From: a virus
Lineage: Duplodnaviria; Caudoviricetes
Strand: one strand, 5' to 3'
Length of the DNA: 54,963 nucleotides
Virus record (IMG/VR): IMGVR_UViG_3300009703_000023
Coordinates: 1 to 54,963 of that record
Both the position numbers and the translations under genes were made by a program. Under the pieces are notes generated by a model. That model was not told where the DNA came from. It saw only the letters and a program-made list of their open reading frames with translations, and did no database searches. Below, one piece after another: positions 1 to 54,963 of this stretch (its first letter is position 1; the number at the start of each line of letters is the position of its first letter).

Positions 1-1293
1 ACCCCGCTTGATGTTAGTTATGTTTACACATTTGTAACTGAACTCGGTGAAGAAGGACCGCCTTCTGCAGCCAGCACTGTTATAGAGCTGACCGATCCTG
101 AGACTGTGACAGTTACCATGCCGACATCAGCACAACCGTCCGGTAACTATAACTTTGGCGCAGCTTCAAAGAAGCGCATCTATCGGTCAAATACTGGCAG
201 CAACACGACGCAGTTTCAGTTTGCCGGTGAGGTGGCCTACACAGCTACTACTTTCGACGACACAAAAACTGCTGCTCAGCTTGGAGAAGTAGTTCCCAGT
301 ACTTCTTGGATAGGACCGCCAGATGACGATACAGCGTTGTATCCAGATGGTCCGCTTAAAGGTCTGATACCGTTGGCACAAGGTGTCATGTGCGGATTCA
401 CAGGGAAACGGTTTTGTTTGTCAGAGCCTTTCCTCCCTCACGCATGGCCTATTAGTTATCGCATAACTACTGAAGAAGACATTGTCGCTATTGCAAGTAC
501 CGCTAATGGAGTAATAGCGCTTACAGATGGTCAGCCTTACTTCATAACAGGTGTAGATCCTTCTGCTATGGCATCGGTGCGAGTAGATCTCGCACAGGCT
601 TGTGTGAATACGCGCTCCGTAGTCGATATGGGGAACTATGTTTTATACGCCGGTCCAGATGGTTTATGTGCTGTCGAGAGCACGACCGGGCACGTTGTCA
701 CACGTGGTCTTATATCTGCTGACCAATGGAACTCGGATTTCTATCCGTCCACGATACGAGCGTTTCGACATGAAGGTACTTATGTAGCGTTCTGGACCTC
801 CGGTAGTGATCATGGTGGTTGGGTGTTTGACCCCAGAGCACAAGAAGACGCTATATCTACTTTAACTTCTTCCGCTGAAGTGAGAGGCGGCTACCGTAAT
901 CCTAAGAACGGCGAGCTGTACATAATTGTCGGAGACAAGATCAAAAAGTATAGGGGCGGTACAACCAGTCGCACTCTTACTTTTAAGAGCAAAAAGTTTG
1001 TTACCCCCATGCCCGTCTCTATGGGGTGGATTTCTGTAGATGCAAATACGTATCCCGCTACAGTTAAAGTGTATGCGGATGGTACGTTAGCCGCCCACTA
1101 CACTATTTCTAAATCGGGTAGCACTTATACCCAAGCAACAACAGTTCCAGGCAGCATATCTAATGGGACTCTGCGTGAGCCGATCATGCGTATGCCTGCT
1201 ACGGTAGCTCAAGAGTGGGAGATACAGGTAGAGGGGACAGACATTAATGAGTTCTGTCTTGCACAGTCTATGGATGAAATTCGCGCATCATGA
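1..1293 (+). CDS. Tail tubular/nozzle (head-stabilisation-type) protein, C-terminal part; open at the left edge
   Basis: Frame 1 is open from base 1 (TPLDVSYVYTFVTELGEEGPPS...). Beta-rich, with an SEPFLPHAWP motif typical of podovirus tail proteins. The N-terminus is probably the ORF at 54686. Confidence 0.7.
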   Translation, partial: TPLDVSYVYTFVTELGEEGPPSAASTVIELTDPETVTVTMPTSAQPSGNYNFGAASKKRIYRSNTGSNTTQFQFAGEVAYTATTFDDTKTAAQLGEVVPSTSWIGPPDDDTALYPDGPLKGLIPLAQGVMCGFTGKRFCLSEPFLPHAWPISYRITTEEDIVAIASTANGVIALTDGQPYFITGVDPSAMASVRVDLAQACVNTRSVVDMGNYVLYAGPDGLCAVESTTGHVVTRGLISADQWNSDFYPSTIRAFRHEGTYVAFWTSGSDHGGWVFDPRAQEDAISTLTSSAEVRGGYRNPKNGELYIIVGDKIKKYRGGTTSRTLTFKSKKFVTPMPVSMGWISVDANTYPATVKVYADGTLAAHYTISKSGSTYTQATTVPGSISNGTLREPIMRMPATVAQEWEIQVEGTDINEFCLAQSMDEIRAS

Positions 1294-4193
1294 GCACAAA
1301 AATACCCGGTATTCCCCTTATAACGGGTAATCTTTCGGCTGAGCTTAAGCAGCATTTAGAGGCTCTGACTGAAGCAGTAGAAATACGACTAGGGCGAAGG
1401 GGCGATCCGCTTGATCGAGCGATTACACTACGTGAATTAGTCGATAGTGGTCTGGCAAAGGAACTCGATAGCGCTCCTTTTGACCCAAACAACATATCCG
1501 CTGACAGTTTAGGGTTTGGAAGTGAAACCGCATCAGGAGATGTAGGTACTCCTACAGCTCCTACTGGCGTGTCAGTAGCAGGCGCGTATGCCCAAGTCAT
1601 TATGGATTGGGCATACCCCGTATATACCGGGCACTCGCAGACAGAGATATGGTCACATACAAGTGACTCTATAGGTGATGCTACGTTAGCAGGCATATCT
1701 ACAGGGCGTACCCACATAGATCCTATAGGTGGAGGCGAGACTAGGTACTATTGGTTTCGCCACATAAACACAAACAATGTTCCTGGGCCTTATAATTCTA
1801 GCTCTGGCACGATAGGCGTAACCGCAACTAATCCAGCAGAGATCCTTGCTCAGTTGACGGGGTCTATTTCCGCAAGCCAACTAACAAGCAGCCTTGCAGA
1901 TACTATCGATGGAGCTGGCTCCACAGTAGACATCTCTAACTTAGAATCTTTTGTGGGGTTCATTTCAGGGTACAGCGGTAGTTCATTGTTATCCCGTGTG
2001 TCTGGGGTAGAAACGTCGAATGCCAGCCTGCTAACTACTTTTGGATCTACATCCAGCGCAGCTACTTCCGCTGCTGCTGCACAAGTATCCGCAGCAGAAG
2101 CCGTGGCAGCAAAAGCTGATGCGATATTAGCTCAAGGTAGTTCAGAGGCTGCAGAGGACGCTTCTGTAGCAGCAAAAGTAGCTGCCTTAGCAGCACAAAC
2201 TGCTGCTGAATCGGCGAAATCAGGAGCCGAGACCGCTGAATCTAGTGCCGAAGCTCTTAAGACTTCAGCCGAAACCGCAAAAGCTGGAGCCGAGACTGCT
2301 CAAAACGCATCGTCTGCTTCTGCTACTTCTGCAACAGGCTCTGCGTCTAACGCAGCTCAAAGTGCGACGACAGCTGCTAATTCTGCAAATGCCGCTGGCG
2401 AGTCTGCTACGGCTGCTTCTACCTCTGAATCTACTGCTGCGTCTTCTGCTAATAGTGCAGGTACGTTTGCTGGCGCTTCTGAAACAGCAAAGACGGCGGC
2501 TGAATCTGCAAAAGCTGGAGCTGAAACTGCAGAGACAAATGCTGCTGCTTCTGCGACTACTGCAGCAGGTAGTGCTTCCTCTGCTGAGTCTTTTAAACAG
2601 ACCGCTGCAGACGCTGCAAATGACGCTGGCGATTCTGCTACGGCTGCTGCCACTTCTTCTGAATCAGCATCCGCGTTTGCGACTGATGCAGAAACCGCTA
2701 GTACATCTGCAGCGTCTTCGGGCGTGTCTGCTTCGTCAGCATCACTACTGGCCCTAGGGTATAAGAATGATGCTGAGACAGCTAAAGGCGCAGCTGAAAC
2801 TGCAAAAGGACAAGCCGATGCAGCTGCAAACGCAGCGTCCACTAGCGCACAAACTGCGACTACCAACTCTACTGCGGCGCTTGAGTCTGCTAATGCCGCG
2901 AATGAATCTAAGACGGCAGCTGAAACTGCAAAAGCTGACGCCCTAGTATATAAAAACGAAGCGGCGTCATCGGAATCCAGTGCTGATGCGTCTATGGGAG
3001 CGGCTGGTATCTCTGCAGGATTGGCGTCGTCATCTGAAAATGCTGCTGGACAATCGGCTACGGCTGCTTCTAATTCTGCTATCGCAGCAGCTTCCTATGC
3101 GAGCGACGCTCTAACGCAAGCTGAGTTTGCTGAGGCTCATAAAAATTCGGCTGAGACTGCGAAATCTACTGCAGAGGAGTACAAAGAAACTGCGCTAACT
3201 GCATCTACTAATGCTGAAGGCCATGCGACTTCTGCCGCTAACACTGTCAACGGTCTAACTGCCAGACTCGACAATGCAGGTGGGACTGGCGTTACTGTGG
3301 AGCAAGAGTTTTCTGCAGTTGCTGACTCGATTACTGGGTTGGAAGGACAGTACTCTGTAAAGATCGATAACAACGGCCATGTGTCTGGTTTTGGTTTTAA
3401 TAGCGTTGAGGTAGACGGCGTTCCAGAATCTGCGTTTGTTATACGCGCCGACAAATTTGCTCTGGTAGATCCGGCAGAACAAGGACTAGAGGACGAATTT
3501 AACCCGCCCGAAGATCTAATCCCTTTCGGTGTTACCAATGGGCAAGTCTACATAAAAGAGGGGTATATAGAAGACGGCACGATTACGACCGCTAAGATTG
3601 GGTTTGCGGCCATCGATGATTCTAAAATAGGCACGCTGAGCGCTAACACCATAACAACAGGTACGCTTAGTGCTTCTCGCTTAGATCTTGATAACGCTTC
3701 TATTACTGCAACTGGGAACACCATCAAGATCAAAGACCTTGGTGTTCAGACAGGGCATATCTCAAATCTAGCCGTAGATACAATCAAGATTGCAGGGCAA
3801 GCGGTAACTATACCGTCTTCGACTTATCAGTCTGGGTCACAGAGTTTTTCGTCAACGTACTCCTACGTTACGCTAGGCACGATAACGTTTACTTCTTCTG
3901 GGAACCCGGTGTTTATAAACGCCAGCGCTTATTTCCGTAACTTTGCTAGCAATCAGGGGGCTTCTTATTATTTTGCGTTATACAGAGGCAGCTCAAAGCT
4001 CGTAGAGCATAACCTGCAGATAGGAGCTGTTGATATATCAACTAACTCAGGGACTAACGGTTCTATCTCTTATCTGGATACCTCTACCTCAACAGGGTCG
4101 CGGACCTACACCATCAAAGCTAAAAAGCAGTCAGGGAATGGGACCATTTACGCTCAGTCCAGAAGCATAACCGCACTGGAAGTTAAGAAATGA
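1290..4193 (+). CDS. Tail fibre/spike with Ala/Ser/Thr-rich heptad stalk and DUF1983-like (host-specificity J C-terminal-like) domain
   Basis: 967 aa; long A/S/E/T repeat region; YSVKIDNNGHVSGFG...FVIRADKF segment followed by GTITTAKI-type repeats; ATGA overlap with the upstream gene. Confidence 0.75.
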   Translation: MSTKIPGIPLITGNLSAELKQHLEALTEAVEIRLGRRGDPLDRAITLRELVDSGLAKELDSAPFDPNNISADSLGFGSETASGDVGTPTAPTGVSVAGAYAQVIMDWAYPVYTGHSQTEIWSHTSDSIGDATLAGISTGRTHIDPIGGGETRYYWFRHINTNNVPGPYNSSSGTIGVTATNPAEILAQLTGSISASQLTSSLADTIDGAGSTVDISNLESFVGFISGYSGSSLLSRVSGVETSNASLLTTFGSTSSAATSAAAAQVSAAEAVAAKADAILAQGSSEAAEDASVAAKVAALAAQTAAESAKSGAETAESSAEALKTSAETAKAGAETAQNASSASATSATGSASNAAQSATTAANSANAAGESATAASTSESTAASSANSAGTFAGASETAKTAAESAKAGAETAETNAAASATTAAGSASSAESFKQTAADAANDAGDSATAAATSSESASAFATDAETASTSAASSGVSASSASLLALGYKNDAETAKGAAETAKGQADAAANAASTSAQTATTNSTAALESANAANESKTAAETAKADALVYKNEAASSESSADASMGAAGISAGLASSSENAAGQSATAASNSAIAAASYASDALTQAEFAEAHKNSAETAKSTAEEYKETALTASTNAEGHATSAANTVNGLTARLDNAGGTGVTVEQEFSAVADSITGLEGQYSVKIDNNGHVSGFGFNSVEVDGVPESAFVIRADKFALVDPAEQGLEDEFNPPEDLIPFGVTNGQVYIKEGYIEDGTITTAKIGFAAIDDSKIGTLSANTITTGTLSASRLDLDNASITATGNTIKIKDLGVQTGHISNLAVDTIKIAGQAVTIPSSTYQSGSQSFSSTYSYVTLGTITFTSSGNPVFINASAYFRNFASNQGASYYFALYRGSSKLVEHNLQIGAVDISTNSGTNGSISYLDTSTSTGSRTYTIKAKKQSGNGTIYAQSRSITALEVKK

Positions 4194-4600
4194 CGGACAA
4201 AGTAGGCACTTGTTTTATACGTTATGAAACTGATACAGGTCGTATAACTGCTGTCGGGTATTGCTCTACAACTGATGTCCAACTTCAGGCTCAAGAAGGT
4301 GAAACTGCTTTAGCTACTGGGGAGATGGTCGACGCTGATGTAACCTATGTCTTAAACGGCAAACTTACTGACCGTACTGCAGTGACAGCTACCTGGGATT
4401 CCGAGTCTGTAGTTGCAAATGGAGTAGCCGAAATAGTTCTTTCGCCCTTACCGGTAACATGTACTGTATACATTGACGACACGTCCGTTGCTGTAAACGA
4501 TGGATCGCTGGAGTTTTCTGCCGAAGCAGCAGGACAGTATCTGGTCTACATTGATGAGCCATCCTTTGAGAGAAAGGAGTGGGTGGTAAATGCAGTTTAA
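4190..4600 (+). CDS. Hypothetical virion/tail accessory protein
   Basis: 136 aa, ATGA-coupled to the fibre gene, beta-rich. Confidence 0.6.
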   Translation: MTDKVGTCFIRYETDTGRITAVGYCSTTDVQLQAQEGETALATGEMVDADVTYVLNGKLTDRTAVTATWDSESVVANGVAEIVLSPLPVTCTVYIDDTSVAVNDGSLEFSAEAAGQYLVYIDEPSFERKEWVVNAV

Positions 4601-4784
4601 AGCTAACAAACCGGAAGGAATCAAAGAGGCCATTAAGGCCAGACGTGATGACGTTTTGATGAAGTCCCAAGCTGACATAGAGCTGTGGATAGATAGAAAT
4701 GTCTCTGACATGGACGACGTTAGGTCTTACCTAAAGCGTTTGTCTCGGGCTGTTAAAGCCAATATGAATTTTGAAGACTCGTAG
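4590..4784 (+). CDS. Hypothetical protein
   Basis: 64 aa, overlaps the upstream stop, same operon. Confidence 0.55.
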   Translation: MQFKANKPEGIKEAIKARRDDVLMKSQADIELWIDRNVSDMDDVRSYLKRLSRAVKANMNFEDS

Positions 4785-4793
4785 GAGATCGAT

Positions 4794-4880
4794 ATGCACA
4801 AAGGCATGCCTTGTATAAACCGTAAGCCCGGCACGATGGCCCCAAAGGAGACAAAAAAACCTAAGAAGAAAAAGAGCTGA
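4794..4880 (+). CDS. Small Lys-rich peptide (28 aa), not in the ORF track
   Basis: AGGAG at 4783-4787, ATG 4794, MHKGMPCINRKPGTMAPKETKKPKKKKS, stop overlaps the next ATG (TGATG). Confidence 0.55.
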   Translation: MHKGMPCINRKPGTMAPKETKKPKKKKS

Positions 4881-5176
4881 TGGCGCACGAAACACGTAAA
4901 GCGAATCTTCTAAAGAAGCACGGCCTCGCTGGTGTTAATAAACCCAAGCGCACTCCGAAGCATCCTAAAAAGTCTCATGTAGTGCTGGCGCAAGACGGGC
5001 ATCAGATGAAGCTTATTCGCTTCGGTGAGCAAGGTGCCAGTACGGCAGGTGCGCCTAAAAAAGGTGAGTCAGACAGGATGAAAAAGAAGCGTGCCAGCTT
5101 CAAAGCCCGGCACGCTGCCAACATAAAGAAAGGCCGCATGAGCGCAGCGTATTGGGCTGATAAGGTTAAGTGGTAA
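4880..5176 (+). CDS. Highly basic conserved phage protein, putative nucleic-acid binding
   Basis: 98 aa K/R/H-rich; LIRFGEQG...FKARH...SAAYWADKVKW pattern that I recognise from environmental phages. Confidence 0.65.
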   Translation: MAHETRKANLLKKHGLAGVNKPKRTPKHPKKSHVVLAQDGHQMKLIRFGEQGASTAGAPKKGESDRMKKKRASFKARHAANIKKGRMSAAYWADKVKW

Positions 5177-5179
5177 CTC

Positions 5180-5332
5180 CTACTTCCATGCTCTAGATAA
5201 CCACGGCTGTGTTTCTGCGGCTTTATGCATTTCCACGTCGCTGACGCGATGCCGTTTTCGACAAGTCGCGCACATTTCAGTGGTCATCTTTACTAACTTT
5301 TGTCCGCAGTTAGGACACGGTCTAAGTTTCAT
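5180..5332 (-). CDS. Small Zn-ribbon protein
   Basis: MKLRPCPNCG...CATC; GAGG upstream of ATG 5332; last gene of the minus arm. Confidence 0.55.
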   Translation of the reverse strand: MKLRPCPNCGQKLVKMTTEMCATCRKRHRVSDVEMHKAAETQPWLSRAWK

Positions 5333-5342
5333 CAGCCCTCCT

Positions 5343-5663
5343 CTATATGTGATTGACCCAAGCAAACCGCTTTCTATTTGCTAAGTAGCCTTCGTCTTCT
5401 TCATGGGTGTAGGCTTCTTTTTCAAATGGGATAGACAAGTAAGCGTTCTTTTCTCTTTTTGCTAAGCCTTTTATCCAGAACAGCACGTACAGAACATAGA
5501 ACGGGATTACCCATAGTTCTTGTTGCTGAGCTAAGTGTATTCTTTCGTGCGTCACCATGCCCGTATCGTCTTTAAGTTCTGGGACAATAAACGCGAAAGG
5601 CCATAGGGCTATTCCGCTTTTTCCGGCGCTAAGGATTTTGGTAAATCGTGTGTAGATGACCAT
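5343..5663 (-). CDS. Membrane-associated HExxH zinc metallopeptidase-like protein
   Basis: HERIH motif, hydrophobic helix, downstream PFEKEAY providing a possible third-ligand Glu. Confidence 0.65.
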   Translation of the reverse strand: MVIYTRFTKILSAGKSGIALWPFAFIVPELKDDTGMVTHERIHLAQQQELWVIPFYVLYVLFWIKGLAKREKNAYLSIPFEKEAYTHEEDEGYLANRKRFAWVNHI

Positions 5664-6025
5664 CGGTCTGTTATCTTCCTCAGTTGTCTATAGACGTTGA
5701 GTAGGTCTCCGTCTTCTGAGGGTATTTTGAACCTACTTTGTAGGTTGCGTACAGCTGTATGGAGCTGCTCTGTATTTACGCATTTCCCATTTAGCAGCGT
5801 TCTTATAGAAGGGTCTATGTGCTCTGGTGGCACGCCGAAGAAATTAGCTAGCTTCAGCACTGCCAAGGGATTCAATTCGGTTATGTTGTTTAGGTACTGC
5901 GAAAACGCGCCTTGCGTCCACCCTAGCTTTTTTGCGGCCTGCAGCTGAGTAGTGCCGTCTTGCTTTTTTTCTTCCCAAAGGCGACGTAGATTTTCTGTCG
6001 GCTTACTGGTTTTCTCGTTCGTCAT
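5609..6025 (-). CDS. XRE/CI-like helix-turn-helix regulator without S24 peptidase domain
   Basis: TQLQAAKKLGWTQGAFSQYLN...LKLANFFGV lambda-repressor-like HTH. Confidence 0.85.
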   Translation of the reverse strand: MTNEKTSKPTENLRRLWEEKKQDGTTQLQAAKKLGWTQGAFSQYLNNITELNPLAVLKLANFFGVPPEHIDPSIRTLLNGKCVNTEQLHTAVRNLQSRFKIPSEDGDLLNVYRQLRKITDRWSSTHDLPKSLAPEKAE

Positions 6026-6429
6026 ATCGAGTCCTTCGACTGACAGATATTTTGTATGTAGGCCGCTACGTCTTTCCTTGAGACAGCCCGTTCTATGTAT
6101 TCAGCTTTTGTTAACGGGGCTTCCCAACATTTGTTCGTAAGTATGACATTGGTGTCATCGATTCCGCCTACGACAACAGCTACTTTTTTACCGAAATCGT
6201 CCATCTTGTTCAGCCAAAGCACCTGTTGAGCAGAGAGTGTTGTTCGTATTTTGGTGGTGTCTCTCTTAGGTAGCTTGGGTACGTACTTATATTCTACAAA
6301 AAGTATGTCGGAGGGACCGGCATACATAGCATCCGGCACCCCTCCAACAAAGCTGTCATGGATTTTCCACTTGAACAGTTCAGGTGGAAGTAAACGATGC
6401 ACAGCTTTTATGTAGCTGTGCTCGTTCAT
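6022..6429 (-). CDS. VRR-NUC-like PD-(D/E)XK nuclease / resolvase
   Basis: GVPD...FVEYK...LSAQQVLWL motif. Confidence 0.8.
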   Translation of the reverse strand: MNEHSYIKAVHRLLPPELFKWKIHDSFVGGVPDAMYAGPSDILFVEYKYVPKLPKRDTTKIRTTLSAQQVLWLNKMDDFGKKVAVVVGGIDDTNVILTNKCWEAPLTKAEYIERAVSRKDVAAYIQNICQSKDSI

Positions 6430-6441
6430 CCAATCCAGATT

Positions 6442-7116
6442 CTACAATGGCGAGTTGGCGTACTGATCGTATACCGCCTCTGCCTTAGCGTAGTCTTCGT
6501 CTTGCGCCCAGCCAACAAAGCTGACATCGAGATTCAGCCAAGTGTTGCCGTTACGTTCGACAGTTACAGACTTCATCATCCACAAGCCTGAAAAACGGTC
6601 GCCGCCTTTCATGCCTATCTGGCTATTCCATGTTTTGGAAACGCGCAGTTTTGTGTTTGAGAAATCCATGAGCGCAGGGGTTTCCTCAAGCGCACCGGTT
6701 TCTGGATCTTTAATGATCAGAAGGTGTGAGTGAGTATCTACTGCATTGTAGTCACCGGGGTTATCTTGCTCTCCGATGGCTTGAGCAGCGTCCTGTGCTG
6801 TTGGAAAAGAACCGAGCAGACCACCACCTTTCTGACGATCTCGCCATACGACGTATTCGTTCTTGAAAAGGATCGGCAAAACATACAGCTCGTCGCCGTA
6901 GTTGTTCTGCGTCAGGGTATTAATGAAATGCCCTGGGTCGGCTCCTTCAATGTAGGTAGAAGGCTTGTTCTTATCGACTTCATCCGACATTTTTTGGAGG
7001 AGTTTGATGCGGGGGATTTGAACGTTGCTCCCCACATGCTCGTTACCACGACCGATTCCATCTTTAAGACGGGCGGGTGGCTTGTTCTCAGGTAGTGCTA
7101 GCGCTGTGGTGCTCAT
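6442..7116 (-). CDS. Putative ssDNA-binding protein
   Basis: IPRIKLLQKMS N-terminal motif typical of phage SSB-like proteins; replication-module context. Confidence 0.55.
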   Translation of the reverse strand: MSTTALALPENKPPARLKDGIGRGNEHVGSNVQIPRIKLLQKMSDEVDKNKPSTYIEGADPGHFINTLTQNNYGDELYVLPILFKNEYVVWRDRQKGGGLLGSFPTAQDAAQAIGEQDNPGDYNAVDTHSHLLIIKDPETGALEETPALMDFSNTKLRVSKTWNSQIGMKGGDRFSGLWMMKSVTVERNGNTWLNLDVSFVGWAQDEDYAKAEAVYDQYANSPL

Positions 7117-7140
7117 AGATTGTTAAGTGTTCCTCGTTAA

Positions 7141-7515
7141 TTAAAGGGATCTAAAGTTGATGCGACGGACGGTTCTAGGCTTAACGCCGGGAATTGTTTC
7201 GCCAAGCTTCCACATTTCTCGACAAGCTGTTGAACTCATCCTTTTCTGGAGAATGCTGAAGTCACCGGTCTCCATGATGTGGGAATAGACTGCATCCCAA
7301 TCTTCGGATTCTGGAACTTCAGTTTCTGCAATGGACACAGAGGCAAGCTTGTTCGCGGTGCGAGCCACTCCGTCTGCATCCAGTCTCTTGATCAGCTCGA
7401 AGTCCAAGTCTTCTTGGATTTCCCGCAGATCTTTGAGTTCGGCATTACGCACATCCATCTCTTTTTTGATTTCAGCGCGTTTTTCAATTAACTCATTTAG
7501 TGTCGGTAGCGACAT
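7141..7515 (-). CDS. Conserved coiled-coil phage protein of replication modules
   Basis: 124 aa; coiled N-terminus, DWDAVY...LQKR...IPGV C-terminus. Confidence 0.65.
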   Translation of the reverse strand: MSLPTLNELIEKRAEIKKEMDVRNAELKDLREIQEDLDFELIKRLDADGVARTANKLASVSIAETEVPESEDWDAVYSHIMETGDFSILQKRMSSTACREMWKLGETIPGVKPRTVRRINFRSL

Positions 7516-7719
7516 ACTTATTCCGTTAGTGAATTTAGTGAGTAGGTGGATGAATCAATTGGCAGCAAAAATTCCCTCTGGCTACAACGTAGCTACCACT
7601 ACGTAGCTACCCAGAAGGGGAGGAGACTGCACTTCATCAATTCTATTTCTACAAGGGTTCATAGTTACCTACAAACCCAGCCTGACCTTCCACCAGTGCC
7701 TGGCCAAGTATTCTCCTCC

Positions 7720-9060
7720 TTAGTTGTTCGGTTGATTCAGCTTGCTAAATATCATTAAGAGTTCTTCCATTCTCCCCAGCTTTCCATTCAGCCGCTCATA
7801 TACTGCTGGTTCCCAAGTATCGCTAGCTGCTATCTGGATTATTTCAGTCTTACTGGTTTGGCCTGCGCGATAGATACGTCTATTGAACTGCGTATAGTGC
7901 TCAGCGTTATACGTTGGTGACGACCAAATTATGGTTGTTGCTTTTGTAAGCGTAAGCCCATGACTGGCAGATTGCGGATGACAAAAGACAACCTTCAGCT
8001 GTCCAGCTTGCATACGTTCTACGACGTCTGCTCGTTTATGCGAGGGGGTAGTGCCATCGATGACGGCATACTTCATCTTCTTTTTCTCAGCTATGGCGAT
8101 CATATGGTCACGTTCGTGTCGCCAATTGAAAGCCACAAGAGAATGTTTCCGCTCATCGACTAGCTGCATGACGAGATCGTAGCGATCTGAGTGGATACCT
8201 TGCGCTTCACCGATGTCGTTATATACGGCTCCTGTGCAGATCTGTAAGAGTTTCTTGACCTTTGCCCCTGCGTGTATCGCGTTAATGGTGCCGGTTCCGG
8301 TGTAAAGAACGCTGTCTTCGGCAAGCATCTCGTACTGATCTTGTATCTTCTTAGGAAGAGCCACTTGTATCTGCCGGATAGTTTGCTCTGGCATGTCGAT
8401 ACACTCTTCTAGGGTGTATCGAATGTTTATGTCATGGAGCGCAGCTGCAACTGTCTCTTGAGCGTTCTTCTTATCCACCCATACATTGGCGAAGCCATTG
8501 AACTTAGGTGTACATACAGCTGACCGAAACGAATAGAACCTGTGACCTAGCCGTTCGCCATCGTCAATAATTAATGTCGGATGCCAAACGTCTAGTATTG
8601 TGTTTGAGTTTGGGGTTCCTGACATAGCAACGCGCTTTTCAAAACGCTGCGATATTTTCAGTGCTGCTTTAGAACGTTGGCTGTCTTTGTTTTTGTAGGC
8701 AGTGAACTCGTCGATGACTAATGTATCAAACTGGTCCAGCACTTCTTGGTTTTTGACTAACCACTTCACAGCGTCGTGGTTCGTTATGATCAGGTCAGCA
8801 GTACTTTCTTTGAATACCTTTGCTCTGTTCTTCGCGTAAGCAATTTCGTAGGTCAGGTGAGGACAGAACTTTTTGATGTCCACTCCCCAGCTAGCTTCAA
8901 GAATAGACAGGGGTGCAAGGACTAGGGTGCGAGAGTTTTCTTTTAGTGCATCCAGCACAGAACGAGTTTTACCCGTACCTGGGTCACTCGTTATAAGACA
9001 GCGTTCGTTCTTTCTTATGAACTCTGTCGTAGCTTCCTGATGCTGAAAAGCTGTCTGCAT
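7720..9060 (-). CDS. SNF2-family SF2 DNA helicase
   Basis: PGTGKT Walker A, IDE Walker B, SGTP motif III, HGLTL and RIYRAGQ motifs V/VI; GGAGGAG before ATG 9060. Confidence 0.9.
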   Translation of the reverse strand: MQTAFQHQEATTEFIRKNERCLITSDPGTGKTRSVLDALKENSRTLVLAPLSILEASWGVDIKKFCPHLTYEIAYAKNRAKVFKESTADLIITNHDAVKWLVKNQEVLDQFDTLVIDEFTAYKNKDSQRSKAALKISQRFEKRVAMSGTPNSNTILDVWHPTLIIDDGERLGHRFYSFRSAVCTPKFNGFANVWVDKKNAQETVAAALHDINIRYTLEECIDMPEQTIRQIQVALPKKIQDQYEMLAEDSVLYTGTGTINAIHAGAKVKKLLQICTGAVYNDIGEAQGIHSDRYDLVMQLVDERKHSLVAFNWRHERDHMIAIAEKKKMKYAVIDGTTPSHKRADVVERMQAGQLKVVFCHPQSASHGLTLTKATTIIWSSPTYNAEHYTQFNRRIYRAGQTSKTEIIQIAASDTWEPAVYERLNGKLGRMEELLMIFSKLNQPNN

Positions 9061-9082
9061 AGCTCCTCCTGTGAGACACAAT

Positions 9083-9097
9083 ATTAGCCCAGCTAAT
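9083..9097. promoter_or_regulatory. Palindromic operator copy 1 (ATTAGC-CCA-GCTAAT)
   Basis: Intergenic, upstream of the helicase; one of seven copies. Confidence 0.75.
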
Positions 9098-9098
9098 A

Positions 9099-9758
9099 CT
9101 ACTGTTCAATAAAAATTATCTGTTTTTGGCTAGCCCAACACAGGCTGCAGGTTCCACAGTTTTTAGTTTTGCCTGTTTGTTCCGGGCAGATAAGTGCGCC
9201 TGTCTTAGCTCTAACGATTTCCGCTTGGTCCACATTCTTCGCAACAGTAGTGCTGAACGTTGTGTTCTCGTCATCGCTGAATCTTACAGCGCACTTGTCA
9301 GAAACGTTGAGCTTGTTAACAGCCCTGCCTATTTCTGACTCAGAGCGATGGTGGGTATACCCCCACACCCTTAGAGCAGTATGAGTTTCTAGCCGGTCCT
9401 CCCAGAACTCAACATAAGCTTTGCTAAAAAAATCTCCAAGGACATGAAGACGTACAACGAATCCACTAGGGTGCTTATGCTCAAGCATGGTTAAGTTAAC
9501 GTCTAGCATCTTTAGGAACTTAGGGTCTGTATGGTCATACCTATTAGCAAAAGGCATGTTGTTTCCGTAACAGTTATCCCACTGTTCACAGTTAGACGGA
9601 CAAGACGCTCGTTCTTCGAGAGTGAGTGAGTAGATCGGAAGCCCTTTCCAAGCTCCTTTTTTAATAACCCCCTTAAGTTTCTTGTTGTTCCTCCCTGGCT
9701 TTAGCATCTCTGGGGTCGGAGTTTTGATTGTCTTCTTGAACTTCGTGTTGGTTAGCAT
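9099..9758 (-). CDS. GP88-like Cys-rich (putative Fe-S) protein
   Basis: CPSNC-x5-CY, RLHVLGDF, and C-terminal CP-x8-CGTCSLCW. Confidence 0.65.
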   Translation of the reverse strand: MLTNTKFKKTIKTPTPEMLKPGRNNKKLKGVIKKGAWKGLPIYSLTLEERASCPSNCEQWDNCYGNNMPFANRYDHTDPKFLKMLDVNLTMLEHKHPSGFVVRLHVLGDFFSKAYVEFWEDRLETHTALRVWGYTHHRSESEIGRAVNKLNVSDKCAVRFSDDENTTFSTTVAKNVDQAEIVRAKTGALICPEQTGKTKNCGTCSLCWASQKQIIFIEQ

Positions 9759-9838
9759 GTAGCTCTTTTTCTCGGTTGTCCCGTAGTTGCTTGAGAGTAA
9801 GGATGACGTGTAGTGCGGCTAGAAGTTTCAATAGCAGA

Positions 9839-10036
9839 TTAGTCATCAAGATCTTTGTCACTTCTAAACAAGATCCAAAACCCGCCAATGACTACTGCAA
9901 TCGCTACAAGTATCCAGATGGCTGTAAAGACGTGGTAGGCAATGATTGCTGCTACAAGAAAAACGACAGATATCAAAAACCAAGCGCCAAATTCTTTTAA
10001 GCGTTGAAGCATGGCTGCTATTTCTCCATAAGCCAT
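9839..10036 (-). CDS. Small two-helix membrane protein
   Basis: 65 aa with two hydrophobic stretches. Confidence 0.55.
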   Translation of the reverse strand: MAYGEIAAMLQRLKEFGAWFLISVVFLVAAIIAYHVFTAIWILVAIAVVIGGFWILFRSDKDLDD

Positions 10037-10335
10037 ACACGTAACCCGGAAACGTCGTTCTCAGTCCACATTCTGGTCACTATTTTATAGTGCGCCCTAG
10101 AAGTATCTTCATCTCGCCATCGAATAAAAGCGTTGTGTACGGCTGCACGTTTGTTTTGCCGTGCTCGATATATGGGATCTGAACGTTTGGTTTTCCGTGA
10201 GGATTTTGTGGCTTTTTCTGAAATAGGGGTAAAGAAAGAATCGCCAGGGTTCATATCGTCCCAATTGTTGTATATAGGACTGCGGTTTAGGTGTCTTGCT
10301 TTAGGTATGGGTATGTCTTTTTCTACCGTGAACAT
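10018..10335 (-). CDS. Small basic putative DNA-binding protein
   Basis: VEKDIPIP...MNPGDSFF...GLRVW pattern; GGAGG RBS. Confidence 0.65.
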   Translation of the reverse strand: MFTVEKDIPIPKARHLNRSPIYNNWDDMNPGDSFFTPISEKATKSSRKTKRSDPIYRARQNKRAAVHNAFIRWRDEDTSRAHYKIVTRMWTENDVSGLRVWLMEK

Positions 10336-10612
10336 TTTTGTTCCTCCGTGATTTAGCTACCGATGCTTTATGAGCACGAGCTTCTTCGTTTTCATCACCA
10401 AACCAATGCTCGATGATGTGTTGTTTTAGGTTAGCGAGACTTAGCTCAGTGTCGTTGCTAAGTATTTTTATCTGGCTGGGGGTTACTACGTGGTTTGAGT
10501 AGTTATGCACTTCTTCTGATTTGAATATGAAGTGGTAGTTTTTCTCGTCGACAACACCGTAGTAAGTGATTTTGTCTCTACGTATCTTGGCTTTCATATT
10601 AGTTATAGCCAT
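10301..10612 (-). CDS. Hypothetical protein
   Basis: 103 aa ORF in the minus operon, downstream of a terminator. Confidence 0.55.
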   Translation of the reverse strand: MAITNMKAKIRRDKITYYGVVDEKNYHFIFKSEEVHNYSNHVVTPSQIKILSNDTELSLANLKQHIIEHWFGDENEEARAHKASVAKSRRNKNVHGRKRHTHT

Positions 10613-10640
10613 TAGGCTTCAATAGTTAAGGGCTAGAGAT

Positions 10641-10694
10641 AAAAAAGCCCCCCACCTAGCCGTCCGTGGAGCGGAGAGAACTAGATGGAGGGCC
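10641..10694 (-). terminator. Rho-independent terminator
   Basis: Minus strand GCCCUCCAUCUAGU...GCUAGGUGGGGGGC followed by UUUUUU. Confidence 0.75.
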
Positions 10695-10823
10695 ACGTTG
10701 CTACGCAGGCCACGGGGGTAACCAGTTGACGTCTACATGCGGGAATGGGGAGTAGATGTCATATACATAGCAACAGTGTTGAGTGGGGCCATAGGAGCCG
10801 ACCTTGTTGCTTAGGCAAGGCCG
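10641..10823 (-). ncRNA. Candidate structured sRNA / 3'UTR RNA with C-rich loops, ending in an intrinsic terminator
   Basis: Five hairpins found by eye; most imperfect pairs are G-U only on the minus strand; ends in a 14-bp stem plus U6. Confidence 0.5.
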
Positions 10824-11573
10824 TTATAGAACCCCCCACTCACACTCGGGGTAGTCGCCTTTCTTGTAGCTGCACCAACGACAAGCTTCCTTACTTGGTG
10901 TCGGGGGGAAGTCTTCAGCTGTTGTCATGGCGACCGCTCTTTGGTGCCAACCCGGAACAAACGTCATGGCTTGCTCTCGAGTATAAGGTTTCTTCGTTGT
11001 CTCCCCTTTATCTATGTACCAAAACTCCGTTTGTACGTACTCGATATGCGGGTAACGGAAAAAAGTTCCAATTGCGTACAGCAGTCCTTGCTGTGAGTGA
11101 GCAATTTCGTTCCCCCACTTCTTTCCTGTTTTGTAGTCGATAACACGAGCAGACGTGTCGTCCTGTTGGACTAGCGCGTCTAGTTTTATCCTCGCCCAGG
11201 TGTCTTCACCCATCCAACCTACGGGTTTCCAATCCATGGAAAACCCCCATTCGCCTTCTAGTTCTACCTTGCCATCGACAAACAATGATCGTAGTTCGTC
11301 AAAGTCATCTTCGAACTTAGAAAGGGTCTTGGGAAATTCATCGAGTTTTCCAGCTACCCAATCTTCAGCTTCTTGGTGGATCTCGGATCCACGGTCGGCA
11401 GCTGGCGATGAGGGTTCTGAAATCCTCTTTACCCGTGATATGTAGGTTCTGTAGGGGCAGTCTTCAAAAACCTTCAGCGCGGAGTAAGACCACGCTCTAA
11501 CAAGACCAAGCTTGTCTGGTTTTTTTAGAACGTTCGCCCCATCTGGACGTTCTGTTTGTGTTAGCTGGACCAC
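10824..11573 (-). CDS. Cas4-like PD-(D/E)XK exonuclease
   Basis: WSYS...CP, RGSEIH, LD...IDYKTG, Q-x3-Y and C-terminal CRWC-x8-C (four-Cys Fe-S staple). Confidence 0.88.
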   Translation of the reverse strand: MVQLTQTERPDGANVLKKPDKLGLVRAWSYSALKVFEDCPYRTYISRVKRISEPSSPAADRGSEIHQEAEDWVAGKLDEFPKTLSKFEDDFDELRSLFVDGKVELEGEWGFSMDWKPVGWMGEDTWARIKLDALVQQDDTSARVIDYKTGKKWGNEIAHSQQGLLYAIGTFFRYPHIEYVQTEFWYIDKGETTKKPYTREQAMTFVPGWHQRAVAMTTAEDFPPTPSKEACRWCSYKKGDYPECEWGVL

Positions 11574-11597
11574 AGTTTCTTCCCAACTAGAAACCTC

Positions 11598-11612
11598 ATT
11601 AGCAGAGCTAAT
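11598..11612. promoter_or_regulatory. Palindromic operator copy 2 (ATTAGC-AGA-GCTAAT)
   Basis: Between primase and exonuclease; overlaps TGcTATATT (extended -10-like) on the minus strand. Confidence 0.75.
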
Positions 11613-11625
11613 ATAGCATATCTTA

Positions 11626-14139
11626 TTACACAGTCGATATAAGACGTTGGTCGTCGTGCGTGAAGTAAGTATCTATTAGATGGGTCTGCTCGTTAGGTGT
11701 CAGTTGCCAGTCAACTACTACGCCTCGTATCGGATTGGCATCACGCCCTGCATTAAACGGTCGTTTACGTTCTGGGGATAAACCGTTTCTGCTCATCCGT
11801 TTAGTGAAGTCTTTGATTGAGTATCTTGGATTTTGCTCTGTCTGCACGTGATACACAGTTCTTAAATGCTCCATTGGAATAACTGCGTAATCGTTAGCTT
11901 GATCAGCAATCCACGCTTTTACTATGCGCTGCGCTGTATCTATGTCGCCGCTGTTGAGTACAGTAGTTGTATTAATGTCGAGAATGTCAGTGAAGAATGT
12001 GAGGTTGCCTACTTTGACGGCTTCACTAAATTCCTCAAAGACGGACATTGATACTGAGCGCATAACTCGTTTGGCAGAGTTATCCACAGGTGTAGTAGCC
12101 AGACGTCTGTCTACATTGAAGGCGGCGAGTACACCTGCTAAATGCCACAGCTCTTTTTCAATTTGATTCGAATCGATCTTGTCTGATATGTCGTCGAAGG
12201 TATCAAGCAGTTTGTTCTCTTGAGAAGGCGCTATGTTGTAGCGGCGATCTCCTGGTTCAATGCTTACTGCATCGGCGCGGTTAGTTAGAAAGATGAAGTT
12301 TGTATAGTTCGGTATCTCAAGCTGGTTTGACCGCATGGCTCGAATCGTAATAGTACGTTCTGTGATCTGAGTCTTTAGCTGGTCAGCCATCTTTCGTATG
12401 CCAGCTGATGCGCTAGCCATATGAAACTCATCTACTACAAGAAATAGTGCGTCTCGCATATACAGATTGAACTGTTCTTCCATATTACGTAGGTATCTCA
12501 TGGGCGCATGATGCAGTCCAAACAGTCCTCGTAGTATGCGGGTGTAGAAAATACCTTTACCTGTTCCTTGGACACCCGACAGAACCCAAGCTACACCTGT
12601 CTTCTGACGGTTTTGATATATGAAAGCTAGCCAGTTGATGAACCTTTCAAACTCTTCGTCACCGTTACCGAGCATGTGGTACATGATCTGGTAGCACAGC
12701 GGCGTCAGTTCTTTCAGGTACTTGGCGCTGCCAAACTCAATGTCTACAGATGGTTCTGTAGGATTAAGGGCGTACTTAGTCTTCCTGAAAGTGTTTATGT
12801 AGTAGGGGATCTTCTTTAGGTTAACTGCGGGGTCATCGCTTGCTGGGTCAAAAACCACGCGGCCATCGGGTATGAACTCAGGTAGCACTTTCCCGTGACT
12901 GTTGAGGAACCCTTCAACGTTCTGTTTGGTAATCGGTGTCAGAGGAAATTCATCTGAGAATTGATCAGTGTTCGGGTCAAACATTCCTGCATATATTGTG
13001 TCTGTATCGAAATCTCGCATGACCATTGCTGTTTCAGCCTTGCCGATTTCTTTGAGCTTTTCTTGGAACGTTTCTGGAATCGCAGCAAAGAACTCTGCGT
13101 CGGCTTTTTCGATTTCAAATATCGGTTCTCCTTTGAAGTTGAACATGTAGATGGGATTGTCTGCGTAGAAATAGTAAGCGCCTGAATCACCACCGTTCAC
13201 GTTGCAACGTACAAAGGGAAAGTTCCCGGTATCTACAAAAGATATGGACATCTTGTCTGGGTTGGTGAGTATCTCTACGGGTTCATTACCCAGCGAGGTC
13301 ATTTTGAGTTTGCTGTTTTTCTTTTTGAATCCGCGTTCTTCTCTTAAGCGGTCTTTGGCTTCTTGTCCTTTTTCAAAAGTCTTTTGCGGAGACAAGTTAC
13401 CAATCAGTTGACCTAGATCGAAAGTAGCGCGCTCTCGTTTTATAAGAACAATGCGCTCGTCGTCATCTTCAAAAGGATTTTGATTTGGATCGGAAAAGGT
13501 AGGGGGTGCTATGAAGATTATCTTTGAGTTGTCTGCGACAGATATGTCGAGAGGGTAGGTTAGCGACTGTCCGTTTACGCTTAGGTCCATCTGCTCGGAG
13601 AAGGTGTCCGACTCAAAGTTAGCGTCTTGAAGCCAGAGCTTTATGCTTTTAGGTGGCATGGGCACTTCCAGCAGCATAAAGATGTGCAAGGAAATGGCAT
13701 CTCCTTTTAAGCCTAGGCTAGATGAAGCTTGGGCTATGTAGGAAACGTCGTGCAGCTCTACTGGTAACTCATTCAGCACCTGCCTAGCCAGGAAGCTGAC
13801 GTCGTCTTTTTTGAGCTTGCGACTATAGTCGAGAGGTTTTGGCAGACGAACGCCATCTATGTCTAATACTAGAAGTGAGGAAAGAGTGGTCTTTCCTATG
13901 TGGCCTGCACGGCTTTCTTCTACTAGGGCTTTTTTCAAGTTGCCTTTTAACAGGCAATGGCCTTTAGCTCCGTAGGTTTGGATAAGTTGCTCAAGATCTT
14001 CTAATCCCGCTTGGTCGAGCGTTATATCTTCTTCGTGGGAATTTACAGCCTTGACTAAAGGGTAGGGCGTTACTGATTTTCCTGTATAGGATTTGGACAG
14101 AGGCAAACCATTAGTTGCCTCTAAGAAATGTAGCTTCAA
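11626..14139 (-). CDS. Primase-helicase (prim-pol-like N-terminus plus DUF5906/SF3-like NTPase)
   Basis: LDID and SLH motifs at the N-terminus; GVQGTGKG Walker A, VVDE Walker B, FLTN...DRRY. Confidence 0.85.
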   Translation of the reverse strand: MKLHFLEATNGLPLSKSYTGKSVTPYPLVKAVNSHEEDITLDQAGLEDLEQLIQTYGAKGHCLLKGNLKKALVEESRAGHIGKTTLSSLLVLDIDGVRLPKPLDYSRKLKKDDVSFLARQVLNELPVELHDVSYIAQASSSLGLKGDAISLHIFMLLEVPMPPKSIKLWLQDANFESDTFSEQMDLSVNGQSLTYPLDISVADNSKIIFIAPPTFSDPNQNPFEDDDERIVLIKRERATFDLGQLIGNLSPQKTFEKGQEAKDRLREERGFKKKNSKLKMTSLGNEPVEILTNPDKMSISFVDTGNFPFVRCNVNGGDSGAYYFYADNPIYMFNFKGEPIFEIEKADAEFFAAIPETFQEKLKEIGKAETAMVMRDFDTDTIYAGMFDPNTDQFSDEFPLTPITKQNVEGFLNSHGKVLPEFIPDGRVVFDPASDDPAVNLKKIPYYINTFRKTKYALNPTEPSVDIEFGSAKYLKELTPLCYQIMYHMLGNGDEEFERFINWLAFIYQNRQKTGVAWVLSGVQGTGKGIFYTRILRGLFGLHHAPMRYLRNMEEQFNLYMRDALFLVVDEFHMASASAGIRKMADQLKTQITERTITIRAMRSNQLEIPNYTNFIFLTNRADAVSIEPGDRRYNIAPSQENKLLDTFDDISDKIDSNQIEKELWHLAGVLAAFNVDRRLATTPVDNSAKRVMRSVSMSVFEEFSEAVKVGNLTFFTDILDINTTTVLNSGDIDTAQRIVKAWIADQANDYAVIPMEHLRTVYHVQTEQNPRYSIKDFTKRMSRNGLSPERKRPFNAGRDANPIRGVVVDWQLTPNEQTHLIDTYFTHDDQRLISTV

Positions 14140-14169
14140 TGATGCGCTCCTGGCTACTCTGCCCGGTCT

Positions 14170-14352
14170 CTATTTTTGCTTTTTGCCGTCAGAGAGTTCT
14201 TTTCTGAGAATTTTTACTTCTTTATCGGCTTCAAAAGTAAGACGGACTTGTTGCCCTTCTACTCGGCTTACTTTTACAGACGCCACTACCTCATCACCTT
14301 TAGAGATGATTATGGTTTCCCCTACTTTTCTGGTTAGAACAAGTCGTGGCAT
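14170..14352 (-). CDS. csrA: CsrA/RsmA-like RNA-binding translational regulator
   Basis: MPRLVLTRKVGETIII...QVRLTFEADKEVKILRKEL matches the CsrA fold pattern, including the Arg at the R44-equivalent position. Confidence 0.85.
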   Translation of the reverse strand: MPRLVLTRKVGETIIISKGDEVVASVKVSRVEGQQVRLTFEADKEVKILRKELSDGKKQK

Positions 14353-14353
14353 G

Positions 14354-16168
14354 TCATTTTGAATAAGAAGTGTCGTACCCGCCTTCAGCATTAAGCGGGA
14401 TTTCTGGTGCCCAATTGGGTCTTATGCACATATCTTTGATAAGCATATCAAGCGTTTGATCCGGGTTGGCATCTGGTGCTGTGATTATTATCTCATCATG
14501 TACGGTTAATGCTATTTTCCCATCGGGTATTCTGCTGCTGAGTCGGATCATGCTATCTGTGATTACGATTCGACTCAACGCTTGAACGACGTTTTCTGTG
14601 ATTCTTCCCCCGTAAGTTGACTCACGGTGCCGTTTTCCGTCGTAGCTCAACCCGTCTGCTGTGTACTTTAGGTCAGGGTATTTGAGAGACATGCCATTTG
14701 GCAGCTGCAAGCTGTGGTAGCCAACCGTCAGAGGTCCGTATTTAATGCCTGTGTTCTCCTCACGGAGAGACAGCGACAGCAATTCTTCTAATTTGTTCCA
14801 CAGTATTCGTATTTTTGGGTAGGAATTTCGGTAGGTGTTGACGATCTTTTTAGCTTCGTCTTCGTCGAACTCCATGGCTGGCCCCATGGCTCCGCTTCTT
14901 AGGGTAGCGGCGAATTTTTTATGCCCCATTCCATAACCGAGTCCCAGAATGGCTGTTTTACCGACAAAGCGTTCTGTAGGATCGTCCTTCTTGTTGATCT
15001 CGCGTTTGTACACGCGACTGGCAAATAGACTGTAGATGTCTGCTCCAGCTTCGAATTGGTCCAATAGTTCTTGTTCCCCTGCCAACCAAGCCAGCATTCG
15101 GGCTTCAATGTTCGATAGGTCTGCGACATAGACCAGCTGTCCTTCCGGGGCAATCAAGCATTTTCGTAGTTCGCCTCCTCGGGGGAGGTTTTGCATGTTC
15201 ATTTTCTCAGTCCCACCGAACCTGCCGGTGTGGGCGGCGTAATACCGGATGGGTACTGGGATGAAGTCTTCGTTTACAGCAGCGTCAAGAAACCTTTGTG
15301 CCCTGGTTTCTGTCAGTCTGCTTTTTACGGTTACTCGGGCGTCCCATATATGCTGATGCTGAGGGTACATCGCCTGCAGTTGTTTAAAGCCAGCGTCATT
15401 TTTCCCAAGCGCAGGGATCTGTTCGCCAGTTGTGGGGGAGCGTTTGGTGGGGACGACTATGTCTAAGTCTTCGATTACTTGAGCGAACTTAGGATTGGAA
15501 GCGAGGTTGGCACGATCGAGACCGCTTGCCTCTATGCGAGCTTCAGCTTTCGTAGCCTCTTGCTCTAAGTAAGAAGTCAGACGACAACGGTCAATCTTCA
15601 GTGATGGCTCGCAGAACATTCTTGTTGTTATGTCGATCAGTTCTATTTCGGACTGCGGGTAATGAGGCTCTAGCTGTCTGTAGATGGCATAGGTCAGGTC
15701 TACATCTTGGATGCAGTAACGAGCGATGTCTTCTTCTAGGTCGGGCGGGAGATCGTAAATGCCTTTGGCAGAGGCTAGCTCTTCTCCCTTTCGCATACTT
15801 TCATCGTCGGGGAAGCATCGTTCCGCAATGGACCTTAATGAAGCTGACTGAGCTGGCCACCAGCCGCGACTCATTGCAGCTGTGTCACGGTAGAAGGCAG
15901 GCGTGACTCCGTAGTATTGAGTGAGGATGTAGCCGTCGAATAAAGTGTTTTGACACAGCAGATCTATGTCTGACCAATCTAGGCTGTGGATAAAATCTTC
16001 GGCTTCGTCTTCTCCGTACCAGAGGGTTTCTCCGTCTTCGATTTTTGCTCCTACTCCCCACACTTTGAACATATCGTGGGCGACATATTCCATAGTGGTC
16101 ATCTTGCCAAGGCTTAGCTTGGTGTCGTAGTAAGTTTCGAAATCTAGGGTAAGAAGTTTCATCACCAC
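14354..16168 (-). CDS. polA: Family A DNA polymerase with 3'-5' exonuclease domain
   Basis: LDFET (Exo I), HTGRF, NMQNLP, DLSNIEAR (motif A), KTAILGLGYG (motif B), VHDE (motif C). Confidence 0.95.
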   Translation of the reverse strand: MVMKLLTLDFETYYDTKLSLGKMTTMEYVAHDMFKVWGVGAKIEDGETLWYGEDEAEDFIHSLDWSDIDLLCQNTLFDGYILTQYYGVTPAFYRDTAAMSRGWWPAQSASLRSIAERCFPDDESMRKGEELASAKGIYDLPPDLEEDIARYCIQDVDLTYAIYRQLEPHYPQSEIELIDITTRMFCEPSLKIDRCRLTSYLEQEATKAEARIEASGLDRANLASNPKFAQVIEDLDIVVPTKRSPTTGEQIPALGKNDAGFKQLQAMYPQHQHIWDARVTVKSRLTETRAQRFLDAAVNEDFIPVPIRYYAAHTGRFGGTEKMNMQNLPRGGELRKCLIAPEGQLVYVADLSNIEARMLAWLAGEQELLDQFEAGADIYSLFASRVYKREINKKDDPTERFVGKTAILGLGYGMGHKKFAATLRSGAMGPAMEFDEDEAKKIVNTYRNSYPKIRILWNKLEELLSLSLREENTGIKYGPLTVGYHSLQLPNGMSLKYPDLKYTADGLSYDGKRHRESTYGGRITENVVQALSRIVITDSMIRLSSRIPDGKIALTVHDEIIITAPDANPDQTLDMLIKDMCIRPNWAPEIPLNAEGGYDTSYSK

Positions 16169-16374
16169 GGAAAGTCGTCTCCGTCTATAGGTTCATCTGC
16201 TTGATAATGGGGGTTAGTTAGCACTTCCGGTCGGTACATACTAAGTTTTGCTTCGCGACATCGATCGCATACCCTTGTGAGATAGATGCCTCTTGCATCA
16301 TGTTCACTGGAATGAGACGACGGTTCGCATTCGTATGCCACGTTTTTAACTACGCAAAATATCTCTATTTGCAT
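16162..16374 (-). CDS. Small Cys-containing hypothetical protein
   Basis: 70 aa, DARGIY...VCDRC; coupled to its neighbours. Confidence 0.6.
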   Translation of the reverse strand: MQIEIFCVVKNVAYECEPSSHSSEHDARGIYLTRVCDRCREAKLSMYRPEVLTNPHYQADEPIDGDDFPW

Positions 16375-16724
16375 TAGCTCTTCCTTTCAACTATTTGAGA
16401 GGGGTAGACGAGCATTGGTTCGCTGTACGGTTTTACTAGTACAGTCCCGTCGTCGTTTACTTTTATTACTACCCCAGTCCAATGTTTCATGGCGAAGGTT
16501 ATCTGGTCGTTTTCTTCTGGCTTTTTACTCACTTGTTGCCATATCCGAGGTGTCCCTCTTCGCACTTTTCGCGGTTCGCAGAAGGCAGTTATTTTGTGTT
16601 GTTGGCGTTCTATTTGTTTCGCGTAGTAATTACACGTCAGTACGGATGAGAACAAAGGCGCTTGCTCGGGAGGGTTTACCGGTTCTCCAGCCACAATGAC
16701 TATAAGCGCAAAGACTAAATCCAC
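16374..16724 (-). CDS. Hypothetical protein with hydrophobic N-terminus
   Basis: 116 aa; TAATG coupling with the next gene. Confidence 0.55.
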   Translation of the reverse strand: MDLVFALIVIVAGEPVNPPEQAPLFSSVLTCNYYAKQIERQQHKITAFCEPRKVRRGTPRIWQQVSKKPEENDQITFAMKHWTGVVIKVNDDGTVLVKPYSEPMLVYPSQIVERKS

Positions 16725-16726
16725 AG

Positions 16727-17212
16727 TTAGCTCGTAAGCTGTCTTATTAGTTTTGCTGCTGGGCCTTGTGTCGGACGGTCGTCGTTGAGTTTATCCAACT
16801 CTTTACCGTCTAGGATCATCGCGATACATGCAAGCGCATGACTTAGATGATGTACTCCAGAATCTTCGGCCAAGTCTTCCCCGTCCCACCAAGCTGTTAG
16901 ATGTCGAAGACAGGCTCCATAGTACACACTGGATGAGATCTTTTTCTCTCGCCAGTTGTAAGGGCCGTATTTGTCAGCGCCATCTTGAAAGGCTGTAGCC
17001 ATTTCTATTAATGCAGCAGGCGGGACCAGGTGAAGCTGCGGCTTCTTTGCACCGAAAGTAGTTTTCGGATTGTTGTCGGGGTAACCGGTTGTAAGGAGAG
17101 GCAACTGAACATCGTGACAAGTCTTGGAACAAAATCGTTCGTCTAATGACGTGGCATATAGCGGATTGAATTGCGTCCCGCACTCTCTACAGATGTTAGT
17201 TGTTTTCTCCAT
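16727..17212 (-). CDS. DUF5664-like dATP/dGTP diphosphohydrolase domain protein with N-terminal Zn finger
   Basis: KPQLHLVP...GADKYGPYNW...RH...GEDLAEDSGVHHLSHA; N-terminal CREC...CSKTC. Confidence 0.8.
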   Translation of the reverse strand: MEKTTNICRECGTQFNPLYATSLDERFCSKTCHDVQLPLLTTGYPDNNPKTTFGAKKPQLHLVPPAALIEMATAFQDGADKYGPYNWREKKISSSVYYGACLRHLTAWWDGEDLAEDSGVHHLSHALACIAMILDGKELDKLNDDRPTQGPAAKLIRQLTS

Positions 17213-17291
17213 TGCTCCGCTCCAATAGCAAGTTGACTGATGTTAGCACGCGAGAAACATTCAAGACCTGACCCCGGTAGGGCTGTAAACC

Positions 17292-18416
17292 CTACTCTTG
17301 GTTGTCGGGATGAATGTAGACCACTGTTCCAAAGGGAGCTGTCCCACGGCGGTCTGTAGAGATCCAAAGGACTGGAATACCAGGTTCTTCTCCGAAGTCA
17401 TTGGATTCCAGATCAGTGAAGTACACAATCGCTGCTACATCTGGATGATTCTTATCTACGTAGTCGATAGCTGTATCGAAACGTGTGCCGCCTCCTCCTA
17501 CGGGCTGATATTCATGAAGCTCAAACTCTTGAGCCGGATCCACGACCAGTTCGTTTTCTACATCTGTGTCGCACGACAAGATCACCAGTTTTTCTGGGCT
17601 TAAAGCTTGGTGGATATACCGTACTTCTGTAACGAATTGGTTGAGCAGCTCTGGATCTGCTGTTATTGAAGCTGAAGTGTCGAATATAACTGCGAATGGC
17701 TCAGCAGCTGGAATCCCTAAGCTGGGAAGATATTCGTCTTCAGATATATAGGCTCGGTTGGGTTTCCTCCATGAGTAGTCTGTTCGGGAAAGCGATTGCA
17801 GGAAGGGCCAAAGTACGGAGCGCCAGTTAACCAGCGGCGCTATTGCATCTTCTACAAGAAGCTTTAGATGAGCTGGCATTTTGCCTGCTCTTTCTGCGGC
17901 TTCTTTAGCAGCAGCTACATTTTGTTGCCAACGTACTTCCTCCGCAGATTCATTTGCAGGTGCGTCTAGTACTCCGCCCCATTTGCAGCCTTCAGCGCCG
18001 TCGGGAAGAGCTGCATATACATCGTCGGTGTGCATGCCTTCGAATTGGGAGTCGTGAAGTCCGCCATCAGGAAGAATGAAGCCAGCCTTCAAGAGGCAGA
18101 GGTTGATTACATGATCACCTGCGACATTCCATTTTTTTGGGTCTCGTTGGCCTCGTCGGGTGTGATGCTGCAGCGCTGGATGCATTACTTCATGAGCAAT
18201 AAGCCCCATGGTCTGCAGAATATCTTGTTTGCCCATCCACTTAGGATCGTAAAACAACCGTCTTCCGTCAGTAGCTGCCGTTCCTTCGGCTTTTTCTGGA
18301 TCTACTACGGGAGTAAGGCTAAGTGCTAATGTCCCGTAGAAAGGATGATCCAATAGAAGATTGTTACGGGCTTTGCTTATTTGGCGTTCGACCTTTTCAA
18401 GGTCTTCTTGGTCCAT
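17292..18416 (-). CDS. DUF2201-type metallopeptidase plus vWA domain protein
   Basis: TAATDG, HEVMH, D-x2-IN; vWA MIDAS-like DTSAS, GGGGT, FTD. Confidence 0.88.
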   Translation of the reverse strand: MDQEDLEKVERQISKARNNLLLDHPFYGTLALSLTPVVDPEKAEGTAATDGRRLFYDPKWMGKQDILQTMGLIAHEVMHPALQHHTRRGQRDPKKWNVAGDHVINLCLLKAGFILPDGGLHDSQFEGMHTDDVYAALPDGAEGCKWGGVLDAPANESAEEVRWQQNVAAAKEAAERAGKMPAHLKLLVEDAIAPLVNWRSVLWPFLQSLSRTDYSWRKPNRAYISEDEYLPSLGIPAAEPFAVIFDTSASITADPELLNQFVTEVRYIHQALSPEKLVILSCDTDVENELVVDPAQEFELHEYQPVGGGGTRFDTAIDYVDKNHPDVAAIVYFTDLESNDFGEEPGIPVLWISTDRRGTAPFGTVVYIHPDNQE

Positions 18417-18418
18417 AC

Positions 18419-19249
18419 TTATTCTCCGAGTAATTTGGATCTGAGGACGACTTGATCAGCTAATGCTGAGTCAAAGTCGATTTCGTCTCTTATTGTTTTT
18501 GCTTTCTGTACACGTGTAGTTTTCTGGTACAGCTTCTGAATGGAATCTGACGGCACGAACTCACGGACCCCTGGCCAGGCGTCGATGGCTTGTTTAAGAG
18601 TGTTACATTCGTCCAGCAAATTCCTTATTTGGCTTTCGAACTGTGATGCTTTTTGCCTGTATTCCAACTCGCGCTTTGCATTCTTAAGAAGAATGTTTAG
18701 GCATGGTGATACGTTTTCTTCAGCACAGTCGGCCAAGTCCACAGTTATATGGTTGTAGTAGGCGTCGTACTTACTTGAGTAGAAGTTTACTTTTCTATAA
18801 GGGTTGTCGAGTTGGTACTGCGTAAAATTCAGTTCGCGATCCCTAATCGGATTTGGCGGATTGCTTTTATTAGCGCTTCGCCATTCGTCAGGGATCAAGC
18901 TTTCATGCCAATTGAAGTAGATGATTGAGCCTGCGAATGTGTGTAGCGCGGGTGCTTCCATGCGGATTGCGTTACGGTTGTAAGTGTCTCGTGGCCTACG
19001 ACGCAGTCTGCCGCCAATAGCGTACTGTTCTGTTTTATCAGCTACTTGCGTGCGCAAGAGATCAAATGTACGCATGTGCTCGTCAAGCTTGCTACTTGCT
19101 TTTTGAAGTGGGCTATTTTCTATAGCCGCAAGAAGTATTTCTTGCTCTTCGTTGGGTACAACCGGCGCTATGTTACCTGCAGTGAATGCTTCGGTGGCGT
19201 TACGCCGTATTTGATGCCTCAGATCTTCTGATAAACGGACTGATCCCAT
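18419..19249 (-). CDS. Hypothetical protein, Nmad5-like termini
   Basis: N-terminal VRLSEDLR and C-terminal NTLKQAIDAWP resemble nucleotide-modification-associated domain 5 (recalled pattern, not searched). Confidence 0.5.
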   Translation of the reverse strand: MGSVRLSEDLRHQIRRNATEAFTAGNIAPVVPNEEQEILLAAIENSPLQKASSKLDEHMRTFDLLRTQVADKTEQYAIGGRLRRRPRDTYNRNAIRMEAPALHTFAGSIIYFNWHESLIPDEWRSANKSNPPNPIRDRELNFTQYQLDNPYRKVNFYSSKYDAYYNHITVDLADCAEENVSPCLNILLKNAKRELEYRQKASQFESQIRNLLDECNTLKQAIDAWPGVREFVPSDSIQKLYQKTTRVQKAKTIRDEIDFDSALADQVVLRSKLLGE

Positions 19250-19259
19250 TGATCTCTCC

Positions 19260-20258
19260 TTAAATAAGTACTGATGCGTTGTTTTTGATCCAATCGTTAG
19301 TCGCTTTTTCGTCTAACAGTTCGGGGTATTTAGCGATACCGTCGCGTATACAGCAGACTTGGAACTCGCTGGGCATACGGCGGACGAACTTCATAAGATC
19401 GTTCCAATTGGTTGGGCTACCGTGAGCAGCTACGGCTCCGACAATTGCATATAACTGATCGGGTTGGTCAGGAATACGGGTTGTGGTTGGACGTTCCAGC
19501 ATGTCTTCTATAGTTGGAAGATCTGCATAGATCCGTTTGAAGGTGACGTATTCACCTCCGGGGCCATCTCCTACTAAAGAAGCAGCTGCGTAGAACTCAT
19601 CCATAACATGCGGAAGCTTACGGCTCAGCATGTTCCAGCTTCGAGGAGTTGGCATTGCTGATTCAACGCGATCGACTTTGTGCAACAAGTTGGGCCGATA
19701 GCGAAGAAAGCCAATGATCGATGCGTCGATGTTGTTCTTGCTAGCCCATGCGCACCAGTCGTCAATGTTGGCTTCGATTTCATAGTGAGCGAATCGAGTC
19801 TTAACGGTGGTTGGGACGTTATGTACAGCGGCACCGTCTTGCGCTCGGTTACCGCACGCAATAATGGTTGTGTACTGGGGCAAGCTGTATGTACCGATGC
19901 GCTTGTTAAGGATCAACTGCAGCAGTGCATTTTGTGTAGCTTGCGGAGCATTAGGCAGCTCGTCGATCAACAGAACGTGGTGTTCTTGAGCATTGCTGTC
20001 TGGATAGTCTTCCGGTACTCCGTAGTGAGTACGATAGGTGCCGTCGACTTCCTCTACTACTTTGAGACCGCCACGAACGTCTACGGGATCAAAGAGATTT
20101 GCACGAAGCTCATAGAGCTTGGCGTTAACAGACTTAGCAAACTGATAAACGATCTCTGATTTACCAATGCCGGGTCCGCCTTGGATGAAGCTTGGAATAT
20201 CCGAAAGGGAATTGGCGTGAAGCTCATCTTTGAGCGCTGATGGGCGGATAGATTGCAT
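19260..20258 (-). CDS. MoxR-like AAA+ ATPase
   Basis: GGPGIGKS Walker A, LIDE Walker B, ACGN sensor, TRF, PTPRSW. Confidence 0.9.
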   Translation of the reverse strand: MQSIRPSALKDELHANSLSDIPSFIQGGPGIGKSEIVYQFAKSVNAKLYELRANLFDPVDVRGGLKVVEEVDGTYRTHYGVPEDYPDSNAQEHHVLLIDELPNAPQATQNALLQLILNKRIGTYSLPQYTTIIACGNRAQDGAAVHNVPTTVKTRFAHYEIEANIDDWCAWASKNNIDASIIGFLRYRPNLLHKVDRVESAMPTPRSWNMLSRKLPHVMDEFYAAASLVGDGPGGEYVTFKRIYADLPTIEDMLERPTTTRIPDQPDQLYAIVGAVAAHGSPTNWNDLMKFVRRMPSEFQVCCIRDGIAKYPELLDEKATNDWIKNNASVLI

Positions 20259-20280
20259 AAACTCTCCTTAGTTTTTGTAG

Positions 20281-20679
20281 TCAGTAGATTAAAGGTACTG
20301 GCGATACCATTGAGAAACATGATTTACACCAGACTTCGTCGTCTACTGACGGTGATATTGGTTCGCCTGTGTTTGATTCGACCCAGACTCTTTCCCATAT
20401 GTCTCGTGAGCCACAGATTGTGCATTTGTGGTTTTCAAATTTTGGGGAAATGTCTTTAGCTGCTGCCTCCATGGTCAGCTTGGCGTCCATCTCTACGATG
20501 GCCCGAATGATGTATTCGACTGGGTTTATTTCACTTATGTAGATACTGTCTACTTTTTCCAGCTCTCCCCTTTCTTCAAGATGGTCGTTGATTAGGCTCA
20601 GTAGTTTGATAACTATGGCCCTGTCTTCAGAAGCTACAAGAATGGCTGCAGGCTTATTAGCTTCTGGGGTGTCAGTCAT
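20281..20679 (-). CDS. Hypothetical protein with C-terminal Zn ribbon
   Basis: CTICGS...WCKSC; GGAGG RBS. Confidence 0.65.
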   Translation of the reverse strand: MTDTPEANKPAAILVASEDRAIVIKLLSLINDHLEERGELEKVDSIYISEINPVEYIIRAIVEMDAKLTMEAAAKDISPKFENHKCTICGSRDIWERVWVESNTGEPISPSVDDEVWCKSCFSMVSPVPLIY

Positions 20680-20965
20680 TAGTTTCCTCCAGGGTAGGAT
20701 TTATCGGGTGGTCTTCTTGACGATTAAAGGGGCCGTCTACTCGGTAGTAGTTGTTTTCTACCAGATCGACGGCTTCTTCGATCGTGTTTAAAGCGTCAAT
20801 GAACTGTTGCGCCCTGCGTGCATAAACATTCGCCAGGGTTTGTTGTTCGTTGGGGGGCAGATACGAAGCTTCTTCCAACCCGTGCATGCGTATTTTCTTA
20901 GCATGGGTATAGACTGCTTCGTTAAGTAGTGACCATTCGACGTAGTACTCTTGGAGCACGCTCAT
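20672..20965 (-). CDS. Hypothetical protein
   Basis: 97 aa, GAGGAG RBS, ATGA coupling. Confidence 0.65.
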   Translation of the reverse strand: MSVLQEYYVEWSLLNEAVYTHAKKIRMHGLEEASYLPPNEQQTLANVYARRAQQFIDALNTIEEAVDLVENNYYRVDGPFNRQEDHPINPTLEETND

Positions 20966-21267
20966 GTTTTTTCTCCTCTAGGAGTTACACGTACCCAACC
21001 GGGGCGTCGGTATGGGAACGATTTTGTTTTTATGATGCCCGGCTTTTCATAGCCGATTGTTCGGCGTGCTACGTACAAGAAGACTGAGATAACAGCGCCT
21101 GCCATGAGCCCGGTCATCATGCCAGCGAACGTACCGGCGAAGATGATGATGAGGAGTACGGTGACACCGATGTCAATCAGTATCTCGTAGTTAAGCACTC
21201 GGCGGATGTTGAACTTAAGCAGCAAGAAGATGATTGCAGCTGAAGCTATGAGTCCGGTCATTAGCAT
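20962..21267 (-). CDS. Small multi-pass membrane protein
   Basis: Three hydrophobic segments, GTFAGM motif. Confidence 0.7.
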   Translation of the reverse strand: MLMTGLIASAAIIFLLLKFNIRRVLNYEILIDIGVTVLLIIIFAGTFAGMMTGLMAGAVISVFLYVARRTIGYEKPGIIKTKSFPYRRPGWVRVTPRGEKT

Positions 21268-21289
21268 ATTGGTTACCTGTCGGTTGTTT

Positions 21290-21730
21290 TTAGAAATTCC
21301 CTACATCTACTTGGGCACAACGGATCCCATTGCGTCGCCACATGTCTACTACCTGTTGTCGGTCGTCAAAGGCCAGTTCTGGTTGGTAACCGTTCTTTCT
21401 GATTCGAGCGAGGATCTCTTCTTTAACAATGTAGTCGGGGCGGAAGTCTCCGGTTGCACGCATGTACAGGTCGCTGTACTTGATGTCGAGTCTGTGAAGC
21501 TGCAGTTCTGTTTGGGGGCGTTCTTTTTCAGTTCTCCCTGAAGCCATGATGATGCTGTGCTCGGGGTGTTCTCCTAGTGTTTGTATGAGGGTTGCGATTG
21601 GTTCGATCGGGGTGTCTCTCCACCATTCTTCTCGGAATCTCTTCCAGTTGGGTGGTGATGCTTCTCTTATCCATGGGATACGAGCAGTGATATCGAGTAG
21701 TGTCCCGTCGATATCGCAGATGATGTCCAT
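21290..21730 (-). CDS. HAD-family phosphatase (T4 PseT 3'-phosphatase-like)
   Basis: DIDGT, SGR, R-x-D-x3-K, FDDR...VVDMWR. Confidence 0.9.
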   Translation of the reverse strand: MDIICDIDGTLLDITARIPWIREASPPNWKRFREEWWRDTPIEPIATLIQTLGEHPEHSIIMASGRTEKERPQTELQLHRLDIKYSDLYMRATGDFRPDYIVKEEILARIRKNGYQPELAFDDRQQVVDMWRRNGIRCAQVDVGNF

Positions 21731-21740
21731 AGGTACTCCT

Positions 21741-22082
21741 TTAATAGATGCGGAAGCCGCCTGACTTTGTAGCGAAGGAGGCGAAGTTTTTTACTTTCTC
21801 CGCATTGAAGTTGTAGATTTTGTCTTCCCATGTATCTTCTGTTTGTAGGGCATGACCAGAAATAATTAGGACGTTGAGCGTTATACCTATTTGCTGGGCA
21901 CGCTTTTCTTCGATGAAGAGTCCGTCATTGAGTCCTCCTTCGGCTTTCTCGGCAGGAGTTATGAGCGGGTCACCTTCTTCGTTGATGCAGAAGGTGCAGA
22001 TATATTCCCAGAGTGGACGCCAGTTCCACACGCTGCTTTGGAAATACTGGTTTTCTTTCTCACCGTATACGTCCATGCCCAT
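21741..22082 (-). CDS. Conserved hypothetical phage protein
   Basis: MGMDVYG...VWNWRPLW...SGGFRIY; GGAGG before ATG 22082. Confidence 0.7.
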   Translation of the reverse strand: MGMDVYGEKENQYFQSSVWNWRPLWEYICTFCINEEGDPLITPAEKAEGGLNDGLFIEEKRAQQIGITLNVLIISGHALQTEDTWEDKIYNFNAEKVKNFASFATKSGGFRIY

Positions 22083-22089
22083 GTCTTTA

Positions 22090-22383
22090 TTACCTCCATA
22101 GTGTTTTTTCAAACTCTCGGTCTATTAGTTCTTGCAGCCAGTCTGGGATTTTTACTTGCTTGCCGTTTCGGAAATCGTCTTCGGTAGCTGTGTCACGAAT
22201 AGATTCCGGTCCTAGGTAGTAAACCTCTATGTCGATAGAGGAGTGATACTTGTAGATGGCACGTGACAGCTTTTCTATGAAGGGGTCGATGTAGTTTTCT
22301 AGCTCTTCGGGTAGCAGATCTCCGTCGTAGTTGAACCAGTTGTCGAGAGTCCAGTGTGAGATTCCTACGTACAGTTTTTTCAT
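22090..22383 (-). CDS. Hypothetical acidic protein
   Basis: 97 aa ORF in the early arm. Confidence 0.6.
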   Translation of the reverse strand: MKKLYVGISHWTLDNWFNYDGDLLPEELENYIDPFIEKLSRAIYKYHSSIDIEVYYLGPESIRDTATEDDFRNGKQVKIPDWLQELIDREFEKTLWR

Positions 22384-22470
22384 GAGAGTCCCTAGGTTTT
22401 AGGTCATGGGTACGCTGATGATAGTGCAAGGCACGCTGATCCCCCTGGAGGTTCGGGGGTGTGGCTCCCC

Positions 22471-22635
22471 TTAGTCTGTGTGCATGATGCCGAAAGTCAC
22501 GTTCTGGAGATCGTCGCGACGTGTGTGTACCCAACGAATCTCCGCGATTGCTTCGGCTTGCGTGTAATGGATTGAGTAGGCGATTGGCCGGGACTCATTG
22601 CCCCGGATTGTTTTGGTTCCGATGACCATAAACAT
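22471..22635 (-). CDS. Small early protein (54 aa), not in the ORF track
   Basis: GAGGA RBS; MFMVIGTKTIRGNESRPIAYSIHYTQAEAIAEIRWVHTRRDDLQNVTFGIMHTD. Confidence 0.55.
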   Translation of the reverse strand: MFMVIGTKTIRGNESRPIAYSIHYTQAEAIAEIRWVHTRRDDLQNVTFGIMHTD

Positions 22636-22659
22636 ATGCGTTCCTCTGAGTGGTGGGCC

Positions 22660-22696
22660 AAAAAAAATCCCCCCGACCTGTGTAGGCCGAGGGGAT
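22660..22696 (-). terminator. Rho-independent terminator
   Basis: AUCCCCUCGGCCU-loop-AGGUCGGGGGGAU plus U run on the minus strand, just after the 22717 stop. Confidence 0.75.
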
Positions 22697-22716
22697 GATA
22701 AAGCAGCTTACGTTTC

Positions 22717-23487
22717 TTAGGCGTTTGCGTACTCAGGAAGCTCGTCGTTAAACGGAACTTCAACGTCGTCTGAATCTACAACGTGTGCGCGCTTCTCAGC
22801 TGTGCGCTGCTTACGCATACGTGCGATCTTGGCTTTGATGTCGTCAACTGCGTTTTCCTCTGCGAGCTGCATTGCAATCTCGTTAAGGGCGTCGAGCGTC
22901 TCAGGCCATGTGACAGTCTCGTGGGTGGTTTCCCACTTGGTCTTGGTGCCGCGTATAACCGGGTTAGCGACACTGTTATCGGGTACGTTGACTGGGCTTT
23001 GCTGACGGAACATCGCAAGCGTCTCATCAGAGTTGATAGTCTCGCCAAGCACTGTGTGAACCAGAGACATGGAGAGGAAATCATCTAGGATGCAGTCGCT
23101 GATGCTCTGCAAGCCCATAACGGGTACACCGATCTCGGCAGCGATCTCTTCCAGACGGGTTGTGCCGATGGGGCGGTCCCAGTCACCTTCTGCTTCCTCT
23201 TCCTGCACTGCGTTGTAGAGACGGCGCGCATTCCAGCAAGCTTTGTTCATCGTATCCTGCATTGCGCTAAGGGCGGTGAGAGGGTGATACGGGGTGGGAG
23301 TCTCGACACAAGTGACGAAAATGTCCTCGTAGCACTCAAGGAGGCTGTCTTCGGTGATGGGGTTGTTGCTGTAGCCGTTGTGGACTTCAGCGTTGATGCT
23401 GCCCTTTTTGCCTTTGTACTGTGCAGCTCCGAAAAGTGCGGCTGGCAGGAAGGAAGCGTTTGCTACGTTGGTGGTTTCAGTGGTCAT
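22717..23487 (-). CDS. Early hypothetical protein with acidic C-terminal tail
   Basis: GAGGA RBS before ATG 23487 (MTTETT...); own terminator. Confidence 0.7.
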   Translation of the reverse strand: MTTETTNVANASFLPAALFGAAQYKGKKGSINAEVHNGYSNNPITEDSLLECYEDIFVTCVETPTPYHPLTALSAMQDTMNKACWNARRLYNAVQEEEAEGDWDRPIGTTRLEEIAAEIGVPVMGLQSISDCILDDFLSMSLVHTVLGETINSDETLAMFRQQSPVNVPDNSVANPVIRGTKTKWETTHETVTWPETLDALNEIAMQLAEENAVDDIKAKIARMRKQRTAEKRAHVVDSDDVEVPFNDELPEYANA

Positions 23488-23650
23488 TGGTGTATTCCTC
23501 GTTAACTTCGATTGTGTAAACCACATCTGAAAGGGATGCGGCGTTGTTGATGAGAGATGAATCGTCATAAGACTCAATCTCGTGGTGATAGTCAGATGCC
23601 AAATGCCAGTTTTCAGCTACTAGTTGGACAGGCATCACTGGATGTCGCAT
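23477..23650 (-). CDS. Small acidic early protein (57 aa), not in the ORF track
   Basis: AGGAG RBS; MRHPVMPVQLVAENWHLASDYHHEIESYDDSSLINNAASLSDVVYTIEVNEEYTNDH; overlaps the next start. Confidence 0.55.
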   Translation of the reverse strand: MRHPVMPVQLVAENWHLASDYHHEIESYDDSSLINNAASLSDVVYTIEVNEEYTNDH

Positions 23651-23669
23651 GCACCATCTCCTGGTTACC

Positions 23670-23719
23670 GAGCGTAATTGCTCACAAAATATTCCGACCG
23701 AGGCGAGGAACGAGGCTCG
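23670..23719 (-). promoter_or_regulatory. Duplicated early promoter/leader element, copy 1
   Basis: 38 of 45 bases identical to 25107-25151; 20 nt upstream of an RBS-supported ATG. Confidence 0.6.
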
Positions 23720-23805
23720 TTTTTTTCAAGGCACGTTAGCGCTGCTGCCGCCACGGCCTGCTGCCTGCTGTTTTAAGCAGGTGATAGTGGTGAGCGTCAA
23801 GGCAT

Positions 23806-23855
23806 AAAAAAAGCCCAACCGAGACGAGGAGTGGCACCTCGCCTTGGCCGGGCTT
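23806..23855 (-). terminator. Rho-independent terminator
   Basis: AAGCCCGGCCAAGGCGAGG...CCUCGUCUCGGUUGGGC plus U run on the minus strand. Confidence 0.7.
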
Positions 23856-23871
23856 ATTGGGTGGATGATAG

Positions 23872-23970
23872 TTAGAGGTAGGGAGCGTAGTACAGCGCCC
23901 AAGTTGCCAGTATGCCTAGAGCCATGGCAATGCAGCCGCCTACTACGCCTTCGATTGCTTCGCGGTCCAT
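23872..23970 (-). CDS. Small single-pass membrane peptide (32 aa), not in the ORF track
   Basis: AAGGA RBS; MDREAIEGVVGGCIAMALGILATWALYYAPYL; followed by a terminator. Confidence 0.55.
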   Translation of the reverse strand: MDREAIEGVVGGCIAMALGILATWALYYAPYL

Positions 23971-23993
23971 AGAAATGTTCCTTGTGGTAGTGG

Positions 23994-24293
23994 TTATAGG
24001 TACATCAGCGGGTTGCGGATGGACATTCCTCCACGTTCTGAACGGAGGAGCTTACGGTAGGCGTGGATGAATACGCTGCCGACCATATACCCGAGGAAGC
24101 ATGATCCGATGATAGTGTTTACGCTGAAGAAGAGGACGATGCCGCCGAGGCTCCAGAATCCGTAGGTGTCTATGTCTGTGATAGCGAGTGGGAAGCAGAG
24201 GGCGTTAAACGCTATGAACAGGGTGATGGCTGTGATAGCGGGAAGGAGGTTTGGGTTAGCGTCGAGTACACATGCAATACGTAGAAGTGACAT
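23994..24293 (-). CDS. Early membrane protein
   Basis: 99 aa, two or three hydrophobic helices, AAGGA RBS. Confidence 0.65.
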   Translation of the reverse strand: MSLLRIACVLDANPNLLPAITAITLFIAFNALCFPLAITDIDTYGFWSLGGIVLFFSVNTIIGSCFLGYMVGSVFIHAYRKLLRSERGGMSIRNPLMYL

Positions 24294-24321
24294 GTTTTTT
24301 AGTTCCTTATTGGATTGGTGT

Positions 24322-24648
24322 TTATTGGGCGTCGATGTATTCAGCTACCGCGATAGCTGTTTCGATCTCTTCGTGGGCTTCGATGTCTTCTAGCGTTTCG
24401 GTGACGTCGTAGACCATCAGGGTCATGATGCCGAGAAGTACTTCGGCGGGGTTTTCCTTGGCGTAGTTGAGGGCGTCTTTGCCCATCTTGGCAGCGTTGG
24501 CTTTTACGTTCTGAACACGTGCGTTCGAGGCAAGGCTAGCTACTTTAGCTTTAAGCCCGTCGCGCTGTTGCTCAGGGGCAGCATCTACAGAGTCGCTCTT
24601 TTCTGCATATGCACGGAGGGATGAAGCGATGGATGAGAAGAAAGTCAT
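24322..24648 (-). CDS. Early hypothetical protein
   Basis: 108 aa, Ala-rich helical, acidic C-terminus. Confidence 0.65.
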   Translation of the reverse strand: MTFFSSIASSLRAYAEKSDSVDAAPEQQRDGLKAKVASLASNARVQNVKANAAKMGKDALNYAKENPAEVLLGIMTLMVYDVTETLEDIEAHEEIETAIAVAEYIDAQ

Positions 24649-24714
24649 GTGAGTACCTTGTAGGTGGTGGTCCAGCCCCCTAGTAGCGAGGGCTGTTCCG
24701 TGGTGGTTAGTGGT

Positions 24715-25089
24715 TTAGTGGAAGGCGCAGGGTTCGTCTGCCAAGTAGTGGTCACCGCACACTTCGCAGTAGACGGTGTCCTCCTCTTCTTCGTGGATTC
24801 GGTCATCGCGCTTGACGAGCAAGGACTTAGCGAACTGCGTCTGCTTCATGAGTTTCAGCAGGAAATCGAGTCGCTTCTTGCCGAGGCCGTCTGCGACTGG
24901 CAGATCAACGATGAGCTTGGCGGAGTGAACATCGCCGTATGGGTCAAGACCTGCAACGGGTACATGCACCTCTTTTCCTTTGTAGGAGGTGGTGATAGCG
25001 CCGAGCTGGGGGTCGAGCTGTAGCTCCTTGCAGCGCTGCACATCCACGGTGTTGATGACAGCGATTGAATCTCGTTTGATGTTCGTCAT
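24715..25089 (-). CDS. First early gene, C-terminal Cys/His Zn motif
   Basis: CEVCGDH...CAFH; GAGG RBS before ATG 25089 (alternative start 25122). Confidence 0.65.
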   Translation of the reverse strand: MTNIKRDSIAVINTVDVQRCKELQLDPQLGAITTSYKGKEVHVPVAGLDPYGDVHSAKLIVDLPVADGLGKKRLDFLLKLMKQTQFAKSLLVKRDDRIHEEEEDTVYCEVCGDHYLADEPCAFH

Positions 25090-25106
25090 GGGGTTTACCC
25101 TCTTAA

Positions 25107-25157
25107 GAGCGTTATTACTCATAAAACACTCCGACCGGGCCGAGGAACGAGTGTCCG
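25107..25157 (-). promoter_or_regulatory. Duplicated early promoter/leader element, copy 2
   Basis: See 23670; 18 nt upstream of ATG 25089. Confidence 0.6.
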
Positions 25158-25198
25158 CTGCCTATGTGTTAGTGGTCACTTACCCGGAGAGGCACTAA

Positions 25199-25494
25199 TG
25201 TGTGTCGTGTGTGCCAGGTGTGTGCCACGTTGTGTGCCACCTGCGGTTGGCAGAAATGCTAGCGCATTCAACTGCTTAGGAAGATGTGTGTCGTGTGTGT
25301 CACCTTTTTTATGTTTTCAGTTCAAATTCAAAAGATAAATCTAGTTAGTTGTATATGTGTAGCAGAGGAGAGAACTGGTGGCACACATGACACACATCGC
25401 CAGTTTTCATAAGAAAGTTGTTATGTATCAAGGGTCTAGCGCCAGGCGTCTAACGACACACAAGGCGGCACACAGGTGGCACACATGGCACACA
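25199..25494. repeat. Mirror-symmetric octamer array (6x TGTGTGYC facing 6x GRCACACA) around an AT-rich core; putative replication origin
   Basis: Left copies start at 25199, 25208, 25219, 25231, 25285, 25294; right copies at 25380, 25389, 25455, 25467, 25478, 25487. Confidence 0.8.
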
Positions 25495-25775
25495 CCGGGG
25501 AGGGCGTGGCACTAGCCAAGTGACAGAGGATTACTTACGTATCTCGGTGCGAGTGGGGATATGGTGTCTGTCTATGTCGATTGGCTATAGCGGTTGACAG
25601 TTGTTATGCGCTGGCTCTCGTTGCTACCTGCCATATGTCCCCCGCCCATAGACAGAGGCCAGATCCACACGACCTATAACGAAGAGGTGCTGCGCTGTGC
25701 ATCTCGTTTGTTTACGTTAGTAGGCACTAACCTCCAGCAGCTGTTGCTTTTTTAAGCCAAGGGGGTTACTGAGAG

Positions 25776-25812
25776 ACAAGGTTCCAGAAATAGAAGTCAA
25801 AACAAGGTTCCA
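25776..25812 (+). repeat. 11-bp direct repeat ACAAGGTTCCA x2
   Basis: Copies at 25776-25786 and 25802-25812, upstream of the packaging genes. Confidence 0.6.
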
Positions 25813-25925
25813 ATTCGAAAAATCGGGAGACGGGACTGCTCTGACTGCGGAAAGGGAGAGAATGTCTGAGCGATTCAGACGTAATTTTGAAATTTTTTTT
25901 CTGGAAATTTTGCCAAAGACGTTAT

Positions 25926-25940
25926 ATTAGTAGGGCTAAT
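25926..25940. promoter_or_regulatory. Palindromic operator copy 3 (ATTAGT-AGG-GCTAAT)
   Basis: Immediately upstream of the first plus-strand gene; overlaps TATATT. Confidence 0.7.
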
Positions 25941-25960
25941 TACTGTTAGATGTGGAGGCG

Positions 25961-26413
25961 ATGAAGACATGTTCGCTCTGCAGGGAGGAACAAGACGATT
26001 CGCAATTTGAGAACAAACGTAAGGTTTGTAGCAGCTGTCGCCGTAGACAGACCCAATTGCGAGAGTCAAAAACACCCGACGCTTACTTCAAAAAACTAGT
26101 AACTCAGCTCCGATACCAACGCGGTAGAGATAATATCGAGTTCAACCTGACAGCTGACGACTGTTCTAAGCTATGGCACAAGCAAAAAGGCAGATGCGCT
26201 GTGTCAGGTGTCGTAATGACACATCACAGAGACGGTTCTGGCCATAAAGAGTTTAATGCCAGCATAGATCGGATAAGCCCCGACCAGTCATACACCCCTT
26301 CAAACGTCCAACTGGTTGCGTATCGTGTGAATATAATGAGGCACATATTGCCACTTGATCAGTTTCATTGGTGGGTGCAGAACATCTGGGAGCATAAGAA
26401 CTCCGGTATTTGA
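25961..26413 (+). CDS. Zn-finger HNH-like endonuclease
   Basis: MKTCSLC...CSSC; CAVSG...SIDRI...Y...NVQLV...N; GGAGG RBS. Confidence 0.75.
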   Translation: MKTCSLCREEQDDSQFENKRKVCSSCRRRQTQLRESKTPDAYFKKLVTQLRYQRGRDNIEFNLTADDCSKLWHKQKGRCAVSGVVMTHHRDGSGHKEFNASIDRISPDQSYTPSNVQLVAYRVNIMRHILPLDQFHWWVQNIWEHKNSGI

Positions 26414-26423
26414 CAAATCACAG

Positions 26424-26452
26424 TTGTTTATAGCAATTAGTGCGGCTAATAT
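26424..26452 (+). promoter_or_regulatory. Sigma70-like promoter with operator copy 4 in the spacer
   Basis: TTGTTT-N17-TAATAT containing ATTAGT-GCG-GCTAAT (26436-26450). Confidence 0.7.
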
Positions 26453-26458
26453 CCGAAA

Positions 26459-26731
26459 ATGGCCATCCAAGTTTTGCTTTTGGACGGATTCGACACAGCA
26501 ATCATAGGCACCGGGTTAAACGCCGGTGGCTTGGAGTGCGTTGTGTATGACGGTTATAAAGTGCAAAACATACTTCGGGAGCTAGAATACCCAGGTAGTC
26601 TGGAAGAATTTTTAGCTGAGCTAGAGACTTTGTCTCCTTCACCGCCCGAGCTTAATACCCCGCTATTTGTGTTTATTGATGAACGAGTTGTCGATGAAGT
26701 CACAGCCGGAAGAGCTGGCCGCATCCACTGA
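26459..26731 (+). CDS. Conserved small phage protein
   Basis: LLDGFDTAIIG...VVYD...TPLF pattern. Confidence 0.65.
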   Translation: MAIQVLLLDGFDTAIIGTGLNAGGLECVVYDGYKVQNILRELEYPGSLEEFLAELETLSPSPPELNTPLFVFIDERVVDEVTAGRAGRIH

Positions 26732-27212
26732 TCTAGTGGATCCGCACACAGAGTTTCAATCCCATCTACCTTATATGGGGTTGCAGCTAAATGAGCTGAC
26801 CGTCCAACAAGAGAAGCTGGTTCTTTTAATAGCCAGTGGAATGACCACTGCAGCAGCAGGCCGGGGCGCAGGGTATGCGTCTTCGAAGACTGCATTGGAA
26901 GCGTCGAAAAAGCCAGCCGTGCAGAAAGCATTGTCTTACTACCGCGAGCAGATGCGGGAGGAAGTGAATTTCAAGCGTGAGCACGCACACATGATGTACA
27001 TGGAAGCATATACGTCATCTGTTAATGCCACTGAGATGAAGAACACAGTTGATTCACTAGTGAAGCTGCACGGGCTGGGTATGCCTGATAATGCTACACA
27101 AGTGAATATAAACGTGAATACCTCCGCTAAGCAGCTGGAACGGTTGAGTGACGAAGAGCTGTTGGAGATAGCCGGTAAGAATGTGGATTATCTGGAGCCT
27201 GACGACAGTTGA
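26679..27212 (+). CDS. terS: Terminase small subunit
   Basis: LTVQQEK...AAAGRGAGY HTH, KLHGL, LSDEELL; directly upstream of TerL; exact start uncertain. Confidence 0.75.
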   Translation: MNELSMKSQPEELAASTDLVDPHTEFQSHLPYMGLQLNELTVQQEKLVLLIASGMTTAAAGRGAGYASSKTALEASKKPAVQKALSYYREQMREEVNFKREHAHMMYMEAYTSSVNATEMKNTVDSLVKLHGLGMPDNATQVNINVNTSAKQLERLSDEELLEIAGKNVDYLEPDDS

Positions 27213-28864
27213 CAGTCGACATCGCTAAGAAAGAGTGTTCTCGCTGCAAGAAGCTGCTAGCCGAAACGCTATTTAGCTCAGCAGTTGAAGGCGTATGTGT
27301 CTACTGCAAAGCGGACGACATGGATGCTCTTCCGCCACCCGCCTCTGCCGTTGTGGAGGACCAAACGCCTGAAGAGGTGACCCTTGAAGAAAAAGCCCGA
27401 CAAGAACTTGCGCTACGGTTCCTTACGCGCAAGAGGCTACTCCCTTTTGTTGAACGCTTTAATATCGACTACGACGCTGGCTGGGTACATAAAGATGTCT
27501 GCCGTCGCCTTGAAAAATTCAGTCAGGACGTTGTGGATAAGAAGTCGCCGCGTCTTATGCTCTTTATGCCGCCTCGTCATGGCAAAAGTACGCTCGCCAG
27601 CGTCTGCTATCCGGCGTGGCACCTCGGTCGCCATCCAGCACACGAGTTCATTTCTTGCTCGTACTCTGGATCACTGGCGATGGGTTTTTCTCGTAAAGTT
27701 CGGCAGCTCCTCCGTGAGCCAACGTATAAGACTGCTTTTCCGACGCGACTAGACCCCGACAGTCAGAGTGCCGAAGCATGGTTGACCACTGCCGGTGGCG
27801 GTTATGTAGCGGCAGGTGTCGGTGGTGGTATCACAGGTAAAGGTGCCCATGTGATGGTCATCGACGATCCTGTGAAAAACCGCGAGGATGCGGAGTCGGA
27901 CAACAATAGAAACGCCAACTGGGACTGGTATACGTCAACTGCCTATACCCGTCTGGCTCCCGGCGGCGGCGTATTGGTCATCCTCACCCGATGGCATGAC
28001 GACGATCTGGCTGGCAGGTTGTTGAAGTCGTCTACCGAAGGCGGCGATCAGTGGGAGGTAGTTTCTTACCCTGCGATAGCAGAAGTAGACGAGCAGTTCC
28101 GCGATATGGGGGAAGCGCTGCACCCGGAGCGGTATTCGGCGGATGCTTTGAACCAGATACGTAAAGCGGTTGGCCCCCGAGATTGGGCAGCGTTGTATCA
28201 GCAGAACCCGGTTGCGGATGACGGTGAGTACTTCACCCGTGAGATGATTCAGTACTACTCTAACGAAGACGTAGATTTTGAGTCCATGCGCTACTACTGT
28301 GCATGGGACTTAGCTATAGGTAAGAAGGACCGGAACGACTATTCGGTGGGAGTTGTCGTTGGTGTAGATGAATACGACCAGTTGTTCGTTGTGGATGTCG
28401 TTCGTGGAAGATTTGATGGGTTTGAGCTGGTTGAGCAGATATTAGACCTGTATCAAACGTGGAAGCCGAGCATAATTGGCATTGAGAAGGGTCATATCGA
28501 AATGGCCCTAGGCCCGTTCCTTGAGAAGCGGGTCAGAGAACGCGGATTGTACGAAGCGTATTTTAAAGATCTGAAGACCGGGCGCAGGGATAAAGAAGCA
28601 CGGGCCAGAGCCATCCAAGGTCGGATGCAGCAAGGTATGGTGTTCTTCCCGAGAGAAGACCACTTTACTGACGTTTTAGTTGCGGAACTGTTGCGCTTCC
28701 CCAGCGGAGCGCACGATGACCAAGTCGATGCCCTCGCGTGGGTGGGCCTTATGATGAGTGAGTTTTCAACCTTCCAGCCAACAGTTACTGTTGAACCGAG
28801 CTGGCGGGACCGATTAGAGAGCATGTTCAAAACCCCCCGTGCCAAATCCAGTATGAGCGCTTAA
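27209..28864 (+). CDS. terL: Terminase large subunit
   Basis: MPPRHGKS Walker A, VIDDP Walker B, TRWHDDD, YQQNP, WDLA, HDDQVDA; extra N-terminal CxxC pair. Confidence 0.95.
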   Translation: MTVDIAKKECSRCKKLLAETLFSSAVEGVCVYCKADDMDALPPPASAVVEDQTPEEVTLEEKARQELALRFLTRKRLLPFVERFNIDYDAGWVHKDVCRRLEKFSQDVVDKKSPRLMLFMPPRHGKSTLASVCYPAWHLGRHPAHEFISCSYSGSLAMGFSRKVRQLLREPTYKTAFPTRLDPDSQSAEAWLTTAGGGYVAAGVGGGITGKGAHVMVIDDPVKNREDAESDNNRNANWDWYTSTAYTRLAPGGGVLVILTRWHDDDLAGRLLKSSTEGGDQWEVVSYPAIAEVDEQFRDMGEALHPERYSADALNQIRKAVGPRDWAALYQQNPVADDGEYFTREMIQYYSNEDVDFESMRYYCAWDLAIGKKDRNDYSVGVVVGVDEYDQLFVVDVVRGRFDGFELVEQILDLYQTWKPSIIGIEKGHIEMALGPFLEKRVRERGLYEAYFKDLKTGRRDKEARARAIQGRMQQGMVFFPREDHFTDVLVAELLRFPSGAHDDQVDALAWVGLMMSEFSTFQPTVTVEPSWRDRLESMFKTPRAKSSMSA

Positions 28865-28867
28865 CAA

Positions 28868-30991
28868 ATGAAGAAATCCGCCCGACTCAGCCCCGGTGAA
28901 GAGCAGCGTATAGCTGCTGGCCAGTGGGACCGTTATGTACGTGCCCGTGACAACGGCCACCTTGAATATATCGAGATGGCTAAGAAGTGCGATGCTTTCT
29001 ATCGCGGGGATCAGTGGGATGACAATGATATCTCTAATCTTGAGGCGGAAGGTCGTCCTGCTCTGACTATAAATACTGTGCTTCCCACGGTGAACACCGT
29101 TCTCGGTGAGCAGAGTACCCGCCGTGCGGACGTGCAGTTCAAGCCGCGCCGTGGCGGGGAAGCTGAAGTCGCGCATACGCTGACCAAGCTATACATGCAG
29201 ATCGCGGATAACAACAAGCTCGACTGGGTCGAACAACAGGTCTTCAGTGACGGCCTTATTCTGGACGGACGCGGGTGGTTCGATGTTCGGATGGACTTCT
29301 CCGACCATGTCGAAGGCGAGATCCGCATAACCGCGAAAGATCCGCTGGATATTCTGATTGACCCCGACGCTAAAGATTCGGATCCAAAAACCTGGAACGA
29401 GGTCTTTGAAACCCGATGGATGACGCTTGACGAGATTCAAGAGTCTTACGGTAAGAAGAAAGCGGAGCAGCTGCAGTTTATTGCTGAGAACGGCAATAGC
29501 TACGGTCGTGACTCTGTTGAGTACGAAGAGAACCGCTTCGGGGATCTGGATGCTGAGACAGACTATATAGGTATAAGCACTACCGGCAGCGATGACGACT
29601 ACCGCAATTTGCGTGCGCTTCGCGTCATTGAACGGCAACATCGCCGTATGCAGCGGGTTATGTGTTTCGTTGACCCGGTCACTGGCGACTCACGTGATGC
29701 TCCCGATGCATGGAGCGAGACCAAGGTTAAGAAGTTTGGCAAGCAGTATGGCCTTAGCGTCGTATCAAAGGTCAAGCGTAAGGTTCGATGGACCGTGACC
29801 TGTGATCAGATAGTCCTTCACGATGACTGGTCGCCGTATGACAACTTCACCCTCATACCGTTCTTTGCGTACTTCCGCCGTGGCCGTCCGTTTGGCATGG
29901 TGCGGAACCTTCTGTCTCCGCAAGAGCAGCTTAATAAGATCGCCAGTCAAGAACTGCATATCGTCAACACCACTGCCAACAGTGGTTGGATGGTTGAAAG
30001 CGGATCCCTTGTTGGTCTATCTGCGGACGATCTTGAAGAGCACGGAGCCGAGACCGGATTGGTGCTGGAGTACAACCGAGGCTCTACACCCCCAGTTAAA
30101 ATTCAGCCGAATAACATCCCAACCGGGCTGGACCGCATAAGCCAGAAAGCCGCTGCAAACATAAAAGCGATCAGTGGCATCAACGACTCGATGCTTGGGT
30201 CAGATAGCGCTGAAGTATCGGGTATTGCGATTCGGGCTAAGCAGAATCGCGGCGTCATCATGATTCAGGTGCCGCTAGATAATCTACGCAAAGCGCGACA
30301 GTATCTGGCTGAGTCAATCCTTCATTGCATCCAGAGCTTTTATACAGAAGAACGTGTCATTCAAGTTACTAACGAGGATGACCCGATGAAGCCGCGGGAG
30401 GAGATGGTTATCAACCAGCCGACGCCCGAAGGCCGCGTTATTAACGACCTCACCCTAGGTGAGTACGACGTTATTATTTCTACTGCTCCTGCCCGAGATT
30501 CGTTCGACGAAGTGCAGTTTGCAGAGGCGCTTAACTTACGTCAGGTCGGCGTATCCATTCCTGATGACGCCATTATTGAGTACTCTCACTTGGCTCGTAA
30601 GGGTGAACTTGCGAAACGTATCCGTATGCTTACGGGCGTCGAGCAGTCTCCAGAGCAGCAAGAGATGGCAGCGGCCCAGCAGCAGATGCAGATGCAGTCT
30701 GTGCAGCTTGAGATTGCGAAGATGCAAGCGGAAGTTGAGAAGATCCAGAGCGAAACAGCGGTCAACATGTCGAAGGTTCAGGATACGACAGACGTCGAAC
30801 CACAACTTCGCTTGGCTGAGTTGCAAGCTAAGCTGGAGATGAAGATGCAGGAACTTGAGCTACGCCGTGAGCTTGCCGCTCTTACTAACAGCACTCGCAC
30901 TAATCAGGCTGAAACTAGTGCAGCCACTCGAATAGCTGCTACTGCCATGCAGACAGCTGCTAAAACCCAGCAAAATCAAGGAGCCAACTAA
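28868..30991 (+). CDS. Portal protein (P22/N4-like)
   Basis: FYRGDQW...GRPALTIN, PQEQLNK, SGIAI, Gln-rich C-terminal barrel; follows TerL. Confidence 0.9.
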   Translation: MKKSARLSPGEEQRIAAGQWDRYVRARDNGHLEYIEMAKKCDAFYRGDQWDDNDISNLEAEGRPALTINTVLPTVNTVLGEQSTRRADVQFKPRRGGEAEVAHTLTKLYMQIADNNKLDWVEQQVFSDGLILDGRGWFDVRMDFSDHVEGEIRITAKDPLDILIDPDAKDSDPKTWNEVFETRWMTLDEIQESYGKKKAEQLQFIAENGNSYGRDSVEYEENRFGDLDAETDYIGISTTGSDDDYRNLRALRVIERQHRRMQRVMCFVDPVTGDSRDAPDAWSETKVKKFGKQYGLSVVSKVKRKVRWTVTCDQIVLHDDWSPYDNFTLIPFFAYFRRGRPFGMVRNLLSPQEQLNKIASQELHIVNTTANSGWMVESGSLVGLSADDLEEHGAETGLVLEYNRGSTPPVKIQPNNIPTGLDRISQKAAANIKAISGINDSMLGSDSAEVSGIAIRAKQNRGVIMIQVPLDNLRKARQYLAESILHCIQSFYTEERVIQVTNEDDPMKPREEMVINQPTPEGRVINDLTLGEYDVIISTAPARDSFDEVQFAEALNLRQVGVSIPDDAIIEYSHLARKGELAKRIRMLTGVEQSPEQQEMAAAQQQMQMQSVQLEIAKMQAEVEKIQSETAVNMSKVQDTTDVEPQLRLAELQAKLEMKMQELELRRELAALTNSTRTNQAETSAATRIAATAMQTAAKTQQNQGAN

Positions 30992-32073
30992 TGGCAGACG
31001 ATAAGCAGGAAGATAACAGCCCTCTTGAGTTAGACGCTATGCCGGGAGCAGACCGCGCCGAGCCAGAACCGGAGACCGCAGTCGATCTGAACTTTGGACT
31101 CGGGGAGGAAGATGCCGAGAGCGAACCCGATGATACGGATGACGAGGCAGTAGACACTTCAGAAGAGGCCGTCGAGCCAGAGGAAGCTGATCACAATATT
31201 GCGGAAGTCGATGAAGAGACAGTGGCCGAAAATGAAGCCGCTGAACCGGAAGACCAGCCCAGTTTGTCAGATGAGACTGACACAGTTGCTGAAACGGAGG
31301 CTGTTGAACCTGCAGCAGAGGCAGAACAACCGGCACCTAAGAAGCCGATGGTCCCAAAGGCCCGTCTTGACGAGGTGTTAGCCAAGCAAAAAGCGCTGCA
31401 GAAGCAGCTCGATGACTTGAAAGCGGCTCAAGCAGATATCCAAGCTCCAGAAGCACCCGAGGAGTACGATTTTGCTGCGAAAGAAGTCGAATATCAGAAT
31501 ATGTTGCTCGATGGCGAGGCTAATAAAGCCGCGCAGCTACGGTCTGAGATAAGAACAGCCGAGCGCCAGCAGATTGAGTTTGAATTAACTCAAAAAGTAC
31601 AGCAATCGGTGCAAGAAGGTCAGCAACAGACGGCTTTACAGCAAGCAGCTGCGGAACTTGAAGCGAGTTTCCCTGTCTTCTCTCAAGGGTCAGCTGATTA
31701 TTCGGCTGAACTTACCCAAGAAGTCATTGATTTGCGCGATGCGTTCATCATAAAAGGCGACAATGCAGTAGCTGCACTGTCAAAAGCTGCTAATTTTGTT
31801 CTTCGGGACAACGATTTGGTCGATATGTCTGAAGCACAGCCTGCTCTCTCGGATAGTAGTGTCGCAGAGAAGCGTTCTGTAGACGAAGTATCGAAGAAAC
31901 GCGCCGAAGTCAGCCGTAAATTGAAGGCGGCAGAGGCTCAACCGCCGGAATTGCCCGGCGAAAGTTCTGCAAGCAGAGGAGAAAAGCTGCTGGACGTTGA
32001 CTCTATGACCGATGAGGAGTTTAACGCGCTCCCAGAAGCTACTTTGAAACGCTTGCGCGGCGATATTGTATAA
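30991..32073 (+). CDS. Capsid scaffolding protein
   Basis: Very acidic N-terminus, VPKARLDEV coiled coil, MTDEEFNALP C-terminus; follows the portal. Confidence 0.8.
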   Translation: MADDKQEDNSPLELDAMPGADRAEPEPETAVDLNFGLGEEDAESEPDDTDDEAVDTSEEAVEPEEADHNIAEVDEETVAENEAAEPEDQPSLSDETDTVAETEAVEPAAEAEQPAPKKPMVPKARLDEVLAKQKALQKQLDDLKAAQADIQAPEAPEEYDFAAKEVEYQNMLLDGEANKAAQLRSEIRTAERQQIEFELTQKVQQSVQEGQQQTALQQAAAELEASFPVFSQGSADYSAELTQEVIDLRDAFIIKGDNAVAALSKAANFVLRDNDLVDMSEAQPALSDSSVAEKRSVDEVSKKRAEVSRKLKAAEAQPPELPGESSASRGEKLLDVDSMTDEEFNALPEATLKRLRGDIV

Positions 32074-32076
32074 ACC

Positions 32077-32277
32077 GTGACCGAGATAGCCCCAGTCGTA
32101 CCTGTTTCATGGGTCTCAGTAGCTCAAAATAAGGTTGAGACCCTTGAAAAGGCTGCGGATGGGGAGTTTATCCGGTCAACTAGGTTTACCACGGAAACAA
32201 CGATCTACACATTAGCTGAAGGTCGTTTGGAAATTCAAAAAATCTCAGGAGGATCTAATCTGCTCGGAGAAGCGTGA
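32077..32277 (+). CDS. Small hypothetical protein
   Basis: 66 aa, GTG start, GTGA coupling with the next gene. Confidence 0.5.
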   Translation: MTEIAPVVPVSWVSVAQNKVETLEKAADGEFIRSTRFTTETTIYTLAEGRLEIQKISGGSNLLGEA

Positions 32278-32759
32278 CCATGTTCGGTTTCGGTATAGGT
32301 GAAGCTGCTGCAATAGCAGGCGTCATTTCGACGCTTAAGTCGTTGAACGACGGTCTTTCTACTATAAAGGAGTCTGGTGCCCACGCTGGTAGTCTTGTAA
32401 CGCTTGTCTCTCGTTATGGGGAAGTCGAGAAGAAGATCCAAGAGGTTGAGTCCGCTAAGGGGGGCGTACTCGATCTGAAACAGAGTATGCAAATGCAGGT
32501 GGCTAAGCGCCAAGCGCAGACTTTTAATCGCCAGCTGAAAGATGCTCTATTGATGAGTGGGCAGGCGTCTCAGTACAACGAGATAATGACTCGTATAGAA
32601 GAGTCGAGAGAAGCGCACGAAAAGGCCGTTGCGAAATTAAAACGCGCAAAGCAGAAACGGAAGAAAGAGCTGCAAGAGGCGTTTAAGGTTATAGGGATAT
32701 TTTTTGTAACTGCAGCCGTGGTGTTTGCTATCGCCATGGCTGTTATGGCCTATTATTAA
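32274..32759 (+). CDS. Coiled-coil protein with C-terminal transmembrane helix
   Basis: 161 aa; hydrophobic N-terminal segment, basic coil, TM tail. Confidence 0.65.
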   Translation: MTMFGFGIGEAAAIAGVISTLKSLNDGLSTIKESGAHAGSLVTLVSRYGEVEKKIQEVESAKGGVLDLKQSMQMQVAKRQAQTFNRQLKDALLMSGQASQYNEIMTRIEESREAHEKAVAKLKRAKQKRKKELQEAFKVIGIFFVTAAVVFAIAMAVMAYY

Positions 32760-32773
32760 GTGCTTACTTCGAC

Positions 32774-32802
32774 TTGTTTTTGCGAATTAGCATCGCTAAT
32801 AT
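32774..32802 (+). promoter_or_regulatory. Capsid promoter with operator copy 5 in the spacer
   Basis: TTGTTT-N17-TAATAT containing ATTAGC-ATC-GCTAAT (32786-32800); same geometry as 26424. Confidence 0.72.
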
Positions 32803-32810
32803 TCGATTAT

Positions 32811-32972
32811 TCGTATGCCCTGACGATAGACGGGCCGTGTCGTACACGTAAAAACCGTCCTCGCCTGCACTAGGCGTTAAAAAAGCCGAGTTCGCTGCTC
32901 GTAAATAATGCGCTAGTTCGTCGAACCACGATACGGTTCAGGAATAGCCGGTCCTTATACGGTTAAATGGCT
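32811..32972 (+). ncRNA. Structured 5' leader of the major capsid mRNA: six tandem hairpin/pseudoknot units
   Basis: Repeated CG-closed short stems, each followed by a TA/A-rich tail; loop-tail complementarity is clear in three units. Confidence 0.55.
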
Positions 32973-33012
32973 TTTTGCCTAGAACTTTTCGCATTAATTA
33001 CGAGGGAGCCTA

Positions 33013-34161
33013 ATGGCTACTACTAACTTTTCTACGCTCTCCGAAGGCCAACTGACGGCCTGGAGTCGCGATTTCTGGCGTGTTGCTCGCAACATGTCTT
33101 TTATCAATCAGTTCGCCGGGTCTGGCAGCAACGCCATGGTTCAGCGTGTTACTGAACTCACCAAATCCGAAAAAGGCGCAAAGGCGGTTATTACGCTGCT
33201 TGCCGACATGACCGGAGACGGCATCACGGGTGACAACACTCTCGAAGGGAATGAAGAAGCGCTGCGCGCATACGACATCTCCATCGAGCTGGATCAACTG
33301 CGCTTTGCAAACCGGCTTGCCGGTCGCATGGCCGACCAGAAGGTGGTTGTTAACTTCCGTGAGCAGTCTCGTGATGCTTTGGCCTATGCTATGGCTGATC
33401 GTATTGACCAGTTGGCGTTTCTTACGCTGTCTGGAATTGCGTATACCAATAAGACAGGTGGTGGACAACGCACCGTGTCTGGTACGGCTGGCCACGAACT
33501 GGTTGACCTTGAGTTTGCGTCGGATGTTTCCGCGCCGACTAATGGACGCCACAAGCGTGTAAGCGGCAATGACCTTGTTGCTGGCGATACGACCGAAGTA
33601 ACGGCTACGGACATACTGAAGTACCGTCACATTGTTGATCTTAAAGCTTATGCTAAAGATCAGTATATTCGCGGTATTCGCGGTGCAGGTAACGACGAGA
33701 TGTTCCATCTCTTCGTAACGCCACAGCAGATGGCCGACCTTAAGCTTGATTCTGATTTCCTCGCCAACGTCCGTAATGCGGGTGTACGCGGGTCACAGAA
33801 CCAGTTGTTTGCCGGTAGCTCCAGCCTGATGGTTGACGGTGTGATGGTCCATGAGTTCCGTCATGTCTTCTCCAATGAAAACGCTACAACCGGGACTAGC
33901 AGCAACGAAGGTGCAGCTTTCTACAAATGGGGTGCAAACGCTAACGTAGTTGGCGCACGTGCTCTGTTCTGTGGTGCTCAAGCACTGGCCTTGGCTGATA
34001 TTGGTCTCCCTGATATCACTGAAGATACCTTCGACTATGGTAACCAGTCGGGTATTTCCATTGGTAAGATCTTCGGGCTGCGTAAGCCGAAGTACAATCA
34101 GGACGTACACGCTACGGCTGTACAGGACTTCGGTGTCATCTGCCTCGACACCGCTCAGTAA
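33013..34161 (+). CDS. Major capsid protein (N4 gp56/DUF4043-like)
   Basis: TELTKSEKG, GDNTLEGNEEAL, DQLRFA, DYGNQ...GKIFG...DFGVI; GAGGGAG RBS; followed by a strong terminator. Confidence 0.92.
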   Translation: MATTNFSTLSEGQLTAWSRDFWRVARNMSFINQFAGSGSNAMVQRVTELTKSEKGAKAVITLLADMTGDGITGDNTLEGNEEALRAYDISIELDQLRFANRLAGRMADQKVVVNFREQSRDALAYAMADRIDQLAFLTLSGIAYTNKTGGGQRTVSGTAGHELVDLEFASDVSAPTNGRHKRVSGNDLVAGDTTEVTATDILKYRHIVDLKAYAKDQYIRGIRGAGNDEMFHLFVTPQQMADLKLDSDFLANVRNAGVRGSQNQLFAGSSSLMVDGVMVHEFRHVFSNENATTGTSSNEGAAFYKWGANANVVGARALFCGAQALALADIGLPDITEDTFDYGNQSGISIGKIFGLRKPKYNQDVHATAVQDFGVICLDTAQ

Positions 34162-34167
34162 GAACCC

Positions 34168-34196
34168 TGCCCCCTCTTCGGAGGGGGCATTTCTTT
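34168..34196 (+). terminator. Rho-independent terminator
   Basis: TGCCCCCTC-TTCG-GAGGGGGCA followed by TTTCTTT. Confidence 0.9.
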
Positions 34197-34221
34197 CCCC
34201 TAGAAGGAGCTGTAGTTACTA

Positions 34222-34617
34222 ATGAAGATTGTTAGCGACAAGGATCTGCGCGTGGCTATGCTGTCAGGCGCTGTCGTATTATTTGAAGCAGGTGTTGCAC
34301 GGGAGATATCTGAAGAGATTGCTTGGGTGGCTCTTCAAATGGGGGCTAAGGAAGTCTCCGTTGATACACCGAAAGAACCTGTTATTTCGGAGCCGCCACT
34401 TGAGGTGAGTGAAGAAGTGTCCGTCGAGGTGACTGCACCAGAGGAAGACGACTCTGCTTTGCTTGAGGTCATGAACCAAATTATTAAGGAAGGTGATCCC
34501 GAGTCTTTTAAGAGCGACGGCACGCCTAAAGCAGCTGTCGTTAACCGTATGGCAGGACGAACTGTGCGGACCGAAGAACGTGACTCAGCGTGGCAAAAGG
34601 CGCTGAACGCACTTTAG
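34222..34617 (+). CDS. Hypothetical head-associated protein
   Basis: 131 aa, AAGGAG RBS, F-x2-DGTPK...ERD motif. Confidence 0.65.
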   Translation: MKIVSDKDLRVAMLSGAVVLFEAGVAREISEEIAWVALQMGAKEVSVDTPKEPVISEPPLEVSEEVSVEVTAPEEDDSALLEVMNQIIKEGDPESFKSDGTPKAAVVNRMAGRTVRTEERDSAWQKALNAL

Positions 34618-34628
34618 TGAGGTAAGGC

Positions 34629-35330
34629 ATGGCAGTAACAGTACAAAGCGTAGTTGATCGAGTTCAGGCTACTCTGCAAGACACGACCGGCGTCCGCTGG
34701 CCTGTTACAGGAGAGCTTGTTCTGTGGGTCAATGACGCACAACGTGAGATAGCGTTACTGAAGCCCGACGCTAGCGCAACCAATGCGACTATTACGCTGG
34801 CTACAGGTACGAAACAGACAATACCCACCGGTGGTAATAGGTTGTTGCGCGTTGTACGGAATATGTCTGCCGCTAGTAGCGGGACTGGTAAGAGAGCAGT
34901 ACGGCTCGTATCGCGAGAAGTGCTCGATGCTCAGACACCAGACTGGCACGACCCAACTGTAACTGGTGACGCGGCGCATACCAGCGTTGTTAAGCACTAT
35001 ATCTACGACGAGCAGAACCCTCGGAACTTCTACGTATATCCCGGCGTGGCAGGCTCTGCTTATTTGGAGATCGTCTATTCAGACAATCCAGCAACTGTAG
35101 CTTTGGCGGGTAACCTGTCGGTTCCTGATATATACGCGAACGCAGTAATGAACTACGTTCTGTACATGGCGTATATGAAAGATGCTGAGTACGCAGGTAA
35201 CAATCAGCGTGCCGCCAATCACTACCAGATCTTTACTGCTGCAGTCACCGGGAAGGGACAGATAGACGCTCTTACTTCTCCTAATTTAGAAGACCACGCT
35301 GGTTCAGCTCCGCAGACACGGTTAGGGTAA
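34629..35330 (+). CDS. Head-tail adaptor-like protein
   Basis: LQD...RW...ELV.WVNDAQREIA, FYVYP, AYMKDAE; position after the capsid gene. Confidence 0.7.
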   Translation: MAVTVQSVVDRVQATLQDTTGVRWPVTGELVLWVNDAQREIALLKPDASATNATITLATGTKQTIPTGGNRLLRVVRNMSAASSGTGKRAVRLVSREVLDAQTPDWHDPTVTGDAAHTSVVKHYIYDEQNPRNFYVYPGVAGSAYLEIVYSDNPATVALAGNLSVPDIYANAVMNYVLYMAYMKDAEYAGNNQRAANHYQIFTAAVTGKGQIDALTSPNLEDHAGSAPQTRLG

Positions 35331-35336
35331 AACGCC

Positions 35337-36023
35337 ATGGCAACATCGTATGAAAGCTTGTTGCCAGAGATCATTCCGATGGTCCCCGGCTGTCCAGACA
35401 CTCTGATTGAGTCGAACATAAGAGCGGCGGCTATAGAACTATGCGAGAAAGCACCTGTATATCAGGCTGAGCTTGATCCCATAACGACCGTCGCTAATAT
35501 CTTTGAGTATGACCTAGAGCCGCCTTCAGGGGCGGTGGTGCATAGCATTCTCTGGCTCATCCACGAAGGCAAGGATCTTGAGCCGCTTTCTACTGGATTA
35601 GTGGAACAGCGTGTTCCTGACTGGCGGAACGCTTCTAACGCTGGCACGCCTCGTTATTTTGTAAAAACGTCGCAGAGCACTATTAACCTTGTGCCTACGC
35701 CGTCAGCCACGTCCGCGTCCAGCACTATTCTTAGAGCGCAGCTAAAACCCTCTCACACTTCGCAGAGTAGCGACGACGGTTTCATGTCGGATTATCGTGA
35801 GACGGTTATTAATGGATCGCTGTATAGGCTGTTACGTACCCCAAGTAAGGAGTGGACAGACTATAACGGCGCAGCTGTCTACGCAGGACTGTTCAATGAA
35901 GGCGTAGTACGCGCCGAAAGGCGTGCGCGCCATGGAGATTCACCTGTAGCAAGGAAGGTTAAATATGGAGGGTTGTACTCACACCCCAACACTAAGCGCA
36001 ATAAATACGGACAAGGCGGGTAA
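35337..36023 (+). CDS. Second adaptor / tail tubular protein A-like
   Basis: VPGCP...AAIELCE...LKPS; adaptor-like layout. Confidence 0.65.
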   Translation: MATSYESLLPEIIPMVPGCPDTLIESNIRAAAIELCEKAPVYQAELDPITTVANIFEYDLEPPSGAVVHSILWLIHEGKDLEPLSTGLVEQRVPDWRNASNAGTPRYFVKTSQSTINLVPTPSATSASSTILRAQLKPSHTSQSSDDGFMSDYRETVINGSLYRLLRTPSKEWTDYNGAAVYAGLFNEGVVRAERRARHGDSPVARKVKYGGLYSHPNTKRNKYGQGG

Positions 36024-36432
36024 CCGCGATGTTCCAGTACTGGCAGATGTTCGGCATGAGTGGGAGTTTGTTAAACCGGGGATTGAACAGATTCTCGCCG
36101 CTAGCTCTACGCTTACTTACCGAGTGGAAGATGTGTATGCGGCTTGTGTCCATAACGAAGCGCATTTGTGGACGAGCCGCGATGGCTTTGTCGTCACTAC
36201 GACAGAGCTTGATACTTACACAGGAGAAAAGACGTTCTTGTTTTGGATTGCGTGGGCTAGTCGAAAAGGTAGCGCCCTTTCTGTCGCGCATCGTAAGTTT
36301 TTTGAAGATGTGGCTAGAGAGACTGGCCACACCAAAGTCGAAGTTAGAACAGCTGTTCCTGAAGTTGCGGAGTTTCTTAAAAACTCTAACTGGCAGCTTT
36401 CGGAAAATGTTTTTGTACGCGACCTGTATTAA
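35965..36432 (+). CDS. GNAT-fold-like virion assembly protein
   Basis: GFVVT...FLFWIAW...VARETG pattern; lies just before the ejection genes as P22 gp14-like genes do. Confidence 0.5.
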   Translation: MEGCTHTPTLSAINTDKAGNRDVPVLADVRHEWEFVKPGIEQILAASSTLTYRVEDVYAACVHNEAHLWTSRDGFVVTTTELDTYTGEKTFLFWIAWASRKGSALSVAHRKFFEDVARETGHTKVEVRTAVPEVAEFLKNSNWQLSENVFVRDLY

Positions 36433-36446
36433 AAGAGAGGTGGTAC

Positions 36447-37199
36447 ATGGGATCTAGGCCCAAATCGTCTGATTACGCCCCGACAAAGTCTGATCGGCTG
36501 AACGCTGCTATAGCAAATCAGCGGTATAACGACTTTAAAAAGCAATATGGGCCTCTGCTTCGCGACATGCGGGACCAATCTATGTCGCAAGATGTCGCTA
36601 CTACTGCTAGGGGGCGTGCTAATGCAGACACTATGCAAGCGCTTACCAGTGATCTAGCTTATGCAGGCACCCAAGAGCCGTCCGCTGGTTCTGATATGGC
36701 GCAAGCTGTTGCAGGTCAAATGGGGGCTGCAACTGCAGATGCGAAAGCCTTTACCAATGATCAAAAAATGAAGGTGCTTAGAGTTGCAAATCAACAGCAA
36801 CAAGTTGGCGGCGCGACTTTGTCTGAGTTGGCGCGTATTGAGACAAGTGGAGCGCTGACATCTGCTAAAGCTAAAGCTCAAGAGCGAGCAGCCTTAGCAG
36901 GAGCAACCGCTCAGCTCGCTGGCTCGTACATATTGCAGGGAGCGAAGAACAAAGCCGGTGGCGGCAAATGGCATAGCCCCGCCAAGGTTAATGAAATGGG
37001 GCAGCAAGTTAATAAAGGCGGACAGACGAGAGCGGAATTTGCTGCTCAGCAGCTTGGCAGCTTAAACCCGCCTTTTTATGGCCAAAACGCACCGACTGTT
37101 ACCGCGAAGCCAGTTGCTGAGTTTGTACCGGATACGGTTCGAGGGTTCGGAAACCGACTACGACATACTGGGTATTTGCCTCCGAGACGGCGAGGATAA
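36447..37199 (+). CDS. Internal virion (ejection) protein
   Basis: MGSRPKSSDY start, A/Q/G-rich helical composition. Confidence 0.6.
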   Translation: MGSRPKSSDYAPTKSDRLNAAIANQRYNDFKKQYGPLLRDMRDQSMSQDVATTARGRANADTMQALTSDLAYAGTQEPSAGSDMAQAVAGQMGAATADAKAFTNDQKMKVLRVANQQQQVGGATLSELARIETSGALTSAKAKAQERAALAGATAQLAGSYILQGAKNKAGGGKWHSPAKVNEMGQQVNKGGQTRAEFAAQQLGSLNPPFYGQNAPTVTAKPVAEFVPDTVRGFGNRLRHTGYLPPRRRG

Positions 37200-37221
37200 A
37201 GTAAGAGGACAGGTACAACAT

Positions 37222-37803
37222 ATGGCACATAAAGAAGACAGGAAGGCAAGAGCTGCTTACGGGCATGAGTTTGAAGAAGCTGGGCTTGAGTGGGTAAGTG
37301 ACCCTGAAAAAGCTCTTTCCGATATTACTCGGCAAGAGTATCTGGACTATGTCCGTGACTTTAAGGAACACGAAAAAGCGTTAGTTGAGCAGGCCACTAC
37401 GGATACTTCGCTTATCGATCAAGCCCGTGAGGACGCGCCAATGGCGGCTGAACTCACCCGAGGGATTGCTTCTCGTAATGCTCAACGTTATGGGGCTAGT
37501 CTTACACCCGCGCAGGTGAAAGAGCGCGAACGACAGCTTCAACTAGGTAATACTTTAGGCACCGTCAACGCTGTCAGTAACGCTCGTATAGCGCAGCGCG
37601 ATTTAAATACGCAGTTGTTAGATTCTTTGATAGATGTAGGGCAGGACATTAATCGCTCTTCACAGAATCAAATGGCTTCATCTGCTGCTAATTGGCGAAA
37701 CATGCAGAATCAGTACAGGCAGGCCAAAGCAAATTACAGGTCGCAGACCTATAGCACCATAGGCGCTTTAGGTTCGGCTGCTATTTTTGCATTCGCCTTT
37801 TAA
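37222..37803 (+). CDS. Internal virion (ejection) protein
   Basis: Helical Q/A-rich with hydrophobic C-terminus; ATG 37222 avoids overlap with the upstream gene. Confidence 0.6.
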   Translation: MAHKEDRKARAAYGHEFEEAGLEWVSDPEKALSDITRQEYLDYVRDFKEHEKALVEQATTDTSLIDQAREDAPMAAELTRGIASRNAQRYGASLTPAQVKERERQLQLGNTLGTVNAVSNARIAQRDLNTQLLDSLIDVGQDINRSSQNQMASSAANWRNMQNQYRQAKANYRSQTYSTIGALGSAAIFAFAF

Positions 37804-37815
37804 TGGAGCACTTTT

Positions 37816-40272
37816 ATGAGCGTCGGTGAAGGGTTACTTGCAGCTATACAAGCCTCGCAGGCTATTACGCAAAGCCAGCGGGACTACTACGCCCGTAATC
37901 GTCAGTTTGAGCTAGACCGTGAAAAGCTTGACCTAGATAGACAGAGGCTTGGTCAGGTAGATCGAGAGCTTTCTCAGCAAGATACACGGCTTGCCCTGAC
38001 GGAAAGAGAAGTCGTTGTTGCAGAAGGCCAGTTCGGTCGAGACCAAGCTAAGGACGCCCGTGAGCAGACACAACGCAGTGGTCAGAAAACAATCAATATG
38101 GGTCTGTCAAACGGTAGTATCGATCTTAGCAAGCCGGGAAGTCTCGTTGATGTAGAAGACCCCATGTCGATAGCGGGGCGAGAGTTTGTGCTGGGCGTTC
38201 TCAATGGGGCTCTCCCGGTTAAGGAAGAGGCGGCAAAAAAAGGATTCGGGTGGACAGGGGTTAACGCGCATGTAGGCGAAGATGGGCAAACACGCTACAC
38301 AGTTATGGGTCAGTATGCGAACGGCGAACCGGGTGTTCTAACTACTGCGGGAGAGGTGACAGACGTTCCCGGCGATTCAGTGGTTAGTGTAACTCGTGAG
38401 GAGCTAAATGAGCTTTTAAGTGTAAAGACGGTTTCTCTTATGGGAACCGCGCTCGGTCCCGATAAGCTTTTCGAATTTCTTGTTAAGCAAGGTATGCCTG
38501 TCCCTACCGCGACAAAGCTTAAGGAAGAGGCCGGTAAAACGAGCACGGTTCTAAACACCGTTTATAGCAATCTGGGCATAGCAGCAGGTAGGCAGCTTAC
38601 GGCTTCGCTGGCTGCTGCTGGCAGTTCTGAAGAACGTAAGGCAATAGTTGTAGATGTAGCTAAGAGCATGGGTATAGATACATCTATACCTTCTGAACCT
38701 ACAGCAGATGTAGCAGCCGCCGATAAGACTCATTACGTCGGGAAGATTGCTAATAGCCCCGCAGTAAGGAGCCTAGTATTTCCCGCTACAGAGAGCCAAT
38801 ATGAGTCTGATCGGTATGCGAAACAGCGTCCCCAAAGCGCCATGCCGGGGGTCGGTAAGAATTTCGGCGCTTATATTGATACCCAGCAGGAGGAGTTAGC
38901 TAGATTAAACACAGAAATTGGAGCGCTAGAAAACGACTATACCGCTTCAGCTGCGGCCAATGAATCTGCAGATACTTTGCAGAGACTCGCTCGTGATATG
39001 GACGAGAAAACGGGCAAAGCTAATAAGCTTGTTAAGGATACGAACAACAAAATACTTCAGGAAGTAGAGCGAGAGATAGCGACGCTGGAAAAAACAATCG
39101 ACAGCTCGAACCTTGGCCCTAACAACTCGGCTTATAAGGACTATGCACAAAAGCTAGAAGAGCTTCAGCAGACTAGGGATTCTATTAAGGACGCTGGTAA
39201 ACCGGTTACTCCTATGATGAGTTCCGATCAGTACAAAGCCTTGGAAGAAGGTATTTTTAGTAAGCTGTCTAATATGCCTCTTGATGAGCTTCAAGCGCTT
39301 TCTACTACTACAGGCATAGACTTTACTCCTGACGAACAACAGGTAATGGCGGCTAGGTTAGCTGAGCTACGGATCGACAATATCGCAGACATACCGAAGC
39401 TTATGCCGAACAAAGAAGTTGTGGCTCATCTGGCCATGCTTTCCACCATGGCACAGTCGGATGCCGAGCGCGTACTCATGACGGACGCTTGGAATAACTA
39501 TCGTGATACGGGACGCACTAGCTTCTCAGAAGAAGAGCTTGCTACGTTTAACCTAGAGCGACAAAAAGAAGAGCGTCTGCAACAACAGTTTGGCTTGGAT
39601 TTCCTCAAAGAACAGCGTCAGCGACTAGACAGCGCGACAGCTGAAAGAAGGTTGAATTATGAGATTGCCGGGGGGGATGAGGATATTGGCGAGATATTAG
39701 AGTACGCAGAGAAGCTTAACAGAGAAGTTACCCAAGCGTTCGAGACGACAGATCCAGTTACCGGCGAAGTTCGTCAGGCTGAGGGTGAAGAGGCTATAAA
39801 GGCAGCTAATAGGTTTATTAGAACTAAGCTACCGTACTTTCGTCAACAGTTGGAGTCACTCACTGCACAAAGCCCAGAGTATGCCCTCCGACATAGGGGG
39901 CGGATATCTGCACTTCTAAACGAGATGAGCCGTGGTATTTCCATGGCCACTCACGCTAAGACTAACAAAGATAAAGACGCATCCTACGATATCGCAGACC
40001 TTTTTGCTTATTACACAGGTTGGGGCGGGAGCAAAGATCCTGGTCCCAGCACAGTTGATGTCTCTGATTTGGATCTCAACAATGTGCATTTTGGCAAGGA
40101 GTCCCCAGCGGGAGTAAGAAACTTTGTGTATAGGACTACGGGAGGCGAGCCGGTCGGGCTTCCAATACCTGCACGGGAGATTGAGAACAGGAACAGAGCC
40201 CTTTACGCGATTATGGTTACCGCTGCTGAGCAGAACAAACTTAAACGCGCCCAATCCCAAACTCCGCAGTAG
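37816..40272 (+). CDS. Large internal virion (ejection) protein
   Basis: 818 aa with coiled coils; between the small ejection genes and the giant protein. Confidence 0.6.
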   Translation: MSVGEGLLAAIQASQAITQSQRDYYARNRQFELDREKLDLDRQRLGQVDRELSQQDTRLALTEREVVVAEGQFGRDQAKDAREQTQRSGQKTINMGLSNGSIDLSKPGSLVDVEDPMSIAGREFVLGVLNGALPVKEEAAKKGFGWTGVNAHVGEDGQTRYTVMGQYANGEPGVLTTAGEVTDVPGDSVVSVTREELNELLSVKTVSLMGTALGPDKLFEFLVKQGMPVPTATKLKEEAGKTSTVLNTVYSNLGIAAGRQLTASLAAAGSSEERKAIVVDVAKSMGIDTSIPSEPTADVAAADKTHYVGKIANSPAVRSLVFPATESQYESDRYAKQRPQSAMPGVGKNFGAYIDTQQEELARLNTEIGALENDYTASAAANESADTLQRLARDMDEKTGKANKLVKDTNNKILQEVEREIATLEKTIDSSNLGPNNSAYKDYAQKLEELQQTRDSIKDAGKPVTPMMSSDQYKALEEGIFSKLSNMPLDELQALSTTTGIDFTPDEQQVMAARLAELRIDNIADIPKLMPNKEVVAHLAMLSTMAQSDAERVLMTDAWNNYRDTGRTSFSEEELATFNLERQKEERLQQQFGLDFLKEQRQRLDSATAERRLNYEIAGGDEDIGEILEYAEKLNREVTQAFETTDPVTGEVRQAEGEEAIKAANRFIRTKLPYFRQQLESLTAQSPEYALRHRGRISALLNEMSRGISMATHAKTNKDKDASYDIADLFAYYTGWGGSKDPGPSTVDVSDLDLNNVHFGKESPAGVRNFVYRTTGGEPVGLPIPAREIENRNRALYAIMVTAAEQNKLKRAQSQTPQ

Positions 40273-40287
40273 TAGGCTCTATAGGCT

Positions 40288-43200
40288 ATGGCCGTTAATC
40301 CAGTTTACAAAGCCCTACTGCAGGGCAAGCAAAGCGCAGAAGACACGCCGTCTGAAAACGTTGTAGCAAAAGCGATGGTTTCAGAAGAAGAGCCTCGCCC
40401 TGCTGCTCCCGGCACTCTTTCTGAAAGTTTTGCAGCCGGGTACAGATCAGGGGTACACGGTCTTGGTAGAGACATAGACTATTTTAAGGCGCTTCTTAGT
40501 GCTTCGGTGGGCGATGAGGATGAGGCTGCGCGGCATATTAGGAACGCTCGCATAGAAGAAGAATCAGCCGCTGCGCCGCTGCGTGGGACCGAAGAGTGGA
40601 GCGATTTTTTAGAAGAGCCTACTTTGGAGGGTTTCCTACAAAAAGCAACAGAGTTCGGAGGACAGGTTGTTCCTTCTGTTATGTCTTCCATAGCAGGCGC
40701 AGGAGTAGGTGGCCTAGTAGCAGCAGGTGGTAGGGCAGTTGTAGGTAAGTCTGCGCGGACTGCCGCAAAGAGGCTTATCGAGGATTCCTTAGAACGTACC
40801 GCAAAAGGCGTAGCAGACCCTGATGAGCTTCGCCTTGCTCAACTGGCCTATAAACAGTATCGAGATACGACTCGGAAAGTTGTAGAACGGGGAGCGCTGG
40901 TCGGCGCGTTTGGATCAGAGTACCCACCCTTAGCTGGGTCAAATGTTTCTGAAGCCCTTGAGTCCGGTCGAGAGCTAGATAGGACACAAGCTTTTAGGGC
41001 GGCGGCTGTAGCTCTTCCACAAGCAGCTATAGGTGTAGGGGGAGAAGCCGCCTTATATAAGCTCCTAGGTAATGTAGCTAAAAAACGCTCACAGGGAGAA
41101 GGAAGCATATTTGGGCAGTTAGCTGCTTCTGTTACCCGAGGAACGGCTATTGAGTCAACAGCCGAAACAGCGCAAGAAGAGATAGCCATTAGAAATAGAA
41201 TGGCTATGGACGACACGTTTACTGCGGAAGAAGCGTTCTTGCGTAGGACGCAGGCGTGGTTTGCTGGAGCGATTTCTGGTGGTGGCGCAGCAGGCGTTGG
41301 TACTACAGGCGTAGCAGCAGCTCAGCGTGTAGCCAAAATTGACCCTAATGAGGCTCTGGAAAAAACAGCTACCGTCTACGAAAAAGCACGTTCATTGTTA
41401 CGAAGCGCGCAAGAGCAACGTGTTAATCGTGATATAGATAACGAACAGTATGGGGATCTTTCTTCCACTGTAACTACACCGGAAGCTGAGTCTGATATCA
41501 ACGCGCAGTTGAATGCTATTGCAGATCCAACCAGTGCAAAAGCTTCAACTTGGGTAGCGGGAACATCAGCGCGTATTGCTACAACAGCAGAGGCTCCTAA
41601 TACAGCGATAGAGATCTCTATTAAAGGCACTACAGCTTGGGCTGCTTTTATTCCGGGTAAAGGGACCATCTACTCAAAAAGCAAAGACGTAGTAGAAGAA
41701 GTAATTAACAGCAACGCAAGCGATAAGGCGCTACAACTTGCTCTCGGGTACAGTAAGGCTAAAGATGAAGTACCTGACGGCGATCTTGTAGTCCAAGTTT
41801 TTGACGCTCAGAACAATGTCATAAGCGAAGAGATTACAGACACTGATAGTCTGCCGGGGGCTTTGTCAGCTGCAGCTGATATCCAGCCAGAGGGCGGTCG
41901 TATAGGCCAGACCACTCTTGAAAAAGCTCTTGAAGAACGTGCAGCCCGTGTGGCTAATGAGCAAAGCCCGGTCAGTGAGATGTCCGCTCGTAAAGGGTTT
42001 GGCGAAGAAGAAGTTGACCTGACTTGGGGCGCTGCGTTTAAAGAATTAGCCGCTTTATTCGGTGGCGAAGAGACAATCCCTCTCTTAAACAGAAGCCCCG
42101 GTTTAGCCCCACGGGTAGAGGATGGCGGCGTTAAAGTTGAAGGGTATGAGCCTAAAAAAGATCCGAATAGAGAGTTTGATAACGAAAAAGACGCCCGTAA
42201 GAGCGTAGAAGAAGTTTCTGGCAAAGTTGATTGGAGCGACGGCTTGTACGCTCGTATGTCTGCTGCGCTTCTTAAAACGGTTGCGGCTCAACGCCAGATG
42301 TACCCAGATAGCATTGTTGGCGTTGAGCACGATGTGAAGACTGACCGTTTCTATGTGACACGGCTTGATCCCGAGGGAGATCGGTTTCGCTTTGAAACCA
42401 GAGGTAAGGTCGAGCTACTTCCTAGGGACGCATTTATAGAGAGGTCTATTGCAGCAGCTAAGGCTAGTAAGGAGGAATACCGTGAAGGGACTCTTACTGG
42501 CCCTGACGGTAAGAAGTCCAAAGTTAACCTAATCGATCTGGTTAATACGGGTCGTAGATTGATACAAGCTACAGAAGGCGTTCCTTGGACTGGTGATCAG
42601 TCTGGTGAGATCGATGCTATTAAGCAATCGCTCCGAGAAGTCCTTGGCGATTTGGCTTTGCGAGGCTATTCACTAGAAGTTGATGGCTTTGACCTTACAG
42701 CTGATTCGGGTTTTTTTACAGGTGATAAAAAAGGCTCATCACCGAGAGCTAAGTTCGGTCCAGTAGTCGCTTTTACTTCAACTGGAAGCCAGGTTCGTCT
42801 TGAACAGGCCCATAACGAAAGAAGCACCATAAATCCTGAAGCCGTTGAGGTTCCTTATCTAGTCAGAGATTCAGACGGTGAAATAATTGGAAGGCTAAAT
42901 ACGCCTGAAGCTCAGAACGCTGTCAGAAATACGTTGAACGACGATTCGTTAAAGGACGTAGAACCAGACCAAGCAGTAGAAGCGTACCTAGATAATTCTC
43001 AAGAGCGCGGACCGAGAGAAAGACAAGAGGAAGGAGATGAAACTTCTCCTGCTCAAATGCAGAACCGCCTTGAGCTTGCTCTTAAAGATTTGGATTTTAG
43101 TTTAGTACCCGCTGAAAATTTGCGGGGTTTACCGGAGACAGAAGGCCGAGAAGATGTAACTCCTGAAGGACCGCTCGATGACCCGAATCAGTCTTCTAGG

Positions 43201-46038
43201 GGCTTACCAGAAAATACTGCTGGTAGACCCGCTACTTCTAGTGCTGCTACTACTGTCTGGAAAGAAACCGTTGATAACGCTCCTTCTGAACCCGAACTAA
43301 GCTGGGCCGATTTACCCTACGGAGAGTCGGATAAGCTTTGGATAAGCGAGCTTGCTAAAAGAGTCGTTGCTAGATTTCAGTCTACGCTTAAGCTTAAAAA
43401 CCCGCCTGCTGTATTTAGCTTTGCTGAACTTACTTCTGCTGATCCAAACAGCGAGCTATGGGCAGCTTTAAAAGCAAACTACTCTGACGCTGACTTAGTG
43501 TTTATAGAACAGCAGATCAGACTTATGCAAGACGATCCGTCCATGCTCGGACGGTATCTGTGGAATACAAATCTGATCATAGTTAGGGAGTCAGGTAACC
43601 CCTTAACTGATGCATATGTTTTAGCCCATGAGTTTGGGCATGCCTTTTATCACCAAGAAGTTAAAACCGCTTTGTTCAACCCGGCGTTGTATAAGCGACT
43701 ACAAGCTGCTTATGAAGCGGACCCGCTTCATGATACCTATGTAGAAGAGTATGGTTCTCTGGGCATAGATGAGTGGCATGCAGACCAAGTTGCGAGGTGG
43801 GCGGTTAAAGACTATACGAGCCGTCCTCCAAAAAATATGCCTGAACGGCATTTCAAGCGCATTGTTAAAAAGCTAAGGCGCTTATGGCAGGAGCTACGGC
43901 GGGAATCAAAAGAGCTAAGCGCTGGGCATACAGTGCGGTTCGGTAATGTAAATACCGATTTCGATAGCTATCTAAATGCGGTTATAAAAGCTAAACGGGA
44001 CGAAGACGCTAGAAGTGATGCCCTTTCTATAACTGAAAGGATTTTCCCGCAAGCAGTACATAACGCTGTTGTGGAAGAAGGCGGTAAAGCTATAGCTCTA
44101 CACTGGCGTAAATCTCTGGCGGAAATTGCTCGCCCCCTTATGAGATTTGTAAGTACTGCGGACTCTGTACTTAGGTCGTATGCAGGTGATGAGCTGGCAG
44201 ATATGTTTTATGTCCGCTCCCAGCAGGATGACTCAGACGGACGTTTGGGTATGCTTGGCCAAATTGGGGTTACGGTGCATCGGTTTGTAAATGAATTTAC
44301 AGATCAGATTGGGGACATGAATGATCCTGCTGTTCAAGCTGCTTTTAGAGAGGCTGCAGGAAAGAAGACAACGGCTGAGCTACAAGGTAAAGCTAAGCAG
44401 ATTCGGCTATTTCTTGAGCGTCTTCATGAAGAGTACATAGCTCCTTCCAATACAGATATAAATCGCTTACCTAACTACTTCCCCATAGCGCTTAACCTGC
44501 TTGCGATAGATGAAGCGGGTGATCAGTTTGTTGACTTATTAGTCGCAGAGTCTCCCGGCCTTACCCGTGCAGAAGCTCGTAAAGCTGTTGAAAAGATAAA
44601 ACGCCTTAACCAAACAGCAGCAGATGACCAGCCTATTTCTTTAAGCCCTGAAGATGGTTTTAATCCTACTGACCCCTCTGCTATAGCAGAGCGAAGAAGG
44701 CTTCTTACTCTAGGTATAGACCCAAGCATATTGGCTGAGCAAGGGTACTTGTTACCTCCTGATCAAGCCTTTATGAGTTACATGCATCATGTAGTTAAGC
44801 GCGTTGAGTGGAACCGCGCCACAGATAATGGCGCTCGTGTAAATCAGATTCTCGAAACCTTAGACCCTGAAGCTAGGGAAGTCGCGCTGTCTACAATCGC
44901 GACTTATCTGGGGTATCAGACTTCCCCGCTCAGTCCGTTGTGGCGAAAAGTTAATTCTTATGGGCAGTTCTTTCAGTTCGTAACTATTCTTCCGTTTGCT
45001 GCTATAGGCTCTATTACAGATTTAGCTGGCCCAATTATTAACGCTAAAGAATTTAATCTGGATACTTTCTTAGACGGGTTTAAGCAGCTTGTTTATACGA
45101 TTAAAAATCCCGAAGAAAGGAAGCAGTTCGCCCGTGACCTTGGTCTTGTTACTAATGAGACTGTAGCGAATGCGTGGGTAACACAGGCGGAACAAGACTA
45201 TATGGATCCGGCAATCCGCCGTGCTTCAGACGTTTGGTTCCGCATGATTGGGTTGGATCAATTTACCAAGTTTTCTCGTGAGTTTGCCGCTGGCATGGGT
45301 GTCCAGTTTATTGTTAAGCATGCTAGGAACGAGTTTAACAACCCTAGGTCAGAGCGGTATCTGAGAGAGCTTGGCCTTACTGCCGAAGAAGTTTTGAAGT
45401 GGCATGCGGACGGGCGTCTTCTTTCTACTCCCGAAGGGAAGAAAGTGGCGCAAGGCGTAGTCCGGTTTACTGAGTCTTCTATTCTTCGACCTAATGCCGC
45501 GGAAAGACCTTTGTGGGCAAGCGACCCTCATTGGGCACTCATATGGCAGTTGAAGAGCTATTTCTGGGCCTATTACAAAGTTATAGGCGGCGGCCTTATG
45601 CGCGAACTTAAGACTCGTATTGCTGAAAACCCTGGCGAAGAGGGTAAGTTAAATGTGGCTCAGTTGACTGCTGCAACTAGTGTTCTTGCGCTGACAGCCG
45701 TAGCGACAATGCCCTTGGCTATGCTGGGATTAGAGCTTCGCGAGTGGGCAAAATACGGTCTTGCTTGGGCGTTGCCCGGTGTTTCCCCAAAAGAGCGCTA
45801 CTTTAGGTCAGATCGTATGGAGTGGGGGGATTATCTTGGGGAGATGGTAGACAGGTCCGGTTTTCTTGGACCTATGTCGCTGGTGGCTATGTCTAATCAG
45901 CAGATGGAGTGGGGGCGTTCTGGTATGACTCCTATCTTAGGCCCAACTGCTGAGACTTTAGAAACTATATGGCGCAACGGTTTTGATGTAGGTAAGACTA
46001 TAACGGGCCGAGTCTTACCAATTTATAACCAACTTTAA
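40288..46038 (+). CDS. Giant internal virion/polyvalent protein with zincin-like domain
   Basis: 1916 aa; G/A-rich hydrophobic N-terminal region, AHEFGH...DEWHAD motif, helical C-terminus. Confidence 0.7.
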   Translation: MAVNPVYKALLQGKQSAEDTPSENVVAKAMVSEEEPRPAAPGTLSESFAAGYRSGVHGLGRDIDYFKALLSASVGDEDEAARHIRNARIEEESAAAPLRGTEEWSDFLEEPTLEGFLQKATEFGGQVVPSVMSSIAGAGVGGLVAAGGRAVVGKSARTAAKRLIEDSLERTAKGVADPDELRLAQLAYKQYRDTTRKVVERGALVGAFGSEYPPLAGSNVSEALESGRELDRTQAFRAAAVALPQAAIGVGGEAALYKLLGNVAKKRSQGEGSIFGQLAASVTRGTAIESTAETAQEEIAIRNRMAMDDTFTAEEAFLRRTQAWFAGAISGGGAAGVGTTGVAAAQRVAKIDPNEALEKTATVYEKARSLLRSAQEQRVNRDIDNEQYGDLSSTVTTPEAESDINAQLNAIADPTSAKASTWVAGTSARIATTAEAPNTAIEISIKGTTAWAAFIPGKGTIYSKSKDVVEEVINSNASDKALQLALGYSKAKDEVPDGDLVVQVFDAQNNVISEEITDTDSLPGALSAAADIQPEGGRIGQTTLEKALEERAARVANEQSPVSEMSARKGFGEEEVDLTWGAAFKELAALFGGEETIPLLNRSPGLAPRVEDGGVKVEGYEPKKDPNREFDNEKDARKSVEEVSGKVDWSDGLYARMSAALLKTVAAQRQMYPDSIVGVEHDVKTDRFYVTRLDPEGDRFRFETRGKVELLPRDAFIERSIAAAKASKEEYREGTLTGPDGKKSKVNLIDLVNTGRRLIQATEGVPWTGDQSGEIDAIKQSLREVLGDLALRGYSLEVDGFDLTADSGFFTGDKKGSSPRAKFGPVVAFTSTGSQVRLEQAHNERSTINPEAVEVPYLVRDSDGEIIGRLNTPEAQNAVRNTLNDDSLKDVEPDQAVEAYLDNSQERGPRERQEEGDETSPAQMQNRLELALKDLDFSLVPAENLRGLPETEGREDVTPEGPLDDPNQSSRGLPENTAGRPATSSAATTVWKETVDNAPSEPELSWADLPYGESDKLWISELAKRVVARFQSTLKLKNPPAVFSFAELTSADPNSELWAALKANYSDADLVFIEQQIRLMQDDPSMLGRYLWNTNLIIVRESGNPLTDAYVLAHEFGHAFYHQEVKTALFNPALYKRLQAAYEADPLHDTYVEEYGSLGIDEWHADQVARWAVKDYTSRPPKNMPERHFKRIVKKLRRLWQELRRESKELSAGHTVRFGNVNTDFDSYLNAVIKAKRDEDARSDALSITERIFPQAVHNAVVEEGGKAIALHWRKSLAEIARPLMRFVSTADSVLRSYAGDELADMFYVRSQQDDSDGRLGMLGQIGVTVHRFVNEFTDQIGDMNDPAVQAAFREAAGKKTTAELQGKAKQIRLFLERLHEEYIAPSNTDINRLPNYFPIALNLLAIDEAGDQFVDLLVAESPGLTRAEARKAVEKIKRLNQTAADDQPISLSPEDGFNPTDPSAIAERRRLLTLGIDPSILAEQGYLLPPDQAFMSYMHHVVKRVEWNRATDNGARVNQILETLDPEAREVALSTIATYLGYQTSPLSPLWRKVNSYGQFFQFVTILPFAAIGSITDLAGPIINAKEFNLDTFLDGFKQLVYTIKNPEERKQFARDLGLVTNETVANAWVTQAEQDYMDPAIRRASDVWFRMIGLDQFTKFSREFAAGMGVQFIVKHARNEFNNPRSERYLRELGLTAEEVLKWHADGRLLSTPEGKKVAQGVVRFTESSILRPNAAERPLWASDPHWALIWQLKSYFWAYYKVIGGGLMRELKTRIAENPGEEGKLNVAQLTAATSVLALTAVATMPLAMLGLELREWAKYGLAWALPGVSPKERYFRSDRMEWGDYLGEMVDRSGFLGPMSLVAMSNQQMEWGRSGMTPILGPTAETLETIWRNGFDVGKTITGRVLPIYNQL

Positions 46039-46047
46039 GGTGCTTAT

Positions 46048-46530
46048 ATGAAGATCGGTAACCTTTTAAAAAATGTTGTAGGTACTGTTGCTCCCAAGCT
46101 GGCTACCACTCTAGGTGGCCCTTTAGCTGGTATGGCCGTGGGGGCGATTGCAGATGCGCTTGGCGTCGAACCGACAGAAAAAGCTGTCGCCCAGCGGTTG
46201 CAGAACCCTACTCCCGATGATCTTCTCAGACTTAAAAATGCAGAGAACGAGTTCGCCGTCAGGATAAAAGAACTCGAATTAGACGAGAGCAAACTGGTTA
46301 TGCAAGATGTTCAAGATGCTAGGAAGGCGTTTTCTGGCGATTGGACTCCAAAAGTTTTTTCCTTGGGTATTCTCATAGGTTTCTTTGCGTTCATTTTTTT
46401 CATCGTTTCCGACGACTGGAATCGCGAAATGGAGCCTTTGCTGAACATTATCTTGGGTGGCCTGTTAGCGAACGTAGCTAGTGTCGCCTCGTTTTACTTT
46501 GGATCTAGCCAGAAAGGGAACTCTTCATGA
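46048..46530 (+). CDS. Holin-like membrane protein
   Basis: VAPKLATTLGGPLAG, DVQDAR, two TM helices, FYFGSS; adjacent to the lysozyme. Confidence 0.7.
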   Translation: MKIGNLLKNVVGTVAPKLATTLGGPLAGMAVGAIADALGVEPTEKAVAQRLQNPTPDDLLRLKNAENEFAVRIKELELDESKLVMQDVQDARKAFSGDWTPKVFSLGILIGFFAFIFFIVSDDWNREMEPLLNIILGGLLANVASVASFYFGSSQKGNSS

Positions 46531-46955
46531 TCGAGCGTTTGGTAAAGCAGCTTCGGTTGCACGAAGGCTCTAGGCAATTTGCGTATGAGGATCACCTCGG
46601 GTACGTAACTGTTGGCGTAGGACGCTGTCTGGATGAGAAAGTTGGCCTAGGTCTTTCGGACTCCGAAATAGATTTTCTGCTAAAGAACGATATAGAGCGC
46701 TGTACAGCTGAACTGCAGCAACGTTTTGATTGGTTTGATGGGCTGGATGAAGTACGAAAAGTTGCACTCATAGATATGAACTTTAATATGGGCATTACTC
46801 GCCTCTCGAAGTTCAAAAACATGCTTTCGGCGCTCAGCGATTCACGGTATGACGACGCGGCTACCGAAGCACTTGATTCAAAGTGGGCGAAGCAGGTTGG
46901 GCAGCGGAGCACTAATGTGTCTGAAATGCTTCGCACTGGCGAGTACTTTCAGTAG
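46527..46955 (+). CDS. Endolysin, GH24/T4-type lysozyme
   Basis: HEG-x4-YEDHLG-x-VTVGVG (E-x8-D-x5-T triad), MNFNMG, LDSKWAKQV. Confidence 0.92.
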   Translation: MIERLVKQLRLHEGSRQFAYEDHLGYVTVGVGRCLDEKVGLGLSDSEIDFLLKNDIERCTAELQQRFDWFDGLDEVRKVALIDMNFNMGITRLSKFKNMLSALSDSRYDDAATEALDSKWAKQVGQRSTNVSEMLRTGEYFQ

Positions 46956-46961
46956 TAGTTA

Positions 46962-46981
46962 ATTAGCCGGGCTAATATAAT
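46962..46981 (+). promoter_or_regulatory. Operator copy 6 abutting a TATAAT box
   Basis: ATTAGC-CGG-GCTAAT-ATAAT upstream of the tail accessory genes. Confidence 0.75.
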
Positions 46982-46999
46982 TTCGGCAGAGGAAATACC

Positions 47000-47374
47000 A
47001 TGGCATATAGCTCGACATTAAGCCTTGTTACTGGGGATACCCTCCCAGAGCTTACGTTTACGTTGAAAGACAGTAATACCGCAGCGAGCGGTCAGACACT
47101 TGACGCAAATAACGATGCAACTTGGGCAGCGATCAATTTGTCCGGTGCGTCGGTTAAGCTACGCTTAAGGGAACTAGGCAGTACCACTGTTAAAAGCACG
47201 CTTACGTGTACGGTTTCTGATGCCACTAATGGAAAAGTTACCACCGATTTTCCGACCGGCACGCTGGATACAGCTGGTACGTTTGAGGGTGAGCTTGAGA
47301 TAACGTTTTCGTCAGGCGGTAAGCAGACCGTTAATGACCTGATCAAATTTAAAGTCCGCAGTGACTTCGACTAA
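47000..47374 (+). CDS. BppU-N-like tail accessory protein
   Basis: GDTLP.L.FTL.D...INLSGASV...GTFEGELEITF. Confidence 0.65.
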   Translation: MAYSSTLSLVTGDTLPELTFTLKDSNTAASGQTLDANNDATWAAINLSGASVKLRLRELGSTTVKSTLTCTVSDATNGKVTTDFPTGTLDTAGTFEGELEITFSSGGKQTVNDLIKFKVRSDFD

Positions 47375-48361
47375 ATGGCTATACGGCTCCGTGTTGATGC
47401 TTCTTATATAAGGGTCACTGTTTCATACAGTGCCCCGCAGGTTATAGCGCCTGCGTTTCAAGAAGCTCGGGCCATTACAGATCGCGCTTACTTAAAAGCG
47501 TCAGTTTCCAGTCGGGTTCCTAGGGTATCTGTATCTGCTAGGTCGCTTCAGACTGTAGTGGGGTTCCAAGACCTCCAAGCCAGAGACATAAAAATAGATT
47601 CCTATAGTCATACTCTCAATAGGTATTTGAGAGATGACACGGCAACTCCACTGGACCAGTTAGCGATATCTTCCTCGCTAAGTACTACTGATTCCCAGTC
47701 CTTAACAGATGCTATTCAGTCCTTTGCAGTAGGAAAAGGACTTAGCGACTCAGCTATAGCAGGTGACTTTGCCTATATATTATTTACGGCGCAGCGCAGT
47801 TTTTCGGATTCGACGTCGGTAGCTGACGCTCTTCAATCTTTCCAAATAGGTAAAGGTCTTGCAGAGACACTTGGCTTTACCGAGACAACAGCGTTTGAGG
47901 TATCAACTCATTTAGCTGATACAGGGGCGGCTACTGAGGCTTTAGCTATTTCTTTTGATAAAGCACCTGCTGACTCAGCATCCGCTACGGATAGCTTTTC
48001 ACCAGTTGTATCTTGGGCACGCACGTTTTTTGAGACTCCAAGCGCAGTCGATTCACCAAGTTTGCTAGTAGACAAAGCGCTTTCTGAAACGCTTACTGCT
48101 ACAGACTCTTTCTCTAAAGTCTTTAATTATTCATCTACATTCTCAGAGCATCAATCCGTAGAGGATTCATCTTCTTTGAGCGTGTCCGATGCGCCGTCAA
48201 GCGCGGCAACGGCTTCTGATTCGTTTACTTATACAGCTGTGTTCATACGTTCGCTGGCAGAGTCTGTTAGCGTTTCCGAATCACTGTCGCTAAGTAATAG
48301 AACTGCTGTTTCTTCCACCCTTAATGCTCGGCCACTTAATACCGGGCCTCTGAATAACTAG
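47375..48361 (+). CDS. Ser/Thr-rich repetitive virion protein
   Basis: ~20-aa repeats of the K/R-x-L/F-S/A-D/E...TD type. Confidence 0.6.
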   Translation: MAIRLRVDASYIRVTVSYSAPQVIAPAFQEARAITDRAYLKASVSSRVPRVSVSARSLQTVVGFQDLQARDIKIDSYSHTLNRYLRDDTATPLDQLAISSSLSTTDSQSLTDAIQSFAVGKGLSDSAIAGDFAYILFTAQRSFSDSTSVADALQSFQIGKGLAETLGFTETTAFEVSTHLADTGAATEALAISFDKAPADSASATDSFSPVVSWARTFFETPSAVDSPSLLVDKALSETLTATDSFSKVFNYSSTFSEHQSVEDSSSLSVSDAPSSAATASDSFTYTAVFIRSLAESVSVSESLSLSNRTAVSSTLNARPLNTGPLNN

Positions 48362-48373
48362 CACGGAGACACC

Positions 48374-48799
48374 ATGTTAAACGATGATCTGAAAATGAAA
48401 GGTCACTTGAAGATCTCACTTAATGGTGAGGTGGTTCAAGAGGTTCCCAATCTCGTAGTGACTGCAGGTAAAGGCTATGTAGCCTCCCGTATGAAAGACA
48501 CAACTGCTACAGCTATGTCCCATATGGCTATAGGTACTGGAAGCACGGCAGCTGCAGCTGCTAACACTGCTCTTGGTACGGAAGCTAATCGTCAGGCACT
48601 TACATCTACAGCTGTATCTGGAGCGGTAGTAACGTATGTGGCTACTTTTGCTGCAGGCCAAGGTACAGGTGCTATTACTGAGGCTGGAATATTGAATGCT
48701 TCCAGTAGTGGTACGTTGTTGTGCAGAACAGTTTTTTCGACTGTGAACAAAGGCAGCTCAGACTCCATGACTGTTACATGGACAGTGACCATTAGCTGA
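48374..48799 (+). CDS. Tail accessory protein
   Basis: NLVVTAG...MAIGTG...ITEAGI...VNK...VTW pattern typical of small tail proteins. Confidence 0.7.
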   Translation: MLNDDLKMKGHLKISLNGEVVQEVPNLVVTAGKGYVASRMKDTTATAMSHMAIGTGSTAAAAANTALGTEANRQALTSTAVSGAVVTYVATFAAGQGTGAITEAGILNASSSGTLLCRTVFSTVNKGSSDSMTVTWTVTIS

Positions 48800-48825
48800 T
48801 CCTGTTATTTATTAGGTAACCCCGC

Positions 48826-51800
48826 ATGGCCGTTAAGTTCTGTAATAACTTTGCCTCGACTCTTTCGTCCGGCATAAATTCCTCGGCTACTACTATATCC
48901 GTAGCGAGCGCTACAGGACTTCCTAGTCTTAGCGGCAGTGACTACCTGTACCTTACGATAGACACGGATACAGGTAGCCCTACTCGAGAAATAGTCAAAG
49001 TTACTGGAATATCCTCTAACGACTTAACAGTGGTTAGGGGGCAAGACGGTACTTCGGCAACGTCTTTTGACGCAGGTACTAAGATCGAACTACGGGTAAC
49101 GGCGGCAGCTCTTCATGAGTCTGTTTCTGTAGCTGTAGATGACTTAGTGGATTCAGCTCCTGGGGCGCTTGATACGCTTAACGAGCTAGCTGCAGCTCTC
49201 GGCGATGATGCTAATTTTTCTACTACGGTAACTAATAGTATAGCCACAAAGGTGCCATTAGCTGGTGGCACCATGACGGGCAATCTGACAGCCCCGAATC
49301 TAAGTATCACGAGTACGAATTGGTTCGGGTTTGGAGACTATGGCGAAAGAATCACCGGGAGTAACGCTGCTGGCACGCTTACCTTTCTAACCGACGCCAC
49401 CACTGCGCTACAGCTGGACTCTTCACAAGGCGCTACGTTCTCGGGAGCTGTTACTGTAGGAGCAGACGACACTGGTCACGACGTTAAATTCTTTGGCGCT
49501 ACCGCTGGGTCTTACATGCTGTGGGATGAGTCCGCAGACGATCTTATTTTAGGAGGTGCTGCGCGCTTAGGCGTAGGGGATACTCCTGATTCTACTCTTC
49601 ACGTAAAAGACACTGTTCAAGCAGTAAACACATGGACGAGTCTTACTGATGCCGTTGCGGACGCATCTTTCAGATTTTTTGGTTCTAGCCATGCGAATGA
49701 GTATGGAATTTTCATGGGGTATGCCAACTCGTCAAATGACGCTCAAGGAATACAAGCGTCAAGGACTAGTGGCGCGGCTGCTTTCCCCTTACTGCTAAAC
49801 CCTTTCGGGGGCGAGGTCGGGATAGGCTTAACTGCCACAACGGCACCCTTAACAGTCAAATCAGACTCTACTAGTTCATCTGATTCCGGCATCACTTTAC
49901 AGGGTAACGGAAACACAAACGCCATATTCAAGGTTGGCGAAAAATCAACTGATGGTGCGCGTCTTCACATGTATGACGGCGGCACCGAGAAAATTGCTTT
50001 CTATACCGATGGCACAGCCAATCACATCAGCGCAGGTAATTTGGGTATAGGAGTCTCCCCACACGCCTCCTCAAAACTACATGTATATGGTGATACTTGG
50101 CTTGACAGCGCAGGTACAACGAATCGCAGTTTGTATTTCCGTAATCAATCAACAGATTCAACTGGAGGGGCAGTAAAGAGCGACCAGACCTTGTCGCTTT
50201 GGTCGGGCAATGGTTCCGGGGCTCCAGTTCAGCGAGTCACTATTGATACCAGCGGCGACGCCACGTTCGCCGGTAACCTTGATGTTGACGGGTCAGCGGG
50301 TATTTATCAGCGAAACTCCTCGGGTGGCAGTATTGTCCTAGACGATACGGATACTGCTGATGCATCAACACCAATGGTGTATTTGCGAAATGCTGCGGGG
50401 CAGTTGACGCTAGGTCGCTCTAATCGCAATGCGTCTACAGGGCTGACTACAAGCTCTACTGATTCTCTTACTATTTCTAGCGCCGGAAACGCTACGTTTG
50501 CCGGAACGATAACGGCTACAGCTTCGGGGGCGAATAGCAGTATATACGCGCTGGATTTAAGCCGATCAGGAAGTGGCAGCAGTCCCGACATCTGGTCGAA
50601 TAGCAATAATTTGGTTCTTGGCACAAGTGCTTCTAATGCTGTCTTAACCCTTCTGAATAGTGACGCAACGTTCGCCGGAACGGTGACATCGGAAACTACG
50701 ACAGGCGACGCAACATTCGTCGCGTATCGTAACCAGACATCGTTAGTTAACGAAGCTGATGGCTCAAATCTGATCGGCGCGTATTTGTTCAAATCTAGCG
50801 ATACGTCTGGCACGGAACCTCACTACGCCGGGATTGGTGGGTTTTCAAATAAATTCGGGCAAATGGAGCTTCAGTTTTTTACGAGCAGGGATAGGTGGGA
50901 AGCAGATCCTCGCGTTCCAACGCTCACGCTGGATAAAGATAAGGATGCTACGTTTGCCGGTGGTGCCACGTTTGCTGGTGATGTGACCGTGAGCGGCGGC
51001 ATCCTCAATTTAGGCACGGCAAACACAAGCTCCGCTCACATCAACTCCTATGAGCTGATGACGCTCAATATCGACACTGATAACGACGATACAGATCGTT
51101 ATTTCAAGTGGAGCAAAAATGGTTCGTCGGGTAGCGGCACTGAGCTTATGCGGCTCGATGAGAGCGGCGATGCCACGTTCACCGGTCATATTGAGCTTGC
51201 CGACAGCAAGTACCTAAAGCTCGGCGCTGACGCAGACTTCATTATCTACCACGACGGTACTAGCAATTACGTTCAAGCCGCAAAGCAAGACTCGGACATC
51301 ATCTTCCGAGGAAACGATGGTGGCACTGGCGTCAATATGCTTACGCTGGATACAAGCGCGTATGGTGATGCGACGTTTTCTGGACACGCAATCCTTGGCG
51401 GAAAGATCACTGTCGGCACCACCCTCGACGGCGTAGGCGCACCAGCGGCGGGGACCGGAGTTCTCGGCGCGACCAGCGCATACGGGGCGATTCTAACGGG
51501 TCAGGGTTCCACTAGCGATGTAACAATTACAAATGATGCAGGCAATACCGTTCTGCTCGTTCCTACCGGCACGCGCCATGTTCAAGTTCCTTACGGAGAC
51601 ATCACTACTCAGGGACTTACTGTCACTGGGGCTACAGATACCACCGAAGAGCTTGCACGTTTCCAGAACTCCGCAGGGTCCAACGAGTTGGTTATTTCCC
51701 AGGAGGGAACTTCTGGCTACGCAATTAAGTCTTCCGTAGATCTGCGACTGCACGCTGATGCTGACAATGATACGTCTGCGGGTGGCTCAAACATCAAGAT

Positions 51801-53850
51801 GTACACCGATGCCTCGGAGCGTATGCGTATAACTAACGGGGGCGATGTCACCATCGGAAGTGGTGACAATGTGGGTACTGCCGGAACCCTAGACCTGTCG
51901 GTAGGTAGCACAAATTACACGGGCGGTCTTACTCTGTGGTCCCCCAGCCAATCAGCTCATTCAGTAAGTTTTGGCGATGGCTACACAGGCACAAATCGCT
52001 ACCGGGGGTTCCTGCAGTATAGCCACATTGATGATTCGCTGGCATTCGGCACTACGTCAACCGAAAAAGCGCGTATTGACTCAAGCGGCAACGTCGGCAT
52101 TGGGACCACAGTGCCAGCCGGAACGCTTGATCTTGGAAACGCGACCGGCGGCAAATCAATCGTTTGGGGCGGGACATCAGCAGACGCTCATTACACAAGC
52201 ATATGGTCGGAATACGGAACCGCGTCACTAATTTTGGGTGCGGGGCTGAAGCCGCCACCCGCTGCCGCTGGGTTCAAGGTTCCCTATACAGGCACGTATG
52301 GCTACGCCGCGATTGAGCTAGACAGTTGGTCAGACGACGGGATGAAGTTCTACGTCGGACCTGATGCGTCCGTCACGAAAGACGCCGACATCACGCCAAC
52401 TGAAGTGATGCGGATTGCAACGAACGGCCGAGTTGGCATAGGAACCACATCGCCGGGCAGTCTTTTACATCTATCGGCAGCGGCAAGTCCTACGCTGCGA
52501 ATTGTAGATACGACGAATGACTGTACGCTGTTGGCTTATGCCCAGGACAGCGAAGCAATTATCGGCACGTACAGCAACCACGATTTAGGGATTTTCGCCA
52601 ATAGCGCTCGCGCTATGACGATTAGAGCTGACGGTTACGTGGGAATCGGCACCAACTCGATTGACAGTCGGCTGCACGTCGAATCAGGGGGAGCGACAGA
52701 GTTAACTATCGAGGGTGACGGGCAAGGTTATATAAATGCGGGGTTAGTCTTTAAGGCAAATAACAGCACTAGCTATCGTGGACTCGGCGTGTTCATGCAC
52801 GATGCAGGGGCTGACGTAGAGTGGTACGCAGGCACTCCCTATGCCGCTGCCGACACCTACATCATTGCGCGAAAAGCAAGTCTCACGTCGCATGACAACA
52901 GCATGGCTCAAACTGCAAACCAGCTTGTATCGGTTAATAGCAGCGGGACGCTTACAGCCCACAGCGGGTATCTTCAAGTCGGTGGCTCGGTATCGTCATA
53001 TGGCAGGATCGAGGCTTATGGCTCTAGCGGCGCGTATTTAGACCTCTCGCATGCTGTAAATCACTCGGGCGACTATGACTCAAGATTTATCAATGACGGG
53101 ACTAACACTCAGCTAACTAGCAAAACGGGATTCATCGATATAAACCCGCAAGCCGAGCGGACGTATCTCCGTCATTCGGGATCGGTGGTTCTTGAAACCA
53201 CTGCCGAAGGATTCAGATGCAGGGACACGTCGGGCAGTGAAGCAGCGTTAACCTTTGGCTCATCAGCCAACGCTACTCTTGGATCGGTTGTTGCAAGCAC
53301 CAGCGGTGGCGAGATGCAGTTTTATAGCTACATCCACGGCGCGGCTTTTGCTTTTCGCGGCGAAGATGGTGACGGAACTGTTAACTCAGTTATATGGGCA
53401 GATCCAGATTCTGACGTTTGGCTCTATTACGATGGGGGGTGGAAGTTCCGTACTGCAAGCGATGGAGTTTTGATCAACGGCAGTATTTCCTACAACTCAG
53501 ATCGTCGCCTCAAGAAAGACATTAGCCCGATTTCGGGCGCGTTAGACGCCGTAATGAGCCTCAAGGGCGTGAATTACACGCTGATTGATAGCGACACAAA
53601 GCACATCGGTTTCATCGCTCAAGATATTCAAGCAGACGCACCTAGCTGGTTGACCGAAAGAGTTGTCGTTGAGTCAAGCAGTAATGACGAAACCGCTAAG
53701 CGTAGGGGCATTATCCGAGACGACGAGAGCGTGGAGATGCTCGCGCTCAAGTACACGGAAATGGTGGCGCTTTTAACTGAAGCGATGAAGGAGCAACAAA
53801 CACAAATTGAAGCGTTAACTAAACGCATCAAAGAATTGGAGGATAAGTAA
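48826..53850 (+). CDS. Long tail fibre with C-terminal S74-type intramolecular chaperone
   Basis: EIVKVT..RGQDGT anchor, APGALDTLNELAAALGDD, repeated ATFxG/VGIG modules, SDRRLKKDI...GFIAQD...YTEMVALL. Confidence 0.9.
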   Translation: MAVKFCNNFASTLSSGINSSATTISVASATGLPSLSGSDYLYLTIDTDTGSPTREIVKVTGISSNDLTVVRGQDGTSATSFDAGTKIELRVTAAALHESVSVAVDDLVDSAPGALDTLNELAAALGDDANFSTTVTNSIATKVPLAGGTMTGNLTAPNLSITSTNWFGFGDYGERITGSNAAGTLTFLTDATTALQLDSSQGATFSGAVTVGADDTGHDVKFFGATAGSYMLWDESADDLILGGAARLGVGDTPDSTLHVKDTVQAVNTWTSLTDAVADASFRFFGSSHANEYGIFMGYANSSNDAQGIQASRTSGAAAFPLLLNPFGGEVGIGLTATTAPLTVKSDSTSSSDSGITLQGNGNTNAIFKVGEKSTDGARLHMYDGGTEKIAFYTDGTANHISAGNLGIGVSPHASSKLHVYGDTWLDSAGTTNRSLYFRNQSTDSTGGAVKSDQTLSLWSGNGSGAPVQRVTIDTSGDATFAGNLDVDGSAGIYQRNSSGGSIVLDDTDTADASTPMVYLRNAAGQLTLGRSNRNASTGLTTSSTDSLTISSAGNATFAGTITATASGANSSIYALDLSRSGSGSSPDIWSNSNNLVLGTSASNAVLTLLNSDATFAGTVTSETTTGDATFVAYRNQTSLVNEADGSNLIGAYLFKSSDTSGTEPHYAGIGGFSNKFGQMELQFFTSRDRWEADPRVPTLTLDKDKDATFAGGATFAGDVTVSGGILNLGTANTSSAHINSYELMTLNIDTDNDDTDRYFKWSKNGSSGSGTELMRLDESGDATFTGHIELADSKYLKLGADADFIIYHDGTSNYVQAAKQDSDIIFRGNDGGTGVNMLTLDTSAYGDATFSGHAILGGKITVGTTLDGVGAPAAGTGVLGATSAYGAILTGQGSTSDVTITNDAGNTVLLVPTGTRHVQVPYGDITTQGLTVTGATDTTEELARFQNSAGSNELVISQEGTSGYAIKSSVDLRLHADADNDTSAGGSNIKMYTDASERMRITNGGDVTIGSGDNVGTAGTLDLSVGSTNYTGGLTLWSPSQSAHSVSFGDGYTGTNRYRGFLQYSHIDDSLAFGTTSTEKARIDSSGNVGIGTTVPAGTLDLGNATGGKSIVWGGTSADAHYTSIWSEYGTASLILGAGLKPPPAAAGFKVPYTGTYGYAAIELDSWSDDGMKFYVGPDASVTKDADITPTEVMRIATNGRVGIGTTSPGSLLHLSAAASPTLRIVDTTNDCTLLAYAQDSEAIIGTYSNHDLGIFANSARAMTIRADGYVGIGTNSIDSRLHVESGGATELTIEGDGQGYINAGLVFKANNSTSYRGLGVFMHDAGADVEWYAGTPYAAADTYIIARKASLTSHDNSMAQTANQLVSVNSSGTLTAHSGYLQVGGSVSSYGRIEAYGSSGAYLDLSHAVNHSGDYDSRFINDGTNTQLTSKTGFIDINPQAERTYLRHSGSVVLETTAEGFRCRDTSGSEAALTFGSSANATLGSVVASTSGGEMQFYSYIHGAAFAFRGEDGDGTVNSVIWADPDSDVWLYYDGGWKFRTASDGVLINGSISYNSDRRLKKDISPISGALDAVMSLKGVNYTLIDSDTKHIGFIAQDIQADAPSWLTERVVVESSSNDETAKRRGIIRDDESVEMLALKYTEMVALLTEAMKEQQTQIEALTKRIKELEDK

Positions 53851-54165
53851 ATGGCTACATGGCAGATTGAGACTCTTAAATATACGAACAATTCAGACAA
53901 GATTGTCACGCAGGCTCATTGGAGCTGCTTTCATAAAAAAGAGGCTAATGGGGAAAGTTACTCCGCATCTAACATCGGTACTGTAGCCCTTGACGAAATA
54001 GAAGCGAGTGCGTCGGGGTTCATTGCCTATAGCGATTTGACTGAAGCAAAGTGCTTAGAATGGGTGCATGCAAAAGTAGATAAGGCCGGGATTGAAACAG
54101 TAGTAGATGCAGCAGTAGAGGCACAAATAACTCCTGCCCATAAAACTGGCAAGCCTTGGGCGTAA
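53851..54165 (+). CDS. Tail-fibre-associated small protein
   Basis: TWQI...HW...FIAYSDLTE...WV...GKPW pattern common after fibres. Confidence 0.65.
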   Translation: MATWQIETLKYTNNSDKIVTQAHWSCFHKKEANGESYSASNIGTVALDEIEASASGFIAYSDLTEAKCLEWVHAKVDKAGIETVVDAAVEAQITPAHKTGKPWA

Positions 54166-54186
54166 GCGATGGACCGCTTCAAATCC

Positions 54187-54206
54187 ATTAGTATCGCTAA
54201 TATAAT
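54187..54206 (+). promoter_or_regulatory. Operator copy 7 abutting a TATAAT box
   Basis: ATTAGT-ATC-GCTAAT-ATAAT, then CAGGAGGAG RBS. Confidence 0.75.
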
Positions 54207-54233
54207 TAAGCTTTCTCACAGGAGGAGTAACAA

Positions 54234-54491
54234 ATGGCAGACGAGCAGCCAAAAGCAAGCGAGATAACTCTTACGGCAAATGGAAAGACCTACAGGTTAG
54301 ATGACCTGTCTGAGGAAGTTAAAGAGTTAGTCGGCTTGCACGCTCAAGCCAATGACATGATGGTGCAGGCAAGGCGGCAAGCAGTGATCCATGAACTATC
54401 GACCAAGGAACTGGCACGAATTATCGAGCAAAAGCTTGAAGAGGCCGATTCTGATGACGATGGACCCGACCAGCAATCCGCCACCGGATAA
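54234..54491 (+). CDS. Small conserved phage protein
   Basis: ITLTANGKTY.LDDLSEE; strong RBS. Confidence 0.7.
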   Translation: MADEQPKASEITLTANGKTYRLDDLSEEVKELVGLHAQANDMMVQARRQAVIHELSTKELARIIEQKLEEADSDDDGPDQQSATG

Positions 54492-54684
54492 CCGTTATTA
54501 CTGGGAAGCCGTGAATCGGATTTCGTCGCATGAAGCTATGTGCGAGGAGCGCTCAAAGACAATATTTGAACGCCTAGAGCGTATAGATAACAGCATTGAG
54601 ACGCTGCATAAACGGATGTTTACGCTAGGCGTGTTGCTTTTGACAGGCATGGCAGGGCTTATACTCACATTGTTGTTGAAATAA
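54460..54684 (+). CDS. Small coiled-coil protein with C-terminal TM helix (XhlA/holin-like)
   Basis: HEAMCEER...RLERID followed by a hydrophobic tail; start probably 54454 or 54460. Confidence 0.6.
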   Translation: MDPTSNPPPDNRYYWEAVNRISSHEAMCEERSKTIFERLERIDNSIETLHKRMFTLGVLLLTGMAGLILTLLLK

Positions 54685-54685
54685 T

Positions 54686-54963
54686 ATGGCGTACTTCAAA
54701 AGAGACCGGTTCTCAGGAATAGCCCCAGCTGTATCTCCTCGTTTGTTGGGGGATGCAATAGGGCAAACTGCCCAGAACATAGATTTTGAGTCTGGGCGAT
54801 TGGTATCTATAACGGACGATTCCGACGCTTATACGCTACAGAGCGCTATCCGTAGATCGATATACTTTTATCGAGATACGTCCTGGCTTGAATGGTCAGA
54901 GGAAGATGTCTCAGTAGTTCCCGGCCCCATCCCCGGTGATACTAGCGACCGCTTGTATTTCAC
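54686..54963 (+). CDS. Tail tubular/nozzle protein, N-terminal part; runs off the right edge
   Basis: MAYFKRDRFSGIAPAVSPRLLGDAIGQTAQNIDFESGRL...PGDTSDRLYF with no stop before the window end. Confidence 0.7.
   Translation, partial: MAYFKRDRFSGIAPAVSPRLLGDAIGQTAQNIDFESGRLVSITDDSDAYTLQSAIRRSIYFYRDTSWLEWSEEDVSVVPGPIPGDTSDRLYF

Follow-up and report, generated by a model that had tools for sequence, protein, structure and literature searches.

Several RNAs carried by bacterial chromosomes use C-rich loops to pair with ribosome-binding sites (RBSs), among them sX13, the cuckoo RNAs, the double-hairpin toxic sRNAs and RsaE. In the Xanthomonadaceae, sX13 has several stem-loops whose C-rich loops are said to pair with G-rich sites near RBSs, and in the Firmicutes, RsaE/RoxS, LhrC and RNAIII hold UCCC in loops or single-stranded stretches where it seeds the pairing with RBSs. 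The cuckoo RNAs of Alphaproteobacteria (CcsR, RSs0680 and SmelC397) consist of 2-4 adjacent hairpins that share one anti-Shine-Dalgarno-like loop motif; their stems vary by compensatory changes and other sequence conservation is lost, and the founding cluster is transcribed together with the gene that precedes it, with a terminator-like hairpin at its other side (PMC4615179). Burkholderia cenocepacia encodes the double-hairpin 'toxic' sRNAs ncS03, ncS05, ncS27 and ncS62 of the RF02278 family, with CU-rich unpaired stretches complementary to RBSs, and overexpression of ncS27 results in slower growth (PMC5688073). Also, in the icaR mRNA of Staphylococcus aureus, a UCCCC-type anti-Shine-Dalgarno motif of the 3'UTR pairs with the 5'UTR of the same messenger (PMC3868564). 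Our literature search found no description of a C-rich-loop, RBS-pairing RNA in a phage, and the terms C-rich and CsrA are absent from the main text of a 2025 review of phage-derived sRNAs (PMC12197685).

Here we describe a hairpin array with C-rich loops in a viral record of 54,963 nt with an estimated completeness of 93%; the whole of this stretch of DNA is referred to below as the window. The array, on the minus strand, is a real RNA element under selection, and it may be a phage counterpart of the RNAs mentioned above.

The element and its place in the phage genome

The genes of the portal (P22-type), terminase and capsid lie on the plus strand of the window and the replication module on the minus strand, where the DNA polymerase, csrA, the primase, the exonuclease, small ORFs, a GP88-like protein and a SNF2 helicase are encoded. 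The genes neighbouring the element are all on the minus strand: the family A DNA polymerase (14354-16168), csrA (14170-14391; PF02599, E 1e-14), a primase/DUF5906 protein (11626-14139), a PD-(D/E)XK (RecB/Cas4-like) exonuclease (10824-11573; PF12705, E 5.4e-19; phrog_69 exonuclease, E 4.1e-28) with its stop codon at 10824-10826, and, 3' of the terminator, an ORF for a 103-aa protein of no family (10301-10612). The element (10641-10823) lies in a gap of 211 nt that separates the exonuclease stop codon from this last ORF, and it starts 4 nt past the stop codon. Between the primase and exonuclease genes there is a palindromic intergenic motif (11597-11613, no strand assigned) with 7 sites in the window, which make 14 strand matches against 0.93 expected; a similar motif is found 5' of the exonuclease gene in most relatives, and the site at 11597-11613 is a probable promoter or operator. 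Judging from this motif, the exonuclease gene and the element may constitute one short transcription unit. Because the element begins 4 nt past the stop codon and a conserved palindromic motif precedes the exonuclease gene, we infer that the element is the 3'UTR of the exonuclease transcript and not a free-standing gene. The sequence-only reading of this locus had proposed a candidate sRNA, anti-Shine-Dalgarno or anti-CsrB, of about 180 nt; a structured minus-strand RNA with C-rich, G-poor loops of the anti-Shine-Dalgarno type is what we also find, and in place of an independent sRNA gene of that size there is a 3'UTR.

Neither tRNA nor tmRNA was found in the window. Its phage genes have GGAG-type RBSs, so that the host presumably uses them as well. 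Two routes to the host were set aside. The cultured relatives are distant (identity of at most 35%), and two of them, KPP25 and phiA008, have no intergenic space at all 3' of their exonuclease gene. An assignment to Dehalococcoidales came from one genome-collection contig in a bin of that label and was not accepted as host evidence.

On the minus strand, the minimum free energy (MFE) fold of the 196 nt at 10635-10830 has -75.7 kcal/mol (z = -5.00) and none of 200 shuffles was as stable, versus z = -0.50 for the plus strand of the element, where 59 of 200 shuffles were equally stable. All the hairpins listed in the sequence-only reading are present in the minus-strand fold, which comprises five hairpins, all on that strand, and a U tract at the end. 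H1 (10800-10822) has a 7-bp stem and the 9-nt loop CCUAAGCAA, and H2 (10787-10799) is a short hairpin whose loop, UCCUAUG, holds UCCU. A three-way junction (10694-10778) with a 14-bp closing stem holds the next two: H3 (10727-10761), with UCCCC and UUCCC in a 15-nt loop and mean unpaired probabilities of 0.79 and 1.0 for these C runs, and H4 (10708-10723), with a 6-bp stem and the loop CCCC. The array is closed by an intrinsic terminator (10641-10693) that has a 15-bp stem, an apical 4-bp hairpin capped by the loop CUCCA, as had been proposed, and then six U. A simple terminator scan missed it because the stem is interrupted.

Bases with an unpaired probability above 0.8 comprise 27 C, 13 U, 14 A and no G. 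The element, counted as 175 nt, contains 60 C and 42 G, and this excess of C in the composition explains part of the C-richness of its unpaired bases. The share of C among unpaired bases is 0.51, versus a mean of 0.39 in dinucleotide shuffles, of which none in 500 reached the observed share; for the hairpin loops alone it is 0.53 versus 0.38, with 25 of 500 shuffles reaching the observed value. Within the window sequence alone, the C-rich loops exceed chance only modestly, and the strong evidence is comparative. Of the 18 intergenic regions in the window that are 45 nt or longer, none but this one has a C-rich pentamer within a hairpin loop; the element contains one strict pentamer, and its loops are in this sense less canonical than those of the family described below. 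A naive search for hairpins of 5 bp with C-rich loops (27 matches on the plus strand, 39 on the minus strand) was discarded as too noisy. Among the listed sequencing runs that cover 9800-12000, none is of RNA.

Close natural variants agree with the fold. Contigs of a public DNA run (X4) that cover 10302-11600 represent a variant 98% identical to the window (29 differences in 1,299 nt), the same variant as the related locus L082, and the DNA contigs of X2, X14 and X24 do not span the element in full. In this variant, 10635-10830 carries 7 differences, 5 at unpaired and 2 at paired positions, and all 7 are compatible with the fold, whose energy is unchanged (-75.2 kcal/mol). Both paired changes keep the pairing on the minus strand by means of G.U pairs and would be C-A mismatches on the plus strand, in agreement with the minus strand having been favoured earlier from its G.U pairs; in the closing stem of the junction, an A-U pair replaces a G.U pair. 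L082 has no strict C-rich pentamer, even though it is nearly identical to the window. A second close variant, L083, has an exonuclease 96% identical and a sequence that ends 63 nt past the stop codon; its H1 stem shows one compensatory change (U-A to C-G) and one G.U to A-U change under a CU-rich loop, and H2 is not kept, an unpaired stretch with CCUCC taking its place.

Recurrence of the design in related phages

A protein search with the exonuclease gave 80 viral and 80 metagenomic loci, 64-74% identical apart from L082 and L083, and the 159 loci with a complete gene end yielded 108 distinct downstream sequences. At the nucleotide level, blastn of the window element retrieved nothing from the phage collection, and neither did blastn and nhmmer from the first 80 related loci. 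As there is no alignable sequence, it is by position and design that the window is linked to the family.

Of the 108 distinct downstream sequences, 67 have a terminator no more than 220 nt past the exonuclease stop, and in 48 of these 67 terminator-bearing elements at least one hairpin loop contains one of the C-rich pentamers scored (CCUCC, UCCCC, CUCCC, CCCCU, CCCUC and CCCCC). By these strict criteria, both a terminator and C-rich loops are present in 48 of the 108 sequences, the terminator alone in 19, C-rich loops alone in 4 and neither in 37. An RNA of the same design is thus found at the same position in about half of the related phages. The element is also dispensable, since a terminator within 220 nt is absent from 41 of the 108 sequences, and 37 lack the element altogether by these criteria. 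On a quick exonuclease tree, elements are clustered but spread over several clades with good support, and they are missing from the most distant clade.

In its usual form, the element has a first hairpin about 7 nt past the stop codon and then the terminator, which often has a C-rich loop as well; the commonest version, of 50-93 nt, is a C-rich-loop hairpin plus a C-rich-loop terminator. The number of modules per element ranges from 1 to 5. Three relatives (L122, L124 and L125) lack the terminator and carry two C-rich loops on a three-way junction, a form that resembles the centre of the window element. Across the 67 elements, 63 of 133 loops contain a C-rich pentamer and none its G-rich complement, and the loops are 47.8% C and 6.0% G. 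As a control, 97 other terminator-like sites from the same loci and the window have such a pentamer in 5 of 223 loops, with 22% C and 17% G (Fisher p 2e-26, a value inflated by the relatedness of the sequences). It is the loop motif that is conserved as the stems change: the 57 distinct first hairpins have 35 different outer helices, and their loops contain UCC in 49 cases, UCCC in 44 and UCCCC in 36. In whole elements, CCUCC is found in 34 and UCCCC in 45 of the 67.

A plain MAFFT alignment made from 56 elements was out of register, so that RNAalifold predicted no pairs from it. We built a covariance model, R1, from a seed of 12 relatives and a two-hairpin structure given by hand, and used it to guide the alignment. 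R1 matched 69 places in 100 sources, of which 64 are on the plus strand and directly at the exonuclease stop; it gave no match to the window element at E up to 1. A weak match at 23807-23874 (E 0.15) that might have been a second copy in the window was rejected, as it is a terminator after a 32-codon ORF and its C-rich stretch is coding. In the R1-guided alignment (55 distinct rows), 94.2% of the cells pair versus a shuffled mean of 71.8%, and both sides change in 16 of 17 pairs. The covariation score is 0.523 versus 0.171 for shuffled alignments, none of 500 reaching it, and at most 0.083 for slid partners, in an alignment that was fitted to the structure, which favours these scores; covariation had been named as a check by the sequence-only reading, and to this extent it bears the structure out. 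In 42 of 67 elements, the sense strand, which carries the U tracts, folds more stably than its complement (Wilcoxon p 0.005). Taken together, the sequence comparison indicates that selection acts on the structure and the loop motif and not on the remaining sequence.

Proposed pairing with ribosome-binding sites and competing explanations

To the proposal that the element is a phage-borne anti-Shine-Dalgarno riboregulator embedded in a 3'UTR, with inferred transcription, processing, RBS pairing and targets, we give about even weight. The exonuclease transcript would end in a modular hairpin array closed by an intrinsic terminator, and the G-free, C/U-rich motifs of its loops (UCCCC, CCUCC and UUCCC) are the complement of Shine-Dalgarno and GGA-type RBSs. 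Thus exposed, the loops may bind mRNAs by base pairing at their G-rich ribosome-binding regions, so that the initiation of translation is blocked or modulated. The putative targets are host mRNAs and possibly phage mRNAs, and the element could act either as part of the mRNA or as an excised 3'UTR-derived sRNA that keeps the terminator. In this way the element probably lets the phage interfere with translation. If the proposal is true, the phage would possess a compact RNA tool for taking over translation, and the element would also be a clean natural experiment in modular RNA evolution and a further case for the annotation of phage 3'UTRs.

A broader version is more speculative, and we consider it unlikely: the tail of an early or middle mRNA in this widespread marine phage clade would mimic the anti-Shine-Dalgarno end of 16S rRNA and serve as a general host take-over RNA that binds GGAGG and GGA RBSs of the host, jointly with the phage CsrA on the same sites, shutting down or re-routing host translation and carbon metabolism. 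Were this so, the fast turnover of the stems and the number of modules would reflect tuning to different hosts.

The search for targets in the window singled out no mRNA in particular. The loops pair slightly more strongly with translation start regions than with coding controls (e.g., -9.0 vs -7.5 kcal/mol for the apex of the terminator). The best complementarity in the window, of 10 nt, is to the gene at 16727-17212 in its start region; a match of this length arises in 194 of 1,000 shuffles, and the gene was found in none of 30 relatives; a 9-nt match concerns a doubtful ORF of 45 aa at 25378. In the relatives, it is G-rich codons within the exonuclease and primase genes that repeatedly give the best sites, and not start regions. 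By pairing with GGAGG, the RNA would encounter the RBSs of the phage itself as well.

That no target was found is also what one would expect if the array were only a transcript end, in which tandem hairpins and a terminator stop transcription and shield the mRNA from 3' exonucleases, and the C-rich loops have no pairing role. We consider this a minor possibility. It accounts for the position at a gene end, where 67 of 108 relatives have a terminator, and it suits the many relatives without C-rich loops (19 with the terminator only and 37 with no element), as well as the fact that the loop composition of the window derives in part from its excess of C. However, the other terminator-like sites lack such loops (5/223 vs 63/133), and the loop motif is kept while the stems that carry it are replaced. 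Moreover, the hairpin before the terminator is needless for termination, yet it bears the best-conserved motif, and L122, L124 and L125 display their C-rich loops on a three-way junction that has no terminator.

A pairing role could also be exerted in cis, with the loops of the 3'UTR binding the RBS of the exonuclease mRNA itself and tuning its translation or decay. There is a precedent in icaR (PMC3868564), and several features of the locus would suit it, namely the UCCCC-type motifs in the 3'UTR, the apparent organization of the exonuclease gene as its own transcription unit, with the palindromic motif upstream and the terminator downstream, and an exonuclease RBS that in most relatives is a conserved UAGGA-type motif. 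Nevertheless, the exonuclease start region pairs with the window loops at -4.8 to -9.6 kcal/mol, near the means over 59 start regions and no better than their average, relatives without the element share the same type of RBS, and no extended, co-varying complementarity was seen. We regard an action in cis as improbable.

Equally improbable, in our opinion, is that the RNA serves as a protein platform, that is, a decoy or assembly site for a host or phage protein (e.g., with a KH, S1 or cold-shock domain) that binds the pyrimidine-rich loops. Repeated accessible loops with one short conserved motif on free-running stems are the signature of a protein sponge too, and a module number varying from 1 to 5 would fit it, but no candidate protein is known and the motif is the exact complement of an RBS. 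Additionally, the nearest look-alikes in Rfam all act, or have been proposed to act, by pairing (PMC5688073).

The gene csrA is located on the same strand at a distance of 3.3 kb upstream, as the sequence-only reading had pointed out, and that reading went on to propose a possible two-part module, in which the RNA masks host RBSs or neutralises GGA sponges. In such a module, the RNA would kiss the GGA loops of host CsrB/RsmZ-type sponges and so free CsrA, or mask the GGA RBSs that CsrA binds. UCC is the complement of the GGA read by CsrA, it is present in 49 of 57 first-hairpin loops, and csrA is fixed in the clade. A csrA gene scoring above the Pfam cut-off was present at the same place in all 45 related records searched, including those that lack the element; csrA is therefore a character of the clade and not a co-travelling partner, and the co-variation expected of a module was not seen. 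The primase gene and the probable promoter or operator motif separate csrA from the element, no RNA of the CsrB/Rsm family was found in the window, and our literature search found no description of such pairing or of a link between a C-rich RNA and csrA. A dependent pair is thus unsupported by the present data and we deem it quite improbable, although the link to the phage csrA is testable. The match between UCC loops and the GGA read by CsrA is suggestive chemistry, and csrA genes of phages and plasmids are already in print.

Finally, that the opposite strand or the DNA is the functional form, with antisense GGA/GGAGG loops as a CsrA sponge or hairpins as ssDNA replication signals, is very improbable: the reverse complement of each UCC loop is indeed a GGA loop and the element is located among replication genes, yet the plus-strand fold is no better than shuffles, the U tracts and G.U pairs are on the minus strand, as are all the neighbouring genes, and a CsrA sponge would be expected to hold many more GGA sites.

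Comparison with known RNA families

At the gathering score, no Rfam family was matched in the whole window or in 20 relatives, and the sequence-only reading had named just such a match to an unrelated family as what would speak against it. In 10400-11000, a search at E up to 10 gave two chance-level matches only. The families of sX13 (RF02232) and of the Betaproteobacteria toxic sRNAs (RF02278), in particular, had no match in the window at the gathering score and none in 10400-11000 at E up to 10. At relaxed thresholds, the 3'UTRs of the relatives matched sX13, anti-hemB, Betaproteobacteria toxic sRNA, mmgR and ErsA, always below the gathering score, and the matches to the first two and to the toxic sRNA, all three of them RBS-pairing sRNAs with C- or CU-rich loops, fall exactly on the 3'UTR. 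The best scores for sX13 were 33.6 bits in L053, 25.2 in L044 and 24.8 in L123 against a gathering score of 50; in L053, hairpins 2 and 3 of the model align to the first hairpin and the terminator, and the first-hairpin part of the model aligns to the exonuclease coding sequence. For RF02278, also with a gathering score of 50, the scores were 29.5 bits in L086, 23.0 in L123 and 16.3 in L053. The anti-hemB model matched L025, L113, L123, L134 and L053 with at most 25.7 bits, mmgR matched L086 and ErsA matched L113.

The phage element is built like these families and yet is a member of none. With sX13 it shares, in the window and in the relatives, several hairpins with C-rich loops, and it differs in hosts and genomic context. 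The two hairpins with RBS-complementary CU-rich stretches that characterize RF02278 are found in the two-hairpin relatives, and the commonest form among these has the same hairpin plus terminator design, whereas the window version has five hairpins; furthermore, the Betaproteobacteria toxic sRNAs are free-standing chromosomal genes, and the phage element is phage-borne and located on the 3' end of a coding gene. RsaE/RoxS, LhrC and RNAIII belong to different phyla and are likewise free-standing genes; the phage element has no Rfam match. The likeness to icaR lies in an anti-Shine-Dalgarno motif within a bacterial 3'UTR, and for the window loops no preferential pairing with the exonuclease start region was found, the energies being close to the means over 59 start regions.

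With the cuckoo RNAs the phage family has its logic in common, namely 2-4 adjacent hairpins, variable stems and only the loop motif kept. The CpxQ/CcsR-type arrangement, a 3'UTR position with a shared intrinsic terminator, is also present in the window and likewise in the 64 relatives matched by R1 at the exonuclease stop. The cuckoo loop motif, CCUCCUCCC, does not occur exactly in any of the 67 phage elements, whose motif is shorter (UCCCC, CUCCC or CCUCC), and the element described here is phage-borne. What is new here in comparison with the known systems is a phage-borne, 3'UTR-embedded variant of the class of C-rich-loop, RBS-pairing RNAs, a design of which an abundant clade of marine phages, all uncultivated, has no fewer than 48 distinct variants at a single conserved position.

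A repeated intergenic palindrome and the strand switch

The palindrome TATTAGC-N4-GCTAAT(A) occurs at seven sites in the window (9082-9098, 11597-11613, 25925-25941, 26435-26451, 32785-32801, 46961-46977 and 54186-54202), every one of them intergenic, and the 14 strand matches observed compare with 0.93 expected. In most relatives, the exonuclease gene is likewise preceded by a motif resembling it. This palindrome probably serves the phage as a promoter or operator. One copy lies at the end of a 436-nt stretch devoid of ORFs (25516-25951), where genes change from the minus to the plus strand. Given its strong structure (-136.8 kcal/mol) and the palindrome at its end, this stretch is likely a control or origin region.

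Structured regions downstream of genes

In several relatives (e.g. L007, L023, L025, L029, L043, L050 and L053) a second conserved palindrome, UUCCCGAUCGGAA-like, is located together with a conserved leader about 5-40 nt past the terminator of the exonuclease gene, both being 5' of the next gene, whose product looks like a small hydrophobic protein. In four loci that do not carry the C-rich element (L026, L052, L063 and L065), the UUCCCGAUCGGAA-like palindrome is found directly 3' of the exonuclease gene.

In the window, the weak match to R1, the covariance model of the two-hairpin element, originates from 23800-23970 (minus strand), a region in which a 32-codon ORF, preceded by a good ribosome-binding site, encodes a hydrophobic peptide and has a strong terminator 3' of it. 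At the start of the SNF2 helicase 3'UTR (7516-7719, minus strand) is GGAGGAGA; its pairing partner, UCUCCUCC, is located about 90 nt further downstream, immediately 5' of another terminator. The fold of this 3'UTR reaches a z of only -1.67, and in the predicted structure its anti-Shine-Dalgarno-like stretch is held in a stem and not displayed in a loop.

Lineage and gene content

The related locus L162, whose exonuclease gene is 69% identical, is a contig of 36.8 kb from a metagenome bin labeled as Dehalococcoidales. The contig probably belongs to a phage and was placed in that bin in error. The minus-strand gene at 16727-17212 encodes a 161-aa protein with a dATP/dGTP diphosphohydrolase N-terminal domain (PF18909, E 2.8e-29), for which PHROGs names disagree (endolysin vs pyrophosphohydrolase). 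None of the 30 related records searched has a match to this gene, which is therefore considered restricted to the lineage of the window.

We also observed that genes for a MoxR-type AAA ATPase (19260-20258) and a DUF2201 metallopeptidase/VWA protein (17292-18416) are neighbors on the minus strand, spanning 17292-20258, with a 276-aa ORF (18419-19249, minus strand) between them. To our knowledge, this pair is seldom discussed for podophages.

Follow-up and report, generated by a model that had tools for sequence, protein, structure and literature searches.

In the window, an entire virus record from IMG/VR (54,963 bases, with an estimated completeness of 93%), we identify a string of six small pseudoknots that, judged by covariation among related phages, is almost certainly a real, conserved, and strand-specific array. 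By comparison, the region that carries it is identified as the untranslated 5' leader of the message for the capsid in a clade of uncultured aquatic podovirus-like phages. The leader is about 205 nt long and presents six units of 20 to 26 nt each at positions 32811 to 32964, followed by a Shine-Dalgarno sequence and the capsid start at 33013. When this structure is placed into the context of mRNA decay, the leading hypothesis is that the array protects the capsid message from RNase E.

The array lies within an intergenic spacer of 253 nt (32760 to 33012), which houses the promoter, the leader, and the Shine-Dalgarno sequence. The features that define this setting are as follows.

32274 to 32759: open reading frame of 161 aa upstream of the spacer, without a PHROG match
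32774 to 32779, plus strand: -35-like hexamer TTGTTT, which aligns with a conserved TTGNNN (TTGCAT, TTGCGT, or TTGACC in relatives)
32797 to 32802, plus strand: -10 hexamer TAATAT, in alignment columns that are invariant or at least 90% conserved
32809, plus strand: predicted transcription start, placed at the seventh base past the -10 hexamer and 2 to 3 nt ahead of U1
33002 to 33008, plus strand: Shine-Dalgarno sequence GAGGGAG, unpaired in the conserved structure
33013 to 34161, plus strand: gene for the major head (capsid) protein, 382 aa (phrog_334, E = 5e-83)
34168 to 34189, plus strand: strong intrinsic terminator directly 3' of the capsid gene

Farther upstream of the spacer lie the terminase, the portal, and a 360-aa gene in scaffold position. 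No tRNA or tmRNA was found in the whole window, and a scan of 18 open reading frames against PHROGs turned up no phage RNA polymerase. A coding role for the spacer was rejected, as it is crossed only by open reading frames of 21 to 37 aa and its linker lengths vary by non-multiples of three. The two open reading frames immediately upstream (161 and 66 aa) have a homologue in 0 of 200 related loci, whereas the leader is always present; the gene in scaffold position has a homologue in 133 of these loci and the gene after the capsid gene in 170. Among 48 distinct stretches from downstream of the capsid gene in relatives, 43 show a comparable hairpin with a T-run. Since the adjacent upstream reading frames are not conserved and the terminator is kept, we conclude from gene order that the promoter, the leader, the capsid gene, and the terminator are one cassette moving as a unit.

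Related leaders were sampled in three ways. The capsid protein, used as query against IMG/VR, returned at least 592 relatives among 600 matched stretches, and the best 80 loci (80 to 84% identity) were kept. Two of these were left out as lacking upstream sequence (L034 and L071) and three as having less than 215 nt of it (L008, L053, and L081), so that 75 loci and the window yielded an alignment of 53 distinct leaders, here called A1. Every one of the 53 presents the same order of elements, namely the -35 hexamer, 17 nt, TAATAT, 7 to 12 nt, the units, a covarying hairpin (H7), the Shine-Dalgarno sequence, and ATG. A search with an IUPAC pattern across the junction of the first two units (U1 and U2) matched at least 120 IMG/VR loci. 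Among the 120 listed, the capsid N-terminus lies 141 to 215 nt downstream in 110, nine are contigs that end soon after the match, and one (L160) matches by chance within coding-like sequence; the array is single-copy in each pattern-found locus. The combined sets comprised 182 leaders, 110 of them distinct, and removal of two in which the extracted sequence had no start codon at its end (L182 and L113) gave the alignment A2 with 108 rows. As 57 of these rows come from a pattern with fixed bases in U1 and U2, part of the conservation in these two units is imposed by the search, although A1, which was derived from the capsid, is invariant at these positions too. Finally, a scan with a divergent capsid (L127, 67% identical to that of the window) gave 61 loci with 24 new distinct leaders, which were added as a hold-out without altering the alignment columns. 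Overall, more than 130 distinct leaders are represented.

The six units that the initial annotation had delineated are all present in the sequence. With S1 and S2 denoting the first and second helix of a unit, the array and the hairpin behind it are composed as follows.

32811 to 32835, plus strand: U1, H-type pseudoknot; S1 (T)CGT 32811 to 32814 with ACG(A) 32823 to 32826; S2 GCCC 32817 to 32820 with GGGC 32832 to 32835
32836 to 32857, plus strand: U2, putative pseudoknot; S1 CGTG(T) 32836 to 32839 with (A)CACG 32845 to 32848; A-rich tail TAAAAAC
32862 to 32886, plus strand: U3, pseudoknot; S1 CGCC(T) 32862 to 32865 with (A)GGCG 32873 to 32876; tail TTAAAAAA
32887 to 32912, plus strand: U4, putative pseudoknot; S1 CGAG(T) 32887 to 32891 with (G)CTCG 32897 to 32901; tail TAAATAAT
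32918 to 32939, plus strand: U5, same type of pseudoknot as U1; S1 (T)CGT 32918 to 32921 with ACG(A) 32928 to 32931; loop TAC; S2 GAACC 32923 to 32927 with GGTTC 32935 to 32939
32940 to 32964, plus strand: U6, pseudoknot that includes its 5' flank; S1 AGGA 32940 to 32943 with TCCT 32952 to 32955; S2 AGCCG 32946 to 32950 with CGGTT 32960 to 32964
32969 to 32979, plus strand: H7, weak 3-bp hairpin GGC/GCC in the window, a covarying hairpin of 5 to 11 bp in most relatives

Three types of unit can be distinguished. U1 and U5 combine a 3- to 4-bp CGU/ACG stem with a freely covarying second stem of 4 to 6 bp and an AUA(C) loop; U2 to U4 combine a CG...CG stem of 4 to 5 bp with an A-rich third loop of 6 to 8 nt and a loop-tail helix of 2 to 3 bp; and U6 forms a third type. 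The view that the units share architecture and not sequence was borne out, as Tandem Repeats Finder detects no repeat in the array (minimum score 30) and the units covary independently of one another. Conserved primary sequence includes the invariant CG...CG stem ends, a UAAA that follows every stem, the ACGAUA shared by U1 and U5, and, in U2 and U4, a CG in both loop and tail. Linkers measure 4 to 11 nt between U2 and U3, 6 nt between U4 and U5, and 1 to 7 nt between U5 and U6, and U1 abuts U2, as U3 abuts U4, with a linker of 0 nt in every row. As these pairs of units have no linker, each could form a coaxial stack of about 15 bp.

The number of units varies from four to six across lineages. 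One leader carries U1 to U4 only (L070), another lacks U6 and H7 (L158), a plain hairpin replaces U1 in a third (L259), and U6 is replaced in a fourth (L007). Elsewhere in the 55-kb genome, a search for the U1/U5 type returned the two leader copies and two weak in-gene matches, with no further array. A loose search of the whole genome for the U2-to-U4 type returned 14 rows against a shuffle mean of 5.1 and is uninformative, as it caught U4 alone within the leader.

Taken by itself, the sequence of the window is unremarkable here: a 271-nt fold has a minimum free energy z score of -1.79, and equal or better folding is seen in 8 of 200 shuffles. The evidence for structure comes from the relatives, against which a model of 13 helices, comprising six H-type pseudoknots and H7, was tested. 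In A1, 93.4% of 2644 cells pair, compared with 83.9 ± 0.4% in column shuffles and 29 to 47% when partners are slid by 1 to 3 columns. Both sides change in 27 of 51 pairs, and the compensatory cells number 264 against 69.7 ± 7.5 in shuffles, a count matched by 0 of 500 shuffles. The larger A2 gives a similar picture, with 95.7% of 4934 cells pairing (28 to 45% in slid controls), both sides changing in 29 of 46 pairs, and 495 compensatory cells against 141.4 ± 8.4. Covariation among homologs, the absence of which the initial annotation had named as one refutation of the element, is therefore present, and the internal swap that it had noticed between U1 and U5 proves to be genuine covariation that extends over hundreds of cells. 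The hold-out leaders pair in 1020 of 1079 cells (94.5%) and bring compensatory variants in the U6 stem (AGCCA/UGGCU, GACCG/CGGUC, and GUCU/AGAC), the U4 loop-tail helix (CGU/ACG), the U2 stem (AGUG/CACU), and the U1 and U5 stems (CGC/GCG).

Independent searches of the alignment recover the same pairs. In an unguided mutual-information scan, nine of the ten top pairs (Watson-Crick fraction of at least 0.89) belong to the structure, pseudoknot pairs included, and RNAalifold, which considers nested pairs only, finds S2 of U1, S1 of U2, S1 of U4, S2 of U5, and S2 of U6. A long-range pairing that RNAalifold also proposed, CGU (93-95) with ACG (241-243), was rejected, since it is broken by two CGC variants (CA 2) for which the local partner compensates (CG 2). 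Likewise, a 7-bp complementarity between 32906 to 32912 and 32990 to 32996 is not conserved and lies near chance expectation. As G.U cells outnumber A.C cells, 136 to 40, the fold is assigned to RNA of the plus strand, which is the sense of the capsid message.

Support is strongest in the second helices of U1, U3, and U5, all 13 pairs of which change on both sides. This comprises six of six pairs in U1, where two of three S1 pairs also covary through CGC/GCG variants; three of three in U3 (GC 78, AU 21, GU 9, and others), where two of four S1 pairs covary; and four of four in U5, whose S1 reads CGC/GCG in L007 and L259. The S2 of U3 joins loop GC 32867 to 32868 to GC 32885 to 32886 and is extended to the 3-bp GCA/UGC in most relatives. 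Both helices of U6 covary among the 108 leaders of A2, with compensation in two of five S2 pairs and with a third S1 pair, seen to covary in A1 as well, that is AU in 72, GU in 13, UA in 7, and other in 14. It had been proposed that the CC in the U6 loop pairs with a GG downstream; that GG is part of the next hairpin, H7, and the pairing is accordingly replaced here by one with AGGA on the 5' side. H7 itself changes on both sides in three of five pairs in A1.

The description of the units as miniature H-type pseudoknots therefore holds for U1, U3, U5, and, with its partner corrected, U6, whereas in U2 and U4 the loop-tail pairing is conserved and barely covaries. The first stems of both are well supported in A2: the inner two pairs of U2 S1 covary (UA 52, GC 45, CG 10, and AU 1 for one; CG 55 and GC 53 for the other), as do three of five pairs of U4 S1. 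In U2, loop CG 32841 to 32842 is able to pair with tail CG 32856 to 32857; as this CG/CG is invariant and 40 of 108 leaders fail to form a third pair, the knot is regarded as putative. The S2 of U4 would join loop CGC 32893 to 32895 to GCG 32910 to 32912, of which two pairs are invariant and the third (CG 95, UA 2, UG 1, and other 10 of 108) offers weak support, with UA 2 and CA 3 in the hold-out. Loop-tail compensation in U2 and U4 is rare and takes the form of UA in four leaders (L140, L152, L210, and L221).

Placement of the array in the capsid 5' leader, as first annotated, is strengthened by a conserved promoter at a fixed distance upstream. This promoter is of the host type and sigma70-like, with 17 nt between the -35 and -10 hexamers in the window and in 88 of 110 distinct leaders. 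A consensus scan had missed its -35 hexamer because only three of six positions match in the window, and TAATAT is the commonest best -10 hexamer (48 of 110 leaders). Between the end of the -10 hexamer and the CGT of U1 there are 9 nt in the window and, for the most part, 7 to 12 nt in relatives, from which we infer that the transcript starts 0 to 5 nt ahead of U1. RNA evidence was drawn from the contigs of a single metatranscriptome run with sampled words (share 0.07). There, an 891-nt RNA-library contig of a relative begins some 93 nt upstream of the position that corresponds to 32910, close to U1 and to the predicted start of transcription, and reaches the counterpart of 33448 within the capsid gene. 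The hint is a weak one, compatible with co-transcription of leader and capsid gene from a start before the array, as contig ends are not true ends, contigs give neither strand nor level, and DNA carry-over is possible.

Hints to the host come from a marine Gammaproteobacteria MAG contig that bears the whole cassette, binning being weak evidence, and from the nearest cultured capsids, which are those of Pseudomonas phage KPP25 and kin (50.8% identity), Aeromonas phage phiA008 (46%), and Acidovorax phage AP1 (41%). Together with the hosts of these phages, the MAG contig points, if weakly, to a host that is probably a proteobacterium having RNase E.

The initial annotation had offered three functions for the array, namely a platform for capsid or scaffold protein, a ligand sensor, and a nuclease block, and we infer that the last is to be favored. 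By analogy with engineered leaders, it can tentatively be hypothesized, at somewhat less than an even chance, that the array is a constitutive mRNA-protecting element that shields the capsid message from 5'-end-dependent scanning by RNase E. A pseudoknot at the very 5' terminus would hide the end of the transcript. RppH and RNase E need a 5' overhang for 5'-end-dependent entry, and a start 0 to 5 nt before U1 would leave too little single strand for it. The series of coaxial helices behind that knot would then present discontinuities that RNase E could not step over when scanning from the 5' end, so that the coding region, and with it the A/U-rich zone where ribosomes load, would stay intact and the capsid message would be long-lived and highly productive. 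With its Shine-Dalgarno sequence free and a terminator hairpin at its 3' end, the cassette would suit a long-lived monocistronic message.

That the element would be constitutive rather than switching is argued by the Shine-Dalgarno-like motif, present and free in 107 of 108 leaders, and by a terminator-like hairpin (at least 5 bp and at least 5 T of 8) after the array in just 14 of 108. The analogy itself is to work by Richards and Belasco, in whose report H-type pseudoknots placed in the 5' UTR of Escherichia coli reporters hinder RNase E scanning, in proportion to how many base pairs are coaxial (8, 11, and 15) (PMC9943677). In the same report, conversion of a knot to orthogonal stem-loops nearly abolishes protection, and obstacles must persist to protect (PMC9943677). 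That coaxial obstacles hinder RNase E (PMC9943677) might explain the use of knots in place of simple stem-loops in the leader, as well as the direct abutment of units. The coexistence of four-, five-, and six-unit lineages would fit a graded, additive effect.

Several considerations speak against protection. As protection plateaus above about 50 Å in the reporter study (PMC9943677), one or two stacked units should suffice, and six look excessive unless the small knots breathe. RNase E is also able to enter internally and so bypass 5' obstacles. The capsid leaders of the nearest cultured relatives do without the motif, which by eye is absent from the 160 to 200 nt leaders of KPP25, phiA008, and AP1. 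Moreover, the primary sequence is kept more tightly than a generic obstacle needs, which hints at recognition by a common factor. Through this over-conservation and the plateau, a multivalent protein-binding role stays alive.

Such a role, which we consider unlikely but the main rival, would have several molecules of a single protein of phage or host origin (capsid, scaffold, Hfq, S1, or another) attach to the repeated CG-stem/UAAA and ACGAUA elements to set the timing or stoichiometry of capsid synthesis, much as gp32 acts on the pseudoknot leader of its own gene. It would account for a primary-sequence conservation from unit to unit that covariation leaves untouched. Self-contained compact pseudoknots, however, need A-rich third loops and GC-rich first stems in any case, so these features would also serve knots that nothing binds. 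The stretch from the array to the Shine-Dalgarno sequence and ATG, which contains H7, is A/U-richer than the array (median A+T, 58% versus 47%) and resembles the gene 32 operator in this respect (PMC3014915). Set against this, no candidate binder co-varies in presence with the array (the adjacent upstream reading frames have homologues in 0 of 200 loci), the number of units ranges from four to six among lineages, and the Shine-Dalgarno sequence lies outside the structure. A T4-type gene 32 operator in the strict sense was rejected, as the downstream gene encodes the major head protein (phrog_334) and not a protein that binds single-stranded DNA. The more specific form, in which the array goes beyond passive protection and its six knots offer a shared conserved face (a CG-closed stem with UAAA or ACGAUA) for some six copies of a single protein to bind, is rather improbable; within that same reading, the platform could titrate a host RNA-targeting defense or decay factor, or could hold nascent capsid or scaffold protein and thereby couple translation to head assembly.

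It could also be speculated that the array enhances translation by recruiting or pre-positioning 30S subunits, for example via ribosomal protein S1, a binder of pseudoknots and A/U-rich RNA, akin to the tobacco mosaic virus (TMV) domain, a prospect that we regard as improbable. The gene whose leader it occupies is the most highly expressed one, an A/U-rich segment lies beside a strong Shine-Dalgarno sequence, and precedents exist in the TMV tandem pseudoknots that stimulate translation (PMC5382211) and in the reported interaction of S1 with pseudoknots (PMC7038950). Yet the array ends a median of 54 nt from the start codon in the 108 leaders, the Shine-Dalgarno sequence is already near consensus, and the knots are predicted to take up the A-rich loops.

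A separate or processed trans-acting RNA is very unlikely. It would act as a decoy or sponge for a host RNA-binding defense or nuclease in the manner of type III antitoxin repeats, to which the tandem units of about 22 nt with A-rich segments bear some likeness; in a minority of leaders, a terminator-like hairpin follows the array. ToxI-like type III antitoxin arrays are near-identical tandem direct repeats beside a toxin gene. Here, no sequence repeat is found by Tandem Repeats Finder, the neighbors are structural genes with no adjacent toxin-like gene, and the terminator is not conserved; the array is instead always joined to the capsid start at a fixed distance, and the RNA contig spans both leader and coding sequence.

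The weakest reading, an array of ligand-sensing aptamers resembling preQ1-I riboswitches, is highly improbable: U2 to U4 do share the preQ1-I layout of stem, A-rich tail, and loop-tail pairing, whereas hairpin loops of 5 to 7 nt leave one or two unpaired bases for a pocket, no terminator is conserved, and the Shine-Dalgarno sequence, a median of 54 nt past U6, is not sequestered. The preQ1-I likeness drawn in the initial annotation thus stands for architecture and fails for the rest, as the loops are too small, no expression platform is seen, and the preQ1-I covariance model (RF00522) has no match in the leader of the window, in seven relatives, or in the whole window. The ligand sensor suggested there is likewise disfavored, with terminator-like hairpins in few leaders and no Watson-Crick-consistent covarying partner for the Shine-Dalgarno sequence in the mutual-information scan. 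An intrinsic-terminator attenuator was rejected on the same scarcity of GC-rich hairpins followed by a U-run (14 of 108), the window having a hairpin of just 3 bp. Taken together, few terminator-like hairpins and a free Shine-Dalgarno sequence argue against a riboswitch-type platform or a conserved attenuator.

No Rfam 15 family matches the leader at E ≤ 10 in the window, at E ≤ 1 in seven relatives, or at gathering score in the whole window, in line with the earlier view of the element as a candidate for an undescribed one. The two hits obtained, mir-541 within the capsid gene (E = 10) and Methylobacterium-1 a long way upstream in L005 (E = 0.1), are ascribed to chance. The leader would thus represent a widespread, strongly covarying structured RNA that lacks an Rfam family and, to our knowledge, the densest natural string of H-type pseudoknots in any bacterial or phage mRNA leader. 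Full-text literature searches gave no account of such a capsid-leader array. A 2023 catalogue describes 8495 candidate structured RNAs of 29 to 151 nt from IMG/VR intergenic regions, five of them upstream of another capsid domain, PHA00201 (PMC10690425), and parts of the leader may be listed there anonymously, as DNAVirus_n. If protection is the function, the array would be the first natural element evidently using a coaxial-knot, rather than hairpin, block of RNase E scanning, a block so far demonstrated with transplanted knots (PMC9943677), and it could provide a compact, modular stabilizer for synthetic biology. If multivalent protein binding is instead correct, it would constitute a new kind of phage post-transcriptional control.

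Comparison with known pseudoknots places these observations in perspective. The preQ1-I and luteovirus-type frameshift knots are 20 to 34 nt long, with a GC-rich first stem of 4 to 5 bp, an A-rich loop of 6 to 8 nt, and a second stem of 2 to 4 bp. The units of the array share this size class and these proportions of stem and loop, and differ in having no Rfam match, pocket-sized loops, expression platform, slippery site, or reading frame. The knots of tobamoviruses such as TMV stack coaxially into a stalk. The upstream pseudoknot domain of TMV comes closest as a precedent for knots arranged in tandem within the UTR of a virus; it too consists of consecutive small knots, and it stimulates translation (PMC5382211). 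That domain, however, is part of a 3' UTR, belongs to an RNA virus of eukaryotes, comprises three knots, and works with eukaryotic factors, and it has no sequence relation to the array.

The nearest phage precedent for a pseudoknot leader is that of T4 and T2 gene 32, likewise a phage mRNA in which a 5' H-type knot is followed by an A/U-rich stretch that leads to the ribosome-binding site, and the most stable T4 message (PMC3014915). There, a single knot is bound by the gene's own single-stranded DNA-binding product, and UUAA(A) repeats overlap the ribosome-binding site (PMC3014915), whereas here six knots precede a capsid gene. For the proposed function, the closest likeness is to the engineered RNase E obstacles (the BWYV, VPK, hTR, and SARS-CoV-2 knots), which are also H-type, sit in a bacterial 5' UTR before a coding region, and use coaxial helices with an effect graded by length (PMC9943677). 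Those knots are foreign and stand one per reporter, while the leader described here presents native knots, five or six in series with two abutting pairs, for which the same function can be predicted.

Natural variants of the capsid leader, the 5' untranslated region that carries six small units (U1 to U6; pseudoknots, putative in U2 and U4) and a hairpin (H7) after U6, are found among the related loci. The L070 leader retains only U1-U4, L158 is without both U6 and H7, U1 is replaced by a plain hairpin in L259, and L007 carries a GGGGG/CCCUC hairpin instead of U6. These four leaders represent a natural deletion series and can be used as such in experiments.

A perfect 7-bp complement links the U4 tail (TAATGCG, 32906-32912) with the region preceding the Shine-Dalgarno site (CGCATTA, 32990-32996). 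The pairing, if formed, would be a competitor of the U4 loop-tail helix; the complement is present in this genome alone, without conservation, and is about what is expected by chance.

The surroundings of the capsid gene comprise the following features:

32077-32759, two ORFs of 66 aa and 161 aa, lying between scaffold-position gene and capsid promoter
34168-34189, very GC-rich terminator hairpin of the CCCCCTC-TTCG-GAGGGGG type, directly 3' of the capsid gene

Neither ORF has a homologue in any of the 200 related loci; the 161-aa product has a hydrophobic C-terminus. The GC-rich hairpin is kept in 43 of the 48 distinct stretches 3' of the capsid stop. The 32077-32759 slot seems to hold variable accessory genes, with the promoter-leader-capsid cassette constant beside it.

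Elsewhere in the window, the annotated genes include:

17292-18416, minus strand, HNH endonuclease-family gene (phrog_1314), among replication genes
40288-46038, plus strand, virion structural protein of 1916 aa
48826-53850, plus strand, tail-fibre protein of 1674 aa

Across the whole window, no Rfam families or tRNAs were found.

The full cassette is also present in L203 1-260 (NHJX01000010.1), a 28.8-kb contig in a marine Gammaproteobacteria MAG bin, which is either a hint of the host or a mis-binned phage contig. In the nearest cultured capsid relatives, KPP25, phiA008, and AP1, the pre-capsid spacer (L082 2147-2327, L204 1004-1200, and L205 1041-1200) is likewise unusually long, at 160-200 nt, and unrelated in sequence.
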